The position numbers and the translations under genes were made by a program. The notes under the pieces were generated by a model. It saw nothing but the letters and a program-made list of their open reading frames with translations, made no database searches and was not told the DNA's origin. DNA of 64,000 nt from an uncultured Clostridia bacterium (lineage in GTDB: Bacteria > Bacillota > Clostridia > Christensenellales > UBA1242), in assembly GCA_944376845.1 (NCBI GenBank), contig CALWDZ010000003.1, positions 59,758 to 123,757 on the forward strand, in the 5' to 3' direction. This document shows positions 1 through 64,000 of this stretch, piece by piece; the stretch's first letter is position 1, and each line of letters opens with the position of its first letter.

Positions 1-576
1 GCTTATCATAGTGCAGATAGTAACGCAAAACAATCAGAAAATGCACTTGTTACAATTGATGCACTCCTTAAAGAAAATAAAATTGATATATCACAAATTG
101 AGTGTATGTCGGTAGTTGTTGGGCCGGGTTCTTTCACAGGTATAAGAATTGGTCTTGGACATGTAAAAGGTATGAGTGTAGCAAAACCAAGCCTTAAACT
201 TATAGGCATCTGTTCACTTGACCTAATGGCACATATATATGTTTTACAATCAAAACCACAAAGCGACTTTTGGTGCGTAATAAATGCACTGAGCGGGAAT
301 ATATTTGCTTGTAAATATAATGCACAAGGCAAACGATGTCTTGAACCTAAAATGCTTACAGGTGAAGAGTTGGCAAGCCTTAGCGGAATAGTTGTTGGGC
401 TTAAAGATGAAAACCTGAGTATTTGTAGTGATTATATTAAATTTACTCCTAAGTTTTTATTAAGTTTGTCCGAGCAATATTATAATGAAAATAAATTCAC
501 ACCAGAAAATGAACTTTTGCCAATATACCTAAGAAAGTCACAGGCGGAGCAGTCGTATGCAGATAAGAAAAATTAA
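1..576 (+). CDS. tsaB: tRNA threonylcarbamoyladenosine biosynthesis protein TsaB (5' end outside window)
   Basis: Frame is open from base 1. VVVGPGSFTGIRIG is the TsaB/YeaZ glycoprotease-fold signature. Overlaps downstream rimI as in the conserved tsaB-rimI pair. Confidence 0.85.
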   Translation, partial: AYHSADSNAKQSENALVTIDALLKENKIDISQIECMSVVVGPGSFTGIRIGLGHVKGMSVAKPSLKLIGICSLDLMAHIYVLQSKPQSDFWCVINALSGNIFACKYNAQGKRCLEPKMLTGEELASLSGIVVGLKDENLSICSDYIKFTPKFLLSLSEQYYNENKFTPENELLPIYLRKSQAEQSYADKKN

Positions 577-991
577 ACCACAGCACAAAACCGCACTTAT
601 TGAGTTATCCAAAAGTAGTTTTGGCGAAGAGAGTTGGACGGAAAGGCAACTTGAAGATGCAATAACTGATGACAACTATATTTGCATAGCCTTGCTTGAC
701 GGCGATGAAATGCTTTCATATTTAATTGCAGTTCAAACACTTGATGACATAAATATTGTAAGCATAGCAACAAAAAGACAACATCAAAGGTGTGGCTTTG
801 CAAGTATGTTAATAAAATGGATGATAAACCTTTGCCAAAATGTAGACAAAACACTGTCACTTGAAGTTAAATCAAAAAATAAAGAGGCAATAGACCTTTA
901 TACAAAACTGGGTTTCAAAACTTTGCACTTAAGACCAAAGTACTATCGTGACGGCGACACTGCTCTTGTTATGTTTTATAGTTGCACCTAA
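557..991 (+). CDS. rimI: ribosomal-protein-alanine N-acetyltransferase (GNAT)
   Basis: 144-aa GNAT-sized product with acetyl-CoA motif QRCGFASMLI. Position directly after tsaB. Confidence 0.8.
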   Translation: MQIRKIKPQHKTALIELSKSSFGEESWTERQLEDAITDDNYICIALLDGDEMLSYLIAVQTLDDINIVSIATKRQHQRCGFASMLIKWMINLCQNVDKTLSLEVKSKNKEAIDLYTKLGFKTLHLRPKYYRDGDTALVMFYSCT

Positions 992-1734
992 GGTCACAAA
1001 TTCTCATAAATAAATATGTGATAGAATATAAAAATAGTTTAGTTAATTATTGTACAATAGGCGAAAGCGAACAAGTTATGCTCTATCTTCATGGCTGGAG
1101 CGGAAGTGTAGATAGTTTTAAACATTTAACGACATCATTAGATTATAAAAACATTCTTATAGACTTTCCGCCATTTGGGGAAAGCGAAGAGCCTAAAACA
1201 CCATACACACTTTTTGATTATGCGGAGATAGTTTATAAAATATTAAAAAAAGAAAATGCAAAAAAAATAAATATAATTTGTCATTCATTTGGTGCAAGAG
1301 TTGCAATACTTTTAATATCAATGTATAATGTGGATGTTGAAAAACTTATAATCACTGCAGGTGCAGGAATAAAACCAAAAAATAAAATAAAAAAAATATT
1401 TAGAAAAATAAAATATAAAATAATAAAAAAAATAAATAAAAAATATTTGGCAGGTTCAAGTGATTATAAAAAATTATCAAATGTTATGAAAAAAACATTT
1501 TCAAATATAATAAATCTCGATATTGCACCATATGCAAAAAAGGTAAATTCAAAAACACTTTTAATATATGGAAATCGTGACAAAGAAACACCAATTTATA
1601 TGGCAAAAAAATTAAATAAATATATTAAAAATTCAAAACTAATAATTTATAAAAATTGTGGGCATTTTGCTTATCTTGAAAATAATGTACAATTTTTAAT
1701 AGATATAAAAACATTTTTAAAAGGGGAAAATTAA
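982..1734 (+). CDS. alpha/beta hydrolase
   Basis: HGWSGS oxyanion region, nucleophile elbow CHSFGA, C-terminal CGHF histidine region and a Lys-rich lid insertion. Start codon uncertain (TTG at 982). Confidence 0.65.
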   Translation: MHLRSQILINKYVIEYKNSLVNYCTIGESEQVMLYLHGWSGSVDSFKHLTTSLDYKNILIDFPPFGESEEPKTPYTLFDYAEIVYKILKKENAKKINIICHSFGARVAILLISMYNVDVEKLIITAGAGIKPKNKIKKIFRKIKYKIIKKINKKYLAGSSDYKKLSNVMKKTFSNIINLDIAPYAKKVNSKTLLIYGNRDKETPIYMAKKLNKYIKNSKLIIYKNCGHFAYLENNVQFLIDIKTFLKGEN

Positions 1735-3353
1735 TGGACTTTTTCAGAGCCACAAATTTACATCTTTATATCGGAATAGTTTTATCATGTGTAAATGGTG
1801 TTTTGATGTGTCTTCTTGCCAGCAAATTTTTACATGTTATTCAACTCTCTGGTTACAAAATTGTGGGTTATAGGGCATATTTAAAAGAAACAAAATGGTC
1901 ATATGTAACAAGACTTGTTGTGCTTTGCTTTATGTCGGCACTTTGCGTACTTGTCACCAATTCGCTACTTGATGGCTATGGAGAATATTATTCATATCTT
2001 GGTCTTATATTCTACTTTTATTTTTGTACCGTGTTTATAATAAATGTCTATCGTGCACCACAAAAAACTCCACTAAAACAAACACACCGTATGCAACGTC
2101 TTACATTTGTGGTGTTCCTTTTAATGTCGGCACTTACTTTCGCTCTTATTATGCTATTTAGTGAATATGTTCCTTTTGTGCGTTTTGGAGTTGTCGCAAT
2201 AACACCAATATTTTTGCCAGTTATTGTTCCACTTGCTCACTTTATTTGCATACCAATGGAAAATACATTTCGTCAGGTTTATAAAAAACGTGCTAAGAAA
2301 AAACTCGCCTCTATGCCAAACCTTATAAAAATAGGCATTACAGGTAGTTATGGTAAAACTACAACAAAGCATATTTTAAATGTAATGCTCAGCACAAAAT
2401 ATAGTGTCTGTATGAGTCCACATAGTTTCAATACTCCAATGGGGCTTACAAAAGTTATAAATAATTATCTTGAAACAAACCATGAAATTCTTATTGCAGA
2501 AATGGGTGCAAGACAAGTGGGCGATATTGCATATTTATGTAATCTTATACATCCAAAACATGCCATAATCACTGGTGTTGGCAATCAACATCTTGCAACT
2601 TTTGGCACACTAGACAATATCTATAAAGCCAAAAAAGAACTGGTAGATGCAATAGAGGATGGTTATGTTTGTTTTAATGCGCAAAATGAAGGCTCTCTTG
2701 AAATGTACAATGAATGTACAAAAGACAAATACCTTTGTGGCATAGACGGTGATTATTTTGTATCTATTTCAAATATAAAAGCATCTTCTAAAGGCTCAAC
2801 TTTTGACCTTAAAATAGATGGAGAAAGCGTCAGTTGTACAACAAAACTGCTGGGCAAAAGTAATCTTGAAGATATTGCACTTGCAGCAGGGCTTGCATAT
2901 AAATTAGGTATTTCGCCACTTGGTATAAAAAATGCAATATCTACATTAAAACCAATACCACACCGCACTGAACTTATAGAAGAAAATGGGCTTACAATCA
3001 TTGATGACTCCTTCAATGCTTCGGTTGAAAGTAGTAAAAACGCACTTGAAACGCTGGCACTATTTGACGGAGAAAAAATTGTGGTTACTCCGGGACTAGT
3101 GGAACTTGGTGATAGTGAATATGCAGAAAATGTAGCATTTGGCGAAAACATAGCAAAGGTCGCCAATAAAGTGATAATAGTAAATAAAACAAATCAACAA
3201 GCACTAATGACGGGACTACTCAAAAGCGGTTTTGATGAAAATAATATACTAGAAGTTGAAACTCTCAATGATGCAAAGCAAAAACTAAAAGACATTCTAA
3301 GTGGCGGAGAAATTGTACTGTTTGAGAATGATTTGCCAGACAACTATATTTAA
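1734..3353 (+). CDS. MurF-like Mur ligase with N-terminal polytopic membrane domain
   Basis: P-loop GITGSYGKTTTKH, EMGARQVGDI, ITGVGNQHLATFG, IDDSFNAS and TPGLVELGD match MurF central and C-terminal domains. The first ~190 aa are hydrophobic helices instead of the MurF N-domain. Confidence 0.7.
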   Translation: MDFFRATNLHLYIGIVLSCVNGVLMCLLASKFLHVIQLSGYKIVGYRAYLKETKWSYVTRLVVLCFMSALCVLVTNSLLDGYGEYYSYLGLIFYFYFCTVFIINVYRAPQKTPLKQTHRMQRLTFVVFLLMSALTFALIMLFSEYVPFVRFGVVAITPIFLPVIVPLAHFICIPMENTFRQVYKKRAKKKLASMPNLIKIGITGSYGKTTTKHILNVMLSTKYSVCMSPHSFNTPMGLTKVINNYLETNHEILIAEMGARQVGDIAYLCNLIHPKHAIITGVGNQHLATFGTLDNIYKAKKELVDAIEDGYVCFNAQNEGSLEMYNECTKDKYLCGIDGDYFVSISNIKASSKGSTFDLKIDGESVSCTTKLLGKSNLEDIALAAGLAYKLGISPLGIKNAISTLKPIPHRTELIEENGLTIIDDSFNASVESSKNALETLALFDGEKIVVTPGLVELGDSEYAENVAFGENIAKVANKVIIVNKTNQQALMTGLLKSGFDENNILEVETLNDAKQKLKDILSGGEIVLFENDLPDNYI

Positions 3354-3399
3354 AATTGCCAAAATTATGGGCAAATACTTTGTTTCTGTGGTGTCAATC

Positions 3400-3434
3400 C
3401 ACACAGTCATTTAGGTAAACTAAACTCCTGCGTG
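3400..3434 (+). repeat. 35-nt conserved motif CACACAGTCATTTAGGTAAACTAAACTCCTGCGTG, second copy at 52500-52533
   Basis: Direct comparison gives about 31 of 35 positions identical to the insert of array unit Y1. Both copies are preceded by a short hairpin of different sequence. Confidence 0.7.
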
Positions 3435-3455
3435 CGGATATGTTAAAATAAAAAT

Positions 3456-4229
3456 ATGGCACAAAAGTCGGCTAAGAAAATAATATATAATATTTTAATG
3501 ATATTATGTGGACTTGTTGGTCTATGGCTTTTTCTAAGCCATATGTTACATTTTTCTTTTCCAGATTATTTTTACACAAATTACCCTAGTTTAGATTTTT
3601 ACTATGGCACAAATGTTGTTTCTATGTGGGCTGACTTGTCTTTTTTTACATATCACACCTTAATTTTCTTTTCACTTTGGTGCATTTTGTATGCAATTTC
3701 AAATTTATTTAATTTCAAAAAACTAAACACATTTTTAATAAACCCTTATGTAATGAGTTTTGTTTTTACAAATTATGTTGTAACTGTCGTTTTATATACA
3801 TTATTTGAGTTGACATCTGGGAATATTACATTTGGCTTATATGCAAATGTGCCACCAGCATATCATAATTTAGGCACAAATATAATTAGCCATTATGTTT
3901 ATTTTATTTTTGCACTTATATTATTTTTAAAAGTAAAATCATATAAAACAAAAAATAGGGGCTTAGGTTTGTTTCCAATTTGTTACTTGCTTTTATACTA
4001 TATAATAGTTAAACTCACAGGGAAATTTGCATATAACATAGAATGGTATCCTTACATTATTTTTGATGCAACATCTATTGGCAAAATTTTTGGTGTAACA
4101 AATTATGTGGCGTGTGTCTTTATTTTAATTTCATTTCTGTTATTTATTGGAGTTGTGTATATGCTTTTGTATAGAAGTTTTGTAAACTTTAAAATAAAGC
4201 AAATAGATACTACTAAAAACACCACTTGA
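3456..4229 (+). CDS. polytopic membrane protein, unknown function
   Basis: 257-aa ORF with about 7 hydrophobic segments. No recognisable motif. Confidence 0.5.
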   Translation: MAQKSAKKIIYNILMILCGLVGLWLFLSHMLHFSFPDYFYTNYPSLDFYYGTNVVSMWADLSFFTYHTLIFFSLWCILYAISNLFNFKKLNTFLINPYVMSFVFTNYVVTVVLYTLFELTSGNITFGLYANVPPAYHNLGTNIISHYVYFIFALILFLKVKSYKTKNRGLGLFPICYLLLYYIIVKLTGKFAYNIEWYPYIIFDATSIGKIFGVTNYVACVFILISFLLFIGVVYMLLYRSFVNFKIKQIDTTKNTT

Positions 4230-4237
4230 ATTTATAT

Positions 4238-4545
4238 TTCATTCTGAACCTTTTTTGTCTGAGCCTTATCTTCTGCTATTCTGACATTATCTTCCGTCAT
4301 TCTGAGCGTAAGCGAAGAATCTCAACTTTACGTCACCCTGACCACTGCTCGCTTTGACGGAGAGGAAGGGTCTCTAAGAGGATGAGACTCTTCGTCAGCC
4401 GTCAGGGAAGCCACACTCAGAGTGACTAGAAAAATGTCATTCTGAACCCTTATGTCATTCTAAACAATCTTTTGTCATTCTGAGCGAAGCGAAGAATCTC
4501 AAAGATGTCTTACTTCGCTCGACATGACAAGAGAGAGTGACATAA
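4238..4545 (+). repeat. cluster of GC-rich short repeats (S modules GTCATTCTGAG..GAAGAATCTC at 4296-4323 and 4474-4500, degenerate copies, and a 95-nt L module at 4332-4426)
   Basis: Repeated GTCATTCTGA[GA]C words. The L module GTCACCCTGACC...CAGAGTGAC recurs at 30.9 and 31.6 kb. GC content is clearly above the flanks. Confidence 0.85.
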
Positions 4546-4548
4546 AAA

Positions 4549-4585
4549 ATGGTACATCTAATTTAATATTAGATGTACCATTTTT
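4549..4585. terminator. bidirectional intrinsic terminator (also the left inverted repeat of the candidate inverton)
   Basis: Perfect 12-bp stem ATGGTACATCTA/TAGATGTACCAT with an A-run upstream and a T-run downstream. Confidence 0.75.
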
Positions 4586-4706
4586 GTACATTTTTTGTAT
4601 ATATTTTGTCTAATCACTAAGATAATATCACTTTTTGAACTATTTTCAAAATAAATTTAATAATTTTTTTTAGAAGAAGTACACCTAATATTAAATTAGA
4701 TGGTCC
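4551..4706. promoter_or_regulatory. candidate invertible promoter element (inverton) upstream of the LRR surface-protein gene
   Basis: 29-nt inverted repeats at 4551-4579 and 4678-4706 match at 25/29 when inverted and 22/29 when direct, and flank 98 bp. On the minus strand TTGAAA (4649-4644), a 16-nt spacer and TGaTATTAT (4630-4622) form a promoter that currently points away from the gene. Confidence 0.45.
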
Positions 4707-4732
4707 GGGGAAATGGGAAAAGGAGAAAAAGT

Positions 4733-6424
4733 ATGAATAGAAAGTCTAAGTTATTCTTAAGTTTAGTATCGTTATGTTTTAGTATAGCAGTACTATGTTT
4801 TGGAGTATATAGTGCACTAAGTGTAAGTTACTCCATAAGTGGTAGTGTAAGTTATGAAATAAACGATGTGTTTGTAGAGTTAAACTTAAGTGTGTATAGA
4901 GAATTATCTACAACACCAGTTAATAGTGCAACACATAATCAAAACATAAGCACAATAAAGGATGCAGGAGATACCATCTCCGAAACAGACTTTGGCAAAC
5001 TTTCATACACCGATCATGAATCCACATACGAGGATGGAGAAGTTAAACCGGGCAATGAAGATGGAATATTTGAAGCAGATTCACCAAATTTAGCCTTAAC
5101 ATACGGCTCACCAACAAACGACAATCAAGGTTATGCATTTTATATAGTAATAGATATACATAACCTAGGCAGTGAGATAATAAACGCACAAATAACAGCA
5201 CCAACATCACTAGAGAACACCATTTTACGTGACTCAGGCAATGTAGAAATAACAGCAGACGGCACAGAGAGAATAGTATTAGGTTTAGCCCTAGACGATG
5301 TAACAAAAGGTATAACAAGTGCTGACTTTACCTATACAATAACAATCACGCGTGGTGAATTGCCTATAGAACCGATAATAGATATGGATTTTGGTATTGA
5401 TGAAATTACAAAAACCGCTACGCTTGCATCTTACACCGGATCGGGTGGTGATGTAATTATACCTAATTCGATAGGCTATAATTCACTTTCTTCAAAGACT
5501 TTAATATTTAACTCAATGGAAGATATGCTATCAGGAGCGAGAGGGATATATTTTTTTCAAGATTTATATATAACACTTCCAAATCAGAAAGCACAACTTA
5601 TTGAAAATCCAGTATTATGGTATATTGATAATTTAGGAAATATCCAATCATCACCACAAAATTATTTTTCAATGACAATACAAACTGTAGAAAGTTATAC
5701 AATTGACCAAGTAGATTATGCTGAATTTAATCAAAAAATGGCACATATGGCCACGACGCTTGCTTTTGGACCTATCCAAATGATAATGCAGAACATGTCT
5801 TTAACTTCAGTAGATGTACAATATGGCACAGAAGACCAATCTTTTACTTTTAATATGGAAAACTATAATGCTTATATGGATGGTGATGATAGCCCAATAA
5901 GTACAGTAATAGATGATTTTATGTCAAAAATGGAATCTGATCCAGAATCGTTATTGCCAGTAACTTATAGTAATTTTGAATATATTGTAGTTGTTAAAGA
6001 TGGTGAATATTCTGTAACAAGTATAGGAGAGAGTGCTTTCTCTAGTTTTAGTTCACTCACTAGTATAGAGATACCAAGCAGTGTAACAAGTATAGGCTCT
6101 AGTGCCTTCAATAATTGCTCTGCTTTAGAAACAATAACCTTTGGAGCGAACTCGCAACTAGAGAGTATAGGAGGGTCTGCCTTCTCTGGTTGTTCCAACT
6201 TAACCAGCATCACAATCCCAAGCAATGTGACAAGTATAGGCGATGAGGCCTTCGAAAGTTGTTCACTAGAAACATTAACATTTGAAGATGCCGATAGTAT
6301 ATGGGTGCTTAATGATAATACCGAGATTATAATAAGTGACCATACTGCTCAAGAACTTGCAGATTTTATAACAGACAACTACACTTACATGTATTCTACC
6401 TGGACAAAAAAGCAATCAGCATAG
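4733..6424 (+). CDS. surface protein with N-terminal signal anchor, TasA-like N-domain and C-terminal BspA-type leucine-rich repeats
   Basis: RBS AAAGGAGAAAAAGT precedes the ATG at 4733. Hydrophobic N-terminus ends in FGVYSA. C-terminal repeats SIGESAFSSFSSLTSIEIPSSVTSIGSSAFNNCSALETITF are typical of the BspA/LRR_5 type. Confidence 0.75.
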   Translation: MNRKSKLFLSLVSLCFSIAVLCFGVYSALSVSYSISGSVSYEINDVFVELNLSVYRELSTTPVNSATHNQNISTIKDAGDTISETDFGKLSYTDHESTYEDGEVKPGNEDGIFEADSPNLALTYGSPTNDNQGYAFYIVIDIHNLGSEIINAQITAPTSLENTILRDSGNVEITADGTERIVLGLALDDVTKGITSADFTYTITITRGELPIEPIIDMDFGIDEITKTATLASYTGSGGDVIIPNSIGYNSLSSKTLIFNSMEDMLSGARGIYFFQDLYITLPNQKAQLIENPVLWYIDNLGNIQSSPQNYFSMTIQTVESYTIDQVDYAEFNQKMAHMATTLAFGPIQMIMQNMSLTSVDVQYGTEDQSFTFNMENYNAYMDGDDSPISTVIDDFMSKMESDPESLLPVTYSNFEYIVVVKDGEYSVTSIGESAFSSFSSLTSIEIPSSVTSIGSSAFNNCSALETITFGANSQLESIGGSAFSGCSNLTSITIPSNVTSIGDEAFESCSLETLTFEDADSIWVLNDNTEIIISDHTAQELADFITDNYTYMYSTWTKKQSA

Positions 6425-6508
6425 ATATAAATAAAAAATAGGCACGCTTGAATAATAAATTCATCAGTGCGCCTATTTGTACTCACCACTATGGTGAGTT
6501 AAGTTTTT

Positions 6509-7342
6509 TTAATATTCTGCAAGACTTGCAATACCTATGGCACCAATACCGACGTGTACACCAAAGACTGGTTCAAGGCCAACTTCTTCAATATTTTCAA
6601 GTCCAAGCATTTGTTTTAACTTTTCTGCAATTTTTGGTACATTAACTTTATCATAGATATAGCAAATATATATCTTTTTCAGTTTTTTAGGTAGTAGTGA
6701 AATTGCATCGGTTATCGCTTTTGTAAGCCCTAAAACTTTTTTTGTTATGGAAAGTTTGCCATCAGCAAATTTAAACAAAGGTTTAATTTTAAGTATGTTT
6801 GCAAGAGTTGCACCAAGTGTACCAATTCGTCCGCCTCTTTTTAATGCATCCATTGAGTCTGGAACAAATTGAATAGCAAGTGATTTTTCTATTTTTGGAA
6901 GGAGTTCAAGTAACTCATCAAAAGATATGCCCGCTTTAATGTGGTCAACAACTTCTTCAGTCATCATCCTTCCGCAAGTTGCTGCTTGTCTTGAATCGTG
7001 TGCAACAACACGTTTGCCTTCAAATGAATTTGCTGCAATTGTAGCGGAATTTATTGTGCCACTTAGTGCATTTGATATTGTAAGAATTAAAATTTCAGCA
7101 TCAGGGTCTTCACTATAAATTTTATTTATTGCATCCATAAAATCCTGAGGTGAAGGCTGAGAGGTGGTAGGGAAGTACTTTGATGTTTTCATTTTTTCAT
7201 AAAAATCTGCCCAAGTATCTTCAAACCCTTCTTCATAAATTTCTTCGCCTAAAATCATTTTTAAGCGTACAACTTCAATTTTATTTTCTTCTGCGTATTT
7301 TCTTGAAATTCCAAATGTGGAATCGACGATAAGTCTAATCAT
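6509..7342 (-). CDS. degV: DegV family fatty-acid-binding protein
   Basis: MIRLIVDSTFGIS start, preceded by AGGAGA. Length and sequence are typical of DegV. The upstream part of the tracked ORF lacks an RBS. Confidence 0.8.
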   Translation of the reverse strand: MIRLIVDSTFGISRKYAEENKIEVVRLKMILGEEIYEEGFEDTWADFYEKMKTSKYFPTTSQPSPQDFMDAINKIYSEDPDAEILILTISNALSGTINSATIAANSFEGKRVVAHDSRQAATCGRMMTEEVVDHIKAGISFDELLELLPKIEKSLAIQFVPDSMDALKRGGRIGTLGATLANILKIKPLFKFADGKLSITKKVLGLTKAITDAISLLPKKLKKIYICYIYDKVNVPKIAEKLKQMLGLENIEEVGLEPVFGVHVGIGAIGIASLAEY

Positions 7343-7532
7343 TGTTAATCTCCTAATTAAGATAAGAAAAATATATTTTCTTTTCAAATCAATTATACAT
7401 AAACACAGAAAAAAAGCAACTTTAATTGACTTATAAATTTAAACACAGTAAGTTTTGAAACAAAAGTGGACTTATTGTGACATTTTTTTGACTTAAATTA
7501 CAATAGTTTGATAAACTAAACTTGGAGTTATT

Positions 7533-8069
7533 ATGAAATTAGATGAAATTGAAGATTATATAACAAAATCTCTTTTAATACTTATGAAAGATACGCCTTT
7601 TGAAAAGATAACTATGGAAAAGGTGGCAGTAAAGGCTGGTGTTTCTAGGCGTACTATATATAGATATTTTGACAACAAGTTGCAAATCTTAGATACAATT
7701 TTTAAAAATATTGTAGATAACTATGCAAAAAAGATAAAAGATGACTTAAATTCTCATGGCAATGTACTAGTCACTAGTTTTGAGTTTATTTTAGACAATG
7801 CAGATGTTTTTATTTTGGCATATAAAAATAATTTGCTAGACAATATAACCATGGCTATAAAAGAAGTGGTTAAGGACATTGTTTTGCATCAAAACAAAGA
7901 GGCAAAAAACTGGTCTAAAAAATACTTTGATTGCTATATTTCTTTCACCACTGGAGGAATATATAGGTTACTCTATGAATGGTTAAAGACAGGTTCAGAT
8001 AAAAACCCTGTTGAAGTTTTTGATGTGTATAAAAATGTTATAGCAGATTTGGATAAAAGTTTTAGTTAA
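7533..8069 (+). CDS. TetR/AcrR family transcriptional regulator
   Basis: N-terminal HTH VAVKAGVSRRTIYRYFDNK. 178 aa. Confidence 0.8.
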   Translation: MKLDEIEDYITKSLLILMKDTPFEKITMEKVAVKAGVSRRTIYRYFDNKLQILDTIFKNIVDNYAKKIKDDLNSHGNVLVTSFEFILDNADVFILAYKNNLLDNITMAIKEVVKDIVLHQNKEAKNWSKKYFDCYISFTTGGIYRLLYEWLKTGSDKNPVEVFDVYKNVIADLDKSFS

Positions 8070-8193
8070 TTTCTATTATGATGCCTGTATGTATTAAATT
8101 ATATAATTGATTATATACTAATTTATAGGTAAAACTCAAAATTGCTTTGAAAGTATTTTTATCTATGCTATTATAAAAAAACAAGGAGTAAAA

Positions 8194-8811
8194 ATGGAAC
8201 AGAATGAAACAATCGTTGAGGTTGTAGGGGAAGAAAAAAAGAAAAATATTAAAAATCTAATTATAGCAGGCCTTTTATCTGCTTTGTCCGGTTTATTAGG
8301 CTGTCTTGTACTTGGTTTTTTGCTTTCTGTTGGGTTTGTTGCTTCAATAAGCGGTATCATTATAACGGCAGCGATGTTTTACACATTTCAAAAATTCTAT
8401 AAGACAAATTCTAAGTGGCTTTATGTATATATTGTTAGCGTGGCAATAGTTGAGATTTTTCTAACGGTTTTGATTGCCGATGGGCTCATTGTTCAAACTA
8501 TAGTGCGTGCAAATGAGGGGCTGATAATTTCCTTTGGTGAAGCAATAAGTTTAATTTTTTCAGAAGGTGAACTAATTGGTGCATTTTTTACTGACTTTTT
8601 GATGTCTGTTTTGTTTGCACTTATTGGAATAGGTATTATGATATTCGACCTTGTTCAAAGACAAAAACGTAGAGAAGCAGTTGTATCATCAATGACAAGT
8701 GAAATAAAAAAAGAAAATGAAGCAGTGTTTACACCAGCGACAGTTGTTGAAAAAGAGGATGATAAGACTGATAAAAACCAAGATGTGGATGCTGATTCAG
8801 ATAAACAATAA
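8194..8811 (+). CDS. membrane protein with acidic C-terminal tail, unknown function
   Basis: ORF with about 4 hydrophobic helices. RBS AAGGAG lies upstream. Confidence 0.5.
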   Translation: MEQNETIVEVVGEEKKKNIKNLIIAGLLSALSGLLGCLVLGFLLSVGFVASISGIIITAAMFYTFQKFYKTNSKWLYVYIVSVAIVEIFLTVLIADGLIVQTIVRANEGLIISFGEAISLIFSEGELIGAFFTDFLMSVLFALIGIGIMIFDLVQRQKRREAVVSSMTSEIKKENEAVFTPATVVEKEDDKTDKNQDVDADSDKQ

Positions 8812-8866
8812 TTTGCTGTTGTAAAACATAACGAATTGTGGTACAATTAAAAACATAGGAGTAATT

Positions 8867-9169
8867 GTGCCAAAAGATGGTGATGGCTTTGTCTGTGATG
8901 ATCAAGGCCGTGCCATAATAAATGTCGGCGCAGAAAATTACGACGACATTTTTTCACCATATTGTTATAAAGGCGGAGATACACTTTCGTCATCTCTTGT
9001 GGAATATTTAAATCAAAAATCAAATGTTATTTCGCTTGAGTATGACTTAACAATTAAATTTCATGTAAAAGATGCAAATGTTGCAAAACCACCCCAAACA
9101 TCGAAATCGTTGAGTTTGAACCATATTAAAAGGAACTTTCATGTATTATCAAATTTTTCATATAGGTAA
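8867..9169 (+). CDS. hypothetical protein (GTG start, 3' end overlaps the GT2 gene; possible frameshift near 9096-9105)
   Basis: RBS AGGAG lies 5 nt before the GTG. The +1 frame after the AAAACCACCCC run ends ...NIEIVEFEPY just before the GT2 RBS. Confidence 0.35.
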   Translation: MPKDGDGFVCDDQGRAIINVGAENYDDIFSPYCYKGGDTLSSSLVEYLNQKSNVISLEYDLTIKFHVKDANVAKPPQTSKSLSLNHIKRNFHVLSNFSYR

Positions 9170-10418
9170 CATTGTTTTCTACATTCTTTTAGCCATTTCT
9201 TTTGTGCTACTTTTACAAAAGATTATTTACCATATAGTTGGATTATTTCCAGCGAAAAAATTTAAAGACGCAAAGAAAAATCATAAGTTTGCTATTTTAA
9301 TCCCTGCTCGCAATGAAAGTAAGGTTATTGAGCAGTTACTAATTTCCATTGAAGAGCAAAATTATGATCATGACCTTATTAAAACGTATGTAATAGTTGA
9401 AAGTGAAGATGACCCTACATGTGATATTGCCAAAAGATACAAAAATACAGAGATTTTTGTAAGACAGCATTTGGAAAATAAAGGTAAGGGTTACGCTTTG
9501 GACGAAGCCGTAACGCACATTTTTAATAGCGGTGAAGAATTTGACGCATTTTTTATATTTGATGCAGATAATATTTTAGACAAAAACTATGTGAGTGAGA
9601 TGAACAAAGCATTTGACGAAGGTTATGAAATAGCACTCGGCTATCGCAATAGCAAAAATTGGAATGACGGTTGGGTAGCAAGTGCTAGTGCATTAACATT
9701 TTCTATGGTAAATACATTTCAAAATAAATGTAGGTCACGCTTTACTAAAAATGTGATTATTAGTGGCACTGGTTTTTATGTTTCTGCAAATATTTTAAAA
9801 AAACTTGGTGGCTGGAAATTTTTTGAACTTACTGAAGATTATGAACTTTCACTTTATGCAACTATAAACAATGTAAAAGCAACTTATAATGAATATGCTG
9901 AGTTTTATGACGAGCAACCAACAAAACTAAAAGTTTCTTGGACTCAGCGTTTAAGGTGGGTGAAAGGCTTTTCAAATGTTACAAAAAAATATAAGAAAAA
10001 ACTGGTGAAAAGTTTTGTTGTAGATAAAAACAATAGGCTTTGTAAATTCGAATATATTATGAGTATATTGCCAGTTGTAAGCATTTTGGCGACATCGCTA
10101 CTTTATACTGCATTTACGTTAATACTTGGAATTGTTGGCTCAATACTAGGTGACCCTGTTTGCGTTTCTGTGTATACCGCTTGTATCATATCGGCGCTTG
10201 TCATATACTTTTTCTTTGTAATTTATGCATTTGTTATGTTCTTATCGGAGCGAAAACATATAAATATAAAGTTATGGAATAAAATTGTCTGCTGTTTTAT
10301 GTTTCCACTTTATATGGCATTATATATTCCAATTTATATTCAATCGATTTTCAAAAAAGAGGTAGAATGGAAACCCATTGAACACAAGGTAAAAATGGAA
10401 AAACCTAAAAATAATTGA
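9141..10418 (+). CDS. processive family-2 beta-glycosyltransferase (cellulose/chitin/PNAG-synthase-like) with C-terminal TM helices
   Basis: ILIPARNES, FIFDADN, LTEDYEL and QRLRW form the D,D,D,QxxRW signature of processive GT2 enzymes. Confidence 0.75.
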   Translation: MYYQIFHIGNIVFYILLAISFVLLLQKIIYHIVGLFPAKKFKDAKKNHKFAILIPARNESKVIEQLLISIEEQNYDHDLIKTYVIVESEDDPTCDIAKRYKNTEIFVRQHLENKGKGYALDEAVTHIFNSGEEFDAFFIFDADNILDKNYVSEMNKAFDEGYEIALGYRNSKNWNDGWVASASALTFSMVNTFQNKCRSRFTKNVIISGTGFYVSANILKKLGGWKFFELTEDYELSLYATINNVKATYNEYAEFYDEQPTKLKVSWTQRLRWVKGFSNVTKKYKKKLVKSFVVDKNNRLCKFEYIMSILPVVSILATSLLYTAFTLILGIVGSILGDPVCVSVYTACIISALVIYFFFVIYAFVMFLSERKHINIKLWNKIVCCFMFPLYMALYIPIYIQSIFKKEVEWKPIEHKVKMEKPKNN

Positions 10419-10469
10419 CAACATTTATTCATTAAAATACAATTTAAAATAAGGTAAGTATGGTAAACT

Positions 10470-11120
10470 ATGGAAAAAGTTGAAAAAATTTTAAAATATT
10501 ATTTGCTAACTCATAAATTAAAAGAAACAGTTCGCAGTGGTTGGAAATATTGGAACGTCAAGGCAAAACGCCTTGAAAGTGTTGCAGAACATATCTATGG
10601 TACTTGTATGCTTGCAATTGCAATTTGGTCTGAAACATTACCACCTGTCAACCTATCTGAAGTTTTGATGACGCTCGCCGTTCATGAAACTGAAGAAATT
10701 ATTATAGGTGACTTAACGCCTTTTGATGCTGGATATAAAGATAAAAAAACAAAAGGTGAACAGGCGGTTAAACAAATTTTTTCTGGACTTATGGCAGAAG
10801 AAGTATTTGTAACCTTGATTAAAAATTTTGATAAAAAGTCAACTCCTGAAGCACAATTTGCATATAAGGTTGACAAACTTGAATGCGATATTCAAGCTAA
10901 GATATACGATGAACAAAATGCATTAAAACTTGAGAATGCTGATGAAAAGATAAAAAAAGATGTTAGAATTAAAAAATTGTTAGAAAAAGGCGTAAAAGAA
11001 CCGCATAAATTTTTTGTGTATTTCGATAGACAGGCACTACAAAAAAATTCTGCACAAGATGACGATATTTTTATGGAAATTAGTAAATACATTGAAAAAC
11101 ATCGTTTGCCAAAGGTGTAA
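10470..11120 (+). CDS. HD-domain phosphohydrolase (YfbR-like 5'-nucleotidase family)
   Basis: ESVAEHIYG ... AVHETEEIIIGDLTPFD matches the H..HD..D metal motif pattern. Confidence 0.7.
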   Translation: MEKVEKILKYYLLTHKLKETVRSGWKYWNVKAKRLESVAEHIYGTCMLAIAIWSETLPPVNLSEVLMTLAVHETEEIIIGDLTPFDAGYKDKKTKGEQAVKQIFSGLMAEEVFVTLIKNFDKKSTPEAQFAYKVDKLECDIQAKIYDEQNALKLENADEKIKKDVRIKKLLEKGVKEPHKFFVYFDRQALQKNSAQDDDIFMEISKYIEKHRLPKV

Positions 11121-11215
11121 AATTTATTGACAATTTATATTAGATATGATACTATATTCTCCGTGAGTTTTTATAAGAAATGTTTAAAATGCTCACAGTG
11201 CCAATCAAGCAATAT

Positions 11216-11257
11216 GCGCCCATAGCTCAATTGGATAGAGCGTTGGTCTACGGAACC
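11216..11257 (+). pseudogene. orphan 5' half of tRNA-Arg(ACG) (acceptor 5' strand through anticodon loop)
   Basis: 42 nt identical to 11422-11463 of the intact gene, plus 5 identical upstream nt. No matching 3' half follows. Confidence 0.85.
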
Positions 11258-11421
11258 TGCTTGGCTTATGTACCTATATGCTCACTTTGCTGGTGGCAAA
11301 GTATCGCTCTAAGGCACAAAGCCTGCGCTTCCCCAAAAAGTTTACAAGTAATACTTTTTGGGGGCCCCGAACAGAAACCTTTGGTTCCTAATTTGGTTAA
11401 CAAAGGCACACAATTTAATAT

Positions 11422-11498
11422 GCGCCCATAGCTCAATTGGATAGAGCGTTGGTCTACGGAACCAAAGGTTGGGGATTCGAGCTCCTCTGGGCGCACCA
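11422..11498 (+). tRNA. tRNA-Arg (anticodon ACG), CCA encoded
   Basis: Manual cloverleaf: acceptor GCGCCCA/TGGGCGC, D arm GCTC..GAGC, anticodon stem TTGGT/ACCAA with loop CTACGGA, T arm GGGGA-TTCGAGC-TCCTC. Confidence 0.9.
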
Positions 11499-11503
11499 GA
11501 AAA

Positions 11504-11534
11504 TAAAAAAATATCACGTGTGTGATATTTTTTT
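11504..11534. terminator. bidirectional intrinsic terminator
   Basis: ATATCAC-GTGT-GTGATAT hairpin flanked by A-run and T-run. Lies between the tRNA-Arg gene and the convergent GT2 gene. Confidence 0.7.
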
Positions 11535-12483
11535 AATAATTGAACATTTGCATTAGTTTATAGGCAACGCCACCATATTTTCTAAAAGAGTGAAAGTTCT
11601 TTTTATTTTTCTTAAAATCTTTATATGTTGATTTTAAAGTATTGTTTATATCATTTAAAATTTCTTCATTTTTATATTTATTTATATGCATAAGATATCG
11701 CATTTCAATATTTACCAAAAATTGCCATGCTTTTGCATAAGAAGCATATTTCACATCGATTTTTTCTGCTAGAGAAACAAGTTCTTTCATGCCATAAAGA
11801 CAAGTAAGTTTTCTTTCTGATAAATTTTTTGCTGAATTACTGTTTGGATTTACAACATACATATATGTTTTTATAGGTAAGTAATAAAATGTTTGGCAAT
11901 TCATAACATATTTGAATAAAAAGTTTAGGTCATCAAAATAATAGCAGTTTTCATCAAATCTAACATCTTTTAATATTGATTTTTTAAAGAGTTTATTCCA
12001 AACAACTCCACCTCCATATGTTGGGAAAGCTAAAATTCCTTTAACAAATTCGTCTTTTTCAACATATTTTCCATTTACAGAAAGTTGTTTAATTGTATTT
12101 TCTTTATACTTTTCTTTTGGCTTTGTTCTTAAAAAATCTACAATGCCCATATCTCCTTTTGAAGCGGCTTTAACAAGACATTCAATGTGAGCGGGCAGCA
12201 TATAGTCATCTGGGTCAATAAAAGTAAAATACTCGCCACTAGCATTTTCAATTCCCATATTTCGAGCAGTGGAGCATCCGCCATTTTGTTTATCAAAAAC
12301 TCTTATTCTATTGTCAGTTTTAGCAAGTTCTTGGCATATTTGAAGGCTATTATCTTTTGAACCATCATTTATAATAAGCAATTCAAAATTTTTGTATGTT
12401 TGATTTAAAATACTTTGTACACATTTGTTTAAAAATTTTTCTGCATTGTATACAGGTAAAATTATTGAAACTAAATCTTCCAT
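11533..12483 (-). CDS. family-2 glycosyltransferase
   Basis: VSIILPVYNAEKFLNKCVQSILNQTY...LIINDGSKD and a DPDD motif. Confidence 0.8.
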   Translation of the reverse strand: MEDLVSIILPVYNAEKFLNKCVQSILNQTYKNFELLIINDGSKDNSLQICQELAKTDNRIRVFDKQNGGCSTARNMGIENASGEYFTFIDPDDYMLPAHIECLVKAASKGDMGIVDFLRTKPKEKYKENTIKQLSVNGKYVEKDEFVKGILAFPTYGGGVVWNKLFKKSILKDVRFDENCYYFDDLNFLFKYVMNCQTFYYLPIKTYMYVVNPNSNSAKNLSERKLTCLYGMKELVSLAEKIDVKYASYAKAWQFLVNIEMRYLMHINKYKNEEILNDINNTLKSTYKDFKKNKKNFHSFRKYGGVAYKLMQMFNY

Positions 12484-12498
12484 TTTTTCTCCTTTGTT

Positions 12499-13647
12499 TT
12501 ATTTTTTATAAAGTAAATCACCAATATCTTTCGCCGCATTTGGACGTCTTAATATTTCTATATTTTTTCTTATTTTCTCAAGTCTTGCTGTATTTTGAAA
12601 AAACCTATCAACAACAGCATAAGCCTGATTATCTTTTTCTATGTAATCACAGGCATCTCGTTGTTTCAAAAATAACATGTTATCATATTCTTGAAAAGGA
12701 AGCGCTTTGTTTGCAATGATGGGTAGGTGTTTATTAAAAGCCTCTGCAATAGCCACTCCACCAATTTTACCGATGAGAACATCAGAGGCACTCATCATTA
12801 CATCGACATTGTCTACAAAGCCATAAATAAATATTTCTTTTTTGATTTTTCTTTTCTTTTTCAGTTTTTCAAGTTTTGTTTTGAGTTTGGTGTTCCTTGC
12901 ACATACGCATAAAATTTGAAAATCACTTTTGCATTTGTTCAGGTTCATAATGGTTTTAGCAATATTGCCAAAACCGACGCCACCACTCATAATCATAATT
13001 GTGTTTTTATTTTCATCAATTCCAAGTTGTTTTCTTGCTTCAATTTTGTTTATTTGTTGTGAAAATTTTGTTTGAACAGGTATTCCTAAACTTATTCTTT
13101 TTGAAATATCAAAGCCTTTTTTTAAAAGCACATCATCAAAGTCGTCGGTTGGGGTAATTATGTAATCAACTTTGGTCAATAGTTCAGTGTATGGTGCAAC
13201 ATCATAATCAGAAACTACGGTAACTATTTTTGCTTTTAAAGCATTTTCATTGCCTTCATTTCTTAAATCGGTCATAATGATTCCCGCAAATGTATGTGCA
13301 CAGAATATTGCGTCAGGTTTAAAATCATTTATGACTTCTTCAATATAGGGTTTTGCTGGTGTTATGAAATTTTTTCTTAAAGAAGGTGCTTTTTTGTGAA
13401 TATCTCTATTTTTTAATTTTTCATAACTATGATTTGCAAGTCGAAGGGCATATTTTACTAAAGTAAAGTATCCGTCATTTACCATCCAATTTGCTTTCTT
13501 TTTCTTTTTGCTTTGATTGCCATCTTTAAATAAATCTATTTGTTTAATTTCAACATCATTATAAGTCTGCTGGATATATTTTGAGATTGCTAAACTCATT
13601 GAGTTATGACCTTGTCCGGCTGAAACGGTCAATATAAGTATTTTCAT
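12499..13647 (-). CDS. ugtP: MGDG-synthase/UgtP-like diacylglycerol glycosyltransferase (GT28)
   Basis: MKILILTVSAGQGHNSMSLAI N-terminus and C-terminal GKIGGVAIAEA region are typical of UgtP/MGDG synthase. Confidence 0.65.
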   Translation of the reverse strand: MKILILTVSAGQGHNSMSLAISKYIQQTYNDVEIKQIDLFKDGNQSKKKKKANWMVNDGYFTLVKYALRLANHSYEKLKNRDIHKKAPSLRKNFITPAKPYIEEVINDFKPDAIFCAHTFAGIIMTDLRNEGNENALKAKIVTVVSDYDVAPYTELLTKVDYIITPTDDFDDVLLKKGFDISKRISLGIPVQTKFSQQINKIEARKQLGIDENKNTIMIMSGGVGFGNIAKTIMNLNKCKSDFQILCVCARNTKLKTKLEKLKKKRKIKKEIFIYGFVDNVDVMMSASDVLIGKIGGVAIAEAFNKHLPIIANKALPFQEYDNMLFLKQRDACDYIEKDNQAYAVVDRFFQNTARLEKIRKNIEILRRPNAAKDIGDLLYKK

Positions 13648-13780
13648 TTGTACTCCTATTGTTTATTATATATGAAAAACAACAGTGAGTCAATATATAT
13701 TTACATTTAAAAATGTTTACAAAAAAGTATAATTTAGTTTAAAATTATATTTAAAATATTGCATTTTTTTGGAGTTTTTT

Positions 13781-14141
13781 ATGAATAAATTATGTTTTGA
13801 ATCTGTTTCTGATAAAAATAGTAAGGTGTTGATTTTGGGCAGTTTTCCTAGTGAAAAAAAGTTTAAAAGAAGGCTTTTATTATGGAAACAAAAGTAATAG
13901 ATTTTGGAAAATATTATTTGAATATTTTGATGAAAAATTAGTTGACGACATACAAAGCAAAAAGAAATTTCTACTTACTCATAAAATTGCACTTTGGGAT
14001 ATTGTCAAAACTACAAATTTAAAAGGCTCGAGTGATTTAAAACTTCAAAACCGGATAATTGAAATAAATGATATTTCATCATTTTTACAAACACATCAAA
14101 ATATAAAAGCAAATGTGTCCTTTTCTAAACATATGGTTTGA
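13781..14141 (+). pseudogene. family-6 uracil/hypoxanthine-DNA glycosylase (DNA-deoxyinosine glycosylase), frameshifted and 3'-truncated
   Basis: The ATG at 13781 gives ...VLILGSFPSEK, then a stop. The next frame continues SLKEGFYYGNKSNRFWKIL...ALWDIV...GSSD. The shift is at the A7 run 13856-13862. The expected C-terminal ~50 aa are absent. Confidence 0.7.
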
Positions 14142-14259
14142 AAATCTTGATAGAGTTTTTAAGTAATAATGGTCATTTTGAGATTTTATATCATATATAT
14201 TTATAATTTTTATTGAAATGTGAAAATGTATGTGTTACAATTACATTTAGGGAATAAAA

Positions 14260-16242
14260 ATGAAAAAGACGAAAGAAATAGATGGATATAGGGCTATTTT
14301 GCCACTACTTTTTATAGTTTTTGCCATAATCTTTGAAATGGCAAACTTTTTGTATTTAGGTTTTACTGATTCTAGTGGGCACTTAATGGTGTTTCCTTCT
14401 TATTTTTTATTTGACCTTGGCATTATAATTATAATTGCTGGAGTGATTTATCTTGTCACAAACAAAGTGGCTATGAATGTTTTATACTATTTCTTTTTAT
14501 CAATACAATTTATTTTAAATGTTGTAAACTCAACGCTTTATGCTATTTTTGGCGATATATTATCTTTTGACTCTTTATTTTTAGGTGCTGAGGCCACTTC
14601 GGCATTGACGGTGGAGCTTATTGATTGGATAGGGGTGCTTATCAATGTTCTTTTATTTGCTGCAATGATAACATTGACCATACTTTTTCAAAAAAAGTGT
14701 AAACTTGTATTTAAATATCAAAAATTTTCAAAAACAGCATTTATTATGGCTTCATTTTTGCTTTTTCAAACTGTTGGGTTTACTTTGGTTGCACTAGAAA
14801 GACAATCACTTCAACCAGCAGTTTCTGCTGAAAATGAAATTGAAACAAGTGACGAATATCTTTGGGACCATTTTCAATTTAAACTTGATGCATTTAAAAA
14901 ATTTGGACATTATGGTTTTTATACAAAAAGTTTTTTAAATTACATTTTTAGTGATCCTATTGAAGAAACTGAATATAAAAATTACATAGATGAAGGTCAC
15001 AGGTCGGGAAACAATTTGGCACCTCTTTATGGTGACAATTTGGTTGTTATTCTTTGTGAGAGTTTGGATTGGTTTGCAATAGACCCTTACAATACTCCAA
15101 CTCTTTATAGATTGGCGGGCGGAGATGATACAATTGTATTTAACCAGTTTTATGGAAGAAATAGAACAAATATAAGTGAAGCACTTACACTTATGGGGTT
15201 CACATCTAAAAATTATATGTTAACTACACCTACAAATAGTGGTTACAATTTTACATATTCACTTCCAAATTTATTTAAATCTGCAAGCCAAGATGACAAT
15301 GTTACAACATCATATTTCCATGGTAACGATAAAGGTTTTTATAGCAGAAATGATACACATGGTCAAAATGGAGTTGGATTCGACAATCTCTATTTTGTAG
15401 ATTCATATACGGGAGTACAGCAATTTGGTGGGTTTTATCACTGGATATCTGATTTGGAATTCACATCAAACCTTATGGATGAGTTTTTGCCAACCGATAG
15501 ACAGTTTCTGACTTACTATGCGACTATTACAACTCACGGTCCATATGACTATGAGCAAAATTACCTAGATGATTGTTATCAAACATATTATGATAATTTC
15601 GATAAGTTCAAAACTTGGTTTATTGAGAATACCAATTTTATATTCCCAGAAGATGAAGAAACATTAGAACTTTTTAGACATTACAAATCAGCGATGATTG
15701 ACCTTGATAGAACAGTTGAAAATATAATCAACCAACTTGACGAAAGGGGACTTACTGATAACACATCAATACTTTTATTTGCAGACCATAACTCATATTA
15801 TTCCAATCTGTGCTATAGAATTAAAGGAGTAGAGAAAACAGAATTTTCAAACACATATGTAAATAATATTCCAATGTTTTTGTATAGCCCAAAATTGTTT
15901 GACCTTTATGGAGATGACTTTGACAAAGTAGAAAACACCTATTGTAACACCTATGATATTTTGCCAACAATATGCGACCTTTACGGACTTGCATCAAATG
16001 ACAATTTGTTCCAAGGTTATTCTGTGTTTAGTGATGAGATTGATAATTCGTTATTCGTATCTAATTTAGGCGGAATGTTTACCGATGATATTTTTAGTTT
16101 TAATATTTCGGATGTATATTTGGTTAACGATAATGTTAGTGAACTAGAAATTGAAAAATTTAAATATAACGCAAATAAATATTGGAAAAAACAAGAATAT
16201 ATAGAAGTTATATTAAAAAATGGAATAAACGGGTCATATTAA
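14260..16242 (+). CDS. LTA synthase family protein (N-terminal 5-TM domain plus extracellular sulfatase-type domain)
   Basis: Architecture and size (660 aa). Sulfatase-fold region with LCESLDW and FADHNSY motifs. Confidence 0.7.
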   Translation: MKKTKEIDGYRAILPLLFIVFAIIFEMANFLYLGFTDSSGHLMVFPSYFLFDLGIIIIIAGVIYLVTNKVAMNVLYYFFLSIQFILNVVNSTLYAIFGDILSFDSLFLGAEATSALTVELIDWIGVLINVLLFAAMITLTILFQKKCKLVFKYQKFSKTAFIMASFLLFQTVGFTLVALERQSLQPAVSAENEIETSDEYLWDHFQFKLDAFKKFGHYGFYTKSFLNYIFSDPIEETEYKNYIDEGHRSGNNLAPLYGDNLVVILCESLDWFAIDPYNTPTLYRLAGGDDTIVFNQFYGRNRTNISEALTLMGFTSKNYMLTTPTNSGYNFTYSLPNLFKSASQDDNVTTSYFHGNDKGFYSRNDTHGQNGVGFDNLYFVDSYTGVQQFGGFYHWISDLEFTSNLMDEFLPTDRQFLTYYATITTHGPYDYEQNYLDDCYQTYYDNFDKFKTWFIENTNFIFPEDEETLELFRHYKSAMIDLDRTVENIINQLDERGLTDNTSILLFADHNSYYSNLCYRIKGVEKTEFSNTYVNNIPMFLYSPKLFDLYGDDFDKVENTYCNTYDILPTICDLYGLASNDNLFQGYSVFSDEIDNSLFVSNLGGMFTDDIFSFNISDVYLVNDNVSELEIEKFKYNANKYWKKQEYIEVILKNGINGSY

Positions 16243-16253
16243 AAAACCAAGAC

Positions 16254-18179
16254 TTAACTCTTGGTTTTCTTTATTTTATTTACACGCATTGCATTTAATA
16301 TTGCGAGCACTGCTACTCCCACATCACCAAATACCGCAAACCACATATTTGTTATTCCAACTGCGGAAAGAGCAAGTATTGCAATTTTTATAGCAATAGA
16401 GAAAACTATATTTTGTTTTACAATCTTAAGTGTTTTTTTAGCAATTTTTTTGGCTAAAATTATACCATTTAAATCATCTTTCATTAAAACAATGTCCGCT
16501 GCTTCAATGGCGGCATCGCTACCAACATTTCCCATAGCAATTCCAATATCAGAACGCATAAGAGAAGGAGCGTCATTTATTCCATCGCCTACGAAACAAA
16601 CAATGTCTTTTTGTTGTTTTGTATTCATAATATTTTCTATTTCATCAACCTTATCTTGTGGGAGAAGCGATGCCTTATAATCACTTATACCAATACCTTT
16701 TGCCACTTTTTCCGCTACATTTTTATTATCTCCGGTTAACATTATTGTTTTACAACCGTAACTATTTAACTTACTTATTACATCTTTTGTTTCGTCTTTA
16801 ATTTGGTCAGAAATTAGAATATATCCAATAAACGTATCATTTTTCGCAACATAAACAACTGTTCCTGTTCCATCTTGATGTGGATACTCTATTTTATTTT
16901 CTTGCATAAGTTCAGCATTACCGCAATATATTGTTTCGTGACTATTAGATGCTATTACACCTTTGCCACCAATATTGGTTAAAGTATAGCCACTTGGAAT
17001 TGGTTTGTTATAATAATTTAAAATGCATTTTGCAATCGGATGACTAGATGCATTTTCAGCAATTGAGGCAAGTTTTAAAATCTCTTCGCCATTTTCTTTT
17101 GGAAAAACTTTAGTTACAGTGAAATTGCCTTTTGTTAAAGTCCCAGTTTTATCAAAAATATATATGTTCGCACTGTTTAATTTTTCAAGATAATTTGACC
17201 CTTTTATAAGAATTCCGTTTTTGGAGGATGTTCCGATGCCAGCAAAAAATGATAATGGAATAGATATAACCAAAGCACAAGGGCAGGAGACAACAAGGAA
17301 ACTTAAAGCACGATAAATCCAAGTAAACCAGTTTGATGTTATCAAAGATGGCACTATGGCAAGTAAAACTGCAACAGATACAACAATTGGAGTATAATAC
17401 TTTGCAAATTTTGTTATAAAGTTTTCTGCTTTTGATTTTTGTGAAGCGGCATTTTCAACAAGTTCTAAAATTTTATTGACTGTGCTGTCGTAGAAAATTT
17501 TAGTAACTTTCACTTCAATTTGTGACTGAATATTTACACAACCGCTTAAAATCTCATCGCCATCTTTAACTTCTTTTGGAAAAGATTCTCCAGTTAGTGC
17601 TTTTGTATCAAGGGTGGTTGTACCTTTAATCACTATTCCATCCAGTGGTATTTTTTCACCGGGATTTATGACAATAATATCACCGATTTTTATAATACTA
17701 GGGTCAACTTTGTCAATATTTTCGCCAACTTTCAAGTTGGCATAGTCTGGGCGTATGTCCATAAGTTTTGATATTGATTTTCTCGACTTATTTGTGGCAT
17801 AACTTTGAAAAAATTCTCCCACTTGATAAAAAATCAACACCGCACATGCTTCATCAAAACCTTCTATTTCTTGTCCCATAACACCTTTGGTTATAGCAAG
17901 TGCAAAAGCACCTAAGGTTGCAAAAACCATTAAAAAATTTTCATCAAAAATTTTCCCATGGAAAATATTTCTTGTTGCTCTAAAAATTATATCATAACCA
18001 ATAATAATATACACCAAAAGATATAAACAAAAGGGTAGGAGCCACGAGAAGTTGCCAGTCAGTATATTGCCAAGCACAAAAATTTTATCCAAAGTAAAGA
18101 TTATGATAAATAAAGTAAGGGCTACTATTATTCTTATTAAATTTCTTTTTTCTTTTCTGGTGAGTGATTTTTCTTTCAT
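16254..18179 (-). CDS. heavy-metal-translocating P1B-type ATPase
   Basis: SCPCALVISIP (CPC), DKTGTLT phosphorylation site, TGES, GDGINDAP. Start taken at MKEKS, which is preceded by AGGAGA. Confidence 0.9.
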   Translation of the reverse strand: MKEKSLTRKEKRNLIRIIVALTLFIIIFTLDKIFVLGNILTGNFSWLLPFCLYLLVYIIIGYDIIFRATRNIFHGKIFDENFLMVFATLGAFALAITKGVMGQEIEGFDEACAVLIFYQVGEFFQSYATNKSRKSISKLMDIRPDYANLKVGENIDKVDPSIIKIGDIIVINPGEKIPLDGIVIKGTTTLDTKALTGESFPKEVKDGDEILSGCVNIQSQIEVKVTKIFYDSTVNKILELVENAASQKSKAENFITKFAKYYTPIVVSVAVLLAIVPSLITSNWFTWIYRALSFLVVSCPCALVISIPLSFFAGIGTSSKNGILIKGSNYLEKLNSANIYIFDKTGTLTKGNFTVTKVFPKENGEEILKLASIAENASSHPIAKCILNYYNKPIPSGYTLTNIGGKGVIASNSHETIYCGNAELMQENKIEYPHQDGTGTVVYVAKNDTFIGYILISDQIKDETKDVISKLNSYGCKTIMLTGDNKNVAEKVAKGIGISDYKASLLPQDKVDEIENIMNTKQQKDIVCFVGDGINDAPSLMRSDIGIAMGNVGSDAAIEAADIVLMKDDLNGIILAKKIAKKTLKIVKQNIVFSIAIKIAILALSAVGITNMWFAVFGDVGVAVLAILNAMRVNKIKKTKS

Positions 18180-18187
18180 TTTTTCTC

Positions 18188-18406
18188 CTACAAAATTACT
18201 TTGCAATCAGGTTCAATGTGCTTACAGGTTTTAACTACCTTTTTTATAATTTCATCAAATTTTTTTTCATCCGCTTCAAGCGTTAAACGTTGTGTAATAA
18301 AACTCACGCTGGCGAATTCAACACCTTCAATCTTTTTTATGGCATTTTCCATTTTGTTTGCACAGTTTACACAATCTAAATCTTCTAAAACAAAAATCTT
18401 TCTCAT
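18188..18406 (-). CDS. heavy-metal-associated (HMA) domain metallochaperone-like protein
   Basis: 72-aa product with a CVNC (CxxC) motif in a ferredoxin-like HMA pattern. RBS GGAGG precedes the ATG at 18406. Confidence 0.8.
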   Translation of the reverse strand: MRKIFVLEDLDCVNCANKMENAIKKIEGVEFASVSFITQRLTLEADEKKFDEIIKKVVKTCKHIEPDCKVIL

Positions 18407-18451
18407 AATTCCTCCAAGTATTATTATATTCAAATCTTAAATAATTGTTTC

Positions 18452-18469
18452 TTTGAACAAATATTCAAA
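18452..18469. promoter_or_regulatory. candidate ArsR/SmtB operator TTTGAACAAATATTCAAA
   Basis: Imperfect palindrome TTTGAA-N6-TTCAAA between arsR and the HMA/ATPase genes. Confidence 0.5.
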
Positions 18470-18497
18470 TGTTATTTAAAAAACAAAAGGAAATTTT

Positions 18498-18809
18498 TTA
18501 TTTTTCTAATATGTGGCTTAAACCCATTTCCATAATTTTTGTAACATGGTCGTCATCAAGAGAATATTTGACTTCTTTGCCTTCTTTTACGCCTTTGACA
18601 AGTTTTGCCGAGCGTAAAATTCTCAGTTGGTGAGAAACGGCAGAAATTGTCATAGAAAGTTTATCGGCAATTTCTGAAACATACATTTCAGATACCTGTA
18701 GACATGCCAAAATTTTAACTCGTGATGAATCACCAAACATTTTAAATAGTTCAGCAAGTTCACACAATGCGTCTTCATTGGGTAATTCATTTTTAATTTT
18801 GTTTTCCAT
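18498..18809 (-). CDS. ArsR/SmtB family metalloregulator
   Basis: ELFKMFGDSSRVKILACL...VSEIADKLSMTISAVSHQLRILR winged-helix signature. Confidence 0.85.
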   Translation of the reverse strand: MENKIKNELPNEDALCELAELFKMFGDSSRVKILACLQVSEMYVSEIADKLSMTISAVSHQLRILRSAKLVKGVKEGKEVKYSLDDDHVTKIMEMGLSHILEK

Positions 18810-18823
18810 AACCTCTCACAATA

Positions 18824-18841
18824 TTTGAATGTTTTTTCAAA
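18824..18841. promoter_or_regulatory. second TTTGAA-N6-TTCAAA palindrome upstream of arsR
   Basis: TTTGAATGTTTTTTCAAA lies 15 nt upstream of the arsR start codon. Confidence 0.45.
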
Positions 18842-18946
18842 TGTTCAAATGTATTATATGTATTTAAAATTTCTTTGTCAACTTTTTTAAAGAAATATTT
18901 ATTTAAGCAAAATAATATGATATATTAAGAAAGTCAAATTAGTGAA

Positions 18947-19864
18947 ATGAAAGAGAAGTTTAAAAAATTATTTGATAGCATATTACATCCAAAGGTTTGG
19001 GTTTATATTTTATTTATTGTTTTAACTATCATTGTATGCATAACTACCATACTTTTAACTATAAATGTGGAAGCAAATGTTTTGTCTTATATTTTATATG
19101 TTTTAAGTTTTTTGATATTAGCCTATACAGTTTATATGTCATTTTATTTTTATCCTAAAATAAAAAAGTATTTTATAGAACGCGCTATGAAATATAAATT
19201 TACTAGAAAATATTTGACCGATTTCACTTATAGATCTTTAGTATCTGCCTGCATATCATTTATTATCAATGTTACTTACGCTATATCTCAAGGTGTTTTG
19301 GCAATCTTAGCACATTCAATTTGGTATGCGTCACTTTCTACATATTATTTGGCACTTTGCCTAATAAGAGGCGGTATTGTATTTAACCATTTAAAAAGAA
19401 GAAAAGTTGAAGATGAAAAACAGTATGAATTAAAACAAGTAATTTCGTACAGAAATTGTGGAATTTATTTGAATATATTAACAGTTGCACTTTCTGCATC
19501 AATAATTCAAATGGTTGTTATAAATCAAGGATATAAATACGCTGGAATTATGATATATGTAATGGCGGCATATGTTTTTTATAAATTTTATATTGCCATT
19601 AAAAATATATTTTGTGCAAGAAAAAGTAAAGATTACACAACGCAATCTATAAGAGATTTAAACCTTGCCGATGCTTTAATGTCTATGTTTGCACTTCAAA
19701 CTGCTATGTTCCAAGCATTTGGTGATGGGTTTGACCCTTATGCATTCAATTCTGCAACAGGAACAGTTGTTACACTTTCAATCATTGCTATTAGTCTTGT
19801 AATGATAATTGGCGGAACAAGAAAAATAAGAAAATTAAAAAGTGAAAAATCAGTAAAAAATTAG
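18947..19864 (+). CDS. polytopic membrane protein, unknown function
   Basis: 305-aa ORF with about 6 hydrophobic helices. Confidence 0.45.
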   Translation: MKEKFKKLFDSILHPKVWVYILFIVLTIIVCITTILLTINVEANVLSYILYVLSFLILAYTVYMSFYFYPKIKKYFIERAMKYKFTRKYLTDFTYRSLVSACISFIINVTYAISQGVLAILAHSIWYASLSTYYLALCLIRGGIVFNHLKRRKVEDEKQYELKQVISYRNCGIYLNILTVALSASIIQMVVINQGYKYAGIMIYVMAAYVFYKFYIAIKNIFCARKSKDYTTQSIRDLNLADALMSMFALQTAMFQAFGDGFDPYAFNSATGTVVTLSIIAISLVMIIGGTRKIRKLKSEKSVKN

Positions 19865-19932
19865 TTTATTACTAAATTATTGCACGCCGCACAACTCATT
19901 CCAGTAATATCATATTTCTGCATACATACTCC

Positions 19933-20757
19933 TTAATTTTTAAGTTGTTCCCAAGATTTTATATGGTGAATAGAAATACCGTAGTTGTTTGGTAAACTTT
20001 CACAAACAATTTGCAATTGTTCATTCATATATGTTTTACCTTCTTCGTAGTATGAAACAATGTCTGTTTCATCGCTTTTTGCAGTTTCTGCACCTAAAAT
20101 TACTATTTTATTTATGTTTTTGGCATATTCTAGTTCTTCTTTTGATACTTCAAGCATTGCATTAGCGCTATCTCTATAACTCATTAAAAATGTCCTGTTT
20201 GCAATATCAATCATATGTGCATATGCGGGTTTTGTCGCACCATTAAAAGTAATTTCATCGTCAAACCAAAAGGGAATGTCATAATCAAACTTGATTTCAG
20301 GAAAAGTTTCCTTTAAGTAATATGCTAAATCAATCAGTGAATATATATACTGTGTTCTGTTGTCTTCAAAATCATCAAATTGGTGTGGTTCAACATCCAT
20401 ATGAATTCCGCTATAAAGGTAGTTATCAGAATAGTTGACGAATTGTTCAACTGTTTTCTTTGCTAAGTCAAAATCTAAAAGCCATTGTTTATCTCCGACA
20501 AGCCAATATACATCAATATTATTGTCTACCATATTTTGAACCATGTAGGTATTTTCAAAATCACTGTCACAAAAATATATTTCGTTTACATCGTTGTCTA
20601 TTGCAAAGTCAAGGTAAGTTTTGTCTAAACTATAGTCCCACCACCAAACTCCTTTTACAAATTTTGGTTGGTTTGAAAAGTTGCATCCGAAAAATACTGT
20701 ACAACAAAATATTAGTATGTAAAAAAGACATAACTTTTTCATAATTTTATTATACAT
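19933..20757 (-). CDS. putative lipoprotein, glycoside-hydrolase-like fold
   Basis: Signal peptide with lipobox-like FFGC. IHMDVEPHQ-type motif. Function not assignable. Confidence 0.45.
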   Translation of the reverse strand: MYNKIMKKLCLFYILIFCCTVFFGCNFSNQPKFVKGVWWWDYSLDKTYLDFAIDNDVNEIYFCDSDFENTYMVQNMVDNNIDVYWLVGDKQWLLDFDLAKKTVEQFVNYSDNYLYSGIHMDVEPHQFDDFEDNRTQYIYSLIDLAYYLKETFPEIKFDYDIPFWFDDEITFNGATKPAYAHMIDIANRTFLMSYRDSANAMLEVSKEELEYAKNINKIVILGAETAKSDETDIVSYYEEGKTYMNEQLQIVCESLPNNYGISIHHIKSWEQLKN

Positions 20758-20838
20758 TATACTATCGTTTTTTCAAATTTTTTGTTTGACAATTTTTGCA
20801 TTTTTTTGGTAGTGTAAATAATGTAAAAGGAGAAAAAT

Positions 20839-21510
20839 ATGGAACAAATGCAGACACAAATGCCACTTATTGGCGATCCTGCGCCAGCATTTAAGGCAAA
20901 TACAACACAAGGGGAAATCAATTTCCCAGTAGACTATAAAGGTAAATGGGTGATATTATTTTCACATCCAGCAGATTTTACTCCAGTTTGCACAACTGAG
21001 TTTATGACATTCGCTTCTATGATGGACGAGTTTAAAGCACTCAATACCGAACTTGTTGGACTAAGCGTAGATTCAATTTATTCGCATATCGCTTGGCTCA
21101 GAAAAATTCAGGAACTTGAATGGAAGGATAAAAAACATATAGAAGTCAAATTTCCTTTAATCGAAGATATAAAAATGGAAATTGCAACAAAATATGGTAT
21201 GATTCAGCCAAATCAATCAACAACACAAGCGGTGAGAGCAGTGTTCATAATTGACCCAAAAGGAATAATTAGAACAATACTTTATTATCCAATTTCTACA
21301 GGAAGAAATTTTGATGAAATAAAGCGTATAATTCTTGCTCTTCAAAAAGCAGATAAAGATGCAGTTGCAACTCCAGCAGATTGGAGACCGGGTGACGATG
21401 TCATCGTTCCAACGGCAGGTTCTTGCGGTGTTGCAAAGGCAAGGGTAGAGGCAAATGACCCAAATATGTATTGCCTTGATTGGTTCTTATGCTTCAAACG
21501 TGAAAAATAA
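20839..21510 (+). CDS. peroxiredoxin (Prx6/archaeal-type subfamily)
   Basis: FSHPADFTPVCTTEF peroxidatic Cys motif. C-terminal CLDWFLC. Confidence 0.85.
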   Translation: MEQMQTQMPLIGDPAPAFKANTTQGEINFPVDYKGKWVILFSHPADFTPVCTTEFMTFASMMDEFKALNTELVGLSVDSIYSHIAWLRKIQELEWKDKKHIEVKFPLIEDIKMEIATKYGMIQPNQSTTQAVRAVFIIDPKGIIRTILYYPISTGRNFDEIKRIILALQKADKDAVATPADWRPGDDVIVPTAGSCGVAKARVEANDPNMYCLDWFLCFKREK

Positions 21511-21598
21511 CAAAAAAGTCGCCAAAGTGCGACTTTTTTATCTTATTATAAAATTTTTGTTGCAAAATGAAAGTGAATGTATTATACTACTTAAGTTT

Positions 21599-21674
21599 GG
21601 ATCGCTAGCTCAGTTGGTAGAGCATCTGACTCTTAATCAGGGGGTCCAGGGTTCGAACCCCTGGCGATCCACCA
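21599..21674 (+). tRNA. tRNA-Lys (anticodon CTT), CCA encoded
   Basis: Manual cloverleaf: acceptor GGATCGC/GCGATCC, anticodon stem TCTGA/TCAGG with loop CTCTTAA, T arm CAGGG-TTCGAAC-CCCTG. Confidence 0.9.
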
Positions 21675-21680
21675 CAACGT

Positions 21681-21709
21681 AAATGGAGAAGTTTACTCCA
21701 TTTTTTTTG
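21681..21709 (+). terminator. intrinsic terminator after tRNA-Lys
   Basis: ATGGAG-AAGTTTA-CTCCAT followed by T8. Confidence 0.7.
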
Positions 21710-21717
21710 TTTTGCAA

Positions 21718-21742
21718 CTGATTAAGAGTCAGGACTCTTAAT
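21718..21742 (+). other. hairpin built from an exact reverse complement (15 nt) plus a direct copy (10 nt) of the tRNA-Lys anticodon arm
   Basis: CTGATTAAGAGTCAG is the reverse complement of 21626-21640. It is followed by GACTCTTAAT. Confidence 0.8.
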
Positions 21743-21762
21743 ATTCGAAGAATATAACATCG

Positions 21763-21844
21763 TTTCGTGGTCACAAACTCGCAAGCGGTTTGCTCCCTCT
21801 CAACTCGTTATCAGTGGGTCCGGGGTTCGAGCCCCGCGAGAAAT
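21763..21844 (+). other. tRNA-like fragment (T arm CGGGG-TTCGAGC-CCCCG with partial acceptor pairing, no canonical cloverleaf)
   Basis: T arm at 21821-21837. TTTCGTG/CGAGAAA can pair at 6 of 7 positions. The D and anticodon arms do not fold canonically. Confidence 0.4.
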
Positions 21845-21925
21845 CTCATATATGTCTCACTCTGTTCGACAAGGCACAAGACTGTTTCACAAGGCATAGT
21901 AGTAGGCGTACAAGACACAAAATGT

Positions 21926-21962
21926 GTCATTCTGAGGCACCGTCAGGTGCCGTGAGAATCTC
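21926..21962 (+). repeat. S-module repeat GTCATTCTGAG-(GCACCGTCAGGTGCC)-GTGAGAATCTC
   Basis: Conserved clamp words with a hairpin insert. Confidence 0.8.
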
Positions 21963-22011
21963 GTTCATTTAGTTAGAAAATTTTAATAATTATTTGTACT
22001 GATTTTTAAAA

Positions 22012-22905
22012 ATGTGTATAATGAAAATTATGGATAATATCAATAATAATTTTAGAAAAAAATTTAATGAAATAATAAAAAATAATAATTTTTCCGAAAT
22101 TGGCGAGCATAATTCGGTAATAAAAAGAATTAAAAATATAATTTCAAACACAAAGCCAAATAAAGAAAAATTTTTTGTTGCAGACGGAATTTGGGCGCAA
22201 AACCGTATTCTTGAAACAAATACAAATATTGATGCACTTATTATTTGTCCTGAATGTGTTTACACCAATGAAGCGGTTATGATTATTGAAAAACTGATGC
22301 AAAAAACCACAAATCGCTACATAGTTTCAAAAAAGACATATGAAAAAATTGCAGAAAGAGATAAACCAGACGGGCTTATGAGCATTGCTAAACTGCCTAT
22401 GCCTGAAATAGCAAAATTTAAACCACATAAAAAAAGTATTATTTTGGTACTAGATGGCATTGAAATACCGGGCAATATTGGCACAATGCTTCGTGCTTGT
22501 GATGGTGCTGGCGTTGAAGCGGTGTTTATATGTAATCGTCGTGCAAGACTAACACATCCAAAACTCATAAAAGGCAGTATGGGTGCAGTTCTAACTATTC
22601 CAATGTATGAATTTGAAGATGTCGCATCGTGTTACAAATTTTTAGAAGATAACAATTACACGATATTTTTGGCTGATACTCGTGCAAAAAACACTTATTT
22701 TACTCAAAAATATCCGTCTCACACTGCCTTTGTTATGGGCAATGAACGTCATGGCATATCACGTGAATGGTATACTTATCCAGTTGAAATGATTTCAATA
22801 CCAATGCTTGGGAAATGCGACTCATTAAATGTCGGAGTATCTGCCACAATACTTATATATGATGCTTCAATGAAACTTAGGTCATCGGTCATCAAAGTAA
22901 TCTAA
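22012..22905 (+). CDS. TrmH/SpoU family RNA 2'-O-methyltransferase
   Basis: LVLDGIEIPGNIGTMLRACDGAGV, FVMGNERHGIS and SLNVGVSATILIYD are SPOUT motifs 1-3. Start codon uncertain. Confidence 0.8.
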   Translation: MCIMKIMDNINNNFRKKFNEIIKNNNFSEIGEHNSVIKRIKNIISNTKPNKEKFFVADGIWAQNRILETNTNIDALIICPECVYTNEAVMIIEKLMQKTTNRYIVSKKTYEKIAERDKPDGLMSIAKLPMPEIAKFKPHKKSIILVLDGIEIPGNIGTMLRACDGAGVEAVFICNRRARLTHPKLIKGSMGAVLTIPMYEFEDVASCYKFLEDNNYTIFLADTRAKNTYFTQKYPSHTAFVMGNERHGISREWYTYPVEMISIPMLGKCDSLNVGVSATILIYDASMKLRSSVIKVI

Positions 22906-23047
22906 GCGTAATATTTTTTATTTTTTACACCACCATATAATGTATAATAAAGATTATATGCCACAAAAACTTTATAAAATTACTTGCCAAGTATATTTTA
23001 TGTGAGTTATAATAAACGCGAAAAGGTGTAATTAAGCGAGGTGAAAT

Positions 23048-23644
23048 GTGAGTAAACTTACAAGATACATAGTGCTGGGCATCGCCGTTTGTATGCTACT
23101 TGCAGTTGGCATATATGGCGTGTATAGTGCCACACGAGTTGAGTATACATTAAGCGGTTCAATTTCATATGACGCTGGTGAATTTGAAGCGACCTTTAAA
23201 TTCACTCATATTTCCGGCGCAGAAAATGCCAATGAAGAGCCTTTGTCAAAAGGCGTCTCTTTGCTTGATAATGGTTCTGCTGCGGTTAGCAGTGCGGGAA
23301 GTTTAACATTAAACCAAACCTTGTATTTTACAAATTCTTTACCAGATAAAGTGAATGACATAATAATTGCACTTAATGTCACACATCAAATGCCATATAG
23401 TGTGCGTGTGACGGTATCTCCAGGTACAGCATTTTCATCGGGAGGTTCATATAGCGGACTTGTCACCTGTCAAGCCAGCACAAATCAATCTTCTTGGGGA
23501 AATGACGTTTCAATTGTTGTTGCCGGAAACCAGACAGAAGGCACAACAATTTACATAAAATTTTCTAGCACAATAGAGAACCTGCAAAACTTACCTGCAA
23601 CTAACACAGGTTCACTTGTAAATGTGTTGCTTGAAAGCGTTTAA
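23048..23644 (+). CDS. small secreted/anchored protein sharing the N-terminal anchor and first domain with the 4733 and 23738 gene products
   Basis: GTG start after GAGGTGA. N-terminus LLAVGIYGVYSATRVEYTLSGSISY aligns with VLCFGVYSALSVSYSISGSVSY of the LRR protein. Confidence 0.6.
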   Translation: MSKLTRYIVLGIAVCMLLAVGIYGVYSATRVEYTLSGSISYDAGEFEATFKFTHISGAENANEEPLSKGVSLLDNGSAAVSSAGSLTLNQTLYFTNSLPDKVNDIIIALNVTHQMPYSVRVTVSPGTAFSSGGSYSGLVTCQASTNQSSWGNDVSIVVAGNQTEGTTIYIKFSSTIENLQNLPATNTGSLVNVLLESV

Positions 23645-23694
23645 AAAAAACACCTGCAAAAAACACCTGCAAACAAAATTGTCTTAACACCTGC
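23580..23694 (+). promoter_or_regulatory. cluster of five same-strand ACCTGC(AA) words across the 23048-gene 3' end and the intergenic region
   Basis: ACCTGC at 23580, 23593, 23652, 23665 and 23689. The 13-nt spacing occurs twice. Confidence 0.35.
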
Positions 23695-23737
23695 TTAATT
23701 TTTTAACTTAAATAAAGTTAATGGGAGAACTGGGAGA

Positions 23738-26700
23738 ATGAAATCTTTAAAAACTAAGATAGCCACCGTATTTAGTTTTATATGCCTAGCACTGTCAATG
23801 GCAGTGTTTGGCGTTTTTTCTGCAATCAATATACAAAATAATACCAATGGTCAACTTGGCTACATAGATAAAACTTGCTACATACAAAATTCGTCTGGAA
23901 GTAAAACATTTTACTCCACAATAGAAAAGGCTTATGCTAGTGCCACCGATGGTGACGCTATTTGTGTTTTTGAGGATATATCACTTTCAGCGGACTTTTC
24001 GGTTGAAAAAAACATATCACTTATGGCGGTTTCTTCAGATGTTACACTAAATCTTTCAGGATACAACATTGTTATTGGTAGTGGCAACACACTCACTTTG
24101 GGTGGTGGCTTAAATACATTAACACTTTCTTCAAGTTCAAATAGTACAATACAAAATGAAGGCACATTAAATGTCTATGGTGGAATTATTTCAAGTGCGG
24201 AAATTACCAATATGGGCGAATTGACATTTTTTGGCGGACAAGTAGATACCATAGCAAATACAGGACTTGTCACACTTTCGCAGTCTGCACAAATCAATAC
24301 AATACAAACAACACAACAAACCGCAGGAGAAACCGATGCGGGAATTTTTGTTTCTTCAAACTTTGTAGCAACTTCACCAATACAACTTATTATAAGTGGC
24401 GGAACACCTACACCGGGTCAACAAGTTGCATATTTTCAAGAGTTGGCAGATGCACAAAATTTTGCGGACTATTTCACCTTGACGAACTCTGGATATTTCT
24501 TGCACACTTCGGGCAATTCACTTTTAATAGGTCAATACATCACACCACCAACAGTAAGTGGACAATCTACTTTCATGTATGATGGTACTTTAAAGACATT
24601 GCGATTTAGTGGTTTAACATCATTAATGAGTGTTTCGGGCGACACACAGACTAATGCTGGAGATTACACCGCAACGGTATCACTTACCGATAAAACTAAT
24701 TATCGTTGGTCAGATACAAGAGATAGTGTTGATAAAGAATTCCGTTGGAGCATTGACCCTGCACAACTTGAATATCCAACAGTTGAACAAGATGAATTTA
24801 CATATAACACTCAATCACATTCACTTGTATTTAGTGGATTAAATAAGGATTTAATGGAGGTTAGTGGAACAACATCTGCAACAAATGTTGGAACATATGC
24901 AGCACGTGTAAGTCTTAAAGATAAGGTAAATTACACATGGGTAGATGGTGAAACTGGTGATGTAACATATCCATGGACAATAAACAAACGTCAATTAACT
25001 ATTCCAACCGCTAATCCAGCAAGTTATACATACACAGGGTCTGTTATAACTGCAACTTATACAAACCCAGATTCCGAGAATATAACACTTGGCGGGGATT
25101 TGACTGCGACAGTGGTTGGCAGTTACACCGCAACGGCGACAATAAAAGACACTGCAAACAATGAATGGACAGATGGAACAACATTAGTTAAAAATATTGA
25201 ATGGTCAATCACAAAAGCCGATCTTTTGGCACCAGATGGGCTCATATGGATACCATCTGAAGATAAATCGTCAGCAACGGCAAGATGGAATGCTGTGTCA
25301 GGTGGACAGTCATACACAGTTACAGTACTTGTCAATGGTTTACCAAGCGATCTTACAAAGACTATAAATTCAACAGAAGTTAACTTCACATCAACTGAAC
25401 TTAATGCGCTAGACAACGGCACATATACCTTCCGCGTTCAAGCAATTGGCAATTCTAACTACAACGATAGTCCTACAGCAACCTCGGGCAACTTGTATAG
25501 ACTTGTCTACATGACAAACGATGGTACAAGTACAGTCCATGCAAGACAGTACTATACACAAGGACAAAGCATATCAGCACCTAGTAAACCATCACGCACA
25601 GGCTACAACTTTATCGGTTGGGCAACTACAAACACGGCAACATCAGATAACTTGCCATCAACCGCCACAGAATCAGATACATACTATGCAGTATGGAGAG
25701 CAATTTCATATAATATATCCATTAACAACGCAAGTGGCACTGGTGGTTCTGTAGCACCTTCAACCTATACTACATCTGCAAAAGATCAGAGAATAACAAT
25801 AACAGAGCCAACACGTGTGGGCTACACATTTAACGGTTGGGCAATTAAAGTTGACGGTTCATATAGTGGAAAAGAACCAACAGTAAGCGGAACAACACTC
25901 ACAATACCAGCAAATTGCTATGGTAACATTACTCTTACTGCAACTTGGACAGCAAGACAATATAATATTACTTTAAATCAAAACAGTGGCACTGGTGGTA
26001 CTATCAATACAGCAACATATAATACCTCAACCTCAAGTCAGACAAGAACATTAACAAACCCAACAAGAGCAGGTTATGAATTTGCTGGTTGGGCAATTAA
26101 AGTTGACGGTTCATATAGTGGAAAAGAACCAACAGTAAGCGGAACAACACTCACAATACCAGCAAATTGCTATGGTAACATTACTCTTACTGCAACTTGG
26201 ACAGCAAGACAATATAATATTACTTTAAATCAAAACAGTGGTACTGGTGGTTCTATCAACACAGCAACATATAATACCTCAACCTCAAGTCAGACAAGAA
26301 CATTAACAAACCCAACAAGAGCAGGTTATAGATTTGCTGGTTGGGCAATTAAAGTTGACGGTTCATATAGTGGAGAAGCACCAACAGTAAGCGGAACAAC
26401 ACTTACAATACCAGCAAATTGCTATGGTAATATTACCCTTACTGCAAATTGGACATTGGCTATTTACACCATTACATTTGAAAGAAATAGTGGTACATGG
26501 GCAAGTGGTTACCCTGTACCAAAATCCTACAATATAAATTCAGGTGAAATCACATTACCAACAGCAGACAATATCTATCGTACAAACGATATCTTCTCAG
26601 GTTGGTATACTTCATCCACCTTCTCAGGAGATCCTGTAACAAGCATTCCAGCAGGTTCAACCGGTAACAAAACCTATTATGCACAATGGACAGAGGCTGC

Positions 26701-29053
26701 GGTATATAACACAACCCGTAACTTAGGTTATAGTGACCTTACAACTGCAATAGAAAAGGCTAATGCGGGCGAAACCTTGGATGTCTTGAGTAATTTGACA
26801 TCTACTGAAACTTATATTGTAGATAAATCTCTTACAATTCAAGCAAATACAAATGATGTTGAAGTGGAGGGCTCATTTAATGTTTCCGTAGGACATCTCA
26901 TTTTGGGTGGTGGAGCGAAAAGTTTAACCATAACAAGTTCAGTTGATGCAATAACTATTTCGGGTACCGCAAATTTAACCACTAATAATCTCATTGTAAA
27001 TGTCACTACAAAATCTTCTGCAATAGTTAGCACAACTACTGGTGAAATAAATCTAGTAGGTGGAAAGATGGATGCAGTTAATCCTTATAGTCTTTCTAAT
27101 AATGTTTATTGTATAGAAGTTTCTGCTGGCACTTTGACAATAAGTAATGTTATGATAAATTCTGATACAAAATATGTTTCTTTATACAATAGTGGAGCAG
27201 AAGTGTATATAAATGGGACACAAACCATTATATATGGGATTGACAACTCTATTGGAACAATGACTATAAATGATGGTGAAATATTCAATACTTCGTCATC
27301 CAGTAGTGCAATCGACAATTCTGGCACTTTGACTTTATACGGAGGAACTATAACTGCTGGAAAGTGGGCTGTGATTAGTGGTGGAGATGGATATGGGATC
27401 TCAAATTCGGGAACTCTAAAAATTAATGATGATGTAACAATATCAGGTGGTGATAGTGGTTTATATATTGATTCTGGCTTGACAGAAATTAGTAAGGGTT
27501 CAATCAAAGGAAATCTGTACGGAATTTATTGTATAGGTGGAGATATTAATATATCAGGAGGATCATTCATAGGTACTCAAACTGCTGGAATTTACAATGA
27601 TGGTGGAAACATAAATATTTCGGAAATGACAATGATAGTAGAAATTTCATCTGATAATTATGGAATTTTTAATAGACAAGGTACGATTGAAATCTCAGCA
27701 GGTACAGTAACTGGTGAAGTAGGAATACGAAATGCTCACGAATATAGTACCGTTTCTTATATAGTAGCTACATATGCGACATTAACTGTTTCAGGTACAG
27801 CTAATATAATAGGAACACAATATGGAATAGAAAATGAAGGGCAAGGCTCACTGTATGTAAAAGGAGGAATAATAAAAGGTTCATCCACCACCTCATCGAG
27901 AGGTATTTCTATAGATACTTATTTAGACGTTAACCAAGGCGATGTTGATACAGCTATTATAGAAATATCAGGTGGAGAGATATCAGGATATCAAGGAATT
28001 AATACTAATCATTGGTTAGATATTGATGATAGTAATGGTAAAGTGTATATATCTGGTGGAAGTGAACCTGATAATTCTACCGATAATAATATAAAGGCAG
28101 CAGGAATTTATTATTATCCGTCAGCTTATACTGCTGATAATAATATTTCTGCTGGAACTATCAATGGCTACTATGGTATTTACGTGTCTGGATCCACTAG
28201 TAATGATTCTTTCTCTTTAGTTATAAGCGGTACAGCAGAAATTGTAGGTACACAATACGGAATATATAACGAATCAAGCGGTACCGTCAATATTCGTGGT
28301 GGAACAGTTACTGCAAATGGAAATGGTGGTAGAGGAATAGAAAACTCTTCTGGTATTGTCAACATCAGTGGTGGAAAGATACAAACAACTGGTAAAGCTG
28401 CTTTCTCTATATACAATTATGATGGAACAGTTGATATATCGTCTAAAGCACAAGTCACAGCAGTATATAGAGGAATTTATAGTAGAGGTAGTTCAAGTAA
28501 TGTAACTATAAGTGGTGGGACAGTTACTGTAACTGGATCTAGTGGTAGAGGAATACATAACTCTTCTGGTAGTGTTACAATCAGTGGTGGAACGGTACGA
28601 ACAACTAGTAGTACATCTACTTACTCTATATACAATTCAAATGGAACAGTTGATATATCGTCTAAAGCACAAGTCACAGCAGCATATAGAGGAATTTATA
28701 GTACAGGTAGTTCAAGTAATGTAACTATAAGTGGTGGAACGATAAATGGTAGCACTTATTGTATCTATTTAGATTCATCAGCTACACTTAATCTTAGTGG
28801 TTCTCCTACTTTCAGTGGGAGTAGAAGAATTCACTGCAATACTACATTAAATACAAGTGTTCCACATAATGCACCTATTTATGTTTCATCTCCTTTAAGC
28901 CTTAGTTCAACTATTAGGTTATCCGCTAGCTCAAATGGATATATTGTTAGGGGGTCTATCTCTTCTTTGGATCAATATTTTAGTGCTTATTCTGGTAGTA
29001 TTAGTAGTCCAATTTATTCTATGGGAACGTATGGTCTTAGGTATAGTGCATAA
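23738..29053 (+). CDS. giant (1771 aa) cell-surface adhesin-like protein
   Basis: N-terminal anchor, then MBG-like repeats (NAGDYTATVSL..NY), an Fn3-like module and six Listeria-Bacteroides (InlB B-type) repeats (PTRTGYxFxGWA). About 750 aa of G-rich beta-helix-type repeats follow (ISGG, GIYN.GG). Confidence 0.85.
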   Translation: MKSLKTKIATVFSFICLALSMAVFGVFSAINIQNNTNGQLGYIDKTCYIQNSSGSKTFYSTIEKAYASATDGDAICVFEDISLSADFSVEKNISLMAVSSDVTLNLSGYNIVIGSGNTLTLGGGLNTLTLSSSSNSTIQNEGTLNVYGGIISSAEITNMGELTFFGGQVDTIANTGLVTLSQSAQINTIQTTQQTAGETDAGIFVSSNFVATSPIQLIISGGTPTPGQQVAYFQELADAQNFADYFTLTNSGYFLHTSGNSLLIGQYITPPTVSGQSTFMYDGTLKTLRFSGLTSLMSVSGDTQTNAGDYTATVSLTDKTNYRWSDTRDSVDKEFRWSIDPAQLEYPTVEQDEFTYNTQSHSLVFSGLNKDLMEVSGTTSATNVGTYAARVSLKDKVNYTWVDGETGDVTYPWTINKRQLTIPTANPASYTYTGSVITATYTNPDSENITLGGDLTATVVGSYTATATIKDTANNEWTDGTTLVKNIEWSITKADLLAPDGLIWIPSEDKSSATARWNAVSGGQSYTVTVLVNGLPSDLTKTINSTEVNFTSTELNALDNGTYTFRVQAIGNSNYNDSPTATSGNLYRLVYMTNDGTSTVHARQYYTQGQSISAPSKPSRTGYNFIGWATTNTATSDNLPSTATESDTYYAVWRAISYNISINNASGTGGSVAPSTYTTSAKDQRITITEPTRVGYTFNGWAIKVDGSYSGKEPTVSGTTLTIPANCYGNITLTATWTARQYNITLNQNSGTGGTINTATYNTSTSSQTRTLTNPTRAGYEFAGWAIKVDGSYSGKEPTVSGTTLTIPANCYGNITLTATWTARQYNITLNQNSGTGGSINTATYNTSTSSQTRTLTNPTRAGYRFAGWAIKVDGSYSGEAPTVSGTTLTIPANCYGNITLTANWTLAIYTITFERNSGTWASGYPVPKSYNINSGEITLPTADNIYRTNDIFSGWYTSSTFSGDPVTSIPAGSTGNKTYYAQWTEAAVYNTTRNLGYSDLTTAIEKANAGETLDVLSNLTSTETYIVDKSLTIQANTNDVEVEGSFNVSVGHLILGGGAKSLTITSSVDAITISGTANLTTNNLIVNVTTKSSAIVSTTTGEINLVGGKMDAVNPYSLSNNVYCIEVSAGTLTISNVMINSDTKYVSLYNSGAEVYINGTQTIIYGIDNSIGTMTINDGEIFNTSSSSSAIDNSGTLTLYGGTITAGKWAVISGGDGYGISNSGTLKINDDVTISGGDSGLYIDSGLTEISKGSIKGNLYGIYCIGGDINISGGSFIGTQTAGIYNDGGNINISEMTMIVEISSDNYGIFNRQGTIEISAGTVTGEVGIRNAHEYSTVSYIVATYATLTVSGTANIIGTQYGIENEGQGSLYVKGGIIKGSSTTSSRGISIDTYLDVNQGDVDTAIIEISGGEISGYQGINTNHWLDIDDSNGKVYISGGSEPDNSTDNNIKAAGIYYYPSAYTADNNISAGTINGYYGIYVSGSTSNDSFSLVISGTAEIVGTQYGIYNESSGTVNIRGGTVTANGNGGRGIENSSGIVNISGGKIQTTGKAAFSIYNYDGTVDISSKAQVTAVYRGIYSRGSSSNVTISGGTVTVTGSSGRGIHNSSGSVTISGGTVRTTSSTSTYSIYNSNGTVDISSKAQVTAAYRGIYSTGSSSNVTISGGTINGSTYCIYLDSSATLNLSGSPTFSGSRRIHCNTTLNTSVPHNAPIYVSSPLSLSSTIRLSASSNGYIVRGSISSLDQYFSAYSGSISSPIYSMGTYGLRYSA
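25835..26460 (+). repeat. 252-bp (84-codon) tandem repeat, about 2.5 copies, first two about 98 percent identical
   Basis: GGTTGGGCAATTAAAGTTGACGG recurs at 25835, 26087 and 26339. Only 5 or 6 substitutions separate copies 1 and 2. Confidence 0.9.
28405..28739 (+). repeat. 219-bp (73-codon) tandem duplication in the beta-helix region
   Basis: CTCTATATACAATT...AGTAATGTAACTATAAGTGGTGG recurs at 28405 and 28624 with few substitutions. Confidence 0.8.
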
Positions 29054-29081
29054 AAAATACTTTCTGTGGTCTCAACTACTT

Positions 29082-29126
29082 GTCATTCTGAGTCCAACTT
29101 CAACGCGTCGACCTGCGAAGAATCTC
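29082..29126 (+). repeat. S-module repeat with ACGCGTCGAC-containing insert
   Basis: GTCATTCTGAGTCCAACTTCAACGCGTCGACCTGCGAAGAATCTC is nearly identical to the copies at 30866 and 31536. Confidence 0.85.
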
Positions 29127-29159
29127 AAAAAATGCAAGGCATTTTGCCTTGCATTTTTG
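29126..29159 (+). terminator. intrinsic terminator of the adhesin gene
   Basis: ATGCAAGGC-ATTTT-GCCTTGCAT followed by T5. Confidence 0.8.
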
Positions 29160-29222
29160 TATTTTTACTTGTTAAAAGAAATATGCTATGTTATTATAAT
29201 CTTAGTTAACAAAGGAGAACTT

Positions 29223-30434
29223 ATGAATTTAAATTTCATAAATCAAATTGCTTTTTTTAAGAGAAAAACTGGCAACAAAGTGCGTAAACTAACCAGATTT
29301 AAAAACAAATCAAGTGTTGAGTATAATGCATCACTTAGTATTAAAGATATTTTGGAACCGCTTATTGAAAAAGATATGCGAGACATCAATAAGATGATTG
29401 AAACCCTTTTTCGTAAACTTATGGCAAATAGAATGGGGCTTTTTACCATTGTCAAATTTGATATGAAAAATTATTTTCCATCCATATCACTTCGCTATGC
29501 TTATGATTTTTTCATCAAAGATAAAATTAGCGAAAAATATCATCCACTTTTTGAAAATTATTGTGATAATGTTAAATACAATCTTCAAGGGCTTCCACCG
29601 TCAAGCAACTTTGCGGCAGTTATGTCAAAGGCACTAAAAGACGAACTATTTGCATTTTTTAAAGTTGATGGACTAACCGATTGCTTTTATTATGTAGATG
29701 ATTTTGTGCTATTATTCAAAAAGCGTGTAAATGAAATTTACATCAAATTTGGTATTTTGGAATGTATTAAAAATGTATTTTTTAAACGCAACAAATTACA
29801 ATATCAAAACAAAGTTAAGGCACATATTGATGACTCAAAATATACTTTTTTGGATGATACAAAACTTCCTGGCAGTTTTACATGGCTAGGTTATAAAATC
29901 GGCATTTCATATGGTTGGCAGGGCATTGGCATAACGCTAGATATGGCAGATTACAAGATGGAAATATATAGAAAAGCATTTTTTGACGCCGTTAAACAAA
30001 ATTATGCTGATGAGGAAAAGATGCGTTTGATGCTATATTCTAGCACTCGCAGTGTAGTTACAAAAATACACAAGCAGGGGAAACCAGATAAAAATGTCAG
30101 CATTTCACCATTTAAATTTTACAAAAACTTCAAAAAGTACCCAGAACTGGTAGGTGAAAACACTCGACGTTTTATGCAAGGAGTGATTGTAGATGCTTTT
30201 AGACAACAAACTATTGCCATGCCATTTTATTTAAAAGATAAAGATCCAAACAGCGGTTACAATCTATGGCATAACTTTTTTAACAGCAAAGCCATTGTAT
30301 TAAATAAAACATTTGGATGGTCTTATGAAAAACTTTATAACACCATGAAAAAATATTCCAAACTTGACATTCACTCAAAGTCATATGAACAACTTGCAAA
30401 AATGTATATAGATAATTTTGTGATAAAACTTTAA
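29223..30434 (+). CDS. stand-alone reverse transcriptase, class unassigned (retron/UG-Abi-like architecture)
   Basis: RBS AAAGGAGAA precedes the ATG at 29223. Motifs occur in order: FDMKNYFPSI, LQGLPPSSNFAAVMSKAL, CFYYVDDFVLLF (YVDD at 29691-29702), FTWLGYKI. A ~150-aa C-terminal extension has no endonuclease or maturase signature. Confidence 0.8.
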   Translation: MNLNFINQIAFFKRKTGNKVRKLTRFKNKSSVEYNASLSIKDILEPLIEKDMRDINKMIETLFRKLMANRMGLFTIVKFDMKNYFPSISLRYAYDFFIKDKISEKYHPLFENYCDNVKYNLQGLPPSSNFAAVMSKALKDELFAFFKVDGLTDCFYYVDDFVLLFKKRVNEIYIKFGILECIKNVFFKRNKLQYQNKVKAHIDDSKYTFLDDTKLPGSFTWLGYKIGISYGWQGIGITLDMADYKMEIYRKAFFDAVKQNYADEEKMRLMLYSSTRSVVTKIHKQGKPDKNVSISPFKFYKNFKKYPELVGENTRRFMQGVIVDAFRQQTIAMPFYLKDKDPNSGYNLWHNFFNSKAIVLNKTFGWSYEKLYNTMKKYSKLDIHSKSYEQLAKMYIDNFVIKL

Positions 30435-30441
30435 TATTTAT

Positions 30442-30470
30442 TTGTAAATTTTTTTAATTTGTGTTATATT
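30442..30470 (+). promoter_or_regulatory. sigma-70-type promoter TTGTAA-17 nt-TGtTATATT
   Basis: -35 at 30442-30447, extended -10 at 30462-30470, 8 nt after the RT stop codon. Confidence 0.5.
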
Positions 30471-30476
30471 ATGTTT

Positions 30477-30570
30477 AAGGTTGCGAGAGCGACTGAATTA
30501 CCCGAATTCGAAACAAGATCTCAGATGTTGTTTCATGCGGGTGGGGCTGCGGCGCCACCCCTTTTTTTTT
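30477..30570 (+). ncRNA. candidate ~95-nt small RNA (or structured RT 3' UTR) ending in a strong intrinsic terminator
   Basis: Bounded by the promoter above and by a GC-rich hairpin at 30538-30561 plus T9. Internal hairpins GAATT-ACCCG-AATTC and GAAACA..TGTTTC. No RBS for the 33-codon ORF it contains. Confidence 0.4.
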
Positions 30571-30696
30571 AAAACTAAAAAATAACTCTTGATAGTTTCG
30601 TTTACTGCCAAGCGTGTCCGCACAGTTACGTACGTTTGTACGCGCCTGCGCGGACACACTTGTCGAGCCTTACTCTCAAGGTTATTTTTTAGTTTT
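30571..30696 (+). repeat. 126-nt multi-helix element A1 (family with 52329-52454)
   Basis: 16-bp terminal stem AAAACTAAAAAATAAC/GTTATTTTTTAGTTTT, junction motif CGTTTACTG, inner stem GTGTCCGC/GCGGACAC, core hairpin CGTAC-GTTT-GTACG, junction motif GTCGAGCCT. Confidence 0.8.
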
Positions 30697-30735
30697 AAAT
30701 ATTATTTAGCCTTGTCTTTCTTCGCAAAAACGATG

Positions 30736-30781
30736 TGCGCGGACTTGTCGAGCCTTACTCTCAAGGTTATTTTTTAGTTTT
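30736..30781 (+). repeat. partial second copy (3' half) of element A1
   Basis: TGCGCGGAC-TTGTCGAGCCTTACTCTCAAGGTTATTTTTTAGTTTT duplicates 30647-30696 with a 4-nt deletion. Confidence 0.8.
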
Positions 30782-30795
30782 AAATATACTATTTA

Positions 30796-31066
30796 GTCAC
30801 CCTGACCGCTCTCAGACCACTTGTCATTCTGAGGAGCGAAGCGACGTGAGAATCTCATCATCTTGTCATTCTGAGCCCAACTTCAACGCGTCGACCTGCG
30901 AAGAATCTCTATCATATGTCACCCTGACCACTGGCCCGCTTTGATGGAGAGGAAGGGTCTCAACTATAAGAGATCCTTCGTCAGCCGTCAAGGAAGCCAC
31001 ACTCAGAGTGACTAAAAAAATTGTCATTCTGAGCCTCGACCCGCAGAGACGGAGACGAAGAATCTC
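30796..31066 (+). repeat. repeat block left of GIY-YIG (S and L modules; contains the left ~177-bp direct repeat at 30821-30997)
   Basis: Near-identical to 31491-31666. Confidence 0.9.
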
Positions 31067-31086
31067 TTTAAGCATTTGCCAAATAT

Positions 31087-31401
31087 ATGAATTTGTGTAA
31101 TAATCTTACTATGTATTATGTTTACATTTTATCCAATAAAAACAATACGGTTTTATACATTGGAGTTACAAATAATTTGGTAAGAAGAGTTTATGAACAT
31201 AAACAAAAATTTGTTCAAGGTTTTACAAAAACTTATAATGTAGACAAACTTGTTTATTATGAAATTTTGTATGATCCATATAATGCAATTACAAGAGAAA
31301 AACAATTGAAAGGATTGAAAAGAAAGAAAAAAGATATGCTAATAAATAATTTTAATCCGGATTGGCACGATTTATATCAAGATATTTGTAATAGCGTATG
31401 A
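31087..31401 (+). CDS. GIY-YIG nuclease family protein (small UPF0213/COG2827-type)
   Basis: YYVYILSNKNNTVLYIGVTNNLVRRVYEH...AITREKQLKGLKRKKK is the GIY-YIG core. The start may be the ATG at 31111. Confidence 0.85.
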   Translation: MNLCNNLTMYYVYILSNKNNTVLYIGVTNNLVRRVYEHKQKFVQGFTKTYNVDKLVYYEILYDPYNAITREKQLKGLKRKKKDMLINNFNPDWHDLYQDICNSV

Positions 31402-31700
31402 GATCCTTCGTCAGCCGTCAAGGAAGCAGTTCTCAGGATGACACACACAGTCTTCTGAGCATATTTTTCTGTCATTCTGAGCGTACTTTTTTGTCATTCT
31501 GAGGAGCGAAGCGACGTGAGAATCTCATCATCTAGTCATTCTGAGCCACACTCCAACGCGTCGACCTACGAAGAATCTCTATCATATGTCACCCTGACCG
31601 CTCCCCGCTTTGACGGAGAGGAAGGGTCTCAACTATAAGAGATCCTTCGTCAGCCGTCAAGGAAGCAGTTCTCAGGATGACACACACAGTCATTCTGAGT
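31399..31700 (+). repeat. repeat block right of GIY-YIG (contains the right ~177-bp direct repeat at 31491-31666 and a 60-nt segment duplicated at 31401 and 31640)
   Basis: Direct sequence comparison. The GIY-YIG stop codon is the first triplet of the block. Confidence 0.9.
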
Positions 31701-31704
31701 CAAG

Positions 31705-32166
31705 TCACACGGCATCGTCAGAAATGTGATGAGTTTTATTCTTTAAACAAAATAGAGCGTATAAAGGTACTGATTTTATGTTGTTTTCAAAACCAAAATT
31801 TTTAGATGAAACTCTAATAGAGTAGATAGGATTATATTTTTTTACAAACACACCAAGACTTTTTGCTTGGACATTGTCTACATATTTGCATTCAATTGGG
31901 ACTATACCATTCTCTAACTGAATAACAAAGTCAAGTTCAGCCTTTCCATTGGACTCCCAATAATATGGTTCAAGCCCAATTGAAATAAGTTGTTGCATAA
32001 CATAGTTTTCAGATATTGCACCTTTGGCATCGCTTGACAACATATCCATTAAAATATTTTGATAGTTTAAATTTAAACTATTTGATAGCAAGCCTACATC
32101 ACTCATATATATTTTATAACTTAATAAATCTTCATAAATTTTTAAAGGCATCAATTTAAGAAGCAT
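31705..32166 (-). pseudogene. C-terminal remnant of a DUF4143-type AAA ATPase
   Basis: Only the ~150-aa C-terminal region is present (…AELDFVIQLENGIVPIECKY…). The ~250-aa ATPase part has no room before gltX. Confidence 0.6.
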
Positions 32167-32251
32167 ATCACAAAAAAGGGGAACAAGTCAAATATTTTTA
32201 CAAAAAGTGGAACGACTTTTTGTAGAAATTGTATATTTTTTGTCATTCAGT

Positions 32252-33769
32252 TTATTTGGTGTCCTTAGAAAGATATTTCATAAGTTCAATCTCATCTTCA
32301 TCAATAGGTTGTTCTTCCATATCAATTAAAGGTTCACCAAGGTCAATATTTAATGCATCAATGCTTGCTTGAATACGTTTAAGTGATTCTTCTTTTCCAA
32401 GTAAATAAAGCATTTCACCAGCACCGCCAGGGGTGACTGTGTGAGCAGTAACAGCAATACGTACTGGCCACATAAGTTTGCCGATTTTCATTTCTTTATG
32501 CTCTGCATATTTTGCAAGTAGGGCATTCAAATTTTCAACTTCAAACTCTGTGCTTGCAAGAAGTGGGAAAATCTTAACCAAAATGTCACGAGACTGCAAT
32601 TTATCTAGTTTATTTTTCTTGTTTTCAAAAAGTGGTGTATCAACTTTAAAATCACTTAAAAATGCAAATAGTGGAACAATATCACTAAATTTGTTTATTC
32701 TACTTTGTGCAAGTGTGGATGCAAAGTCCCATTTATCAAAAATTGGTTTAGGAAGGTCTTTTATATATGGCATACTTGCATTTTTAAATGCTTCATGGTC
32801 AAGTTTTTGAATGTACTGAGCATTGAACCAGTCAAGTTTTTTATAATCAAAAATTGCATCACTCTTGACAATGCCATCCACATCAAAGTGCTCAATAAGT
32901 TCATCAAGCGAGAAAATTTCCTGTTCACTTTTTGGATTCCAGCCGAGCAGGCTAATGTAATTTACAATTGCGTCACTAAGGTATCCTTCTTCAAGTAAGT
33001 TATTGAAACTAACTGAGCCATGGCGTTTACTAAGTTTACTAACCGAGCCATCTTCATTTCTACCCATAATTGTAGAAAGGTGAATGGTTTTTGGTGGTTC
33101 CCAGCCAAAAGCCTCATACAAAAGTTGGTATTTTGGTGTAGAAGAGATATACTCTTTTCCACGAATCACATGTGTGATATTCATAAGGTGGTCATCTACA
33201 ACATTTGCAAAGTTATATGTTGGTAGTCCATCACGCTTTAAAAGCACTTGGTCATCAAGGCTTTCATTTTCAACGGTTATTGTACCATAAACTTCATCTG
33301 TAAATGTGGTTGTGCCACTAAGTGGAACTTTTTGGCGTATAACATATGGCTTTCCTTCACTCAAATTTTTTTCTATTTCTTCTTTTGAAAGATTTCTACA
33401 ATGTCTATTATATCCAAAGCCTTGTTCTTCTTTTTCATCAGGGTCGCAAAAACAATAATATGCATATCCGCTTTCTACAAGCATTTTGGCATATTTTTGA
33501 TAAATTTCTTTCCTTTCACTTTGTACATAAGGGCCATAGTTTCCGCCAATGTCGGGACCTTCATCGTGGTTTAGATGTGCTATTTTTAGAGTGTTATATA
33601 TAACCTCAGTGGCTCCTTCAACATAACGCTTTTGGTCAGTATCTTCAATTCTTAAAATAAACTTGCCATTATGGTGCTTTGCAAACAAAAAGGCAAATAG
33701 TGCCGTACGTAAATTACCTATGTGCATATATCCAGTTGGACTTGGTGCGAAACGTGTTCTAACTTCCAT
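32252..33769 (-). CDS. gltX: glutamate--tRNA ligase
   Basis: RTRFAPSPTGYMHIGNLRTALF (HIGH) and KLSKRHG (KMSKS). Confidence 0.95.
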   Translation of the reverse strand: MEVRTRFAPSPTGYMHIGNLRTALFAFLFAKHHNGKFILRIEDTDQKRYVEGATEVIYNTLKIAHLNHDEGPDIGGNYGPYVQSERKEIYQKYAKMLVESGYAYYCFCDPDEKEEQGFGYNRHCRNLSKEEIEKNLSEGKPYVIRQKVPLSGTTTFTDEVYGTITVENESLDDQVLLKRDGLPTYNFANVVDDHLMNITHVIRGKEYISSTPKYQLLYEAFGWEPPKTIHLSTIMGRNEDGSVSKLSKRHGSVSFNNLLEEGYLSDAIVNYISLLGWNPKSEQEIFSLDELIEHFDVDGIVKSDAIFDYKKLDWFNAQYIQKLDHEAFKNASMPYIKDLPKPIFDKWDFASTLAQSRINKFSDIVPLFAFLSDFKVDTPLFENKKNKLDKLQSRDILVKIFPLLASTEFEVENLNALLAKYAEHKEMKIGKLMWPVRIAVTAHTVTPGGAGEMLYLLGKEESLKRIQASIDALNIDLGEPLIDMEEQPIDEDEIELMKYLSKDTK

Positions 33770-33865
33770 AAATTACCTCTAGTACAATATATAATTCACG
33801 ACAAATTTTGTCAAGGCTTTTGGTATATGTGTTGGCAAACTTTCATATGTTATTTTGAGGCAAAG

Positions 33866-34126
33866 GTGTTTAATTTTTTTAGTGAACTTGTGGCAGATTT
33901 TGGACTGGAAATTGACAAGTTAAATAGTTTTAACATTGTCAATATGTCCAACAAACTTGTGTACATAGAGGGTCAAAAAGGAGTTGTAAAAATAGGCTCC
34001 GAAAGTATGTCCATTCGCGTTAAAGGCGGTGTTGTAGTTGTATTTGGACAAAACCTTAAACTCAAAAAAATCACGGGCACAACTGTTTGTATTGTGGGTA
34101 AAATTGAGGGAATAGAGTGTAAATAA
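33866..34126 (+). CDS. yqfC: YabP/YqfC family sporulation protein
   Basis: The beta-rich pattern ...VYIEGQKGVVKIGSESMSIRVKGGVVVVFGQNLKLKKI...IVGKIEGIE and the position before yqfD support the call. GTG start after GAGG, uncertain. Confidence 0.6.
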   Translation: MFNFFSELVADFGLEIDKLNSFNIVNMSNKLVYIEGQKGVVKIGSESMSIRVKGGVVVVFGQNLKLKKITGTTVCIVGKIEGIECK

Positions 34127-35232
34127 TGTATAAATTCACAATTAGTCCTAGAAATACTGAAAAGATATTTGGCAAACTTTCATCAAAGTTTGATATTTTT
34201 GATGTTAATAAGTCCGAAGAAAATGTTATCTTTTTTTGTCACAATAAAGATAGAAAAAAAATTCAAAAAACACTTAAGTTTTATGGGCTTTCTGATTTTA
34301 AATGTCAGCCAGTTCGCTCAAGCAGTGTACTGAGTCGATTTACAAGTTTAGGAATACTTTTAGGCATAGCCTTTAGTGCAATTCTGTGGATTATATCAAG
34401 TTTTTTTATCACCGATGTGGTGATAATGGGAGATATAGACTTTACAGAACAAAAAGTCTATGAGGTTTTGTCAAGTAACAATATTCACGAGTTTACACCA
34501 AAATCTAAAATTGATGTAGAGGCACTTGAAAACCAAATTCAAAATATTCCATACATAAGTTATGTAAGTATAGTTTTTCGTGGCAATGCACTGATTATAA
34601 ATATTCGCGAGCAATTAACAAATACTGAAATTGTAGATTCTGGGAGTTTTGCGCCAATTGTTTCAATTTATGATTGTATGATAACTCAAATCAAACTAAT
34701 TCAAGGTACGCTTGCGGTAAAGACGGGTGATATTGTTAGGGTGGGTGATGTGCTTGTGTATCCATATGCTACCGATAGTAAAGGAAACACCCGTTCTGTT
34801 CAGCCACTTGCTGATATTGTTGCCGATGTGTATATCACGACGGTTTTAACAGTTTATGACCAAAGAATCGAGCGTGAATACACTGGCAATGTAATAAAAA
34901 ATTATGAAATAACTTTTATGGGGCTACCTTTGTTTTCCACAAATAATGAAATAACTTTTTCAAATTATGAAACAGAAGAATATACAAATTACATATCTAC
35001 TGCAATCTTACCTATAAAAATCACATACCACAACTATTATGAATACAATAATGTCACTATCGATGCCAACTTTTCTGAAAATTTGCAATTTTATATTGAT
35101 AAAACTCGTCAAACTGCCTTGCTAAATGTTAAAGATTATGACATAATAAAAAATGAAAGTCATGTAATTCGCGACTATGATGGATATCATGTTGTTGAAT
35201 ACTCATTGACTGTAAATAAAAAAATAGCATAG
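34126..35232 (+). CDS. yqfD: sporulation protein YqfD
   Basis: 368 aa with a central TM helix. Synteny yqfC-yqfD-ybeY-era-recO as in Bacillus. Confidence 0.7.
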   Translation: MYKFTISPRNTEKIFGKLSSKFDIFDVNKSEENVIFFCHNKDRKKIQKTLKFYGLSDFKCQPVRSSSVLSRFTSLGILLGIAFSAILWIISSFFITDVVIMGDIDFTEQKVYEVLSSNNIHEFTPKSKIDVEALENQIQNIPYISYVSIVFRGNALIINIREQLTNTEIVDSGSFAPIVSIYDCMITQIKLIQGTLAVKTGDIVRVGDVLVYPYATDSKGNTRSVQPLADIVADVYITTVLTVYDQRIEREYTGNVIKNYEITFMGLPLFSTNNEITFSNYETEEYTNYISTAILPIKITYHNYYEYNNVTIDANFSENLQFYIDKTRQTALLNVKDYDIIKNESHVIRDYDGYHVVEYSLTVNKKIA

Positions 35233-35238
35233 GTAATT

Positions 35239-35703
35239 ATGATAATAAATTTTAACAATTTAAAAGATGAAGTTTTAAGAGAAAATATTACCAATATATT
35301 TTCTATTGCCTTAAAACAAACAAAAACAAAAGATAATATTTCAGTAAATATCACAGTTGTTTCACAAAACGAAATAAGAAGATTAAACAACGAGTTTAGA
35401 GGTGTAGATAAAGTCACTGATGTATTATCTTTTCCACTTTTTGAAAAAGACGAAATTAAGGGTGAGGAGATGCTTGATAATTTTATTACAAGTGACATAG
35501 GCGACATCGTCATATGTAAAGTTAGGGCAAAACAGCAAGCACAAGAATATGGACATAGTTTGCTTCGAGAGTTTTGTTTTTTGGCACTTCACGGGCTTTT
35601 ACACCTTCTTGGCTACGACCATATAGAAAAACAAGATGAAGAGGTTATGTTTCCACTCCAAAAACAAATTTTACAAAAGGCAGGGCTTATAAATGAGTTA
35701 TAA
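35239..35703 (+). CDS. ybeY: rRNA maturation RNase YbeY
   Basis: HGLLHLLGYDH zinc motif. Confidence 0.9.
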   Translation: MIINFNNLKDEVLRENITNIFSIALKQTKTKDNISVNITVVSQNEIRRLNNEFRGVDKVTDVLSFPLFEKDEIKGEEMLDNFITSDIGDIVICKVRAKQQAQEYGHSLLREFCFLALHGLLHLLGYDHIEKQDEEVMFPLQKQILQKAGLINEL

Positions 35704-36592
35704 GTTTGGGTATATTGCAGTTGTTGGTAAGCCAAATGCAGGCAAGAGTACTCTCGTCAATTTTTTAACTAAAAATAAGGTTGCTATAGTTTCACCAAAG
35801 GCACAGACAACAAGGAATAATATTTTAGGCATACTTACAACCAAGGATTTTCAACTTGTGTTTATAGATACACCGGGTTTGCATAAATCTAAAAACGCAC
35901 TTGACAAGTTTATGAACAAAAATATTAGAAGTGCAGAAGGTGGAGCGGATGTTATTTTATATTTAATTGATAGCACAAAGATTATTGATGAGTTTGAATA
36001 TGATTATTTAACATCATTAAAGCAAAAGTCTGACGGCGAAATAATAATAGTCTTAAACAAAGTTGATTTAGTTAAAAAACCAAAATTACTACTGACTTTA
36101 CAAGAACTTTCTACGCTCGGCTTTGAAAACATTGTACCAATAAGCGCGAAAACGGGCGAAAATGCTGACAGTCTTATGGATATGATTTTAAAATATTTAC
36201 CAGAAAGTCAAACTAAAAACTTTTTATATGATGAAGATTATTACACCGACAAATCGCTAAAATTTATGGTTAGTGAAATTGTGCGCGAAAAGGCATTATA
36301 TTATTTAAATGACGAAATACCTCACGGAATAAGTGTAAATATCACCAAATTTGAACTAAAACCAACTCTTTTGGTGGTTGAAGCGGATATTATTTGTGAA
36401 AAAGATAGCCACAAGAGCATAATTATTGGGAAAAATGGTGCTATGATTAAAAAAATCGGCCAAAATGCACGTGAAGATATGGAGGCGCTTGTTGGCACTA
36501 AAGTGCTTTTAAAACTTTTTGTCAAAGTTAAAAAAGATTGGCGAGAAAACATAAACTTTTTAACAGAATTTGGTTATAAAAATGAAGATTAG
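35693..36592 (+). CDS. era: GTPase Era
   Basis: GKPNAGKSTL (G1), DTPG (G3), NKVD (G4) and a C-terminal KH domain. Confidence 0.95.
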   Translation: MSYKFGYIAVVGKPNAGKSTLVNFLTKNKVAIVSPKAQTTRNNILGILTTKDFQLVFIDTPGLHKSKNALDKFMNKNIRSAEGGADVILYLIDSTKIIDEFEYDYLTSLKQKSDGEIIIVLNKVDLVKKPKLLLTLQELSTLGFENIVPISAKTGENADSLMDMILKYLPESQTKNFLYDEDYYTDKSLKFMVSEIVREKALYYLNDEIPHGISVNITKFELKPTLLVVEADIICEKDSHKSIIIGKNGAMIKKIGQNAREDMEALVGTKVLLKLFVKVKKDWRENINFLTEFGYKNED

Positions 36593-36664
36593 TAAATTTT
36601 TTATTTGATTTTGCATACAATATTAGTATAATAGAAATATAAGGTACAAAAGCAAGAGGTTGTT

Positions 36665-36832
36665 ATGGAAAGGTTCGTATCAGATAATGCACAAATACTG
36701 TGGAATATATTTAAAGAAACTGGTAATGTAAACATATACCTTTTGTATCATGCCGTTCAGCACAGTGATGACAAAGTGCTTGACTACTACATTGGTAAAG
36801 AAAAAACTGCCGATGAGGGAATGGAACTTTAA
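36665..36832 (+). CDS. yqzL: YqzL family small protein (55 aa, below the ORF-track cutoff)
   Basis: RBS AGAGG precedes the ATG at 36665. The LWNIFKETGNVNIYLLY pattern and the era-yqzL-recO position support it. Its stop overlaps the recO ATG (TAATG). Confidence 0.65.
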   Translation: MERFVSDNAQILWNIFKETGNVNIYLLYHAVQHSDDKVLDYYIGKEKTADEGMEL

Positions 36833-37539
36833 TGGGTATCAAGGTAAAGGCTATCGTTATTGGTGCAACTGATTATAAGGAAAAGGACAAGCGTATAACA
36901 CTTTTTTCGCTTGAAAAGGGCAAAATCTACGCAACGCTTAAATCTGTCAAATCACCAAATGCAAAACTTAAATTTGCCAAAGAACTTTTTTGTTTTGGCG
37001 ATTTTTTTATTGATACACCCTCTATGATTGTGACTGGCGTAGATGTTGAAAATAATATGTTTGAACTCACAAAAGACATAGATAAATATTATATCGCTTG
37101 TGCCATTTTGGATGTGGTAAACACTGTTTTAAAAGAAGGTGAAACCAATGCTCCATTATTTTTAGAAACGCTAAAAGCACTTGGTGCTATTGCCTATGAT
37201 AATGTAAACGATAAATATGTTTTGATTAAATATCTTTTGTCGGTGTTTTCTGCAATGGGATATTTTGTTGCACTTTCAAATTGCTCTGTTTGTGGAGAAA
37301 AATTTTCTGGTAAACGTTATTTAAATTTAGATTTTGGTGAAGTGGTGTGTGTGGCGTGTAAAAGTGCGAATTGCATTGAAATTTCTGCAAGGGCAGGTAC
37401 AGCCCTCAAACTGCTTAGTGAAACCGATTATGATAAACTTTCAACACTGAAATTATCTAAGGGTAGTGAAGATGAGGTATTAAACATTTTGAATATAAAT
37501 TTTGACAGGCGTTTCAATAAAAAATTAAAATTACTGTAA
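36832..37539 (+). CDS. recO: DNA repair protein RecO
   Basis: OB-fold N-terminus, zinc finger CSVCG...CVAC, and synteny. Confidence 0.85.
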   Translation: MGIKVKAIVIGATDYKEKDKRITLFSLEKGKIYATLKSVKSPNAKLKFAKELFCFGDFFIDTPSMIVTGVDVENNMFELTKDIDKYYIACAILDVVNTVLKEGETNAPLFLETLKALGAIAYDNVNDKYVLIKYLLSVFSAMGYFVALSNCSVCGEKFSGKRYLNLDFGEVVCVACKSANCIEISARAGTALKLLSETDYDKLSTLKLSKGSEDEVLNILNINFDRRFNKKLKLL

Positions 37540-37612
37540 AAAATAAGCACTATTTGTTTGCTTATTTTTTTTTGATGCTTTACACTATATTGGTTTGAAA
37601 AATGGAGGAAAA

Positions 37613-40234
37613 ATGACAAAGTATGTTTATCTTTTTAGTGAAGGCAATGCGTCTATGCGTAACCTTCTAGGTGGCAAAGGTGCAAACTTAGCCGAAATGA
37701 CAAATATTGGGCTTCCAGTGCCACAAGGTTTCACAGTTACAACAGAGGCTTGTACAAAGTATTATGATGATGGCAAGGTGCTTAATGACGAAGTTATTTC
37801 GCAGGTAGAAGCAGGACTTAAAAAACTAGAAGAAATTACAGGCAAAAAGTTTGGTGACAAAAAAAATCCATTACTTGTTTCTGTTCGTTCAGGGGCAAGG
37901 GCGTCTATGCCTGGAATGATGGATACAATACTTAATCTTGGAATAAATGATGAAGTTGTTGTTGGGCTTAGTGAACTTACAGGAAATGAACGCTTTGCCT
38001 ATGATAGTTATAGAAGATTTATTCAAATGTTCAGTGACGTTGTTATGGGGCTTGATAAGAGTAAATTCGAAAGAATTATCGATGAAATGAAAGAGAAAAA
38101 AGGCATTAAACTTGATATAGAGTTTACTGCAGAAGACCTTAAAGAAATGGTTGTAAAATTTAAAGAATTTTACAAAAAAGAGATGAAATCAGATTTTCCA
38201 ACTGATCCAAAAACTCAACTTATTGAGGCAGTGAAAGCGGTGTTTAGGTCATGGGATAATCCAAGAGCAAATGTTTATCGCCGTATGAATGATATACCTT
38301 CAAGTTGGGGTACAGCGGTAAATGTTCAAACTATGGTGTTCGGCAATATGGGCGAAACCAGCGGTACTGGTGTTGCATTTACTCGTAACCCAGCAACTGG
38401 TGAGAAAAAACTTTTTGGTGAATATCTTATGAATGCACAGGGTGAAGATGTTGTTGCGGGAATAAGAACACCAAATCCAATTTCAACTCTTGAAAAACAA
38501 AATCCAGAGATATATAAGCAATTTATTGAAATTTGTGAAACACTTGAAAATCACTACAATGATATGCAAGATATGGAGTTTACAATTGAAAAAGGTAAAC
38601 TTTATATGCTTCAAACCCGTAATGGCAAGCGTACAGCAAAAGCCGCACTAAAAATTGCTGTTGATCTTGTTAATGAAGGTAGAATAAATAAAGAACAAGC
38701 ACTACTTATGCTTGACCCTAAACAACTTGATGCACTTTTGCATCCAACTTTTGATGAAAAGGACCTTAAAAATGCAGAAGTTATTGCTCATGGTCTTCCA
38801 GCATCCCCAGGTGCTGCAACTGGTAAAATTGTGTTTACAGCAGAAAGAGCAAAAGAACTTAGTTCAAATAAAGAAAAAGTTGTTCTTGTTCGTCTTGAAA
38901 CATCTCCAGAAGATATAGAAGGTATGGCAGTTAGTCAAGGTGTTTTGACAGCACGTGGTGGTATGACATCACACGCAGCAGTTGTAGCACGTGGTATGGG
39001 AACAGCATGCGTTGCAGGTTGCAGTAGCCTTTCTGTTGATGAGGATAATAAAGTTTGTACAATTTCTGGAAAGACATATCACGAAGGTGATGAAATTGCT
39101 TTTGACGGTTCAACAGGTAACGTCTATGGCAGAAAGATAGATACAAAACCAGCCGAAGTTTCTGGTGATTTTGCTACTATTATGGAATGGGCAGATAATG
39201 CACGAAGACTACAAGTCCGTACCAATGCCGACAATCCACGTGATGCAGAAGTAGCGTATAAGTTTGGAGCAGAAGGTATTGGACTATGCAGAACAGAGCA
39301 TATGTTTTTTGAGACAGATCGTATTCCAGCAGTTAGAGAAATGATTGTTTCATCTACTGTAGAAGAGAGAGAAAAAGCACTTGCCAAACTTCTTCCTATG
39401 CAAAGAAAAGATTTCATAGGACTATATAAAGCAATGAAAGGAAAGCCAGTTACTATAAGGTTTTTGGACCCACCTCTACATGAATTTTTGCCACACACAG
39501 ATGAAGAAATTCGTACACTTGCAAAAGATATGGGCTTGACTTTTGATAAACTTAAACACACAGTTGAAAGTTTGCATGAATTTAATCCAATGATGGGTCA
39601 CCGTGGACTTAGACTTGCTGTAACATATCCAGAAATAGCAAGAATGCAGACACGTGCAGTCATCGAGGCAGCACTAACAGTTAAAAAAGAGGATGGTTAT
39701 GATATTCATCCAGAGATTATGATACCACTCACTTGTGAGGCAAAAGAATTTAACTATGTTCGCGACATTGTTGCACAAACCGCAGATGAAGTAATCAAAT
39801 CTAGTGGCGAAAAACTTGACTACAAAATTGGTACAATGATTGAAATTCCTCGTGCAGCACTTACAGCCGATGAAATTGCAAAGACGGCGGAATTCTTCTC
39901 ATTTGGAACAAATGACCTTACTCAAATGACTTTTGGTTTCAGTCGTGATGATGCTGGTAAATTCTTAGACGCATATTACGATAAAAAGTTATTTGATAGC
40001 GACCCATTTGCTCATGTTGACCAAAAAGGTGTTGGCAAACTTGTAGATATGGCAGTTAAACTTGGAAAAAGTACAAGACCAAATATAAAACTCGGTGTCT
40101 GTGGAGAACATGGTGGTGACCCTCAATCTATTGATTTCTTCCACAGAGTAGGGTTAACATATGTTTCTTGCTCACCATATCGTGTGCCAATCGCACGCCT
40201 TGCCGCAGCACAAGCAGCAATTAGGAATAAATAA
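37613..40234 (+). CDS. ppdK: pyruvate, phosphate dikinase
   Basis: MTKYVYLF..GGKGANLAEM, phospho-His region GGMTSHAAVVARGMG, C-terminal PEP-utilising domain. RBS GGAGGA. Confidence 0.95.
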   Translation: MTKYVYLFSEGNASMRNLLGGKGANLAEMTNIGLPVPQGFTVTTEACTKYYDDGKVLNDEVISQVEAGLKKLEEITGKKFGDKKNPLLVSVRSGARASMPGMMDTILNLGINDEVVVGLSELTGNERFAYDSYRRFIQMFSDVVMGLDKSKFERIIDEMKEKKGIKLDIEFTAEDLKEMVVKFKEFYKKEMKSDFPTDPKTQLIEAVKAVFRSWDNPRANVYRRMNDIPSSWGTAVNVQTMVFGNMGETSGTGVAFTRNPATGEKKLFGEYLMNAQGEDVVAGIRTPNPISTLEKQNPEIYKQFIEICETLENHYNDMQDMEFTIEKGKLYMLQTRNGKRTAKAALKIAVDLVNEGRINKEQALLMLDPKQLDALLHPTFDEKDLKNAEVIAHGLPASPGAATGKIVFTAERAKELSSNKEKVVLVRLETSPEDIEGMAVSQGVLTARGGMTSHAAVVARGMGTACVAGCSSLSVDEDNKVCTISGKTYHEGDEIAFDGSTGNVYGRKIDTKPAEVSGDFATIMEWADNARRLQVRTNADNPRDAEVAYKFGAEGIGLCRTEHMFFETDRIPAVREMIVSSTVEEREKALAKLLPMQRKDFIGLYKAMKGKPVTIRFLDPPLHEFLPHTDEEIRTLAKDMGLTFDKLKHTVESLHEFNPMMGHRGLRLAVTYPEIARMQTRAVIEAALTVKKEDGYDIHPEIMIPLTCEAKEFNYVRDIVAQTADEVIKSSGEKLDYKIGTMIEIPRAALTADEIAKTAEFFSFGTNDLTQMTFGFSRDDAGKFLDAYYDKKLFDSDPFAHVDQKGVGKLVDMAVKLGKSTRPNIKLGVCGEHGGDPQSIDFFHRVGLTYVSCSPYRVPIARLAAAQAAIRNK

Positions 40235-40242
40235 TTGACAAC

Positions 40243-40271
40243 GAAATTTATTTGTGATAATATTCCAATAA
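40243..40271 (+). promoter_or_regulatory. near-consensus promoter TTGACA-17 nt-TAATAT for the precursor peptide
   Basis: -35 at 40243-40248 and -10 at 40266-40271, directly after the ppdK stop. Confidence 0.6.
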
Positions 40272-40282
40272 GGAGGGTGAAG

Positions 40283-40399
40283 ATGCAATCTTTAGTATTA
40301 AAATTTTTCTCATCAGCAATGATAAAGAAAAACACCTCACGCATTGTCACACAGGCAAGAGGGGAAGCGACATGGGCTTGTGGCATTGATGAATGTTAA
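40283..40399 (+). CDS. 38-aa candidate RiPP precursor MQSLVLKFFSSAMIKKNTSRIVTQARGEATWACGIDEC
   Basis: Strong RBS AAGGAGGG lies 5 nt upstream. C-terminal Cys-x5-Cys core. Immediately upstream of the radical SAM/SPASM gene. Confidence 0.6.
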   Translation: MQSLVLKFFSSAMIKKNTSRIVTQARGEATWACGIDEC

Positions 40400-40412
40400 A
40401 AACTAAATAGTT

Positions 40413-40455
40413 AAAATATCTGGTCATTTTAGTTTTTAAAATGACCGGATATTTT
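40413..40455 (+). terminator. 18-bp hairpin (attenuator/partial terminator) between precursor and maturase
   Basis: AAAATATCTGGTCATTTT-AGTTTTT-AAAATGACCGGATATTTT with one G-U pair. Confidence 0.6.
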
Positions 40456-40472
40456 TGTATAAAGGAGAAAAG

Positions 40473-41714
40473 ATGTACAATATAAAATCTGGCACAAGGA
40501 TGGTGCAAACCTTAAAAAATAAAAAGGATAAAGTGTTCACATTATATAACAATTCTATAAATAAAAGTATTGAGATAAATTATATGGGGGCTCGGTTGTT
40601 GCGACTTATTAAAAATAAAAGTTTGAAAATTGAAAATTTATTAGGACTTTCTTTTATACAAGAACTGATACAGTTAAATTTTATTACAAACGAAGAAAAT
40701 AGTAATGTAATGCTTTCAAAAAAATGTCACTATAAATATCCATTAACATCAATATCTTTGGAATTAACCAATCAATGTAACTTAAACTGTGTGCATTGTT
40801 ATGGTAGTTATGGCGCAAATGTTAAGGGATGTTTTCTGCCTTTTGATTGGATAAAAAATAATTTATCTGAATTTAATAAATTAAATGTTTTAAAAATTGC
40901 TCTCACTGGTGGAGAATCTACTCTACATCCTGATTTTTTAAAAATTGTGGATTTCATACTTTCTAACGGATTCGAATTGTGTGTTTTTACTAACGGTTTC
41001 AATACTAACATTATTAAGCAAATGCTTAAAAATACAAAACAATATCATTATGTGGTAAAAGTTAGTTGTGATGGGCCAGAGCAAATACATAACAAAATAA
41101 GGAGGAGTCCATATTCTTTTTTTAGGGTAATTGAAACACTAGATATATTAAAAAAATATCCAAATATAACAACTTATATATCAACCGCAGTTATGCCCGC
41201 AAATATAGATTATATTAGTGATTTTAAGAAATATATAAAGCGCAACTATCCTAATTTTATCCATACTTTAGATTTGGTATTTCCGTCAGGAAATGGTAAA
41301 GATAACTATTTTAGTTTACAAGAACTAAAAAATGTAAAAAAACAAATTCCTGAATTATTTAATTATTCTGAAGGGAATCATAGCAGATTTAGATGTTCTG
41401 GAGGAGTTAATCAATGCACAATTAGTCCAGATGGAACAATGAAAATTTGTAATGCCGCTTGTGCAGATGCGTTTGCTTTTAAATCTAATGTTTTTGATTT
41501 ATCTTTGAGAAAAGCCTGGCTTCATGGTGGAAAAAATATTTCATATTTTCGTAAGGAAAAATTTAAAAATACAAAAGATTGTGTAAATTGTAAAATAAGG
41601 TCAATATGCAAAATGAACGATTGCAGAGTAATGGCTTACTTTTATAAAGGAGATATACATTGTAGTAATCCAATCACTTGCATATCCGCCCAAAATTATT
41701 TTAAACAGTCGTAA
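40473..41714 (+). CDS. radical SAM/SPASM-domain peptide maturase with N-terminal PqqD-like recognition element
   Basis: CNLNCVHC (Cx3Cx2C) and C-terminal CVNCKIRSICKMNDC plus additional Cys clusters. RBS AAGGAGAAAAG precedes the ATG at 40473. Confidence 0.8.
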   Translation: MYNIKSGTRMVQTLKNKKDKVFTLYNNSINKSIEINYMGARLLRLIKNKSLKIENLLGLSFIQELIQLNFITNEENSNVMLSKKCHYKYPLTSISLELTNQCNLNCVHCYGSYGANVKGCFLPFDWIKNNLSEFNKLNVLKIALTGGESTLHPDFLKIVDFILSNGFELCVFTNGFNTNIIKQMLKNTKQYHYVVKVSCDGPEQIHNKIRRSPYSFFRVIETLDILKKYPNITTYISTAVMPANIDYISDFKKYIKRNYPNFIHTLDLVFPSGNGKDNYFSLQELKNVKKQIPELFNYSEGNHSRFRCSGGVNQCTISPDGTMKICNAACADAFAFKSNVFDLSLRKAWLHGGKNISYFRKEKFKNTKDCVNCKIRSICKMNDCRVMAYFYKGDIHCSNPITCISAQNYFKQS

Positions 41715-41730
41715 TTAGGAGAAAAATTCT

Positions 41731-42204
41731 ATGGAAGAATTAAGAACACTTAACACAACATTAACAGTATTTTTTAAAGATAACAAAATACTTCTTGGTG
41801 AAAAGAAAAGGGGGTTTGCAAAAGGTACATTAAATGGTATCGGGGGTAAGCAAGACGAAGGCGAAACCATTGACGAGGCAATGATAAGAGAATGTCAAGA
41901 AGAAATTGGAGTAACACCTATAGATTATGTTTTGATAGGAAAAATTCATTTTGATGTATGGTACAAGGGCGAACGTGTAAATATGTATATGCATGTTTAC
42001 ACTTGCACAAAATTTGATGGTGAAATAATAGAAACTGAAGAAATGCTTCCAAAGTGGTACGACATAGACAATATACCATATGAAAAAATGCTAGCAGATG
42101 ACCTTTTGTGGATGCCTATGGCACTTGAAGGGAAACAATTCGTTGGAGATGTTAAGTTTGATAAAAATATGAAGATGCTAAGTCATGACTTTAAAGAAAT
42201 TTAA
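41731..42204 (+). CDS. NUDIX hydrolase (MutT-like)
   Basis: Nudix box GIGGKQDEGETIDEAMIRECQEEIGV. Confidence 0.85.
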   Translation: MEELRTLNTTLTVFFKDNKILLGEKKRGFAKGTLNGIGGKQDEGETIDEAMIRECQEEIGVTPIDYVLIGKIHFDVWYKGERVNMYMHVYTCTKFDGEIIETEEMLPKWYDIDNIPYEKMLADDLLWMPMALEGKQFVGDVKFDKNMKMLSHDFKEI

Positions 42205-42273
42205 TTCAAGGTTTGTCAATAAGTTTAAACAAGAAATCTCTTATAAATATTCAACTTTTATTAGTCAAAAAAA

Positions 42274-43005
42274 TTGAATTATGATACACTTATATACAAG
42301 GGGATAAGTATGATAGAAAGTTTGATATTTGGAGCATTAAGCATAGTTTTTTGTATAATTTTTTGTATTTTTAGGGCACAAAAAGCAGACGTGTTTACAT
42401 TAGCATTAAAATCCATTTCTTCTATTTTCTTTATTTTATGTGGCATTTTTGCAATAAATTATGTTTCATCTAGTATATTTAATTTATTTATAATAGCAGG
42501 GCTTGTATTTGGTCTTGTGGGTGATATTATTCTAGATTTGAAAGTTATGTATAATGAAAATAGTGACCAGTATTTTGTATTTGGTACATGTTCATTTATG
42601 ATAGGGCATTTCTTCTATTTTGCAAGCACACTTATATATAACATTGACATGTTGCCAACTCATACCATTTGGAATATTTTGGCATCACTTGGGGTTGCAA
42701 TACTATTGACACTTATAATACTATTATCATCGAAAAAACTCAACATGAACTTTGGGAAAATGAAGTGGCTTGTGGCAGCATATAGTTTTGTACTCACATT
42801 TATGGTGGCATTTTCAATTTCAATTGCAATATTTAGTCCAATATTTTGGATATTTGCCTCGGGAATGATAGTTTTCTTCTTTTCAGACCTTGTACTTTCA
42901 ATGCAATATTTTGGTAATAGGACGGAGAAAGTTTGGATATATATAAATCATATTCTTTATTATGTAGCACAAGTAATGCTTGCTTTATGTGTACTATTTA
43001 TCTAA
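42274..43005 (+). CDS. YhhN/lysoplasmalogenase family membrane protein
   Basis: GLVGDIILD and FFFSDLVLS motifs with about 8 TM helices. Start uncertain. Confidence 0.6.
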   Translation: MNYDTLIYKGISMIESLIFGALSIVFCIIFCIFRAQKADVFTLALKSISSIFFILCGIFAINYVSSSIFNLFIIAGLVFGLVGDIILDLKVMYNENSDQYFVFGTCSFMIGHFFYFASTLIYNIDMLPTHTIWNILASLGVAILLTLIILLSSKKLNMNFGKMKWLVAAYSFVLTFMVAFSISIAIFSPIFWIFASGMIVFFFSDLVLSMQYFGNRTEKVWIYINHILYYVAQVMLALCVLFI

Positions 43006-43045
43006 AATTTTTTTAAAAAAAAGATTGGTTTTTGACAATCTTTTT

Positions 43046-43122
43046 TGGTGCACCGCACACGATTTGAACGCGTAACCCTCGGTTCCGAAGACCGATGCTC
43101 TATCCAGTTGAGCTAGCGGTGC
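43046..43122 (-). tRNA. tRNA-Arg (anticodon TCG), CCA encoded
   Basis: The reverse complement folds: acceptor GCACCGC/GCGGTGC, anticodon stem TCGGT/ACCGA with loop CTTCGGA, T arm ACGCG-TTCAAAT-CGTGT. Confidence 0.9.
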
Positions 43123-43237
43123 ATAAAATATAAATCAACAAGCCAAACAAACTATATTACTTATAAGTCAATTTGTGGCAAGGAGATTTATATTATTTTA
43201 AATAATGTTTATATGGATATTATCAAAGCCCCTTAGG

Positions 43238-44965
43238 TTACAATGTCATTTCATTGTCTTTTACGTAATGTGCTGTTTCTTTCATAAATTCAGAATACTC
43301 ACTTTCGGTTAAAAGTCCACTTTCTTTAAGATTTTTTAAAAAGCAAACATCATTACGAATTTTTTGCTGTGATTTAATATCCATTGAATAAAAGTAGTTT
43401 CTGATAATTTCAGGACCATTTTTATTTTCTACTTTTACCAACTCGTTTAAAAGTCCATTATAAAAATATTTTGAACGTTGAAGGTGAGGTGATAATTGTT
43501 TTTCATTATTTAGTAAAAAATATACATTATTTCTACACATTTTTTCAAATAATAATTGATTATTTGAAATGCATTTTATAACAAGGTCTGAATTCATATA
43601 GTCTGTAATATCGAAATCATATTGCTCCATAATTTCTAGGTACTGCTTTATAATTTCAATTTTTGCATCATTATTTTTAGGCAGATAATTTTTATCTTCA
43701 TCAAATAATCTTTTAAATAATTCTTGTTTTGGAATTACCTTTTGATAATTGTCGTAAATTTCAGAAGTAGGTGAGAGTACTTGTTGATATATTTCAAAAA
43801 CTTTATAATCATCAGGATAAAAACTAGGTAATTCTACATCATTAACAAAATTTTCTATAAATTTTCTTTGACAAATAGGGAACATATTAAGGTTAAATTG
43901 TGGGATTTTAGAAGATGATAGTTGCTTATTTTTATAATAATTAAAATAAGCACGATTTCTTGAATCACTATACGAATTTGATTTTTCACCTCTATTTTTC
44001 GAGAAAATATCTGAAAATTTTAATGTTTTTAATTTGTCTTTGGATTCGGCAGCATATTTGTCAATTACCATTTTTGAAATCATATTATAAAGTGCTGAAA
44101 AACCTGCTGAAACATTTGAACTAATATAATACCTATCGTTTTTAATTGAATACTCATAGGAACGATAGCAAGCATCAAACAATAACGATAATTTCATAAT
44201 ATCTGATTGAGTTTGATGAAAATTTGAAGCAAGATAATTAATGAAACCATTTACATTCGATGAGAAATAATAATTCATTATTTTTTTCTCATCACAAAAT
44301 TTCAAAATGGCACTAAACATTTTAACAGGAAAGTCATAATATCTTTCATTTACAGGTTCATATCTTTGTGCCAATATTTCGGTGTATGCCTCATTAAGCA
44401 TTGTATGTATGTTTTGCTTAAATATATTCCCCGATGGAAAACATTCTAAATTTGTACATCTAAAACCACATTTATTATCGTTTGCGGAAACCGAATGTAT
44501 CATTTCATGAAGTAATGCATGCGGAAGAAGTGGCGATGATAAATAACTTGCATCTATAGTTATACAATGGCTGTTTGGGTTGTATTTTCCAGCACAGCCC
44601 TTAATGCTTCCAATTTTATAATTAACTGAAGTTAAATTATCGGACATTTTTTCTTGTAATTCGTTTGGCATTTCGGCAATTATATTTAGCATAGAAAGTT
44701 TTGCTATAATAAGGGCATTCTGGAAATGCGTTTTTTCTTGTTGAGAATGTAACTGCTGTTGATAATCTTCATATAAAACATCATCTACAAAAGGTTTTAA
44801 AAAAGCATCTAGTGACTTTGATTTTACGTTTATGAATTTTTCATTTTGTAACTTAAAGTAGGTATATGCTAAATTTTTCTTGTCACGGCAAACAAAAATC
44901 TCATTTCCTTTGTGAGAAAAAGAATAAAGTATGTAATAATTTTTATCCAAATTTTCAAAATTCAT
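43238..44965 (-). CDS. hypothetical protein with HExxH motif (possible metallopeptidase)
   Basis: 575-aa ORF. HALLHEMIHS is the only recognisable motif. Confidence 0.4.
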   Translation of the reverse strand: MNFENLDKNYYILYSFSHKGNEIFVCRDKKNLAYTYFKLQNEKFINVKSKSLDAFLKPFVDDVLYEDYQQQLHSQQEKTHFQNALIIAKLSMLNIIAEMPNELQEKMSDNLTSVNYKIGSIKGCAGKYNPNSHCITIDASYLSSPLLPHALLHEMIHSVSANDNKCGFRCTNLECFPSGNIFKQNIHTMLNEAYTEILAQRYEPVNERYYDFPVKMFSAILKFCDEKKIMNYYFSSNVNGFINYLASNFHQTQSDIMKLSLLFDACYRSYEYSIKNDRYYISSNVSAGFSALYNMISKMVIDKYAAESKDKLKTLKFSDIFSKNRGEKSNSYSDSRNRAYFNYYKNKQLSSSKIPQFNLNMFPICQRKFIENFVNDVELPSFYPDDYKVFEIYQQVLSPTSEIYDNYQKVIPKQELFKRLFDEDKNYLPKNNDAKIEIIKQYLEIMEQYDFDITDYMNSDLVIKCISNNQLLFEKMCRNNVYFLLNNEKQLSPHLQRSKYFYNGLLNELVKVENKNGPEIIRNYFYSMDIKSQQKIRNDVCFLKNLKESGLLTESEYSEFMKETAHYVKDNEMTL

Positions 44966-44967
44966 AA

Positions 44968-45414
44968 TTATTCCTTATTTTTTCCAAGCCCAGTTGAACC
45001 GAAACCTTCAACCCCTCGAGTAGTGTCATCAAGTGTTTCTACAACTTTTGTTTTTGCATAGCAAACTTTGTTGATGACAAGTTGTGCGATTTTTTGACCC
45101 TTTTTAATTTCATAGGGTTTATTTGATAAATTATAAAGTATCACACAAATTTCACCACGATAGTTTTCATCCACTGTGCCAGGGGAGTTAAGAACGAAAA
45201 CGCCATTTTTGAGTGCTATTCCGCTTTTACTTCTAACTTGTCCTTCTGTGCCTTTTGGAAGTTGCATTGAAAGTCCTGTTCCAACTTTTTGCCACGTAAA
45301 TGGTTGTATAACTATGTCTTCTACGCTATATAAGTCCATACCTGCGTCACCAACATGAGCATAGTCAGGAATAATGGCATCTTTATTTAGTTTTACAAAT
45401 TTTATTGTTTTCAT
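44968..45414 (-). CDS. dut: dUTP diphosphatase
   Basis: GDAGMDLYS, NSPGTVDENYRGE and RGVEGFGSTG motifs. Confidence 0.9.
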   Translation of the reverse strand: MKTIKFVKLNKDAIIPDYAHVGDAGMDLYSVEDIVIQPFTWQKVGTGLSMQLPKGTEGQVRSKSGIALKNGVFVLNSPGTVDENYRGEICVILYNLSNKPYEIKKGQKIAQLVINKVCYAKTKVVETLDDTTRGVEGFGSTGLGKNKE

Positions 45415-45460
45415 CCTTTCTCCTTAATTATAAATCAAAGTAAATATTTTGTAAATACCT

Positions 45461-45949
45461 TTAATTTATTTCTTTAACATTATCAGGTATGAAGATATTA
45501 TGAGCATCAGCATCCATATCGTTTGAAACAATTTTGTCAGTTGTAAGTTTTAAATATTTTATATTTGCTTGTGCTAAAACATTTCCATCTATGTCCAAAA
45601 TTTTTGCTTCACTTTGAACAAATCTTGATGTATTAGATATGACTTTGCCAATTCCTTTAAGCGGTACATTATATGGAACAGGTTTTCTAAATTTTGTAGT
45701 TATCTCCATTGTTACGCCAAAAGTATTTTCAAGTGGCCATAAACTTCTAAGACCAAGTTCATCTAACATGGCGGTTATCATCCCTCCATGTGTGCGCTCT
45801 GGATAACTTTGGTGGAATTCTTTAAACTCAAATGTGCTCATCACACTACCATCTTCCATTTCATAAAAAGGTGCTTTTAAACTGCTAGGGTTTTCCACTC
45901 CACAAATAATACACATTTTACTATTACATTGTTTTGTTTTTACTTTCAT
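45461..45949 (-). CDS. PaaI/hotdog-fold thioesterase with N-terminal Cys-rich segment
   Basis: [13 protein letters not shown] hotdog motif. Start uncertain (ATG 45949 or TTG 45976). Confidence 0.6.
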
Positions 45950-46049
45950 AGAAGAAATAATATCACAAAACTGCAAAATAACAAATCATTTAACAATATT
46001 TATTTTATCGTCATACAATGAAATGAATACACTTAAAAGGAGAAGGACA

Positions 46050-46916
46050 ATGCCATGTAATTGTAATAATACGCCACCACCATGTTGTGAAAATATTTTC
46101 GCAACAAACACGGTGACGAGAAGTCAACGCGGTCCACAAGGTCCTACAGGTCCAACCGGACCAACAGGCCCTTCTACTGGAGCGACTGGTCCAACCGGTG
46201 CAACAGGTCCAACCGGTGCCACAGGTCCTACTGGAGCAACTGGTCCAACAGGTGCACAAGGCCCACAAGGAATACAAGGTATTCAAGGATTTGCTGGTAT
46301 ACAAGGTCCTACAGGAACAACGGGTGCCACGGGACCAACAGGAGCCACAGGAGCGACTGGTCCAGCCGGAGCGACTGGTCCAACTGGACCTGCCGGAGCA
46401 ACAGGCGCGACAGGTGCAACCGGACCAACAGGTGCAACAGGTCCTACTGGTGCCACTGGAGTTACGCCAACATTTACTATTGGTACCGTAACCACTGGAG
46501 CACCTGGAACCACTGCAACGGCTAATATAACTGGAACTGCACCAAACTTTTTCTTGAATTTGATAATACCTCAAGGTGCCACAGGTCCAACTGGGGCAAC
46601 GGGACCAGCAGGTACGACAGGTGCAACCGGCCCAACTGGACCTATAGGAACATTAGGTGCAACAGGTCCAACAGGAGCAACTGGGGCGACAGGTGCTACA
46701 GGCCCAACGGGACCTGCCGGAGCAACGGGTACCACTGGAGCAACTGGACCAACCGGCCCAGCGGGAGCAACGGGAGCAACAGGCCCTACAGGACCAGCAG
46801 GTGCAACTGGTGCAACGGGTCCAACTGGACCTGCCGGGGCAACAGGTGCTACAGGTCCAACCGGACCAACTGGAGCGACGGGACCAACCGGACCAACTGG
46901 CCCAACTGGACCATAA
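46050..46916 (+). CDS. collagen-like triple-helix repeat protein (BclA-like surface protein)
   Basis: RBS AAAGGAGAAGG. Cys-rich N-terminus [13 protein letters not shown]. Two G-x-T blocks are separated by [39 protein letters not shown]. The protein ends inside the repeat. Confidence 0.85.
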
Positions 46917-46926
46917 TGACAAAAAA

Positions 46927-46957
46927 ATATCCGCATTATTTGGCGGATATTTTTTTA
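46927..46957. terminator. bidirectional intrinsic terminator
   Basis: ATATCCGC-ATTATTTG-GCGGATAT with flanking A and T runs. Confidence 0.75.
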
Positions 46958-47692
46958 TAATGTATTTTCAAGTGTATTTATTTTAACAAATTCATAACAA
47001 ATTTTATGTTTATAGCCACTTTGTGTAACAAATTCAATATTTTTGGTTTTGAAGTTATTTATAAGTTTTTGTTTAAAAATTTGTTCTCCAATATTTTTTG
47101 GCAATTTGCACATTATTGGAGGTGGCATATCCTTATCATAAATTTTTGAACAAATAAGGTCAAAAACATAGTAGTCTTCATTTATTTTTAAAACATTAAA
47201 ACTGTGGAGTTCTTCAATACCATCAAAATTTATATTTGACGCTACAAGTGCGCAATCAAAATTTAATAATTTAAAAATGTTATGGGCAAAAGTACTTCGC
47301 TCAAGACATTGACTAATTCTTGTATTTTTTAATGATGACAGTGTAACATTTTCGCCACGATCTTGTTCTAGTTTGTATTTTTGTATATACGCAATAGGGT
47401 CAACTGAACCTATTCCAAAATAATCAAGAACATAGTTTTGAACAACTTTGCAAATGTCATTAACTGTTAATTTGTTTTGTTTTTTTATTTGTTGAATTTT
47501 TGAAATTATGTCGTGATATGCTTTATAATCATCCAACACAAAATATGTGTATCCTGCAAAAACCAATGAATTTTTGTCTAGAAAATCCAAACAAATGGTT
47601 GTTTTATAATCTTGCGGAGTATAGAATTTTGCTACTTTGAATTTTTTCATATATTTTATATTACCACTAAAGTTTATCTTCGTCAATGTCAA
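46955..47692 (-). CDS. hypothetical protein (possible transglutaminase-like Cys-His-Asp fold)
   Basis: 245-aa ORF. QCLERSTFAHNIF...ELHSFNV...VFDL spacing resembles the papain/transglutaminase core. Weak evidence. Confidence 0.35.
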   Translation of the reverse strand: MTLTKINFSGNIKYMKKFKVAKFYTPQDYKTTICLDFLDKNSLVFAGYTYFVLDDYKAYHDIISKIQQIKKQNKLTVNDICKVVQNYVLDYFGIGSVDPIAYIQKYKLEQDRGENVTLSSLKNTRISQCLERSTFAHNIFKLLNFDCALVASNINFDGIEELHSFNVLKINEDYYVFDLICSKIYDKDMPPPIMCKLPKNIGEQIFKQKLINNFKTKNIEFVTQSGYKHKICYEFVKINTLENTL

Positions 47693-47765
47693 TATTGCAA
47701 ATTTAAGTTTACATTTAGTAAAGAAAATGATATATTGTAATGTATTATCAATTTAGGAGAAAACA

Positions 47766-49190
47766 ATGAAAAACAAAGCGATTACTTCACGTGATATTGA
47801 TTTTGCAAAGTGGTATACTGACATAGTTAGATGTGCAAAACTTGCAGAATATTCAAACACTAAAGGTTGTGTAATTTTGGAGCCAAATGGTTATGCAATT
47901 TGGGAAAAAATGCAAAGTGTATTAGATAAAATTTTCAAACAAACTGGGCATCAAAATGTTTCTATGCCTATGCTTATTCCTGAAAATTTGTTAAGAAAAG
48001 AAGGAGAACTTGTTGAAGGTTTTGCACCTGAATGTGCTTGGGTTACTATAGGTGGACAAAATACTCTCGATGAAAGGCTTGCAATACGTCCAACAAGCGA
48101 AACACTATTTTCTGATTATTATAGTTTAAAAGTTAAATCTTATAGAGATTTGCCAAAACTTTACAATCAGTGGTGCAACGTTATGCGTTGGGAAAAGGAA
48201 ACAAGACCATTTTTAAGAACACGTGAGTTTTTATGGCAAGAAGGACATACTGTTCATGCAAACAAAGAAGAAGCCGAAGCGGAAACTCTAAGAATGCTTA
48301 ATGTTTATAAAGATTTTTTTGAAAAATATCTTGCAATTCCTGTAATTTGTGGAAAAAAGACAGAAAAAGAAAAATTTGCAGGCGCTGAATATACCTATAC
48401 TATTGAAGCACTTATGTATAATGGAGTTAGTTTACAAAGTGCAACATCACATTATTTTGGACAAAAATTTGCAAAGGCTTATGATATTAAGTTTTTAAAT
48501 AAAAATAATGAGTGGGAATATGCTTACCAAACTTCTTGGGGCTGTTCAACTCGTATGATTGGTGGGTTAATTATGGTGCATAGTGATGATAATGGTCTTG
48601 TCCTTCCACCAAACATAGCACCACGACAAGTAGTTATTGTTCCAATAGGTGAGGACGAAGAAGTTAAAGCACTTGCAAGTAAATATCTTAAACTTTTATC
48701 AGATGCAGGCATAACAGTATTTTGTGATGATTCTGACCGTTCACCAGGATATAAATTTGCCGAACATGAGGTAAATGGAATACCAGTTAGAATTGAAATT
48801 GGAGCAAGGGATCTTGCAAACGGAGAAATTACACTTTCAAGACGTGACACAAGAGAGAAGGTAAATGTAAGTGCAGTTTGCGATATTGTTGAAACAGTTA
48901 AAAAACTTATGAGCGATATTCAAGAAAACCTTTATAATCGTGCTTTGAAGAGAAGAGATTTACTCACTTATAGAACAGACGATATCAAAGAAGTTGAAAA
49001 TATAATCAAGACAAAACCAGGCTTTATTTATGCACATTGGTGTGGTGATGAGGCTTGTGAACTTAAAATGAAAGAAATCGGTGGCATAAAGTCAAGATGT
49101 ATAACAAGTGAACCTGTTTCTGACGGCGACAAATGTGTTGTTTGTGGTAAACCGGCAAAACATATGGTTGTTTGGGGAACTCAGTATTGA
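47766..49190 (+). CDS. proS: proline--tRNA ligase (archaeal/eukaryote-like type, no INS editing domain)
   Basis: FAKWYTDIV..., class II motifs, and a C-terminal Zn-binding CVVCGKPA. 474 aa. Confidence 0.9.
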   Translation: MKNKAITSRDIDFAKWYTDIVRCAKLAEYSNTKGCVILEPNGYAIWEKMQSVLDKIFKQTGHQNVSMPMLIPENLLRKEGELVEGFAPECAWVTIGGQNTLDERLAIRPTSETLFSDYYSLKVKSYRDLPKLYNQWCNVMRWEKETRPFLRTREFLWQEGHTVHANKEEAEAETLRMLNVYKDFFEKYLAIPVICGKKTEKEKFAGAEYTYTIEALMYNGVSLQSATSHYFGQKFAKAYDIKFLNKNNEWEYAYQTSWGCSTRMIGGLIMVHSDDNGLVLPPNIAPRQVVIVPIGEDEEVKALASKYLKLLSDAGITVFCDDSDRSPGYKFAEHEVNGIPVRIEIGARDLANGEITLSRRDTREKVNVSAVCDIVETVKKLMSDIQENLYNRALKRRDLLTYRTDDIKEVENIIKTKPGFIYAHWCGDEACELKMKEIGGIKSRCITSEPVSDGDKCVVCGKPAKHMVVWGTQY

Positions 49191-49232
49191 CATTTTTCGC
49201 ATTTATGTTAAACTAAAACCAAAGGAGTTACT

Positions 49233-50501
49233 ATGAAATTTACTATTGACTTTCATGAACTCAATAAACTACCAAGATTTCTTAAAAATCAGGCACATGA
49301 TACTTATCCACTTTATGTAAGATGCCCAATGGAGTTGGCACCTATTTGCGATGATGTTTATAGCGATATTTTAAATGCCACGCGGGACTATAATGTTGAA
49401 ACAAACATTGTATTTACTGTGACTAATTATAATATTGACGCAAAAACACTTGAAAATTTAAAAACTATTTCTGATAAAGAAAATATAAATATTCTTCTAG
49501 AAGATACATCTGAATCTGTGGCTAATAATGAAAAAGATTATATAGATCTTGATATTGCAATTGCAGCTACCAAAAAGTTAGATGATTGCATTGAATTTAT
49601 AAGACAAAACAAATTTTCACCATTTGAAACATTGCTTTTTGCATATATTTATGCAACAAAAAGACCATATAATGAAGAGAAGAAAAATCAATCATTGGTT
49701 TTGTCTCGTTCAGTATTTCATGTTTTAACTTGTGACAAAATTGTTTGCTCGGGATATTGTAATATCATTAGGGCATTGGTAGAAAAATATGACGACCCAC
49801 GTCTTTTGGTTTTTAAAAATACAACAAAATACAAAACATGGGATATTCATGATCTTCACGCAACTCTAATTTCATATCTTAGAGATAAAAAATACAATAT
49901 AAATACTTATTCATATTTAGACCCAACTATTGATTCGGAAGAAAAGAATGTTAGAAATTTTATAGATAGAAGATTTTCTTTAAGTGGCTTTATGGTTCCA
50001 TTACGAGATATACGTCATTTACATGATAGACCATTTATGGTTAATGAATCTGATTATTATGATGATGATAGTTTTATATACAAAAGTTATTTAGATTTTA
50101 TTACAGATAAAGAAAATAATAATAGTTTTGCTTACAATGGTATTGAAATTGCAGATGGCTTTAAAAAGTCTTTAAATGACAATTTTGCAATTATTGATTA
50201 TTATAGTAAAAAATATCAGGCACTAAAAAATAAATATCCAAGTATGGTTGCACAAGTGGAAGAACAGCCTGAGTTTATAACTGAAGATTTATATAAATTT
50301 AGTAAACCAATTACTTTACAAAAAATAAAAATTGCACTTTTGAAAGTAGTTGGATGTATGACCGATTTAAAAGGTGAGCAATTAAAAGGTTTTGTTAATC
50401 AAGTAGTTAATAACAATGTAAAATATATAGACCAAAAATACGATGAAGGTGCTACCAACGCTTTTTCAAAAGAAAATTATAAACATAACTACGAAAAATA
50501 A
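49233..50501 (+). CDS. hypothetical protein
   Basis: 422-aa ORF with RBS AAAGGAG. No recognisable motif. Confidence 0.4.
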   Translation: MKFTIDFHELNKLPRFLKNQAHDTYPLYVRCPMELAPICDDVYSDILNATRDYNVETNIVFTVTNYNIDAKTLENLKTISDKENINILLEDTSESVANNEKDYIDLDIAIAATKKLDDCIEFIRQNKFSPFETLLFAYIYATKRPYNEEKKNQSLVLSRSVFHVLTCDKIVCSGYCNIIRALVEKYDDPRLLVFKNTTKYKTWDIHDLHATLISYLRDKKYNINTYSYLDPTIDSEEKNVRNFIDRRFSLSGFMVPLRDIRHLHDRPFMVNESDYYDDDSFIYKSYLDFITDKENNNSFAYNGIEIADGFKKSLNDNFAIIDYYSKKYQALKNKYPSMVAQVEEQPEFITEDLYKFSKPITLQKIKIALLKVVGCMTDLKGEQLKGFVNQVVNNNVKYIDQKYDEGATNAFSKENYKHNYEK

Positions 50502-50545
50502 TAAAAATATTTGTAAAAACTTAAATTAGAGAGTAATATATACGT

Positions 50546-52330
50546 ATGAAACATTTAACAAGTGAACAATTGAGGTCGATGTATATAAAGTTTTTTGTCG
50601 ACCACGGACATGTACAAATTCCTTCTGCATCAGTAATTCCAGAAAATGACCCAACGGTGCTTTTCACCACTGCAGGTATGCATCCACTAGTCCCATACCT
50701 TCTTGGAGAAAAACATCCAGCAGGCAAAAGACTTACTGATTATCAAAAATGCATAAGAACAGGTGATATTGATGATGTAGGTGATTCTTCACACTGCACA
50801 TTTTTTGAGATGCTAGGTAACTGGAGCCTTGGAGATTATTTTAAGGAACAAATGATTGCATGGAGTTATGAGTTTTTAACAAGTCCAAAATATCTTGGAA
50901 TTGACAAAAATAAAGTTGCCGTTTCAGTTTTTGCTGGCGATAATGAAATGCCTCGTGATGAAGAAAGTGCAATGCTTTGGGAAAAAGCAGGAATAAACAA
51001 GGAAGACATTTACTACCTTTCAAGAGAGCATAACTTTTGGGGACCGGCAGGTACAACAGGCCCTTGCGGTACAGATACAGAGATGTTTATAAAAGTCAAA
51101 GAAAAATGTTCAAAAGATTGCTCACCGGCATGTTCTTGTGGTGCATTTTTGGAAATTTGGAATGATGTCTTTATGGCGTATAACAAAAACGCTGATGGCA
51201 CTTATTCGCCATTAAAGCAAAGAAATGTCGACACCGGAATGGGCTTGGAGCGAACATTATGTGTTTTGAATAATGAACAATCAGTTTATGATACCGACCT
51301 TTTTGAAAATGCCAGGAAAAAATTAGAAGAACTTACAGGACTTAAATATGGTGAGAATGGAAAAATAACGAAGGCATTTCGTGTTATTTTAGACCATATC
51401 CGTACTGCTGTTTTTATGCTTGGTGACCAAAATGGAATTGTTCCAAGCAATGTTGACCAAGGTTATATCTTGCGTAGAATACTTCGTGGTGCAATTCGTC
51501 ATGCACGCACCGTCGGACTTAAAGAAGGTGAGCTGAATGAAATTGCAAAACAATATATTGAAAAATATAAAGATGTCTATCCAGAACTTTTACAAAATAA
51601 AGATAAAATTAATGAAGAAATAACAAAAGAATACAAAAAGTTTATGAGAACACTTGAAGGTGGACTAAAAGAATTTGAACGCACTGTAAAAAAATTAAGT
51701 GGTGATACAATTGATGGTGTTACAGCATTCCATCTTTTTGATACCTTTGGTTTTCCACTTGAGATGACTATTGAACTTGCAAAAGAACAAAATCTTAAAG
51801 TAGATGTGGATGGCTATAAAGAAGCATTTAAAAAACATCAAGAGATTTCACGCGCGGGAAGTGAACAAAAATTTGCATGTGGTCTTGCAGATAACCAAGA
51901 GGCAACTACTCATCTTCACACAGCAACACATCTTTTGCATGCAGCACTTAAAAAAGTAATTTCACCTGATGTAAATCAAAAAGGTAGCAATATAACAGCG
52001 GAAAGGCTGCGCTTTGATTTTAATCTTGATAGACCTTGCACAAAAGAAGAATTGCAAAAAATTGAAGATATGGTCAATGATGTCATAAAGCAAAATATTC
52101 CAGTCGTTATGGAAGAAATGACTGTTGAAGAAGCAAAAAATCGTGGTTTTATAGGACTATTTACAAATAAATACGGTGACAAAGTCAAAACTTATAGAAT
52201 AGGTGATTTTTCAAAAGAAATTTGCGGTGGGCCTCATGCAAATTTTACTGGAGAACTCGGACATTTCAAAATTGTAAAAGAGCAGTCTTGCAGTGCGGGG
52301 GTACGCAGGATTAAAGCCATCCTCGAATAA
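50546..52330 (+). CDS. alaS: alanine--tRNA ligase, short form (594 aa, no C-Ala domain)
   Basis: N-terminal FTTAGMHPLVPYLLG, WNDVFM, editing-domain HTATHLLHAAL and CGGPH. Ends at GVRRIKAILE. Confidence 0.85.
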   Translation: MKHLTSEQLRSMYIKFFVDHGHVQIPSASVIPENDPTVLFTTAGMHPLVPYLLGEKHPAGKRLTDYQKCIRTGDIDDVGDSSHCTFFEMLGNWSLGDYFKEQMIAWSYEFLTSPKYLGIDKNKVAVSVFAGDNEMPRDEESAMLWEKAGINKEDIYYLSREHNFWGPAGTTGPCGTDTEMFIKVKEKCSKDCSPACSCGAFLEIWNDVFMAYNKNADGTYSPLKQRNVDTGMGLERTLCVLNNEQSVYDTDLFENARKKLEELTGLKYGENGKITKAFRVILDHIRTAVFMLGDQNGIVPSNVDQGYILRRILRGAIRHARTVGLKEGELNEIAKQYIEKYKDVYPELLQNKDKINEEITKEYKKFMRTLEGGLKEFERTVKKLSGDTIDGVTAFHLFDTFGFPLEMTIELAKEQNLKVDVDGYKEAFKKHQEISRAGSEQKFACGLADNQEATTHLHTATHLLHAALKKVISPDVNQKGSNITAERLRFDFNLDRPCTKEELQKIEDMVNDVIKQNIPVVMEEMTVEEAKNRGFIGLFTNKYGDKVKTYRIGDFSKEICGGPHANFTGELGHFKIVKEQSCSAGVRRIKAILE

Positions 52331-52905
52331 AACGCAAAATTGTGGGTGTCTGCGTCGTTTACTGTCGGGCAACCCTCACACAATCACGTACAAAGTACGC
52401 TCGTGCGTGAGGGCACCCGCCGAGCCTAGCATCCACCGCACAATTTTGCGTTTTAATTTATTTTAATTGTCATTTCATCGTTTACCGTTAAAGTGAGTTC
52501 ACATAGTCATTTAGGGAACTAAACTTCTGCGTGACACAACAAGTCGAGCCTCGTCTTTGCCGCACAATTTTGCGTTTTTTATATTATATTAGTGTGTCTG
52601 CGTCGTTTACTGTCGGGCAACCCTCACACAATCACGTACAAAGTACGCTCGTGCGTGAGGGCACCCGCCGAGCCTAGCATCCACCGCACAATTTTGCGTT
52701 TTTATTTATTTTAATTGTCATCGCATCGTTTACTGTCAAGTGAGTTTACATAGACTATTTTAAGCCCAAAAGCGAGAGTTTTGACGATGTCGAGCCTCGT
52801 CTTTGCCGCACAATTTTGCGTTTTTTATATTATATTAGGGTGTCTGCGTCGTTTACTGTCGGGCAACCCTCACACAGTCACGTACAAAGTACGCTCGTGC
52901 GTGAG
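52329..52905 (+). repeat. tandem array (~247-bp period, 2.4 copies) of alternating 126/123-nt X and Y units of the CGTTTACYG...GYCGAGCC element family
   Basis: X1 52329-52454, Y1 52455-52580, X2 52581-52703, Y2 52704-52826, X3 (partial) 52827-52905. The X units are nearly identical. The Y units share their flanks but differ in a ~55-nt insert. Confidence 0.9.
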
Positions 52906-52926
52906 CGTGTGGTAATCTCTACTTGT

Positions 52927-52960
52927 GTCGTTCTGAGGAGCGAAGCGACGTGAGAATCTC
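52927..52960 (+). repeat. S-module repeat GTCGTTCTGAGGAGCGAAGCGACGTGAGAATCTC
   Basis: Matches the copies at 30823 and 31493. Confidence 0.8.
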
Positions 52961-52971
52961 ATCATTTAAAA

Positions 52972-52999
52972 GACTTCATTTTTGTGTGAAGTTTTTTTA
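52972..52999 (+). terminator. intrinsic terminator closing the alaS-array unit
   Basis: ACTTCA-TTTTTGTG-TGAAGT followed by T7. Confidence 0.65.
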
Positions 53000-53056
53000 T
53001 TATATATTGGTTTTTTTATTTAAATATGCTAATATATTAGTTATAGAGAGTGTATT

Positions 53057-53926
53057 ATGAAATTTGACATAAATAAAATTTTTTTAAAAAGAAAAGCCAA
53101 AGTTGGTATTGCTTTTGGTGGAGGTGGAGCAAGAGGATTTGCACACCTTGGAGTAATAAAGGCTTTTGAGGAATATGGGATAAAGGCGAGTGATTTTGCT
53201 TTTATTTGTGGTACTAGTGCTGGCAGTATCATTGGTGCATTTTATGCTGCCGGGTATACTTTTAGTCAAATGATGAAAATTGCTAAAAACATAAAGGAAG
53301 AAGATATACGCACAAACAAAATTCCTTTTATGCCATCCAAAACTGATGGTATAACAGATTTAATTATTGCACAACTTGGTGATATAAACATAGAAGATTT
53401 GCCACTTCCTTATGCGTGTGTGGCTTGTGACATAAAGTCCACGAAAGAAATAATTATCAAAAAAGGCAACCTTGCAAAAGCGGTTGCGGGTAGTTGTTGT
53501 GTTCCAGGAGTTTTTGTACCTGTCGTGTTTGAAAAATATCATCTTTGTGATGGCGGTCTTAAAAATACAATTCCAACAAGTGTTCCTAAAAGATTTGGTT
53601 GTGATTACTGTATTGGGGTTGATGTCAATAAACATAGAACATATGGAACAGATAGTTTAAAACTTGTTGATGTTGTGTCATGCTCAATTCGCGTTTTAAT
53701 GGAAAATACTGCACTTAGAGGGTACCTTAGTGCTGATGTTATGATAGGTCCCGAAACTAAACGATTTTCAGCGTCAAAGACTGAGGGTATGATGGATATG
53801 GTGGATGAAGGATATAAAGAAACCATAGATAAAATGCCTGAAATATTAGCATTACTTAGTAAAAAGCCACAAAAATCAAAGTTTAAAGAACAGTTTAGTA
53901 GTGAGGAACCAGAAATCAATGGTTAA
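53057..53926 (+). CDS. patatin-like phospholipase
   Basis: GGGGARG oxyanion motif, GTSAGS (GxSxG) and DGG catalytic Asp motif. Confidence 0.85.
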   Translation: MKFDINKIFLKRKAKVGIAFGGGGARGFAHLGVIKAFEEYGIKASDFAFICGTSAGSIIGAFYAAGYTFSQMMKIAKNIKEEDIRTNKIPFMPSKTDGITDLIIAQLGDINIEDLPLPYACVACDIKSTKEIIIKKGNLAKAVAGSCCVPGVFVPVVFEKYHLCDGGLKNTIPTSVPKRFGCDYCIGVDVNKHRTYGTDSLKLVDVVSCSIRVLMENTALRGYLSADVMIGPETKRFSASKTEGMMDMVDEGYKETIDKMPEILALLSKKPQKSKFKEQFSSEEPEING

Positions 53927-55052
53927 AAAGAAAAAACAAAAGAGAAATTTAAAGTTAAGATTTTGTATATTTTTTCTGTTGTCACTTGTTGTATGTTCAA
54001 CATTTTTCTTTAATGATACTTTAGAAGTTTGGATAAATTCGCTAATCAATCCACCAATTTCTGAAGATGTTGAAAATTGCGAACTTAAAGTTCATTTTAT
54101 AGATGTAGGTCAAGGTGATAGCATTCTTGTTGAATTTCCAGACGATAAAGTTATGCTTGTAGATTCTGGACCAGGCTCAAATGAAGATGACCTTCTTACA
54201 TATCTAAACAATGTTTTCGCGACAAGAGAAGATAGAGATATAGATTATTTTGTTGTAACTCACCAAGACGAAGACCATGTTGGCGGTGCTGATGTTGTGT
54301 TTGATAATTTTAATATACTAACATTTTATAGACCAAATGTTTATACTGATGATGAAATGGATAAATTCGGCTATTCATCTTCACAAGCAAACGCATGTAA
54401 TACTGCGTGTTTTACTACAATGATTGAAAAGGCATACCAAGAAAATTGTGAAATTTTTGTTTCAGAGCGTATGTTAAATCCACTATTTTTGGAAGATACC
54501 AGCGAATATGATGTCCAATTTTTGTCACCATCTGAGTCAAAGTATACTGATGCCAACAATTATTCACCAATAATACTAATAGAGTATAAATATCGTAAAA
54601 TAATGCTTACTGGTGATGCCGAAACTCAAGTTGAAGAAGAAGTTCTTGAAAATTATGGTGATATACCAGGTTTTTTACAGTGTGATATTTTAAAACTAGG
54701 TCACCATGGCAGTAACACATCAACATCTCAAGCATTTTTGGACGCGGTCAATCCTAGTTATGTAGCAATTTCAGTTGGTGAAGGTAATAGTTATAAACAT
54801 CCAAGCGATGAAGTTGTTGCACGCGTAGCAAATCTAGTCGGTGAACAAAATATTTTTAGAACTGACACTATGGGGAATATTGTATTTGGCATAGATGCTG
54901 ACAATCTGGTCGCAGGCAGAGGTACTATACAAATAACCACCTTAAAGGGTGCAATATTTAACATACATATAGAGTGGTGGTGTGTTGTTCTTGGCATAGA
55001 ATGTATACTATTTGTAATAATTATTACACCAAAGAAAAAATATAAAGATTAA
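53901..55052 (+). CDS. ComEC-related metallo-beta-lactamase-fold hydrolase with N- and C-terminal TM anchors
   Basis: HFIDVGQGDS, THQDEDHVGG and LGHHGS motifs. The start is GTG 53901 or ATG 53919. Confidence 0.7.
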   Translation: MRNQKSMVKKKKQKRNLKLRFCIFFLLSLVVCSTFFFNDTLEVWINSLINPPISEDVENCELKVHFIDVGQGDSILVEFPDDKVMLVDSGPGSNEDDLLTYLNNVFATREDRDIDYFVVTHQDEDHVGGADVVFDNFNILTFYRPNVYTDDEMDKFGYSSSQANACNTACFTTMIEKAYQENCEIFVSERMLNPLFLEDTSEYDVQFLSPSESKYTDANNYSPIILIEYKYRKIMLTGDAETQVEEEVLENYGDIPGFLQCDILKLGHHGSNTSTSQAFLDAVNPSYVAISVGEGNSYKHPSDEVVARVANLVGEQNIFRTDTMGNIVFGIDADNLVAGRGTIQITTLKGAIFNIHIEWWCVVLGIECILFVIIITPKKKYKD

Positions 55053-55166
55053 GAAAGGCTATAGCATAAAAATACTCGCACATAAATGCGGGTATTTTTA
55101 TGTAATGTTAAGTTTGACAATATTATATAGATTATGTTAAACTTTATTGTTAAAAAGGACAAGAAT

Positions 55167-58100
55167 ATGAAAAAAGAACAAGGAATGCCAGATTTTGTTA
55201 AATTAGAAAAAGATGTATTAAAATTTTGGGAAGATGAGCACTGTTTTGAAAAGATGCGTGAGCAAAATTCAAAAAAGAATAAATGGTATCCATTTTTAGA
55301 TGGACCAATAACTGCAAATAATGAAATGAAACTTCACCATGTTTGGAATAGAGCACTTAAAGATATCATGCTCCGTTACAAGAGTATGCAAGGATATGAC
55401 AGTTGTTTTCAAAATGGTTTTGATGCACAAGGACTTTGGGTTGAGGTCAATGTTGAAAAAGAACTTGGACTTAAAGGTAAGCCTGATATTATTTCCTATG
55501 GTATGGATAATTTCGTTGAAAAGTGTATTGAAAGAGTTAAATACTATTCATCAATTATTACACGCCAATCAAAGAGGCTTGGTCAGTGGATGGACTGGGA
55601 GCATTCATACTATACAAATACCGATGAAAACATCACATCTATTTGGTATTTTCTTAAAAAATGTTATGAAAAGGGCTGGTTAATTGAAAAGCATAGGCCA
55701 ATGCCATGGTGCAGTCATTGCGGAACATCACTCAGTGAACACGAAGTTGCGGACAACTATCAAGATATGGAGCATTTGGCAGTGTTTTTCAAATTGCCAA
55801 TAAAAAATAGCGATATGTCCATAGTTGTTTGGACAACGACACCTTGGACACTTTCTTCAAATGTTGCAGTTGCTGTAAATCCAGACCTTGATTATATAAT
55901 ATGTAAAGTTAAAAGCACAAATAGAAAACTTATTGTTTGTAGTGATGCAAAAAAATGTTTAAAAGATGACTTTATAAGTATTGAAAAAACAGTTAAGGGA
56001 AGTGAACTTGTAGGGCTTGAATATGAAACTTGTTTCCCTGACCTTAAACAGCAAAATTTTGTGCATAAAATTGTTGCCTGGGACATGGTTGATGCAACCG
56101 AAGGCTCAGGTGCTGTTCATATCGCACCAGGATGCGGACAAGAGGACTTTGAACTTGGTGAGAAGTTGGGACTTGAAAAAGTTTGTCCAGTTGATGAAAA
56201 TGGGGTATTTTATTCCGATTTTGGTTTCCTTTCTGGCAAAAAGACGACAGAAGTTGTAGACCTAGTTTTTGATGAACTTAAAAAACAAGATAAACTTTAT
56301 TACACACATAAACATAAGCATCGCTATCCAATATGTTGGCGTTGTAAAAATCCACTCATTTTTAGATTAAGCAAAGAGTGGTATTTAAGTGCTGACGAAA
56401 TTCGTCCAGAACTTATAAAAGCGATTGACACAGTTGAATGGCAACCTGCATTTACCAAAAAGCGTATGTTAGATTGGCTCACAAATATGGGTGACTGGAA
56501 TATTTCGCGTAAACGTTTTTATGGACTTCCACTGCCATTTTATAGATGCGAGCATTGTGGAGAACTTACAGTTGTAGGCTCGCTAGACGAATTAAAGAAA
56601 TTGTCAAGTAGTGCTGAGGTTGATGCTTTGCCTCATTTGCACCGCCCATATATAGATAAAATTGAAATAACTTGTCCAAAATGTCATCATAAAGTAAAAC
56701 GTGTTAGTGAAGTTGGTGACTGTTGGCTTGACGCGGGGATAACTCCATTTAGCACAAAACAATATTTTACAAACAGAGAGCATTGGGAAAAGGATTTCCC
56801 AGCAGAGTGCGTAATCGAAATGAAAGAGCAAATTAGGCTTTGGTTCTATTCACTTTTATTTATGAGTGTAGCACTTGAACATCGTGCTCCATACAAAAAA
56901 GTTATAGGCTTTGCTATGCTCGTTGCTGAAGATGGCTCAAAGTTTAGTAAATCAGGTCCAAACAACATAAATTTTGATGAAGTGGTAGAAAAATTTGGTG
57001 CTGATGTGTTGCGATACATTTTTGCCGCTAATAATATGCAAAATGATACTCGTTTTGGTTTTAGTATTTGTGATGAAACTCGTAGAAAGATTTTGGGGCT
57101 TTGGAATGCATATGTATTCTTTAACACATATTATGTGCTAGATAATCCAGACATTTTGAACTTTAAGCCTGATAACCTTGACATAGTAGATAAATGGCTA
57201 ATAGTTTCAGTAAATAAGTTTATTCGTGACAGCATAGAAAATTATGAACATCAAAAATACTTTAGTGTCATTAAAGACTTTGAAGCCTTAATTGATGATG
57301 TATCAAATTGGTACATTAGAACAAGCCGTAGAAGATTTTGGAAAAGCGAAGGTGATGATAAACTTTGTGCATATTTCTCGCTATACTATGCACTAAAAAA
57401 TATCACAAAAGTTATGGCTCCAATTATGCCATTTATGTGTGAGCATATATACCAAAATTTAGTAAAATCGGTTGAAAAAAATGCAAAACTTTCAATTTTT
57501 ATGGACGGTTTTGCTAATGTAAGTTTTGATATTAAGGATGAGAATATATTATCTCAAACAGTAGTTGCTCGAAATGTTATAAATCTTGCACAACGTCTAA
57601 GAAATGAAAATCAGTTAAAGATAAAACAGCCATTAAAAGCAATGTATATTACATGTGATAATAGCGCAAAAAGTGCAATACTTGCATATGAAAATATCAT
57701 AAAAGATGAACTGAATATAAAAAATATCATATTTGAAAAAGACGCAACAAACTTTAATGATGAATATTTGCAAGTCAACTTTAAAAAAGCGGGTGCTGTT
57801 TTAAAAGGTGATGTCCAAAAAGCAAAGGCAGAGTTGTTAAATGCAACAACCGAGCAGATGCAAGAACTTGTAAAACAGTTTAAAAATGGCAGTGTTAACC
57901 TTTTGGGTCAAAACCTTCCAAGTGATTTGTTTATACTATGTCTAAAACCTAAAAAGGACTATGTTATAGCAAGTGAAAATAATGTAACTGTTGTGTTAGA
58001 TATTACACTTGACGAAAACTTGATGCTTGAGGGACTGCTTCGTGAACTTATCCGTGCAATTCAGGTGTTAAGGAAAGAAGGTGGGTTAAAAATAGAACAA

Positions 58101-58277
58101 AGAATTGGGCTTGAAATACAATCAAATGATGAAACAATAAACAAAGTTGTAACAAAATACTTAGATAAAATAAAATCTGAAGCATTAGTTACAAAATATG
58201 GCGATATAAATGATACTACTATTTCTCAGACTGTAAATATTGGTGGTGAAGACGTAATTATTAAAATTAAGGGCTAA
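55167..58277 (+). CDS. ileS: isoleucine--tRNA ligase (type 2)
   Basis: PFLDGPITANNEMKLHHVWN (HIGH region), CP1 editing domain, KFSKSGPN (KMSKS). About 1036 aa from the ATG at 55167. Confidence 0.9.
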   Translation: MKKEQGMPDFVKLEKDVLKFWEDEHCFEKMREQNSKKNKWYPFLDGPITANNEMKLHHVWNRALKDIMLRYKSMQGYDSCFQNGFDAQGLWVEVNVEKELGLKGKPDIISYGMDNFVEKCIERVKYYSSIITRQSKRLGQWMDWEHSYYTNTDENITSIWYFLKKCYEKGWLIEKHRPMPWCSHCGTSLSEHEVADNYQDMEHLAVFFKLPIKNSDMSIVVWTTTPWTLSSNVAVAVNPDLDYIICKVKSTNRKLIVCSDAKKCLKDDFISIEKTVKGSELVGLEYETCFPDLKQQNFVHKIVAWDMVDATEGSGAVHIAPGCGQEDFELGEKLGLEKVCPVDENGVFYSDFGFLSGKKTTEVVDLVFDELKKQDKLYYTHKHKHRYPICWRCKNPLIFRLSKEWYLSADEIRPELIKAIDTVEWQPAFTKKRMLDWLTNMGDWNISRKRFYGLPLPFYRCEHCGELTVVGSLDELKKLSSSAEVDALPHLHRPYIDKIEITCPKCHHKVKRVSEVGDCWLDAGITPFSTKQYFTNREHWEKDFPAECVIEMKEQIRLWFYSLLFMSVALEHRAPYKKVIGFAMLVAEDGSKFSKSGPNNINFDEVVEKFGADVLRYIFAANNMQNDTRFGFSICDETRRKILGLWNAYVFFNTYYVLDNPDILNFKPDNLDIVDKWLIVSVNKFIRDSIENYEHQKYFSVIKDFEALIDDVSNWYIRTSRRRFWKSEGDDKLCAYFSLYYALKNITKVMAPIMPFMCEHIYQNLVKSVEKNAKLSIFMDGFANVSFDIKDENILSQTVVARNVINLAQRLRNENQLKIKQPLKAMYITCDNSAKSAILAYENIIKDELNIKNIIFEKDATNFNDEYLQVNFKKAGAVLKGDVQKAKAELLNATTEQMQELVKQFKNGSVNLLGQNLPSDLFILCLKPKKDYVIASENNVTVVLDITLDENLMLEGLLRELIRAIQVLRKEGGLKIEQRIGLEIQSNDETINKVVTKYLDKIKSEALVTKYGDINDTTISQTVNIGGEDVIIKIKG

Positions 58278-58279
58278 TT

Positions 58280-59128
58280 ATGAGATATAACGAAGAGTGG
58301 AAAGATTTTGAAGTGATTTCAACTTCAAAAGGCGAAAAATTGGAGCGATGGGGTAATGTTTACTTACTTCGCCCAGATCCACAAGTCATTTGGGATACTG
58401 GCAAATCTTTAAAAATTCCAAAACTTTGTGCACATTATCATAGAAGTAGTTCTGGTGGTGGCAATTGGGAATATTTAAAGAAAATACCAGATGAATGGGT
58501 GGTTTCATGGCGTGATTTAAACTTTTTGATAAAACCGATGGGCTTTAAGCACACCGGTCTTTTTCCAGAGCAAGCGACTAATTGGGATATGATGATATCT
58601 TTAATTAAAAATGCAGGTCGTGAAATAAAAGTACTTAATCTTTTTGGTTACACAGGTGGTGCAACAGTTGCTTGTACAAGTGCTGGTGCAGTAGTTACTC
58701 ATGTAGATGCAAGTAAAAATATGGTTGAAAGGTGCAAACAAAACATAAAGTTATCCAATCTTTCAGATAAACCAATTCGTTATATTGTGGACGATTGTCA
58801 AAAATTTATTGAGCGTGAAATAAGGCGAGGTAATCACTATGACGCAATCATTATGGACCCACCAAGTTATGGCCGTGGACCAAGTGGCGAAATGTGGAAA
58901 CTTGAAAACAATCTTTTTGATTTTGTCAAACTATGCAAAAATATACTTTCTGACAAACCACTTTTTGTGCTTATAAATTCATATACAACGGGACTTCAAC
59001 CTTTGGTTTTAAATAATATATTAAAACTTGTGTTTGGCGATGGAAATATTTCATCTTACGAAGTTGGTATAAAGTGTAGTGATGGCTTAATTTTGCCATG
59101 CGGTGCAAGCGGAGTGAAAATATGGTAA
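58280..59128 (+). CDS. class I SAM-dependent methyltransferase (RlmI/RlmK-like)
   Basis: LNLFGYTGGATVA SAM motif and IIMDPPSYGRG motif IV. Confidence 0.7.
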   Translation: MRYNEEWKDFEVISTSKGEKLERWGNVYLLRPDPQVIWDTGKSLKIPKLCAHYHRSSSGGGNWEYLKKIPDEWVVSWRDLNFLIKPMGFKHTGLFPEQATNWDMMISLIKNAGREIKVLNLFGYTGGATVACTSAGAVVTHVDASKNMVERCKQNIKLSNLSDKPIRYIVDDCQKFIEREIRRGNHYDAIIMDPPSYGRGPSGEMWKLENNLFDFVKLCKNILSDKPLFVLINSYTTGLQPLVLNNILKLVFGDGNISSYEVGIKCSDGLILPCGASGVKIW

Positions 59129-59802
59129 ATATTGTTTATGAAGATAATCATATTTTAGTGTGCGTTAAACCACAAAACATTCCATCGCAGGCGGATGAAA
59201 GTGGTGATGCTGATATGCTTAGTATTGTGAAAAACTACATCAAAGAAAAATATCAAAAACCAGGTAATGTATATGTTGGGCTTGTGCATAGGCTTGATAG
59301 GGTGACGGGCGGACTTATGGTGTTTGCAAAGACCTCCAAAGCAGCAAAAAGGCTTAGTGAAGAGATAGTTAGCCATGAAATGCAAAAATCATATCTTGCT
59401 GTATGTAATGGTTATTTAAAAAAAGATGAAGATAAACTTGTTGACTATTTGAAAAAAGATAGCAAAAATAACTTGGTTAAAATTGTGTCAAAGACAACTC
59501 CTTTTGCAAAAAGAGCAGAACTTGATTATATCGTGCTTTCAAAAAAAGATAATTTAAGTTTAGTAGAAATCAATTTGCATACGGGCAGAAGTCATCAAAT
59601 AAGAGTTCAATTAAAAAATGCAGGTGCACCAATATTTGGTGACCATAGATATGCAGGTGTTAAACAAGGTAATCTTGCACTTTGGGCATATAAACTTTGT
59701 TTTATTCATCCAACAAAAAAAGAAAAAATGACATTTATTTATTTTCCACCAAATGAAAAACCTTGGAATTATTTTGAAAAAGAAATAAATAATAAAAAAT
59801 AG
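59122..59802 (+). CDS. RluA family pseudouridine synthase
   Basis: HRLDRVTGGLMVFAKT catalytic Asp motif and GRSHQIRVQL. RBS GGAGTG precedes the ATG at 59122. Confidence 0.85.
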   Translation: MVNIVYEDNHILVCVKPQNIPSQADESGDADMLSIVKNYIKEKYQKPGNVYVGLVHRLDRVTGGLMVFAKTSKAAKRLSEEIVSHEMQKSYLAVCNGYLKKDEDKLVDYLKKDSKNNLVKIVSKTTPFAKRAELDYIVLSKKDNLSLVEINLHTGRSHQIRVQLKNAGAPIFGDHRYAGVKQGNLALWAYKLCFIHPTKKEKMTFIYFPPNEKPWNYFEKEINNKK

Positions 59803-59810
59803 GAGATAAA

Positions 59811-61586
59811 ATGGAAAGAGAAAAAATCGAGGAAAAATATAAATGGGATCTAACTGAATATTTTAAAGATTTATTGTCTTGGCAAAATATGTTTGATTAT
59901 GTTCAAAATAATTATAAAGAAATATTAAATTTTGAGCACAAATTAAATAATAAAAATGACATTTTATTATGTCTTGAAAAAGAAAGCGAAATTTCAAGTA
60001 AACTTGGACTTTTATATGTCTATGCAAGCCTTAAAACCAAAGAAAATTCGACTAATTCAATATATCAAAATATATTAAATAAAGTAGAAAAATTATCAGT
60101 TGAAATTAGTGAGGCATATTCATTTATTGATAGTGAATTAAATGACCTTTCTGATGAATATTTAAAACAATTAGCAAAAGATGTTGATTTTAAAAATTAT
60201 GATTTATATTTTTTAGATATTATAAAAAATAAAAAACATATGCTTTCAAAAAAAGAAGAAAAATTACTTGCAAAAACAGGACTTTTTTCAGGACAATTTT
60301 CATCAATTTTTGATAAGATTGACACGGCGGATATAAGATTTGATGATATCTTGGATAGTAAAGGAAATTCATACAAAATGAATAATTCTGTTTACAATCG
60401 TTACAGTCAGTCAACCGATAGAACGCTTAGAAAAAATGCTTTCATCTCTATGAACGGAGCATATGGGAAGTTAAATCAAACAATTACAGAAGTTTATCTT
60501 GGTAATATAAAATCCGATTGTTTTTATAGTCAAATCCGCCATTTTGAAAGTTGTCTTGATGCTTCAATGTTTGCTGAAGATGTTGATAAAAATGTATATA
60601 AAACACTTGTTGAAAGTGTAAATTCAAATCTTGGTGTGTTTCATAAATATTTTGATTTAAAAAGACAAATACTTGGACTCGATAAAATTGCAATTTTTGA
60701 TATGCGTGCACCATCGTGTGATAGCCTTGAAAAAGCCTATTCATATGAAGAGGCATATGATATTGTTCTGGATGCTTTAAAAGTGCTTGGAGATGATTAT
60801 ATTGAAATTTTAAAACTTGCAAAAGAAAAGCGCTGGATAGATGTCTTTACAAATGATGGCAAAGATACTGGTGCGTTTTCTTGGGGTGCATATGGCAAGC
60901 ATCCTGTTGTGCTACTAAATTATGAAAGTACAATAAATGATGTATTCACTTTGGCACATGAACTTGGGCATAGTATGCACACATATTTTTCAAATAAATC
61001 ACAGGTTGAGCAAAAAGCGGGATATGAAATTTTCGTTGCGGAAGTTGCATCAACTGTCAATGAAATGTTACTTGTAAATTTCTTTCTTTCAAAGGCAAAA
61101 AATAGCCAAGAAAAGCTATACTTTCTCGACTATTTGTTTAAAATGTTTTATTCAACAATATTCCGTCAAACTCTTTTTGCAGAATTTGAAGAATATGCAC
61201 ATAATGCCTATGAAAATGGTGATGACACAACTGCTCAGGCACTCAATGCATATTATTATAATCTAAATAAAAAATATTTTGGCGAAAATGTTGAACTCGT
61301 AGATGAGATAAAATACGAATGGTCGCGTATTCCACATTTTTATTCGTCTTTTTATGTTTATAAATATGCTACAGGGCTTATTTCAGCATTCTATATTGCT
61401 AACAAAATATTTAGTGGTGATAAAGAAGTGCTTTCGGGTTACAGAAAGTTTTTATCGCTCGGCTCAACTCTCGATCCAGTATCGCTTTTGAAAGTTGCAA
61501 AAGTGGATCTTGCACAAAAGTCAACATTCGACTATGTATTTGCCGAAATGGATAAACTACTTCAAACCTACAAGTCACTTATCTAG
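59811..61586 (+). CDS. pepF: oligoendopeptidase F (M3B)
   Basis: HELGHSMH zinc motif. 591 aa. Confidence 0.85.
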   Translation: MEREKIEEKYKWDLTEYFKDLLSWQNMFDYVQNNYKEILNFEHKLNNKNDILLCLEKESEISSKLGLLYVYASLKTKENSTNSIYQNILNKVEKLSVEISEAYSFIDSELNDLSDEYLKQLAKDVDFKNYDLYFLDIIKNKKHMLSKKEEKLLAKTGLFSGQFSSIFDKIDTADIRFDDILDSKGNSYKMNNSVYNRYSQSTDRTLRKNAFISMNGAYGKLNQTITEVYLGNIKSDCFYSQIRHFESCLDASMFAEDVDKNVYKTLVESVNSNLGVFHKYFDLKRQILGLDKIAIFDMRAPSCDSLEKAYSYEEAYDIVLDALKVLGDDYIEILKLAKEKRWIDVFTNDGKDTGAFSWGAYGKHPVVLLNYESTINDVFTLAHELGHSMHTYFSNKSQVEQKAGYEIFVAEVASTVNEMLLVNFFLSKAKNSQEKLYFLDYLFKMFYSTIFRQTLFAEFEEYAHNAYENGDDTTAQALNAYYYNLNKKYFGENVELVDEIKYEWSRIPHFYSSFYVYKYATGLISAFYIANKIFSGDKEVLSGYRKFLSLGSTLDPVSLLKVAKVDLAQKSTFDYVFAEMDKLLQTYKSLI

Positions 61587-61823
61587 CATTCTTCCAATAT
61601 TTATACCAATCATAAGCCACATAAAATCGTCACACGAGTTTTTAGGTTGACATCTTGGTGGACAAGGTGGTGGACATGGGTTTGGACATGGTGGTGCACA
61701 AAAATCTGGGAAGGCAGGTGATGTGTAGTGATTACCACATGGGTCACAACCACAGCCACAACGCATATCTATGTGTGGATATTCTTTGTAAACTCTATAA
61801 TCTCTTGTCATAAGTTCCTCCAC
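61575..61823 (-). CDS. Cys/Pro-rich small protein (spore-coat-like composition)
   Basis: 82-aa ORF containing CGCGCDPC and CAPPCPNPCPPPCPPRC. Confidence 0.5.
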   Translation of the reverse strand: MEELMTRDYRVYKEYPHIDMRCGCGCDPCGNHYTSPAFPDFCAPPCPNPCPPPCPPRCQPKNSCDDFMWLMIGINIGRMLDK

Positions 61824-61837
61824 ACCATTATATGTAT

Positions 61838-62131
61838 TTAGTTTATTTTAGTGAGATGTGATAAATCTATTTTGTCACTCTCAATTTTTTTTGTGTTTTT
61901 TTCATTTTTTTGTGTGGCACTAAGTGCATTTGCAAGCATTGGGTTTATATTTGGCATATTGGTCAAAGTTGGCAAAATATCACTAAAATTTTTTCCAGAT
62001 AAAATAAGTGGCAAAATTTTTTGCAAAAGTGGTGTGTTGTTTGAATTTTGCTGCGACGTATTAGTATTTGCGTTATTTGCATTGCTATCCATGTTCATAT
62101 TGGGATATAAATTAAAATTATTTTCCATCAC
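61838..62131 (-). CDS. Asn-rich hypothetical small protein
   Basis: 97-aa ORF, co-oriented with and adjacent to the Cys/Pro-rich gene. Confidence 0.4.
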   Translation of the reverse strand: MMENNFNLYPNMNMDSNANNANTNTSQQNSNNTPLLQKILPLILSGKNFSDILPTLTNMPNINPMLANALSATQKNEKNTKKIESDKIDLSHLTKIN

Positions 62132-62182
62132 TAAATATAATATGCATTCATATAATATTTTAGTGAAAAAAGGAAAATTTTT

Positions 62183-62470
62183 ATGAAGTTAAGTGAGTTT
62201 AAGTCTACACAAAAAAAAGAAGAAAAACAAGAAAAAATAAATAATGAGCCTCAAAAAAAGTCAACTGAAGATGTAGAAAAACTTTTTGATAAATACAAGG
62301 ATATGGATTCTAATTCTTTAATGCAAGAACTCATAAAAAATGTAGATAAGCAAAAAAGTGATGGTAGTTTTGATTTCGAAAAACTTCAAAGTCAAATTAG
62401 CCAAGTATTACCATATCTTTCAACTGATCAACAAAAATATTTAATGACAATTTTATCGCACCTTAAATAA
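62183..62470 (+). CDS. hypothetical small charged protein
   Basis: 95-aa ORF with RBS AAAGGAAAA. Confidence 0.4.
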   Translation: MKLSEFKSTQKKEEKQEKINNEPQKKSTEDVEKLFDKYKDMDSNSLMQELIKNVDKQKSDGSFDFEKLQSQISQVLPYLSTDQQKYLMTILSHLK

Positions 62471-62478
62471 TATGATAT

Positions 62479-63603
62479 ATGAGAAAAATAGATACAAATT
62501 TAGAAAATGTTTTTATGCTGTCGAAGTCTAAACCAAAACAAGTATGCCTTGTGGAAGTGTTTGACTATGCTAAAGCAAGAAGATATTTTGAAAAAAAGAA
62601 TGTAAGTATATTAAAGGAATATAGGTTCTTAAGCCTTTTTTGCATAGATGCAACACTTTCCGATGTATATGATTTTGCACGTATGCCTTTTATTAAATAC
62701 ATAGCGCATTCAAGCCGTGTGCAATCATTTTGTAATGTTGCTAGAAAAATTATGGGAGTTGATGATATTGAATATAATGGCGAAAACATTTGCGTGGCAA
62801 TAATAGATACAGGCATTAGTCCTCATCTTGATTTCACTTTAGGGAAAAATAGAATAAAAAAATTTATAAATTTTGTATCAGATAGGACATCACCATATGA
62901 TGACAATGGGCATGGTACTTTTGTTGCTGGAGTATTGTCGGGAAGCGGTATTATGTCTTTTGGAAAATATAGTGGCTTTGCAAAAAATGCAGATATAATA
63001 TCAATAAAGGCACTCGATAAAAACGGTGAAGCAACAGCAACAACAATTTTAGACGCTGTTGAATGGGTATATAAAAATCATAAAAAATATGATATTCGTA
63101 TTGTTTGTATGAGTTTCGGAAGTGAACCCTTAGGGGCTAATGACCCTATTATGCGCGGTGCGGAAAAACTTTGGAATAGTGGAATAGTTGTTGTTGCGGC
63201 TGCAGGAAACAGTGGTCCTGATTATTACACAATAAAAAGTCCAGGTATATCTTCGAAAATAATAACTGTTGGCGGGTTTGATGATAATAGAATAGGTGAT
63301 ACTTTCAATGAAAATTTCTTTGAAATAGCACCATTTTCTTCACGCGGGCCAGCGTTTTCAAGAATAAAGCCAGATGTGGTTGCACCAAGTGTAGATATAG
63401 TTTCTTGTGGTAGACATAGCGATTATGTTCAACTTTCTGGAACAAGCGTTTCTGCACCTATGATAGCAGGCATATGTGCACTTATTTTACAAAAATATCC
63501 TCGTCTTATACCTGACCAGGTGAAAAAAATTTTGCTTCAATGTTCAAAAGGAATAACTCACAACAGGAATTTGGAGGGAATGGGGTATCCTGTATTAAAA
63601 TAA
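62479..63603 (+). CDS. S8 (subtilisin) family serine peptidase
   Basis: Catalytic triad contexts AIIDTGI (Asp), HGTFVAG (His) and SGTSVSAPMIAG (Ser). Confidence 0.9.
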   Translation: MRKIDTNLENVFMLSKSKPKQVCLVEVFDYAKARRYFEKKNVSILKEYRFLSLFCIDATLSDVYDFARMPFIKYIAHSSRVQSFCNVARKIMGVDDIEYNGENICVAIIDTGISPHLDFTLGKNRIKKFINFVSDRTSPYDDNGHGTFVAGVLSGSGIMSFGKYSGFAKNADIISIKALDKNGEATATTILDAVEWVYKNHKKYDIRIVCMSFGSEPLGANDPIMRGAEKLWNSGIVVVAAAGNSGPDYYTIKSPGISSKIITVGGFDDNRIGDTFNENFFEIAPFSSRGPAFSRIKPDVVAPSVDIVSCGRHSDYVQLSGTSVSAPMIAGICALILQKYPRLIPDQVKKILLQCSKGITHNRNLEGMGYPVLK

Positions 63604-63620
63604 AAAATAGGATGATAATC

Positions 63621-64000
63621 CTATTTTGTAATTTCTTGATTTGATTTGATTGTATTTTTTCTATGTACAAACGCAACAACGGCAGCAATTAAAGAACCTA
63701 CAAAATCGCAAATTAAATCATACATAGTGTCAAAAAGTGCCTCTCTGCCTACTAAACCTTGCCATCTTTGAGCATTCTGACCAGGGATAACGCCATCAAA
63801 TATAAACTCAATAACTTCCCAAACACCACCAATCATCATTGAAAATGAAAATACAAATAAGCATATCCAAAATGGGCTAAGTTGCGTTTTCCCAAGTTTG
63901 CTATATACATCATAAAACAAAAGTCCGAATAGTATTCCGCTGGCAAAATGTACAATTTTGTCAAGGAGAGGGAATATCAAATAAACACCCCATGCAGAAC
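63621..64000 (-). CDS. small membrane protein, N-terminus may lie outside window
   Basis: Frame stays open to base 64000. Hydrophobic helices and a DKIVHF motif. Family uncertain. Confidence 0.45.
   Translation of the reverse strand, partial: SAWGVYLIFPLLDKIVHFASGILFGLLFYDVYSKLGKTQLSPFWICLFVFSFSMMIGGVWEVIEFIFDGVIPGQNAQRWQGLVGREALFDTMYDLICDFVGSLIAAVVAFVHRKNTIKSNQEITK

Follow-up and report, generated by a model that had tools for sequence, protein, structure and literature searches.

The 156 bp at positions 4551-4706 of the window, meaning the whole 64,000-nucleotide stretch of DNA that was analysed, very probably form a functional recombinase-driven promoter switch that now stands OFF in front of a gene for a BspA-type LRR surface protein. 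This judgement comes from comparing the sequence with that of related loci. A preliminary description of this DNA had proposed such an invertible switch in the OFF state, and the proposal was borne out by homologous loci that were found in both orientations with their outer arms fixed and their inner arms exchanged. The lineage has many near-identical private switches of this sort, so the element adds a new and well-supported instance to a mechanism already known, the promoter inverton, and the mechanism itself is not new. The window, chromosomal DNA of low GC (~32%), includes housekeeping genes (tRNA synthetases, RecO, Era, YqfD), and a 4.2-kb stretch of it was 95% identical to the MAG GCA_944383255.1, 'uncultured Clostridia bacterium E30__bin7'.

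Read directly from the window sequence, the element consists of two 29-nt sites, IR-L (4551-4579) and IR-R (4678-4706), that enclose 98 bp and are assigned to neither strand. IR-L reads GGTACATCTAAT-TTAAT-ATTAGATGTACC, with the outer arm at 4551-4562, the core TTAAT at 4563-4567 and the inner arm at 4568-4579, and is a perfect 12-bp palindrome enclosing the 5-nt core. IR-R reads AGTACACCTAAT-ATTAA-ATTAGATGGTCC, with the inner arm at 4678-4689, the core ATTAA at 4690-4694 and the outer arm at 4695-4706. A repeat search paired the two sites as inverted arms of 24 nt that were 96% complementary but as direct repeats at only 83%, because the 5-nt core is reverse-complemented in IR-R. Sequence, positions and the better inverted match were exactly as first described, and the repeats appear to behave as recombination sites; each, however, is in fact a complete loxP-like core site, with inverted 12-bp arms around a short asymmetric spacer, the 5-nt core, which can never be palindromic because its length is odd. 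IR-L and IR-R were the top-ranking short-range inverted repeat of the window and the only matches to the site pattern in its 64 kb (0.00 expected from shuffles), and CTAAT-N5-ATTAG occurred twice in the window against 0.10 expected. In promoter invertons generally, short inverted repeats enclose a segment of about 100-500 bp directly upstream of a gene, and the ~100-bp segment here is placed in the same way. The inner arm of IR-L has CATC in the window where the other loci have CACC, and the A-tract preceding IR-L was present in all related loci. The DNA predicted to invert (4568-4689, no strand assigned) comprises both inner arms and the 98-bp segment, with exchange in or beside the cores at 4563-4567 and 4690-4694.

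Within the segment the minus strand carries a predicted promoter, TTGAAA-16-TATTAT with an upstream TG, that scored 10/12. The -35 TTGAAA (4644-4649, minus strand) lies 16 nt upstream of the -10, and the extended -10 TGaTATTAT occupies 4622-4630 on the same strand, with the -10 proper at 4627-4622; the -35 and GTGATATT were both invariant in 12 aligned loci. Past the promoter, the transcribed leader contains an 18-mer (4596-4613, minus strand; TTAGACAAAATATATACA as read on the promoter strand) that was also the same in 12/12 aligned loci. The extended -10 promoter noted earlier on this strand is the conserved element of the segment, and in the ON loci it faces the gene. A plus-strand candidate, TTGAAC-18-AATAAT, was rejected as the functional promoter, as it scored only 9/12 and its -35 was lost in two loci (L024, L047).

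The A-tract, IR-L and the following T-tract together make up a bidirectional terminator-like hairpin of the OFF state (4545-4585, no strand assigned), and the T-tract lies on the invertible segment. This extended left stem has 18 pairs followed by a T run and was the sole terminator-like site in 4100-4900. Folded as RNA, the two strands gave -22.6 and -22.7 kcal/mol (z -6.9 and -7.3), each with a U-tract, in agreement with the hairpin originally seen in the left repeat. The present IR-R folded at -5.4 kcal/mol, no better than shuffled sequence, and the hybrid sites of the flipped state folded at -13.4 and -12.1 kcal/mol without U-tracts. The preliminary description had the flipped promoter reading through the weaker right repeat toward the RBS and ATG. 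In flipped relatives the promoter is indeed aimed that way through a right site lacking a U-tract, but this site differs from the weak repeat now in place, being a hybrid newly made from the reverse complement of the left inner arm and the right outer arm, with a hairpin of -12 kcal/mol. Promoter and terminator activity are predicted here from consensus, conservation and folding energy.

The RBS (AGGAG) and ATG of the LRR gene were read from the sequence at 4721-4735 on the plus strand, with the ATG at 4733, and relatives showed the same spacing. Just 26 nt separate IR-R from the ATG and they hold only the RBS, so there is no space for a promoter of the gene's own. The gene (4733-6424, plus strand) encodes 563 aa; the N terminus of the protein holds a hydrophobic anchor or signal, and the protein has a BspA-type LRR_5 domain (E 9e-29). 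Full-length homologues of the protein were 58-81% identical and carried the same switch. An exact-sequence look-up returned no record for the window LRR protein from either start codon, nor for P0007. An Rfam scan of 4150-4800 returned only sub-threshold noise, and therefore no known riboswitch or sRNA in that interval.

Related loci were gathered from the contigs of LRR homologues, from a site-pattern scan of one genome per species and from members of the Mur-ligase cluster. The preliminary description had suggested looking for the same inverted repeats before other surface genes, and the same cassette (IR-L, a ~100-bp segment, IR-R and a paralogous LRR gene) was found at 17 loci of related metagenome contigs and MAGs. 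The LRR genes of this cassette begin M(N/K)R(K/R)SKL.FSL.SLCFSIAVLCFGVYSAL. The promoter pointed away from the gene (OFF) at 13/17 loci (the window, L001, L002, L005, L007, L016, L019, L021, L037, L041, L045, L047 and L051) and toward it (ON) at 4/17 (L003, L004, L024 and L074), giving both orientations between fixed flanks in a contrast among assemblies. L074 has the gene order of the window (RNase J ... Mur ligase, 257-aa gene, switch, LRR gene) with the switch ON, and its left flank was 96.7% identical to that of the window over 4357 nt; this closest of the ON relatives represents a different strain, because its LRR allele differs (86% identical). At the enolase locus L004 was ON and L021 OFF with flanks 91% identical, at the SMC-FtsY locus L003 was ON and both L002 and L037 were OFF, and L024 (ON) and L047 (OFF) are paralogues in one MAG. 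A 22-N scaffold gap in L003 begins inside the left site, which is compatible with mixed orientations and is suggestive at most, because paralogous repeats break assemblies too. Every ON/OFF contrast is between assemblies from different samples or between paralogues, and we infer switching within a population. In a separate case, an LRR homologue (L050) had no site in the 216 nt upstream, which is all the sequence available there.

In all four ON loci exactly the stretch corresponding to 4568-4689 was reverse-complemented between unchanged outer arms. The alignment showed the outer arms to be fixed in all loci, with GGTACATCTAAT on the left and ATTAGATGGTCC or ATTAGATGTACC on the gene side, and the left outer arm, of the CATC type, was unchanged whether relatives were ON or OFF. 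The inner arms are distinguishable, as one ends in ...TACC beside ATTTTTGT (the T-tract) and the other in ...TACT beside TCTTCT, and they swap sides with the segment. The exchange point was mapped to the interval between the arm positions that separate outer from inner arms. Since the segment takes the inner arms with it and leaves the outer arms behind, strand exchange lies in or beside the core.

Recombination sites of the Cre/loxP, FLP/FRT and Xer/dif type consist of inverted binding arms around a short asymmetric spacer. The spacers of partner sites must match, and their relative orientation decides between inversion and deletion. The same pattern scan that yielded related loci brought up more distant site pairs in MAGs of other Clostridia, Bacilli, 'Christensenella' and Coprobacillus; they have the same arms, GT[A/T]C[A/G]YCTAAT ... 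ATTAGRTG[T/A]AC, but their inner segments, 92-157 bp long, are unrelated. Taking all site pairs together, one core was the exact reverse complement of the other in 31/31 pairs (27 distinct), across ~10 core types (TTAAT, TTATT, TTTAT, TAAAT, GATAT, ATGCT, AGTAT, ACTTT, ATGAT and ATTAT). Watson-Crick pairing held in 100% of 135 cells, 48 of which had changed on both sides, and 0/500 shuffles did as well; controls with the register slid gave 24-59%. Partner spacers match within each pair as they do in loxP-like sites, and this perfect covariation fits the spacer-matching rule of Cre, FLP and Xer. The core position beside the inner arm was T in 27/27 distinct pairs, and each site therefore has 4 variable core positions and a fixed polarity. 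The 5-nt centre, of 4 variable bases and a fixed T, is shorter than the 6-8 bp overlaps of Cre, FLP and Xer sites. As read from these alignments, freely variable cores that covary between conserved inverted arms are the textbook overlap-region signature of Cre-, FLP- and Xer-type sites.

The site pattern also matched 19 viral sequences, all of them single sites that belong to a conserved phage sequence and lack both a partner site and a recombinase, and therefore no phage link was found. Three matches in JGI metagenomes were likewise single sites without a partner, and the one inspected (L071) lies in DNA that looks protein-coding. The 26-base pattern of the close family gave 0 matches in the JGI metagenomes, and the lineage of the window appears to be absent from that collection. 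Large secreted proteins are encoded beside the distant-family switches and have domains of the Big_2, Listeria-Bacteroides repeat or transglutaminase type, and near-consensus promoters were seen by eye in several distant inner segments (L014, L020, L026, L036, L044).

At 10 distant-family loci (L006, L008, L009, L012, L018, L036, L038, L043, L044 and L048) one site directly adjoins the 3' end of an ORF of 300-330 aa. These site-adjacent ORFs encode a tyrosine recombinase of ~309 aa, with PF00589 (Phage_integrase) and PF14659 (Phage_int_SAM_3) domains in the two that were scanned (L036, L018), and the catalytic R-K-H-R-H-Y residues were invariant in an alignment of 8 of them. A profile search placed more than 7800 proteins in this A2 recombinase family at E below 1e-30. 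The nearest solved structure to the family profile was the Tn1549 integrase (E 5e-26), and the L036 and L018 recombinases scored under every curated NCBIfam cut-off. No recombinase was found beside any close-family locus in the 3.4-12.6 kb examined per locus. As the preliminary description had stated, there was none in the window either: Pfam detected no recombinase domain in any of its 48 ORFs of at least 120 aa, and tblastn with six family members found no recombinase in the 64 kb. The enzyme therefore probably acts in trans, and because none lies near the close-family loci, the enzyme of this subfamily was deduced from the more distant site pairs. On this sequence comparison an A2-type tyrosine recombinase acting in trans is the likely enzyme, and we infer that its orthologue is encoded elsewhere in the genome, as are RecV in C. 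difficile and Mpi in Bacteroides (PMC5903667).

In the mechanism we propose, a site-specific recombinase, most likely of the tyrosine type and encoded elsewhere, would swap strands in the cores and flip 122 bp. In the OFF arrangement of the window the sole good promoter, TTGAAA-16-TGaTATTAT, would fire leftwards and its transcript would terminate at IR-L after ~75 nt. There IR-L and the segment-borne T-tract would form a strong bidirectional terminator that also blocks read-through from upstream, and the LRR gene would be silent because only an RBS lies between IR-R and the ATG. In the ON arrangement the promoter would face the LRR gene, the T-tract would have moved off IR-L, and both hybrid sites would be weaker hairpins without a U-tract, so arranged that a ~90-nt leader leads into the RBS and the BspA-type LRR surface-protein gene. 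Because the same cassette stands before paralogous LRR genes at several chromosomal positions, each gene would have its own switch, and these private switches together would yield combinatorial surface variation.

The segment could instead invert under a control like that of cwpV, in which the promoter lies upstream of IR-L, the switch only makes or breaks the IR-L terminator, and the internal motif is incidental or secondary. The actual cwpV switch operates in this way (PMC5914908), and the strong terminator exists in the OFF arrangement only, because its T-tract is on the invertible segment. We nevertheless consider this unlikely, as the conserved promoter lies inside the segment rather than outside the switch, with a -35 and extended -10 that were invariant in 12 loci and always directed toward the gene in ON loci, whereas upstream of IR-L short repeats form a patchwork that varies among switch-bearing loci and has no conserved promoter, and a promoter scan of 4100-4550 upstream of IR-L found no promoter-like site. 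The two mechanisms may also act together, as the promoter switch with its orientation-dependent terminator proposes. It is more improbable still that the orientations are evolutionary relics, left by rare RecA-type recombination between inverted repeats and not by enzyme-driven phase variation. Such an origin would agree with differences that were seen between assemblies only and with the lack of an invertase near any close-family locus. It accounts poorly for at least 4 flips among 17 related loci, 3 of them at orthologous positions and one with a 96.7% identical flank, and for arms and cores that are perfectly maintained. The strict core covariation and the constant T (27/27) fit a recombinase overlap region, and RecA needs neither; the same arms also adjoin tyrosine recombinase genes elsewhere.

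Insertion in front of LRR genes, either way round, of a MITE bounded by 29-nt terminal inverted repeats is scarcely credible as the source of the two orientations. One MAG has at least 5 copies of the element, which does have terminal inverted repeats and lies near plentiful intergenic mobile repeats. However, the outer arms and their distinguishing bases (GATGGTCC, gene side) had not moved in the flipped loci, where only the DNA between the cores was inverted, and insertion of the whole element in either orientation is excluded because the outer arms and flanks stayed in place and the inner arms were swapped. The cassette is moreover always fused 26-34 nt from the start of a paralogous gene with a co-duplicated 5' end, and no target-site duplication was seen at the window element, so that neither movement as a unit, target duplications nor gene-independent copies were found. 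The window copy could also have no inversion function, its palindromes serving as an intrinsic terminator and an operator or duplicate hairpin in a locked arrangement. IR-L would be a fully adequate terminator for upstream transcription, and the GGTCC of the IR-R outer arm and the CATC of the IR-L inner arm depart from the commonest forms. Yet the GGTCC arm is shared with L004, which is ON, and with L002, L037 and L041, which are OFF, and the window cores are perfectly matched, which makes a locked copy very improbable and a working recombinase-driven promoter switch the preferred reading.

In layout, fimS, the Bacteroides capsule promoters and the mpl promoters are closer analogues of this switch than cwpV and flgB. 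E. coli fimS and the B. fragilis capsule invertons share with it a short invertible segment that holds the promoter of a surface structure. They differ in that the cores here vary from locus to locus and the predicted enzyme is a small tyrosine recombinase, and the inverted repeats of fim are 9 bp. Mpi of Bacteroides is a serine recombinase, and its inverted repeats and promoter consensus are unrelated to the sites described here: the present sites read GGTACAYCTAAT-N5-ATTAGRTGTACC, the promoter is of the sigma-70/sigmaA type and the associated enzymes are tyrosine recombinases. Bacteroides does offer a precedent for many dispersed switches served by a globally acting recombinase (PMC5903667, PMC2268961). 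The preliminary description had named cwpV and flgB of C. difficile together with the Bacteroides capsule invertons as layout analogues; the Bacteroides part of the comparison stands as the closer one, and cwpV and flgB are poor analogues because their switches contain no promoter (PMC5914908). The likeness to cwpV, the OFF state of which forms an intrinsic terminator (PMC5914908), is confined to the orientation-dependent terminator. The element is fimS-like, with the promoter inside the segment, and has a cwpV-like orientation-dependent terminator as a second layer (PMC5914908). With RecV of C. difficile the system would share a Firmicute host and a trans-acting tyrosine recombinase serving several dispersed switches upstream of surface genes (PMC5903667). 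The inverted repeats of the RecV switches are mutually unrelated (PMC5903667), whereas one conserved arm sequence is found in all switches here.

In function, the mpl (P35) family of Mycoplasma penetrans comes closest. An invertible promoter of its own precedes most of the 38 dispersed mpl surface-protein genes (PMC2268961, citing Horino 2003). As in the present case, a surface-protein family is spread over several loci, inversion of the adjacent promoter segment turns most of its genes on and off one by one, and candidate tyrosine recombinases are not beside every switch (PMC2268961). Organism and protein family differ (Mollicutes lipoproteins there, Clostridia BspA-type LRR proteins here), as does the site sequence, which here is a 29-nt loxP-like palindrome with a locus-variable core that doubles as an orientation-dependent terminator. 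Among human gut invertons, group 139 with invertase group 35 has been verified by reads, with 32/33 members in Clostridia, and next to almost every one lies a tyrosine-type recombinase outside the control of the switch (PMC11892184). This matches the architecture of our distant-family loci and differs from the subfamily of the window, which has no adjacent recombinase. Group 139 may belong to the same wider family as the sites described here. A literature search found no paper linking invertons with BspA-type proteins.

Three switches of the MAG E21__bin298 had 3 different cores, and the OFF leader together with the IR-L sequence was more conserved than the adjacent genes. A joint reading, which we put forward tentatively and consider doubtful, is that one tyrosine recombinase in trans serves private switches of a BspA-like adhesin family throughout the genome, that the cores of these switches act as addresses, the 4 variable bases confining each switch to recombining with itself, and that every OFF switch would give off a terminated ~75-nt RNA (leader and IR-L hairpin), which might cross-regulate the family. 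If the core addresses were real, the chromosome would be protected from rearrangement between switches in a natural counterpart of orthogonal lox variants, and the per-locus cores offer a testable idea of how many identical switches could coexist in one chromosome. Candidate adhesins of the BspA-type LRR class are widespread in gut and oral bacteria, and almost nothing is known of their regulation; here a whole family of them, in an uncultured Clostridia lineage of the animal gut, appears to undergo phase variation gene by gene. Conserved arms, a covarying core and a fixed polarity base make a simple signature by which such switches and their ~309-aa recombinases are found in assembled genomes without reads, and the result provides a clean positive control for calling invertons from sequence only.

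The cassette was polymorphic among close relatives. Three loci that were 95-96% identical to the window (L077, L078 and L079) have the Mur ligase, the 257-aa gene and the S10 operon without the switch or LRR gene. Their homology to the window stops at 4247, amid short repeats of the GTCATTCTGA type. Recombination between switches was considered as the cause of this synteny break and rejected, as homology ends in the GTCATTCTGA zone, ~100-300 nt upstream of IR-L, and not at the sites. The converse arrangement was seen in L005, which has the switch and LRR genes without the 257-aa gene.

The switch together with its LRR gene formed a cassette that was polymorphic for presence and absence, with a synteny break located at position 4247 in the window, around 5997-6355 in the related loci L077, L078 and L079 and at 4640-5000 in the related locus L005. 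In relatives with 95-96% identity to the window, a Mur ligase, a 257-aa gene and the S10 ribosomal operon lay immediately next to one another, while the order past the break in the window was switch, LRR gene, DegV and TetR, and the S10 operon was absent from the whole 64-kb window.

A single genome carried several switches of the window's family, often with different cores (the 5-nt centre of each recombination site). MAG E30__bin7 contained five switches (L007, L016, L019, L024 and L047) with the cores TTTAT (three times), TTATT and TAAAT, and just one of the five was in the ON orientation. Three switches with the cores TTAAT, TTATT and TTTAT were found in MAG E21__bin298 (L021, L037 and L041). 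MAG E30__bin7 also carried solo sites without a partner site, GGACCATCTAAT-TCTTT-ATTAGATGTAC, in L017 (~2043-2066) and L032 (~180-203), and in each case a gene that begins MKRKFKLFATVASLC starts ~190 nt away. These solo sites are possibly what is left of a switch that has been resolved or locked.

The LRR protein of the window (4733-6424) was 563 aa long as compared to 642-1070 aa in relatives, and such length differences mostly reflected differing numbers of LRR units. Assembly breaks were frequent inside the LRR genes of the family. The contig of related locus L001 ended inside the LRR gene at window position 5088, and the fragmentary protein P0009 (354 aa, from a 3.5-kb contig) showed 100% identity to 63% of the window LRR protein.

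In the OFF orientation the switch promoter would be expected to yield a terminated RNA of ~75 nt (window 4540-4615, minus strand). An 18-mer in the leader of this predicted RNA (4596-4613) was invariant in 12 loci and was more conserved than the neighbouring genes.

A family of short repeats occupied several intergenic gaps of the window, with blocks at 4235-4540, 21926, 29082, 30800-31060 and 31400-31700. The elements of this family were GTCATTCTGAG...hairpin...GAATCTC and GTCACCCTGACC...GACGGAGAGGAAGGGTCTC. A 96-aa GIY-YIG ORF (31111-31401; Pfam E 9e-18) had one repeat block on either side. The repeats were also present upstream of IR-L in every related locus read (L002-L005, L051 and L074), and it was within them that between-strain homology ended.

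Distant-family sites were detected on contigs binned as Parasutterella excrementihominis (L014, L029, L039, L042 and L046), three of these sites exactly 45 nt from a contig end. The probable explanation is either wrong binning of Firmicutes contigs or a repeat at which assembly stops. In another distant-family locus (L038, 1042-2034) the recombinase ORF runs through the adjoining recombination site, so that inversion would alter the C-terminal tail of the recombinase.

What the first reader, a model, noticed from the sequence alone, without database searches (positions are those of the whole stretch)
29054..32251. Possible functional pairing RT - ncRNA - GIY-YIG nuclease in a 3.2-kb hotspot between an adhesin gene and gltX
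Seen in sequence: the RT, small-RNA-like unit, A1 element and GIY-YIG gene are all on the plus strand. They are followed by a 5'-truncated DUF4143 ATPase remnant on the minus strand, and the whole interval is saturated with GC-rich repeats. Established knowledge: many RT-based defence systems combine an RT, a non-coding RNA and a nuclease or other effector. Inference (weak): the GIY-YIG protein could be the effector of an RT-based system. Equally, this may be a junkyard of unrelated selfish elements.
Basis: inference. Interest (0 to 1): 0.55.

Follow-up and report, generated by a model that had tools for sequence, protein, structure and literature searches.

The report
Lone DRT3a-like reverse transcriptase with small RNA
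The reverse transcriptase and the small RNA beside it form a conserved two-part unit distantly related to the bacterial anti-phage system DRT3, whereas the GIY-YIG nuclease is not its partner but a separate gene embedded in short GC-rich repeats.

Summary
The three-way pairing is not supported.

- **RT and sRNA belong together.** The RT gene (29223-30434) is followed in every homologue by a ~93-nt structured sRNA (30477-30569) with its own promoter and terminator. This holds in three genomic contexts, including one where the pair is inverted between the same flanking genes.
- **The RT is a divergent Drt3a (UG3) relative.** The second RT of DRT3 (Drt3b/UG8) is absent from all loci examined, and the sRNA lacks the DRT3 ACACAC motif.
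- **Some lineages have lost catalytic aspartates** yet remain under strong purifying selection.
- **The GIY-YIG gene is never next to an RT homologue** (about 13 distinct loci). It lies in a 1.3-kb indel missing from a relative whose RT is 96% identical.
- **The GIY-YIG gene is bracketed by inverted 43-nt repeat units.** Homologues from high-GC bacteria are embedded in the same GTCAT-ended repeats.
- **The DUF4143 ORF is a pseudogene remnant.**

Verdict: a new variant of a known kind (lone Drt3a-like RT plus sRNA), next to unrelated repeat and nuclease debris.

The parts
29082..29126 (+). One 45-nt GC-rich repeat unit (GTCATTCTGAG...GAAGAATCTC) just after the adhesin stop codon. Not part of the RT module.
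29128..29158 (+). Intrinsic terminator hairpin of the adhesin gene. It also explains the sub-threshold Rfam SpF25 hit on the minus strand.
29169..29200 (+). Promoter-like site for the RT gene (TTGTTA-17-TATTAT with TG, overlapping TTAAAA-17-TATAAT). A ribosome-binding site (aaaggagaa) follows at 29211-29219.
29223..30434 (+). Reverse transcriptase gene, 403 aa. A divergent Drt3a/UG3-like class-2 UG/Abi RT with catalytic D80, D159 and D160 intact.
30442..30470 (+). Promoter of the sRNA (TTGTAA-17-TATATT with extended -10 TG). The start at 30477 is inferred from the -10 spacing and the conserved 5' AAGG. An equivalent promoter, 6 nt before AAGG, is found in 7 of 8 loci by script.
30477..30569 (+). 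Conserved ~93-nt sRNA. P1 hairpin with GAGA loop 30479-30494; single-stranded linker 30495-30509 (GAAUU-ACCC-GAAUU); P3 hairpin 30510-30534; terminator stem 30539-30560 plus U-tract.
30568..30699 (.). 132-nt near-perfect palindromic element (MITE-like), shared only with the closest relative L001. Not part of the conserved module.
30743..30787 (+). 45-nt exact duplicate of the right arm of the palindromic element.
30796..31067 (.). Cluster of GC-rich 43-45-nt repeat units in both orientations. Whole units called by the script: forward 30865-30909, 30918-30961, 31023-31066; reverse 30970-31012. Further partial units lie at 30796-30864.
31087..31401 (+). Small GIY-YIG nuclease gene. The likely true start is the ATG at 31111. 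The stop codon overlaps the next repeat unit.
31400..31704 (.). Second cluster of GC-rich repeat units. Reverse units at 31400-31442 and 31639-31681; forward units at 31535-31579 and 31588-31630; shorter GTCATTCTGAG starts at 31471, 31493 and 31689.
31705..32166 (-). 5'-truncated remnant (C-terminal ~150 aa) of a DUF4143 / PDC-S01-type ATPase gene. Homology to relative L001 resumes exactly at 32167.

Best explanation
The interval holds independent things that happen to be adjacent.

(1) SHOWN: a self-contained, conserved two-component module. It consists of a lone RT homologous over its full length to Drt3a (UG3, class-2 UG/Abi RTs) and a ~93-nt structured sRNA. The sRNA lies 39-87 nt after the RT stop codon and has its own extended -10 promoter and terminator. 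The pair moves and evolves as a unit.

INFERRED: the sRNA binds the RT and acts as its scaffold and template, as the ncRNAs of DRT3a, DRT9 and DRT10 do. The enzyme would copy a short single-stranded stretch just 3' of hairpin P1 (GAAUU-ACCC-GAAUU here) into repetitive cDNA. The biological role is probably anti-phage, but this is unproven. This module has no Drt3b partner and no ACACAC template.

(2) SHOWN: the GIY-YIG gene, the GC-rich 43-45-nt repeats and the DUF4143 fragment lie in a strain-specific 1.3-kb indel. The 132-nt palindrome lies just outside it and is shared only with the closest relative. None of these is linked to the RT in other genomes. INFERRED: the GIY-YIG nuclease belongs with the repeats that bracket it, in a REP/RAYT-like nuclease-repeat partnership. 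It is not an effector of the RT.
For: **RT-sRNA linkage**
- Only 9 protein clusters are close homologues of the RT.
- In all loci that extend past the RT stop codon, the sRNA follows the RT. The contexts are adhesin-RT-gltX, SpoU methylase-RT-DUF975 or other genes, and gltX-RT-adhesin with the RT-sRNA pair inverted.
- On a MAFFT alignment, 97.3% of cells are paired against 36-56% for slid controls. Thirteen of 25 pairs show compensatory changes, with 0 of 500 shuffles reaching this.
- The sRNA promoter is conserved.
- A covariance model of the sRNA finds a related RNA beside the ~30%-identical lone relatives, in other positions and orientations. L067: 32.6 bits, E 5e-5, abutting the RT stop codon on the opposite strand. 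L065: E 0.04. L066: E 0.095.

**Drt3a homology**
- The family profile hits 152 representative clusters. Of 78 aligned members, 74 match PADLOC Drt3a, best E 1e-46.
- The profile of that alignment hits PDB chain 9z6y 'Drt3a reverse transcriptase' at E 5.5e-29.
- Direct tblastn links the window RT to Drt3a genes that sit next to Drt3b genes: E 3.9e-23 and E 7e-13 in a Bacillus plasmid. The Drt3b identity of the neighbour was checked for the metagenome locus; the plasmid neighbour is annotated only as an RNA-directed DNA polymerase.
- The AlphaFold2 model has pLDDT 95.6, and all top Foldseek hits are RTs, with the best full-length TM-score 0.54 to DRT9.

**No Drt3b**: tblastn with a Drt3b protein finds nothing in the window or in L001-L021. 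The lone relatives also lack it.

**Selection**: dN/dS is 0.04-0.15.

**GIY-YIG not linked**
- No GIY-YIG gene in any RT locus.
- The region 30859-32166 replaces ~93 nt in L001.
- The gene is bracketed by inverted repeat units.
- All nine homologues at 45-54% identity from high-GC genomes sit among REP-like repeats. In seven of them these carry TGTCAT-type ends. Motif density is 7.7 per kb near the gene against 0.6 per kb farther away.
Against: - No expression, binding or cDNA data exist. The template role of the linker is inference.
- The A-B-A' direct repeat is only 3 nt long in three of eight sequences. In several sequences it cannot be told apart from a P2 hairpin, because GAATTC is palindromic.
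- The window RT itself does not reach the PADLOC Drt3a models, and its subfamily profile alone finds no PDB RT. The assignment rests on intermediates and on pairwise tblastn.
- Two or three lineages have lost catalytic residues (FSLENYF/YYINDF; YHLNEF; YYDDTF) yet remain under purifying selection. This argues that polymerisation is not always needed.
- The genomic neighbours are housekeeping genes rather than a defence island.
- A Drt3b gene elsewhere in the genome, outside the 64-kb window, cannot be excluded.
Confidence: 0.6

Rival explanations
1. The RT-sRNA pair is a domesticated, vertically inherited ribonucleoprotein with a non-defence cellular role. That role does not depend on DNA synthesis, at least in some lineages.
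For: - The module holds a conserved chromosomal position among housekeeping genes (gltX, SpoU methylase, BipA, rpoBC, RNase R) in several species.
- RT divergence is similar to that of era and yqfD.
- dN/dS is 0.04-0.15 even between two lineages whose YxDD and motif-A aspartates are replaced.
- No phage homologue was found, and the only plasmid hit is a canonical DRT3 locus.
Against: - All characterised relatives (DRT3, DRT9, DRT10, DRT2) are anti-phage systems whose function needs an active RT (papers 10.64898/2026.05.04.722794, 10.1101/2025.10.16.682844, PMC9226505).
- The catalytic triad is invariant in 78 wider family members and intact in the window.
- The RT tree disagrees with the host-gene tree, and the module is inverted in L012-L015.
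Confidence: 0.2
2. It is a canonical DRT3 system whose Drt3b (UG8) partner is encoded elsewhere in the genome.
For: The RT is homologous to Drt3a, and canonical DRT3 places its ncRNA at the 3' end of the operon (PMC9226505). Only the 64-kb window and flanks of 5-6 kb were searched.
Against: - No Drt3b in the window or in any of about 17 lone loci.
- All 30 or so canonical loci retrieved keep drt3b about 100-250 nt after drt3a.
- The sRNA has no ACACAC/CACACA motif, and the covariance model finds nothing in the canonical loci.
Confidence: 0.07
3. RT, sRNA and GIY-YIG nuclease form one three-part defence system, with the nuclease as effector.
For: All three are on the same strand within 2.2 kb. 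RT plus nuclease architectures exist elsewhere, for example in retrons and in Penelope-like elements (own knowledge).
Against: - GIY-YIG is absent from every other RT locus, including one whose RT is 96% identical.
- It is separated from the sRNA by a terminator, a palindromic element and a repeat array.
- It has its own promoter-like site.
- Its family has more than 7,800 members across phyla that track GTCAT-type repeats, not RTs.
Confidence: 0.03
4. The sRNA is an unrelated small RNA, or merely the RT gene's 3' UTR and terminator, and is adjacent by chance.
For: Much of the synteny could reflect vertical descent. Terminator covariation on its own is generic.
Against: - P1 and P3 also covary.
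- The sRNA has its own conserved promoter.
- Adjacency survives three different contexts and an inversion.
- Related RNAs lie next to 30%-identical RTs in other positions.
- There is only one copy in the window.
Confidence: 0.05
5. It is a retron: the RT plus an msr-msd RNA.
For: The only direct PADLOC and NCBIfam hits of the window RT are to retron RT models, at E 1.6e-6 to 1.5e-3. Retron RTs are among the top Foldseek hits.
Against: - The hits cover only the palm (aa 71-200) and lie far below family cut-offs.
- The wider family matches Drt3a far better.
- The RNA is downstream, only 93 nt long, and shows neither a1/a2 inverted repeats nor an msd hairpin.
- There is no effector gene.
Confidence: 0.02

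Closest known systems
DRT3 (Drt3a/UG3 + Drt3b/UG8 + ncRNA)
   Same: - The RT is homologous over its full length to Drt3a.
- The ncRNA is encoded in cis on the same strand, 3' of the RT coding region.
- The RT belongs to class 2 of the UG/Abi RTs.
   Different: - There is no Drt3b, which canonical DRT3 needs for immunity and for making the complementary DNA strand.
- The ncRNA directly follows the Drt3a-like gene, is only ~93 nt long, and lacks the ACACAC/CACACA template motif.
- The RT lacks the ~40-55 N-terminal residues of Drt3a and falls below the PADLOC Drt3a models.
- It is chromosomal, vertically inherited in gut Clostridia, and has catalytically degenerate lineages.
DRT9 (UG28) and DRT10 (UG17): class-2 RT plus ncRNA systems that make homopolymer or tandem-repeat cDNA
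   Same: - One RT plus one structured ncRNA.
- A candidate template is a short single-stranded stretch just 3' of a stable hairpin, with a possible A-B-A' repeat as in DRT10.
- DRT9 gives the best full-length structural match (TM-score 0.54).
   Different: - The ncRNA is downstream rather than upstream, and much smaller (93 nt against 137 nt for the DRT10 ncRNA measured in 10.1101/2025.10.16.682844).
- There is no SLATT effector.
- Sequence similarity to Drt9 and UG17 models is weaker than to Drt3a.
Retrons
   Same: An RT plus an adjacent ncRNA. The RT palm gives weak hits to retron RT models.
   Different: - No msr-msd architecture.
- The RNA is downstream.
- No effector gene.
- The wider family is Drt3a-like.
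REP/REPIN-RAYT partnerships (for the GIY-YIG gene and the repeats)
   Same: - A single small nuclease gene is bracketed by inverted copies of a short GC-rich intergenic repeat that is scattered in clusters through the genome.
- The association recurs across distant phyla.
   Different: - The protein is a ~96-aa GIY-YIG nuclease, not an IS200/IS605-type tyrosine (HUH) transposase.
- The repeat ends are TGTCAT(T/C)C..., not GTAG or CGTC tags.
- Mobility is untested.
Penelope-like elements (RT fused to a GIY-YIG endonuclease, in eukaryotes; own knowledge)
   Same: An RT and a GIY-YIG nuclease lie close together.
   Different: Here they are separate genes that never co-occur in other genomes. There is no fusion and there are no element boundaries.

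Membership tests
DRT3 | Drt3a (UG3) type reverse transcriptase | tested here: met
   Full-length homology. tblastn to Drt3a genes followed by a second RT gene gives E 3.9e-23 and 7e-13; that second gene was confirmed as Drt3b for the metagenome locus. The family profile hits proteins that PADLOC calls Drt3a. The wide-family profile hits PDB chain 9z6y (Drt3a) at E 5.5e-29. Caveat: the window protein alone does not reach the PADLOC Drt3a models.
DRT3 | Adjacent Drt3b (UG8) second reverse transcriptase | tested here: not met
   No Drt3b homologue in the 64-kb window or in L001-L021, and none next to the lone relatives. Positive control: Drt3b at E ~1e-120 follows the RT in canonical loci.
DRT3 | ncRNA at the 3' end of the operon with an exposed ACACAC/CACACA template motif | tested here: not met
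   A downstream ncRNA exists, but none of the nine aligned sRNAs contains the motif. The ACACAC copies in the interval lie in strain-specific repeats. Covariance model R1 finds nothing in the canonical DRT3 loci.
DRT3 | Active-site aspartates required for function | tested here: inconclusive
   They are intact in the window (D80, D159, D160) and invariant in 78 wider family members. They are replaced in the L002, L005 and L019 lineages, which remain under purifying selection.
DRT3 | Anti-phage activity | not testable with these tools
   Needs phage challenge assays.
Class-2 UG/Abi RT + ncRNA systems (DRT9/DRT10 type) | RT with a dedicated structured ncRNA encoded in cis | tested here: met
Class-2 UG/Abi RT + ncRNA systems (DRT9/DRT10 type) | Template with an A-B-A' repeat just 3' of a stable stem-loop | tested here: inconclusive
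   Direct repeats of 4-5 nt occur in five of eight linkers, including two that cannot form the alternative hairpin. The other three have only 3 nt. Per-sequence shuffle p-values range from 0.009 to 0.62.
Class-2 UG/Abi RT + ncRNA systems (DRT9/DRT10 type) | Repetitive cDNA product | not testable with these tools
   Needs cDNA immunoprecipitation and sequencing.
Retron | Retron-clade RT | tested here: not met
   Only palm-region hits at E 1.6e-6 or weaker. NCBIfam retron St85 scores 17.9 bits against a cut-off of 235.
Retron | msr-msd ncRNA flanked by a1/a2 inverted repeats, normally upstream of the RT | tested here: not met
   The RNA is downstream and has three simple hairpins with no terminal inverted repeats.
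   None of about 13 distinct RT loci has a GIY-YIG gene. The gene lies in an indel relative to L001.
Diversity-generating retroelement | Template repeat with a near-identical variable repeat in a target gene | tested here: not met
   There is no second copy of the sRNA sequence in the window, even when adenines are ignored (best other match 31 of 64 positions).
GIY-YIG nuclease superfamily (PF01541) | GIY-YIG catalytic domain with conserved Tyr, Arg, Glu and other core residues | tested here: met
   Pfam E 1.2e-17. Y11, Y13, G26, R34, E37, H38 and E59 are invariant in 24 homologues.
REP/RAYT-like nuclease-repeat partnership | Nuclease gene flanked by inverted copies of a dispersed short repeat, recurrently in unrelated genomes | tested here: met
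REP/RAYT-like nuclease-repeat partnership | The nuclease cleaves or mobilises the repeats | not testable with these tools
   Needs biochemistry, or population data on new insertions.
DUF4143 / PDC-S01 ATPase | Full-length AAA ATPase followed by DUF4143 | tested here: not met
   Only the C-terminal third is present (profile positions 295-435 of 439), so it is a pseudogene remnant.

The most novel reading that the evidence does not exclude
The RT-sRNA pair may be a minimal, telomerase-like DNA writer. A lone Drt3a-type RT would copy a lineage-specific 7-10-nt template just 3' of hairpin P1 into tandem-repeat DNA, without the Drt3b partner that canonical DRT3 needs. The predicted template is GAAUUACCC followed by the alignment segment GAAUU in this genome, giving (GGGTAATTC)n, and GAAUUAA in L019. 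In lineages that lost the catalytic aspartates, the same ribonucleoprotein would persist with a polymerase-independent role.

Separately, the small GIY-YIG family may be the long-sought partner nuclease of the GTCAT-ended REP-like repeats found across bacterial phyla.
Probability: 0.25. Interest if true: 0.8.

Novelty: new variant of a known kind. Interest (0 to 1): 0.6.

Why it matters
**For the RT field.** Canonical DRT3 needs two RTs: Drt3a copies an RNA template and Drt3b makes the complementary strand. A conserved clade of Drt3a-like RTs that carries only a small dedicated RNA raises two questions: what a lone Drt3a-type enzyme makes, and how that product acts. It gives a compact system (1.2-kb gene plus 93-nt RNA) for testing this.

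Members whose catalytic residues are lost, yet which are still under selection and still accompanied by the sRNA, hint at a role for the ribonucleoprotein beyond polymerisation.

**For annotation.** The result removes a tempting but false RT-nuclease pairing.

**For repeat biology.** The side observation that a very widespread ~96-aa GIY-YIG family sits inside GTCAT-ended repeats, in both low-GC Clostridia and high-GC bacteria, could explain the origin of a common class of intergenic repeats.

Tried and rejected
- **Rfam scan of 28500-32800** (E up to 1). The only hit was sub-threshold: SpF25, 30.3 bits against a gathering score of 48. It is explained by the adhesin terminator.
- **Retron reading.** Rejected: no msr-msd features and only weak palm hits.
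- **DGR reading.** Prompted by the recurring giant surface-protein neighbour. Rejected because the sRNA has no variable-repeat copy.
- **ACACAC template search.** Motifs occur at 30654, 31441 and 31680, but inside strain-specific repeats. They are not enriched in the window (24 observed against 27 expected).
- **P2 hairpin versus A-B-A' direct repeat in the linker.** Statistics were inconclusive.
- **First AlphaFold2 model from 9 sequences.** Poor (pLDDT 57.5). It was replaced by a 78-sequence model (pLDDT 95.6).
- **Subfamily profile alone against PDB.** No RT hit.
- **Covariance model of the sRNA in about 30 canonical DRT3 loci.** No significant hit.
- **Positive control for the DRT3 ncRNA downstream of drt3b** in gut and Bacillus loci. 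No clear ACACAC was seen, so that comparison rests on the literature.
- **Literature searches for a GIY-YIG/REP or MITE association.** Nothing relevant found.
- **tblastn of the RT against phage genomes.** No match.

Full report
**Observation.** The interval 29054-32251 is the space between the stop codon of a 1,771-aa adhesin-like gene (23738-29053, +) and gltX (32252-33769, -).
- An RT-like ORF at 29223-30434 (+), 403 aa, with motifs FDMKNYF, QGLPPSS and YYVDDF.
- A candidate small RNA at 30477-30569 (+).
- A 132-nt palindromic element at 30568-30699, with a 45-nt partial duplicate.
- A GIY-YIG gene at 31087-31401 (+) (Pfam E 1.2e-17).
- The C-terminal third of a DUF4143/PDC-S01 ATPase at 31705-32166 (-) (Pfam E 8.7e-21; PADLOC profile positions 295-435 of 439).
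- GC-rich repeats. GTCATTCTGAG with up to one mismatch occurs 18 times in the window against 0.65 expected, mostly at 30796-31067 and 31400-31704.

**Is the RT linked to the GIY-YIG gene?** No.

The RT has only nine close homologue clusters among 5.8 billion proteins. All come from uncultured gut Clostridia. I fetched their contigs.
- In L001 (RT 96% identical), L008/L009/L019 and L011, the order is adhesin-RT-gltX, with 180-520 nt between the RT and gltX.
- In L012-L015 the same two flanking genes are present but the RT is inverted between them.
- In L002-L006, L017 and L018 the RT follows a SpoU-type methylase and precedes unrelated genes.

None of these loci has a GIY-YIG gene, and local tblastn confirms this.

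Aligning the window with L001 shows continuous homology over 29115-30702 and 30743-30858, which resumes exactly at 32167. So 30859-32166 (repeats, GIY-YIG, repeats, DUF4143 fragment) replaces about 93 nt in the relative.

**What is conserved with the RT?** A small RNA.

In every locus that extends beyond the RT stop codon, a ~93-nt sequence beginning AAGG(U/C)U follows it by 39-87 nt. A MAFFT alignment of nine copies (seven distinct) folds into three helices:
- P1, 6 bp with a GAGA or UAAA loop;
- a 13-17-nt linker;
- P3, 10 bp;
- a terminator hairpin with a U-tract.

Across these helices, 97.3% of cells are paired, against 36-56% when partners are slid. Thirteen of 25 pairs carry compensatory changes, with 0 of 500 shuffles reaching this.

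A promoter of the form TTGnnn, 16-18 nt (mostly ending TGn), TAnnnT lies 6 nt before the AAGG in seven of eight loci by script and in the eighth by eye. The RNA is therefore probably transcribed on its own. No Rfam family matches it, and the window holds one copy.

The pair stays together through three genomic contexts and one inversion. This is the main evidence for a functional unit.

**What kind of RT is it?**

Pfam misses it, and PADLOC and NCBIfam give only weak retron-RT palm hits.

A profile of the subfamily searched against 1.84 billion representative proteins finds 152 clusters. Most are full-length matches of 430-470 aa. Of 78 aligned members, 74 match PADLOC Drt3a (best E 1e-46), with weaker hits to Drt9, UG17 and UG4. 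The profile of that alignment hits PDB chain 9z6y, 'Drt3a reverse transcriptase', at E 5.5e-29, and DRT9 next at 4.9e-11.

Direct pairwise evidence also exists.
- A Drt3a from a locus where a ~670-aa Drt3b (E ~1e-120) follows the RT aligns to the window RT over 406 residues (24.9% identity, E 3.9e-23).
- The window RT finds the first RT of a two-RT (DRT3-type) locus on a Bacillus bombysepticus plasmid (26.7% identity, 88% coverage, E 7e-13).

With the 78-sequence alignment, AlphaFold2 gives pLDDT 95.6. All top Foldseek hits are RTs, and the best full-length TM-score is 0.54, to DRT9.

So the protein is a divergent Drt3a (UG3)-like class-2 UG/Abi RT. It lacks the ~40-55 N-terminal residues of typical Drt3a.

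**How does it differ from DRT3?**

According to PMC9226505 and bioRxiv 10.64898/2026.05.04.722794, canonical DRT3 is drt3a-drt3b-ncRNA. Drt3a copies a conserved ACACAC loop into poly(dTdG). Drt3b makes poly(dCdA) without a nucleic-acid template. Both active sites are needed for defence.

Here the picture is different.
- No Drt3b exists in the window or in any flank of L001-L021.
- The nearest outgroup relatives at ~30% identity (P0281/P0279, P0134, P0278) are also lone.
- The sRNA has no ACACAC.
- The ACACAC copies in the interval lie in strain-specific repeats.
- The sRNA covariance model finds nothing in about 30 canonical DRT3 loci.

The model does detect related RNAs next to the lone outgroup RTs, in other arrangements:
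- on the opposite strand, abutting the RT stop codon, in L067 (32.6 bits, E 5e-5);
- about 480 nt downstream on the opposite strand in L065 (E 0.04);
- upstream on the same strand in L066 (E 0.095).

Together these define a lone Drt3a-like RT plus sRNA clade.

**Likely mechanism (inferred).**

In DRT3a, DRT9 and DRT10 the ncRNA is both scaffold and template. The template is a short single-stranded segment next to a stem-loop. In DRT10 it has an A-B-A' form that lets the product realign for repeat addition (10.1101/2025.10.16.682844).

In this sRNA the linker directly 3' of P1 reads:
- GAAUU-ACCC-GAAUU in the window;
- GAAUU-AA-GAAUU in L019;
- AAUC-UCAA-AAUC in L008;
- AUUU-AACC-AUUU in L005;
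- AAUU-ACCGUC-AAUU in L011.

In L001, L002 and L012 only 3 nt repeat. In several sequences a small hairpin explains the pattern equally well, because GAATTC is palindromic. Per-sequence shuffle p-values range from 0.009 to 0.62. I therefore regard tandem-repeat cDNA synthesis from this linker as a testable guess, not a result.

**Complications.**
- *Lost catalytic residues.* Independent assemblies show FSLENYF/YYINDF (L002-L004; L017 has YHINDF), YHLNEF (L005-L007, L018) and YYDDTF (L019) in place of FDxKNYF/YYVDDF. These genes keep the sRNA, and dN/dS stays at 0.04-0.08, including between the two degenerate lineages. The ribonucleoprotein may thus have a polymerase-independent role in some lineages. 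The window copy has all three aspartates, which are invariant in the wider family.
- *Genomic context.* Neighbours are housekeeping genes plus a giant surface-protein gene, not a defence island. RT divergence is similar to that of era and yqfD. This fits vertical descent.
- *Signs of turnover.* The RT tree disagrees with the host-gene tree. L012 is closer to the window than L008 by gltX, era and yqfD, but farther by RT. The module is also inverted in that lineage.

**The rest of the interval.**

The GC-rich units are 43-45 nt long and occur in both orientations and in clusters, including another cluster at 4296-4500. Most have the form GTCAYYCTGAG...GAAGRATCTC; a variant begins GTCACCCTGACC and ends GGTCTC.

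The GIY-YIG ORF is bracketed by a forward unit (31023-31066) and a reverse unit (31400-31442) that overlaps its stop codon. Its family has more than 7,800 members at E below 1e-10, with 65-75% identity across phyla.

In nine IMG/VR loci from genomes of 63-69% GC, homologues at 45-54% identity are again embedded in REPIN-like repeat pairs, seven of them with ends TGTCAT(T/C)CC... / ...GG(A/G)ATGACA. Motif density is 7.7 per kb within 200 nt of the gene and 0.6 per kb farther away. It is 0 next to distant phage-type GIY-YIG genes.

This looks like a nuclease-repeat partnership of the REP/RAYT kind. I found no paper describing it in the held library. That does not prove it is unpublished.

The 132-nt palindrome is shared only with L001. 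The DUF4143 ORF is a truncated remnant.

**Verdict.** The RT-ncRNA pairing is real and defines a new variant of a known kind: a lone Drt3a-like RT with its own small RNA. The GIY-YIG 'effector' idea is refuted. That gene belongs with the repeats.

Noticed in passing
window 31023-31442; also 4296-4500; loci L068-L076: The small GIY-YIG gene is bracketed by inverted 43-45-nt GTCAYYCTGAG...GAAGRATCTC units. Homologues at 45-54% identity from 63-69% GC genomes are embedded in repeat pairs, most with the same TGTCAT(T/C)C ends (7.7 motifs per kb near the gene against 0.6 per kb away). This suggests a REP/RAYT-like nuclease-repeat partnership across phyla. No paper was found.
   Followed up: partly
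RT homologues in L002-L004, L017 (YYINDF or YHINDF, FSLENYF), L005-L007, L018 (YHLNEF), L019 (YYDDTF): Catalytic aspartates of RT motifs A and C are replaced in two or three lineages. The gene stays full-length, keeps the sRNA, and shows dN/dS of 0.04-0.08.
   Followed up: partly
window 23738-29053; L001, L008, L011, L012-L015, L062-L065: The RT-sRNA module and its 30%-identical relatives nearly always lie next to a very large surface or adhesin gene (Flg_new, LRR_5 or Ig-like repeats). A DGR-type link was tested and not found in the window. The association remains unexplained.
   Followed up: partly
window 30568-30699 and 30743-30787: A 132-nt near-perfect palindrome (DNA fold -35.3 kcal/mol, z = -8.4) starts in the U-tract of the sRNA terminator, and its right arm is duplicated exactly over 45 nt. 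It is present only here and in L001. It is probably a MITE-like insertion.
   Followed up: partly
L012-L015 compared with the window: The RT-sRNA pair is inverted between the same two flanking genes (adhesin and gltX). In that lineage the RT is also more diverged than the host genes (67% against 74-89%), which suggests inversion or replacement of the module.
   Followed up: no
window 31076-31113: Homologues of the GIY-YIG protein start at the equivalent of Met9 (ATG at 31111). A promoter-like site, TTGCCA-17-AATAAT (31076-31104), would place the transcription start on that ATG, implying a leaderless mRNA.
   Followed up: no
window 22012-22905: A SpoU/MRM3-like methylase gene lies about 6 kb upstream of the RT. 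In L002-L006 its homologue directly abuts the RT, so the adhesin genes appear to be a variable insertion within an otherwise syntenic region.
   Followed up: no
L067 4780-4900; L008 and L019 downstream of the sRNA: GTCATTCTGAG- or GTCATTCCGAG-type repeat units also sit just after the sRNA terminator in other species. These repeats seem to accumulate at this kind of intergenic site independently.
   Followed up: no

What the first reader, a model, noticed from the sequence alone, without database searches (positions are those of the whole stretch)
29223..30434. Stand-alone reverse transcriptase of unassigned class in an accessory hotspot
Seen in sequence: a 404-aa ORF with its own RBS carries the RT palm motifs in canonical order. 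These are FDMKNYFPSI (motifs 1/2), LQGLPPSSNFAAVMSKAL (motif 4), CFYYVDDFVLLF (motif 5, catalytic YVDD at 29691-29702) and FTWLGYKI (motif 7). About 150 aa of helix-rich C-terminus follow. There is no maturase X or HNH domain, no group II intron RNA around it, no integrase, and no template/variable repeat pair. Established knowledge: compact bacterial RTs that come only with a neighbouring non-coding RNA are the architecture of retrons and of several UG/Abi (DRT) anti-phage RTs. Inference: this is a candidate defence or retroelement RT. Unusually, its structured non-coding partners lie downstream rather than upstream.
Basis: partly seen in the sequence, partly recalled or inferred. Interest (0 to 1): 0.8.

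Follow-up and report, generated by a model that had tools for sequence, protein, structure and literature searches.

The report
Solo Drt3a-like reverse transcriptase with own ncRNA
This is a real reverse transcriptase gene, a distant relative of the Drt3a enzyme of the two-enzyme DRT3 anti-phage system, but here it lacks the second enzyme, always travels with its own roughly 93-base structured RNA, and is inherited like a core gene in a small group of uncultured gut Clostridia.

Summary
Window 29223-30434(+) encodes a 403-aa protein with RT motifs in order (YVDD at 29691-29702), its own promoter and RBS.

It is not class-less. Only 9 close homologues exist in 5.8 billion proteins, but a profile search links it over its full length to Drt3a (UG3, class 2 UG/Abi RT). 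Evidence: hhalign probability 100, E 4e-43; best solved structure is 9z6y Drt3a.

Every distant relative examined has Drt3b (UG8) directly downstream. The window RT belongs to a separate clade in which no examined locus has Drt3b.

A roughly 93-nt RNA gene follows the RT at 30478-30570. It has its own extended -10 promoter and terminator, and 16 of 25 base pairs show compensatory changes. It accompanies the RT in every genomic context and matches no Rfam family.

Its only long single-stranded stretch follows a GNRA hairpin and reads AAUU-ACCCG-AAUU. This is the A-B-A' pattern that programmes tandem-repeat cDNA synthesis in DRT10.

The other "structured" DNA downstream is lineage-specific repeats.

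The module is inherited vertically (dN/dS 0.04-0.15). Two lineages have lost catalytic aspartates yet keep both protein and RNA.

Verdict: a new variant of a known kind. The mechanism is inferred, not shown.

The parts
29169..29197 (+). Promoter-like site of the RT gene (TTGTTA, 17 nt, TATTAT, with TG before the -10)
   Evidence: Consensus scan. It lies just after the terminator of the upstream surface-protein gene (29128-29158). Function is inferred.
29211..29217 (+). Ribosome-binding site AAAGGAG, 5 nt before the ATG
   Evidence: Read from the sequence.
29223..30434 (+). Reverse transcriptase gene (403 aa): a Drt3a/UG3-like class 2 UG RT of a clade that lacks Drt3b. YVDD at 29691-29702, motif A Asp at aa 80.
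   Evidence: motifs; full-length homology to Drt3a; no Drt3b, separate clade; dN/dS 0.04-0.15.
30442..30470 (+). Promoter of the ncRNA (TTGTAA, 17 nt, TATATT, extended -10 TGnTA conserved in all 7 distinct homologous loci)
   Evidence: scan; T28, G29, T31 and A32 invariant in alignment A3.
30478..30570 (+). Conserved structured ncRNA (roughly 93 nt) that accompanies the RT in every context
   Evidence: Covariance-model hits of 96-108 bits in all window-clade loci and 46 bits in L022. 97.2% of cells paired, 16 of 25 pairs with compensatory change, 0 of 500 shuffles as good. Fold z-score -3.7. No Rfam match.
30479..30494 (+). P1: 6-bp hairpin with GAGA tetraloop; proposed 5' template boundary
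   Evidence: 3 of 6 pairs with change on both sides, 100% paired. The boundary role is inferred by analogy with DRT10 SL5 and DRT3 SL4.
30495..30509 (+). Single-stranded linker G-AAUU-ACCCG-AAUU-C: proposed A-B-A' template (A 30496-30499, B 30500-30504, A' 30505-30508). Predicted cDNA unit is CGGGTAATT.
   Evidence: A direct repeat of at least 4 nt occurs in 5 of 9 distinct linkers, reached in 5 of 5000 shuffles. The two copies change together in L008 (AAUC/AAUC) and L005 (AUUU/AUUU). The hairpin alternative has no compensatory change and 4 of 5 pairs only break. The template role is inferred.
30510..30534 (+). P3: long hairpin GAAACAAGAUC-UCA-GAUGUUGUUUC
   Evidence: 10 pairs, 5 with change on both sides, 98% paired.
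30539..30570 (+). P4 hairpin (30539-30560) plus U-run (30562-30570): intrinsic terminator of the ncRNA
   Evidence: 8 of 9 pairs with change on both sides.

Best explanation
The locus is a two-part module: a reverse transcriptase and a small RNA gene immediately after it.

**The RT.** It is a divergent member of the lineage that contains Drt3a (UG3), a class 2 UG/Abi enzyme. It belongs to a sister clade that works without the second enzyme of DRT3, Drt3b/UG8.

**Proposed mechanism.** By analogy with the studied class 2 enzymes (DRT3a, DRT9, DRT10), the RT binds the roughly 93-nt RNA through hairpins P1 and P3. It then repeatedly copies the short single-stranded linker between them. P1 stops the enzyme at the 5' end of the template. 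The nascent DNA end (complement of AAUU) re-anneals on the second AAUU, and another unit is added. The product would be single-stranded tandem repeats, predicted (CGGGTAATT)n in this organism.

**Proposed role.** The product or the RNP most likely serves an anti-phage, abortive-infection type role, as in the RT + ncRNA systems DRT2 and DRT9.

**Shown versus inferred.**
- Shown: the RT motifs, homology to Drt3a, absence of Drt3b, the conserved RNA with its structure, promoter and terminator, linkage of RT and RNA, vertical inheritance and purifying selection.
- Inferred: RNA binding, which stretch is the template, the repeat product, the priming mode and the biological role.
For: **Family.**
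- An exhaustive profile search finds 152 representatives, matched over nearly the full length.
- 66 of 72 members hit the PADLOC Drt3a model, best E 2.5e-41 for that model.
- The best solved structure by sequence is 9z6y Drt3a, E 6e-28.
- hhalign of the window clade against 22 Drt3b-linked Drt3a proteins gives probability 100, E 4.3e-43, 392 columns.
- The best structural matches of the model are DRT9 RTs.

**Solo status.**
- My Drt3b HMM finds a partner next to nearly every distant relative with enough flank, and none in the window (64 kb) or any solo-clade locus.
- The partner family was verified as Drt3b, E 8.8e-120.
- Solo sequences form one clade.

**RNA.**
- It follows the RT in the gltX context in both orientations and in the SpoU context.
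- It lies upstream of the RT in L022.
- A candidate with a perfect promoter lies on the opposite strand in L033.

**Template idea.**
- DRT10 needs an A-B-A' repeat placed after a stable stem-loop (PMC12632851).
- The DRT3a template ACACAC sits next to stem-loop 4 (PMC13174585).
- The gut-Firmicutes DRT3 RNA shows the same order: GNRA hairpin, template, long hairpin.
Against: - No experiment exists. The product, priming mode and phenotype are unknown.
- The A-B-A' evidence rests on few, related sequences. Only two lineages discriminate it from a hairpin, and 3-nt repeats in an AU-rich linker are expected by chance.
- Two lineages (P0002: motif A D to S and YIND; P0003: HLNE) lack catalytic aspartates yet keep the protein and RNA under purifying selection. 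This argues that polymerisation is not the only selected activity.
- The genomic setting is not defence-like. It is single-copy, syntenic among housekeeping genes and vertically inherited, with no homologue in phage records.
- The RT itself scores below every PADLOC DRT model.
- A Drt3b gene elsewhere in the genome cannot be excluded.
Confidence: 0.5

Rival explanations
1. **Domesticated, non-defence RNP.** The RT and RNA act as a housekeeping or regulatory ribonucleoprotein whose selected function is RNA binding rather than DNA synthesis. Polymerase activity would be dispensable, or lost, in some species.
For: - Vertical inheritance at core-gene pace: RT 67-74% identity against yqfD 65-74% and era 75-80%.
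- Conserved synteny next to SpoU methylase, gltX and rpoB.
- dN/dS 0.04-0.15, including between the two lineages that lost catalytic Asp residues.
- The RNA helices are still maintained by compensatory changes in those lineages.
- No copies in phage records, and the single plasmid-record hit is a canonical two-RT DRT3 rather than this solo module.
Against: - The window copy and most of the wider clade keep an intact Y[VI]DD and motif A Asp.
- All studied relatives are DNA-synthesising defence enzymes (PMC13174585, PMC12632851).
- dS is saturated for the key comparison between the two inactive lineages.
- No candidate cellular target is known.
Confidence: 0.22
2. **Split DRT3.** The RT still works with a Drt3b/UG8-type partner, or another effector, encoded elsewhere in the genome.
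For: - In E. coli DRT3, defence needs both enzymes, and Drt3a alone works poorly with all four dNTPs.
- Only 64 kb of this genome, and MAG fragments of the others, could be inspected.
Against: - Drt3b is adjacent in nearly every canonical locus with enough flank, while none of about 10 independent solo-clade contexts has it.
- The solo clade has a different RNA without ACACAC.
- No gene other than the RNA stays with the RT across contexts.
Confidence: 0.08
3. **Decaying remnant.** This is what is left of a DRT3 system after loss of Drt3b, with no current function.
For: - Catalytic residues are lost in two lineages.
- P0010 has a deletion of the palm motif.
- P0009 is a chimera.
Against: - Intact ORFs in at least six species-level lineages, with dN/dS 0.04-0.15.
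- The RNA, its promoter and terminator are conserved, with 16 compensated pairs.
Confidence: 0.05
4. **Retron.** The RT makes msDNA from an msr-msd RNA.
For: The window protein's only PADLOC and NCBIfam hits are retron RT models: RT_III-A at 1.6e-6 and retron_St85 at 17.9 bits.
Against: - Those hits cover only the palm (aa 71-200), and the retron_St85 hit is far below its cut-off of 235 bits.
- Full-length homology is to Drt3a.
- The RNA is short, ends in a terminator, and has no a1/a2 terminal inverted repeat.
- No effector gene is conserved next to it.
- The retron NAxxH and VTG motifs are absent from the sequence (read; the motif definitions come from my own knowledge).
Confidence: 0.03

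Closest known systems
DRT3 (Drt3a/UG3 + Drt3b/UG8 + ncRNA; Gao 2020; Mestre 2022, PMC9226505; Wang et al. 2026, PMC13174585)
   Same: - The RT is homologous to Drt3a over its whole length, including the C-terminal region.
- A cis-encoded structured RNA accompanies it.
- In gut-Firmicutes DRT3 loci the RNA also lies directly after Drt3a and has the order GNRA hairpin, template, long hairpin.
   Different: - No Drt3b.
- About 25% identity, and about 40 residues shorter at the N-terminus.
- Its own clade.
- The RNA is about 93 nt rather than about 150 nt, has no ACACAC motif and is not detected reciprocally.
- Chromosomal, syntenic and vertically inherited.
- Some members are catalytically dead.
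DRT10 (UG17 RT + ncRNA + SLATT; PMC12632851)
   Same: - A class 2 UG RT with a small ncRNA.
- The template loop is poorly conserved in sequence but has an A-B-A' repeat placed just 3' of a stable stem-loop. This is exactly the layout of the window RNA linker.
   Different: - No SLATT effector.
- The RT is closer to Drt3a than to UG17.
- Template use here is only predicted.
DRT9 (UG28) and DRT2 (UG2): two-component RT + ncRNA defence systems
   Same: - Only an RT and an ncRNA, with no separate effector gene.
- DRT9 structures are the best structural matches of the model.
   Different: - The DRT2 ncRNA lies upstream of its RT (PMC9226505); the position of the DRT9 ncRNA was not checked here.
- Templates differ: a poly-U tract in DRT9 and a rolling-circle loop in DRT2.
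- Sequence similarity is weak.
- UG2 is often on mobile elements, and UG28 scored high for defence-island association and was shown to defend (Mestre 2022).
Retron RTs (types III-A, VI, VII)
   Same: A compact RT with a linked ncRNA. These are the only models the window protein itself touches in PADLOC and NCBIfam.
   Different: The match is to the palm only, and the NCBIfam hit is far below its cut-off. There is no msr-msd architecture and no effector.

Membership tests
DRT3 defence system | Drt3a (UG3)-type reverse transcriptase | tested here: met
   Homologous but divergent. hhalign gives probability 100, E 4.3e-43, 392 columns. A family profile hits 9z6y Drt3a at 6e-28. The window protein alone does not reach any PADLOC Drt3a model.
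DRT3 defence system | Drt3b (UG8) reverse transcriptase encoded next to Drt3a | tested here: not met
   A Drt3b HMM finds no hit among window ORFs of at least 100 aa (64 kb) or in any solo-clade locus. It finds a partner beside nearly every distant relative with enough flank. The HMM seeds were verified as Drt3b, E 8.8e-120.
DRT3 defence system | ncRNA with the conserved ACACAC template motif | tested here: not met
   The window RNA has no ACACAC. Model R1 finds nothing in the Drt3a-Drt3b intergenic RNAs of canonical loci, which do carry an invariant ACACACAUCAUCGG.
DRT3 defence system | Anti-phage activity dependent on both RT active sites | not testable with these tools
   Requires phage challenge.
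Class 2 UG/Abi RTs (ncRNA-templated) | RT without any additional known domain, phylogenetically with UG2, UG3, UG17 and UG28 | tested here: met
   No Pfam domain. The nearest families are Drt3a, then UG17, Drt9 and UG4, among relatives. Top structural hits are DRT9.
Class 2 UG/Abi RTs (ncRNA-templated) | Conserved structured ncRNA encoded in cis | tested here: met
   Window 30478-30570, with covariation. It is linked to the RT in four or more different genomic contexts.
Class 2 UG/Abi RTs (ncRNA-templated) | Short template with terminal repeat (A-B-A') just 3' of a stable stem-loop | tested here: inconclusive
   The pattern is present in the window (AAUU-ACCCG-AAUU after P1) and is at least 4 nt in 5 of 9 linkers. 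Co-variation is seen in L008 and L005, and the hairpin alternative is unsupported. However, there are few independent sequences.
Class 2 UG/Abi RTs (ncRNA-templated) | Synthesis of repetitive cDNA | not testable with these tools
   Needs cDNA sequencing or biochemistry.
Retron | Retron-type RT reaching family thresholds | tested here: not met
   NCBIfam retron_St85 scores 17.9 bits against a cut-off of 235. PADLOC retron models give E 1e-6 to 1e-2, over the palm only.
Retron | msr-msd RNA with terminal a1/a2 inverted repeats, and an adjacent effector | tested here: not met
   The RNA is three independent hairpins ending in a terminator. No gene other than the RNA is conserved next to the RT.
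Group II intron RT | Intron RNA domains around the ORF, with maturase/En domains | tested here: not met
   No Rfam intron hit at gathering or E-value thresholds. No Pfam domains.
Diversity-generating retroelement | Template/variable repeat pair near the RT | tested here: not met
   The repeats found are dispersed intergenic repeats, not a TR/VR pair.

The most novel reading that the evidence does not exclude
The RT and its RNA form a domesticated, vertically inherited ribonucleoprotein of gut Clostridia whose main selected function does not need DNA synthesis. Lineages with a destroyed active site keep both parts under strong purifying selection. That would make it a bacterial example of a defence-type, telomerase-related RT converted to a cellular, non-polymerase role.
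Probability: 0.2. Interest if true: 0.85.

Novelty: new variant of a known kind. Interest (0 to 1): 0.62.

Why it matters
**What it adds.** DRT3 is understood as an obligate pair: Drt3a makes poly(TG) from an RNA template and Drt3b makes the complementary strand. A sister clade that keeps a Drt3a-type enzyme, replaces the RNA with a compact roughly 93-nt one and has no Drt3b shows that this enzyme lineage can work, or be kept, on its own.

**What it offers experimentally.** At about 1.4 kb the system is very small and could be used to test the A-B-A' rule of telomerase-like repeat synthesis outside DRT10. The predicted template differs between species, with units of 7-10 nt.

**The open question it raises.** Vertical inheritance among housekeeping genes, together with natural active-site-dead variants under purifying selection, raises the testable question of whether some UG reverse transcriptases have non-defence or non-catalytic roles.

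Tried and rejected
- **Direct classification of the window protein.** Pfam gave nothing. NCBIfam and PADLOC gave only weak retron palm hits. PDB by sequence gave nothing meaningful. These misled towards 'retron-like' until the family profile was built.
- **Rfam.** Nothing at gathering or E-value thresholds.
- **Structure prediction.** The AF2 model from 9 sequences gave a confident RT core only (pLDDT 57, C-terminal half poor). The C-terminal domain fold could not be assessed. Deeper alignments could not be submitted under the tool's restrictions.
- **The search for related loci with the 72-member alignment.** It failed because no stretch was conserved enough.
- **The 132-nt hairpin (30568-30699) as RT partner or retron-like a1/a2 structure.** Rejected: it occurs only in the window and L001.
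- **GTCATTCTGAG repeats as partners.** Rejected: they are dispersed across the window.
- **P2 hairpin in the RNA linker.** Not supported by covariation.
- **RNA model R1 on other loci.** It did not find convincing RNAs next to L023, L081, L082 or L083. Those contigs are short.
- **Phage and viral searches.** The RT is absent from phage records and the RNA is absent from viral contigs.
- **Basal clade members.** Their contexts were limited to contigs of at most 2 kb.
Full report
**1. The observation**

Window 29223-30434(+) is a 403-codon gene. Its ATG is preceded by AAAGGAG (29211-29217) and by a promoter-like site at 29169-29197. That site lies just after the terminator of the upstream 1771-aa surface-protein gene (29128-29158). 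No Pfam domain is detected. Across the whole window only three tRNAs reach Rfam gathering scores. No template/variable repeat pair is present.

**2. What kind of RT it is**

The protein on its own is almost unclassifiable:
- Pfam gives nothing.
- NCBIfam retron_St85 scores 17.9 bits against a cut-off of 235.
- PADLOC gives only palm-region hits to retron RT models at E 1e-6 to 1e-2.
- Just nine homologues (66-96% identity) exist among 5.8 billion proteins.

A profile of these sequences, searched exhaustively against 1.84 billion representatives, found 152 proteins. Most are 430-470 aa and are matched over nearly the whole length. Of 72 full-length members:
- 66 hit the PADLOC Drt3a model, best E 2.5e-41 for that model.
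- 49 hit Pfam RVT_1.
- Nearly all carry Y[VI]DD.

The best solved structure for the family profile is 9z6y, 'Drt3a reverse transcriptase protein' (E 6e-28), followed by DRT9. A profile-profile comparison of the window clade with 22 Drt3a proteins taken from loci that also encode Drt3b gives probability 100, E 4.3e-43, over 392 aligned columns reaching the C-terminus. The AlphaFold model is confident only for the RT core (pLDDT 57 overall). Its best PDB matches are DRT9 RTs. The RT therefore belongs to the Drt3a/UG3 lineage of class 2 UG/Abi RTs, not to retrons.

**3. It is a solo enzyme**

DRT3 is defined by two RTs, Drt3a (UG3) and Drt3b (UG8), plus an ncRNA (PMC9226505; PMC13174585).

I fetched 16 loci from species-representative genomes and 46 from metagenomes. 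I then scanned all their ORFs with a Drt3b HMM built from six neighbours. Its seed type was verified as Drt3b, E 8.8e-120.
- Nearly every relative at 30% identity or less with enough downstream sequence has Drt3b immediately after Drt3a. L064 was the one locus with about 1.1 kb of downstream sequence and no hit. A Bacillus plasmid hit also has it.
- None of the following has it: the window (64 kb), the window clade in any context, L022/L035 (39% identity, followed by leuS), or L033/P0014 (30%, beside rpoBC on a contig of at least 125 kb). L023 (37%, only about 530 nt downstream, occupied by tRNA genes) shows none either, but its flank is too short to judge.

In a neighbour-joining tree the solo sequences form one clade, separate from all Drt3b-linked sequences. 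The tree is midpoint-rooted, so the direction of change (loss of Drt3b versus an ancestral solo state) is not settled.

**4. The RNA partner**

Downstream regions of seven distinct homologous loci share a block that starts about 45 nt after the stop codon.

- *Promoter.* It has a conserved extended -10 promoter. In the window this is TTGTAA, 17 nt, TATATT at 30442-30470, with TGnTA invariant.
- *Transcript.* The roughly 93-nt transcript spans 30478-30570:
  - P1 (30479-30494): 6 bp with a GAGA loop.
  - A 13-16-nt linker (30495-30509).
  - P3 (30510-30534).
  - A terminator hairpin P4 (30539-30560) with nine U.
- *Structural support.* RNAalifold predicts 25 pairs. On 10 distinct sequences, 97.2% of cells pair (shuffles average 81%, slid controls 37-55%). 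16 pairs show changes on both sides, and 0 of 500 shuffles do as well.
- *Strand.* G-U pairs and the U-run fix the strand as +.
- *Known families.* It matches no Rfam family.
- *Linkage to the RT.* A covariance model finds it once per locus:
  - After the RT in the giant-protein/gltX context, in both orientations of the RT relative to those flanks.
  - After the RT in the SpoU context.
  - Before the RT in L022.
  - As a shortened candidate with a perfect TTGACT, 17 nt, TATAAT promoter on the opposite strand, 480 nt from the RT in L033.

No protein gene shows such linkage. The RNA is therefore the RT's partner.

**5. What the other downstream 'structures' are**

- 30568-30699 is a 132-nt near-perfect hairpin (z -10.6) with a partial duplicate at 30743-30787. 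It occurs only in the window and its 96% relative L001.
- The GTCATTCTGAG-type repeats occur 15 times across the window and surround a GIY-YIG gene at 31087-31401.

Neither is conserved with the RT.

**6. Proposed mechanism (inferred)**

The studied class 2 enzymes copy a short segment of their ncRNA repeatedly.
- For DRT10 the two fixed requirements are an A-B-A' repeat, so that the nascent DNA can re-anneal, and a stable stem-loop immediately 5' of the template (PMC12632851).
- For DRT3a the template ACACAC lies next to stem-loop 4.

The window RNA has one sizeable single-stranded stretch. It begins one base after P1 and reads G-AAUU-ACCCG-AAUU-C.

Across species B varies in sequence and length, giving units of 7-10 nt, while the flanking repeat is kept:

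| Locus | Linker repeat pattern |
|---|---|
| L019 | GAAUU-AA-GAAUU |
| L011 | AAUU-ACCGUC-AAUU |
| L008 | AAUC-UCAA-AAUC |
| L005 | AUUU-AACC-AUUU |

Others keep AAU or AUU.

- A direct repeat of at least 4 nt occurs in 5 of 9 distinct linkers. Only 5 of 5000 shuffles reach this.
- Because GAAUUC is palindromic, a hairpin is an alternative. As a helix, however, it has no compensatory change, and four of its five pairs vary only by breaking. The direct-repeat identity is retained in exactly the two sequences where the hairpin fails.
- The conserved RNA of gut-Firmicutes DRT3 loci, read on the strand that gives G-U pairs and GAAA loops, has the same order of parts: a 5-bp GNRA hairpin, ACACACAUCAUC, then a long hairpin.

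I therefore propose that P1 is the template boundary and that the product is (CGGGTAATT)n in this organism. The sample is small and the sequences are related, so this remains a hypothesis. The priming mode is unknown.

**7. Evolutionary behaviour**

The module is single-copy in each of five species-representative MAGs, all titled 'uncultured Clostridia bacterium'.

- *Synteny.* In the window the order is SpoU-type methylase (22012-22905), a 198-aa ORF, the giant surface protein, RT, RNA, then gltX (convergent).
  - In L002 and L005 the RT follows the same SpoU gene directly.
  - In L012-L015 and L019 the RT-RNA unit is inverted between gltX and the giant gene.
- *Divergence.* RT identity to the window (67-74%) tracks core neighbours: yqfD 65-74%, era 75-80%, recO 83-86%, gltX 83-90%.
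- *Selection.* dN/dS is 0.04-0.15 for all pairs with a usable dS (dS could not be estimated for the window-L008 pair).
- *Mobile elements.* There are no matches in phage records or viral contigs.

This pattern is unusual for a defence gene.

**8. Natural active-site losses**

- P0002 (three independent assemblies, plus L017) has motif A D to S and YVDD to YIND (YHIND in L017).
- P0003 (three assemblies) has HLNE.
- P0005 has YYDD(A/T), which may still work.

The two clearly inactive lineages share the Asp-to-Asn change, so it is probably ancestral to them. Both lineages keep full-length proteins at 78% identity to the window. Both also keep RNAs whose helices are maintained by compensatory changes. 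dN/dS between them is 0.06, although dS is saturated. That the first Asp of YxDD and the motif A Asp are essential for RT catalysis is established knowledge from HIV-1 RT. This is the main evidence that something other than DNA synthesis, most simply RNP formation, is under selection. It is also the main argument against a purely polymerase-based model.

**9. Verdict**

The finding is real. The class is resolved as a Drt3a-like class 2 UG RT. The architecture is new: no Drt3b, its own compact RNA, and a chromosomal, vertically inherited setting with catalytically dead sisters. It fails two defining features of DRT3, so it should not be filed as DRT3. It most likely works like a class 2 RT-ncRNA system. 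The Mestre 2022 classification describes UG3 only together with UG8. A text search of the 2026 DRT3 study for 'solo', 'orphan' and 'standalone' found nothing. The mechanism and the role remain inferred.

Noticed in passing
window 30568-30699 (partial duplicate of the right arm at 30743-30787): A 132-nt near-perfect hairpin element (19-nt perfect terminal inverted repeat, inner GC-rich stem; -59 kcal/mol, z -10.6) lies right after the ncRNA terminator. It is found only here and in L001 among 83 loci. It looks like a lineage-specific palindromic or MITE-like insertion.
   Followed up: partly
window 29071-29092, 30812-31036, 31432-31702, also 4295-4484, 21925 and 52926: Dispersed intergenic repeats with the core TGTCATTCTGAG (15 copies against 0.4 expected). 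They form composite units of about 110 nt and flank a 104-aa GIY-YIG gene (31087-31401). Related GTCATTCCGAG/GTCATTTCGAG repeats flank the RT in L008 and L009.
   Followed up: partly
window 31705-32166 (-): A 153-aa ORF that matches only the C-terminal half of DUF4143 (profile positions 73-159). It looks like a truncated ATPase-associated gene fragment. This stretch is absent from the close relative L001.
   Followed up: no
window 22012-22905 (+); L002 9136-10011; L005 9114-9986: The SpoU/TrmH-type methylase gene lies 6.3 kb upstream of the RT in the window. In the two lineages whose RT has lost catalytic residues it directly abuts or overlaps the RT gene. Whether this is more than synteny is unknown.
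   Followed up: partly
L012-L015 and L019 versus window, L001, L008 and L011: The RT + ncRNA unit sits between gltX and the giant surface-protein gene in both orientations in different species, so the unit has been inverted in place at least once.
   Followed up: partly
L024-L031, L036-L067: intergenic region between Drt3a and Drt3b (e.g. L029 2946-3080): Canonical gut-Firmicutes DRT3 loci carry a conserved RNA-like element of about 150 nt between the two RT genes. Its G-U pairs (for example 17 of 17 at two positions), GAAA tetraloops and invariant ACACACAUCAUCGG all appear on the strand opposite to the RT genes. This suggests an antisense-encoded ncRNA. Mestre 2022 mentions an 'ncRNA upstream of UG8' architecture in Terrabacteria.
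   Followed up: partly
L081 1428-1560 and L082 1500-1600: Two basal solo-clade RTs with a YGDD motif (P0019, P0017) share a different conserved non-coding block downstream (CAACTTGACAAARTGTTG ... AAACAAATTGCCGAACA ... AATTCCCTCGATTAA). It may be their own ncRNA. Only two sequences on short contigs are available.
   Followed up: no
L016 3732-5183 (P0009): A 483-aa ORF joins an unrelated N-terminal stretch to the C-terminal 264 residues of the RT, starting just before YVDD. The neighbouring upstream gene, not the ORF itself, has a weak phage-tail-fibre Pfam hit. The ncRNA is still downstream. It may be an assembly chimera or a real rearrangement.
   Followed up: no
window 23738-29053 (+): A 1771-aa secreted protein with five Listeria-Bacteroides repeat domains and near-identical internal repeats. 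Its counterparts in related species differ greatly in length (about 1540 to at least 2307 aa), so this neighbour, not the RT, is the fast-changing gene of the region.
   Followed up: no

Follow-up and report, generated by a model that had tools for sequence, protein, structure and literature searches.

The window, that is, the whole 64-kb stretch of DNA from an uncultured Clostridia bacterium that we analyzed, carries on its forward strand a reverse transcriptase (RT) gene at 29223–30434, whose stop codon ends at 30434. The encoded protein is 403 aa long, with intact motifs A (FD) and C (YVDD). A promoter for this gene is predicted at 29169–29200 (+), as TTGTTA-17-TATTAT overlapping TTAAAA-17-TATAAT (consensus scan, window sequence only), and is located 3′ of the terminator hairpin (29128–29158) of an upstream surface-protein gene. 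Eight nucleotides past the RT stop begins a second promoter (30442–30470, +), with a −35 box TTGTAA at 30442–30447, a 17-nt spacer, and an extended −10 TGtTATATT at 30462–30470 (TG at 30462–63, TATATT at 30465–30470). It is followed on the same strand by an ncRNA gene of ~94 nt (30477–30570), which runs from AAGG to the end of a U tract and scores 101.8 bits with our covariance model. From 5′ to 3′ it comprises P1, a 6-bp 5′-terminal hairpin closed by a GAGA (GNRA) tetraloop (30479–30494, +); a single-stranded linker, GAAUU-ACCC-GAAUU-C (30495–30509, +); the P3 hairpin, GAAACAAGAUC-UCA-GAUGUUGUUUC (30510–30534, +); and the intrinsic terminator P4 (30539–30570, +), made of a GC hairpin at 30539–30560 and T9 at 30562–30570. 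A simple terminator scanner missed P4 owing to an internal mismatch. The cassette order is RT promoter, RT, RNA promoter, RNA, and terminator. The original prediction, made from this sequence alone, had described a unit of promoter, hairpin, and T9 immediately 3′ of the RT gene, and each of its elements was found in place, to within 1 nt.

A fold of 103 nt reached −36.5 kcal/mol (z = −3.6 against dinucleotide shuffles). The GC content of the RNA, 0.52, had been described as much higher than that of the flanks; this is true of the upstream flank (0.20–0.30) and not of the downstream flank, which is repeat DNA (0.40–0.54). With the covariance model, no second significant copy of the ncRNA was found in the window. 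The Rfam scan that had been suggested returned no family at threshold, be it in an E-value scan of 28900–31500 or in a gathering scan of the whole window, which gave three tRNAs only; the best match overlapping the element was AniS, whose 21.8 bits (E 1.1) fell short of the threshold of 50.

Immediately 5′ of the RT gene lies a gene for a 1771-aa repetitive surface-type protein (23738–29053). No TR/VR-type similarity was found between this gene and the ncRNA, and a DGR-like link between them is unsupported. On the other side, a 132-nt near-perfect palindrome (30568–30699) is inserted at the very end of the ncRNA terminator, with terminal inverted repeats of 19–25 nt and a minimum free energy of −59.3 kcal/mol (z −9.6). 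A partial second copy (30743–30787), which is a 45-nt duplicate of the right end, lies 85 nt further on, and it is the only other copy within the window. Since the palindrome is present only in the window and in the closest related locus (L001) and is absent from other loci, it looks like a MITE-type insertion and not a part of the RT system. At 29071–29127, 30796–31075, and 31397–31600 there are clusters of short repeats, rich in GC and of the type ..TTGTCATTCTGAG..GCGAAGAATCTC.., and a GIY-YIG nuclease ORF (31087–31401, 104 aa, Pfam 1.2e-17) is embedded in them. Similar repeats are also found 3′ of the ncRNA in L008 and L020. Together, the repeats and the GIY-YIG ORF look like a selfish repeat/homing-nuclease family that fills the intergenic space around the cassette.

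Conservation and inheritance of the RNA gene

Close homologues of the RT form nine clusters at 66–96% identity in an index of 5.8 billion proteins, and their named records are all MAGs of uncultured Clostridia. The ncRNA element lies 3′ of every RT homologue (L001–L023) and occurs in nine distinct variants. Its absence beside RT homologues, which the original prediction had named as evidence against itself, was thus seen in none of them.

We aligned the variants, one row each (alignment A4); all nine are related, so that covariation events are few. In this alignment 92.5% of cells are paired, against 37–51% when the partners are slid by one to three columns, and changes on both sides were seen in 14 of the 31 tested pairs (13–14 compensatory pairs in the three helices P1, P3, and P4); 0 of 500 shuffles reached the observed value. 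P1 is paired in 100% of cells, with two pairs changed on both sides. P3, which had been predicted as a GAAACA...TGTTTC hairpin, is paired in 92% of cells and has five such pairs, while the terminator shows both-side changes in seven of nine pairs, with a T-run after it in all variants. RNAalifold, run blind, recovered P1, P3, and the terminator and left 30495–30509 unpaired. The proposed covariation check on the regions downstream of the RT homologues therefore supported these three helices. It lent no support to another predicted hairpin, GAATT-ACCCG-AATTC (30495–30509), whose sequence is indeed present: as a conserved helix (P2, GAAUU/AAUUC) we rejected it, because only 82% of its cells are paired, compensatory changes are lacking, and L005 and L008 are unable to form it. 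Possible pseudoknots between linker and terminator, or between CUGA and the P3 loop, were also rejected, as inspection of A4 by eye showed that other variants do not keep them. Between variants, P1 and P3 together differ at 0–12 of 43 positions while the synonymous sites of the RT gene are saturated between lineages (pS 0.69–0.87), and the RNA must therefore be under selection.

Taken alone, the ncRNA promoter is at chance level, 12 promoter-like sites being observed against 10.9 expected in shuffles. Comparison of the variants gave another picture. All nine have TTGnnn, a spacer of 16–18 nt, and TGn-TAnnnT, and in each an invariant AAGG begins after exactly 6 nt; this 6-nt spacing is kept in L012–L017 despite ~50 extra nt between the RT stop and the promoter. 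Unlike the single-sequence match, the comparative data make the promoter significant. As the extended −10 sits at a fixed 6 nt from AAGG, transcription likely starts at about A30477, two bases before P1, and conservation of the promoter favors transcription of the ncRNA independently of the RT mRNA. The proposal of an RT-associated partner ncRNA thus gained support from the presence of the element 3′ of every homologue, from the compensatory changes, and from the extended −10 conserved at 6 nt. We conclude that the ncRNA gene is real and RT-associated, that it has a promoter and a terminator of its own, and that it forms one cassette with the RT gene.

The cassette was found in three arrangements. 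In the window, L001, L008, and L011, the order is giant surface-protein gene-RT-RNA-gltX. In L012–L016, gltX and the giant surface-protein gene flank the cassette in the orientation opposite to that of the window. In L002–L007, the RT gene lies 3′ of a SpoU methylase gene, and the genes downstream of the RNA are unrelated. RT and RNA stay together in all three, and hence behave as a linked cassette. Across 17 loci, no other gene was shared between the contexts, no effector gene was linked to the RT, and the precomputed Pfam matches of the called neighbor genes included no SLATT domain. Neither the RT nor the P1 motif was found in scans of IMG/VR, and no ncRNA copy without RT was seen with the covariance model or in the IMG/VR scan for P1. 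The L017 RT lacks its first ~140 residues, motif A among them: unrelated sequence stands in their place, next to a phage-tail-fibre-like gene. The ncRNA of this locus is unchanged. Identity of the RTs to the window copy ranges from 67 to 74%, as compared with 65–74% for the syntenic YqfD and 72–77% for YbeY. Because the RT diverges like these two proteins, we take the cassette to have been inherited vertically at a fixed site, at the pace of the neighboring core genes. Such core-gene-like inheritance is unusual for a defense system.

Relationship of the RT to Drt3a

Pfam gave nothing at E<0.1 for the window RT, and PADLOC gave weak retron RT models only (E 1.6e-6, aa 75–192, in the palm region); neither its Drt3a models nor the RT_UG17 model matched the protein directly. 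A sequence search of the PDB with the family profile found Ec86 alone, at E 1.1. The AlphaFold2 model was weak (pLDDT 57.5, below 50 in the C-terminal half) and was not used for classification; with this weak model, Foldseek recognized no more than the palm and fingers common to RTs, the top matches being RTs of DRT9, group II introns, and retrons.

Profile searching was more informative. Among 1.84 billion representatives, it retrieved 152 clusters with full-length matches and lengths of 400–470 aa. Distant members of this family match PADLOC Drt3a at 1e-32 to 1e-34 versus UG17 at 1e-10. Aligned by hhalign with canonical Drt3a that have Drt3b neighbors, the window family gave a probability of 100% (E 6.8e-44, 380 columns), and tblastn with a canonical Drt3a query matched the window RT at 1.8e-15. 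These comparisons indicate that the window RT is a divergent, full-length Drt3a homologue from a remote sister lineage, and as such a Class 2 UG RT. The original prediction had invoked retron and DRT-type systems side by side; the DRT type was upheld by the Drt3a-like RT and the retron was not. Drt3a (UG3) is a Class 2 UG RT that copies the ACACAC loop of the DRT3 ncRNA into poly(dTdG), and it is phylogenetically related to the DRT10 RTs (PMC13174585). The characterized Class 2 UG RTs all use an adjacent ncRNA as template (PMC13174585, PMC12632851).

We fetched 79 canonical metagenomic loci (L024–L102), at ~25% identity to the window RT. Drt3b (UG8), the Class 1 RT of DRT3, identified by PADLOC at about 1e-121 to 1e-123, lies ~180 nt 3′ of drt3a in 73 of the 79, and the remaining six contigs end too early. 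With a Drt3b query, tblastn found no Drt3b in the 64-kb window, in L001–L023 (0/23), or in L103–L107. Directly 3′ of drt3a, the canonical gut-Firmicutes loci have a conserved element of several hairpins, which starts at the position that the ncRNA gene has in the window relative to the RT gene. A covariance model of the nine variants (R1) had no significant match in the 79 canonical loci, so that homology of the canonical and window RNAs themselves is not established; the sub-threshold matches directly 3′ of drt3a were in L070 and L088 (E 2–7), and those in L092 and L078 were terminators 2.2 kb upstream.

While examining the canonical loci, which come from gut and termite-gut Firmicutes, we noticed that the ~180-nt gap between drt3a and drt3b contains a nearly invariant CGAUGAUGUGUGUG on the sense strand (e.g., L092, 5254–5433). 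This is a GU repeat, whereas the template known from E. coli DRT3 is ACACAC. If the element that contains it is the template, the product strand roles of Drt3a and Drt3b might be swapped in the canonical gut group. A second solo subfamily (L103–L106; e.g., L103, 3800–3900), ~30% identical and 406 aa long, was also found to be without Drt3b. Its members have ~30 nt 3′ of the RT gene before a convergent typA gene; 5′ of the RT gene, they carry a conserved promoter-like box GGTATTCGATATAAT, a short predicted transcript, and a covarying terminator. This upstream element is possibly a small-RNA counterpart of the window ncRNA, placed on the other side of the RT gene. In L103–L106 the RT gene also lies 3′ of a giant LRR_5/Flg_new surface-protein gene, and in both solo subfamilies most loci have a giant surface-protein gene (LRR_5, Flg_new, Ig-like) beside the RT.

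The linker and the possible role of the RNA

The linker is 13–16 nt long across variants, and in all nine a short direct repeat (3–5 nt) bounds it directly after P1. This A-B-A′ pattern reads GAAUU-ACCC-GAAUU in the window, GAAUU-AA-GAAUU in L020, AUUU-AACC-AUUU in L005, AAUC-UCAA-AAUC in L008, AAUU-ACCGUC-AAUU in L011, AAU-UGCGAU-AAU in L012, AUU-UAUAA-AUU in L002/L018, and AAU-AACGGCU-AAU in L001. The repeat is short and AU-rich; in shuffle tests, the 5-mers had P ~0.01 and the 4-mers 0.07–0.11, and the 3-mers (L001, L002, and L012) were not significant. Since AAUU is self-complementary, a hairpin and a direct repeat are indistinguishable in most variants, GAAUU/AAUUC pairing being possible in seven of the nine. 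The linkers of L005 and L008 lack the inverted repeat: a hairpin is impossible in both and the 4-nt direct repeat is retained, which favors the direct repeat over the hairpin. Relative to its sister L020, L008 has C in place of U in each copy of the repeat. Between the window and L001, whose RTs are 96% identical (pS 0.26), all RNA differences fall in the linker, with 3 of 15 positions and an indel versus 0 of 70 positions elsewhere. By this measure the linker is fast-evolving. In DRT10, both the A-B-A′ pattern of the template and its position directly 3′ of a stable stem-loop were shown experimentally to be required, and the template loop is poorly conserved, variable template sequence being tolerated (PMC12632851).

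We think it probable that the RNA serves the RT as a scaffold or template partner. As the linker is unpaired and fast-evolving, with A-B-A′ directly 3′ of P1 and a direct repeat that outlives the hairpin, we propose, by analogy and with somewhat less than even confidence, that it is a template loop, bounded on its 5′ side by P1 and used for templated repeat addition. The RNA would bind the RT as a scaffold and supply the template. The RT would copy A-B (GAAUUACCC) and halt at P1, after which the nascent 3′ end would re-anneal on A′ (GAAUU) and the next repeat would begin. The product would be a single-stranded (GGGTAATTC)n tandem-repeat cDNA, with 5′-GGGTAATTC-3′ as the repeat unit. If the analogy with DRT9, DRT10, and DRT3 extends that far, the repeat DNA would accumulate upon phage infection and growth would stop. 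That the RNA binds the RT, that it is copied, which part of it is the template, and what the system does in the cell are all points that we infer, and tentatively so in the case of the template.

Compared with DRT3, the window system has in common a full-length Drt3a homologue, a structured ncRNA next to the RT (the nearest canonical relatives, L024–L102, likewise have theirs directly 3′ of drt3a), and a stem-loop/loop/stem-loop layout around the presumed template. It differs in that its family is without Drt3b and has ~25% identity to Drt3a, and in that its RNA is ~94 nt long with its own promoter and terminator, against ~150 nt in DRT3. The window RNA also contains neither ACACAC nor GUGUGU, and its loop is variable among variants; with no dinucleotide motif, the expected product would be single-stranded and not a poly(GT/AC) duplex. 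The likeness to DRT10, whose repeat addition is telomerase-like, lies in the A-B-A′ proposed here directly 3′ of a stable stem-loop, in the poorly conserved loop, and in the repeat unit, which would be 7–10 nt here and is 7–9 nt in DRT10. In contrast to DRT10, the window RT has no UG17 match, no SLATT is recorded among the neighbor genes, and the RNA is 94 nt instead of 137 nt and lies 3′ of the RT instead of 5′ of the SLATT gene. DRT2 and DRT9 resemble the window system in having two components, RT and ncRNA, without a separate effector gene, and DRT9 RT-ncRNA complexes were the best structural matches of our RT model, weak as it is. However, the ncRNAs of DRT2 and DRT9 are longer and lie 5′ of the RT. 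The former templates a concatemeric gene and the latter poly-dA from a U tract, whereas the window RNA has no U-tract template or long template loop. Overall, the system would work most like DRT10 or Drt3a repeat synthesis, and in its ancestry the RT is a remote sister to Drt3a. It falls outside DRT3, DRT10, retrons, and DGRs alike, and we found no solo Drt3a-like system described in the searchable literature.

A possibility was that the RNA is a partner of the RT but not its template, in a ribonucleoprotein that acts without DNA synthesis (regulation, RNA binding, or a structural role) and in which the linker is a P2 hairpin or a protein-binding site. The active sites of the relatives bear on this. 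Among the eight RT genes compared, FD and YVDD are kept in five, that of the window included. In L002/L018, FD is changed to FS and YVDD to YIND, and in L005 YVDD is changed to HLNE; the clade with replaced catalytic residues is that of the third arrangement, where the RT gene lies 3′ of the SpoU methylase gene. In L020 and P0005, the YxDD box is shifted by one residue and is intact as YYDD. The L002-L005 pair nevertheless has a full-length RT, with pN 0.143 versus pS 0.724, and an intact RNA, promoter, and repeat pattern; both the RT protein and the ncRNA are kept there under purifying selection, which is strong for the RT. The fact that the RT is kept despite lost aspartates argues that polymerization is not always needed, and vertical inheritance at the YqfD/YbeY rate, together with a linker able to pair in most variants, is also consistent with a partner that does not template. 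Yet catalytic residues are retained in the majority of the RTs, and in L020 in shifted form, P2 lacks compensatory changes where it could form, and every characterized Class 2 UG RT templates on its ncRNA (PMC13174585, PMC12632851). On balance, we regard a partnership without templating as unlikely, though it deserves consideration.

The element might instead be no more than a structured 3′ UTR that terminates the RT mRNA, or a small regulatory RNA unrelated to the RT, which we consider improbable. It is true that P4 is the first terminator 3′ of the RT gene and that the promoter match does not exceed chance on single-sequence statistics. A 3′ UTR, however, does not account for the extended −10 and its 6-nt spacing being kept despite a ~50-nt change in distance from the RT stop, or for a conservation of P1 and P3 far beyond what a terminator needs. 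Moreover, the element accompanies the RT through different contexts and an inversion, without any RT-less copy being seen, and the downstream genes differ, so that it is not a leader.

That the element is a retron msr-msd RNA or the template repeat of a DGR is very improbable. Like a retron, the window has a small structured RNA beside an RT whose sole direct PADLOC matches are retron models, confined to the palm; a 19-nt inverted repeat adjoins the RNA, and the adjacent giant surface-protein gene could recall a DGR. But the full-length profile match of the RT is to Drt3a, which its C-terminal half matches as well, the 19-nt inverted repeat belongs to the palindromic insertion restricted to the window and L001, and no inverted repeats of the a1/a2 kind bracket 30477–30570 in an RNA that, unlike that of retrons, lies 3′ of the RT. 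Neither did blastn-short with 30435–30600 find a second copy of the RNA core, as a TR/VR pair would require, in the 64-kb window. Last, we give practically no credence to the element encoding a 33-residue peptide, since the 33-codon ATG ORF (30471–30572) has no ribosome-binding site, as had been noted, loses its ATG in L001 and others, and is shifted in frame by linker lengths of 13–16 nt, while the substitutions are compensatory for RNA pairing.

Returning to the RT-RNA pair as a scaffold or template partnership, we also asked what kind of role it might have. The fixed site, the vertical inheritance at the rate of core genes, and the purifying selection after aspartate loss led us to consider a domesticated RT-ncRNA ribonucleoprotein, with a cellular function that is possibly independent of polymerization, as opposed to a mobile defense module. 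We hold this to be rather unlikely at present. If true, bacteria would offer a counterpart to telomerase and other RTs that have been co-opted.

Characterized Class 2 UG/DRT RTs all make repetitive DNA from a small neighboring RNA, and the known versions need a partner (Drt3b or SLATT) or a long RNA. The system of the window would be a minimal, two-part version, with a 403-aa RT and a ~94-nt RNA of three hairpins. It makes a testable prediction, namely, an RT-dependent (GGGTAATTC)n product, whose unit would differ between relatives, and it would reveal how Drt3a-type enzymes act in the absence of Drt3b. Being compact, it could be of use as a programmable writer of repeat DNA. Finally, given the degenerate active sites of one clade and the core-gene-like inheritance, one may ask whether RT-RNA pairs of this kind can be domesticated for roles other than defense.
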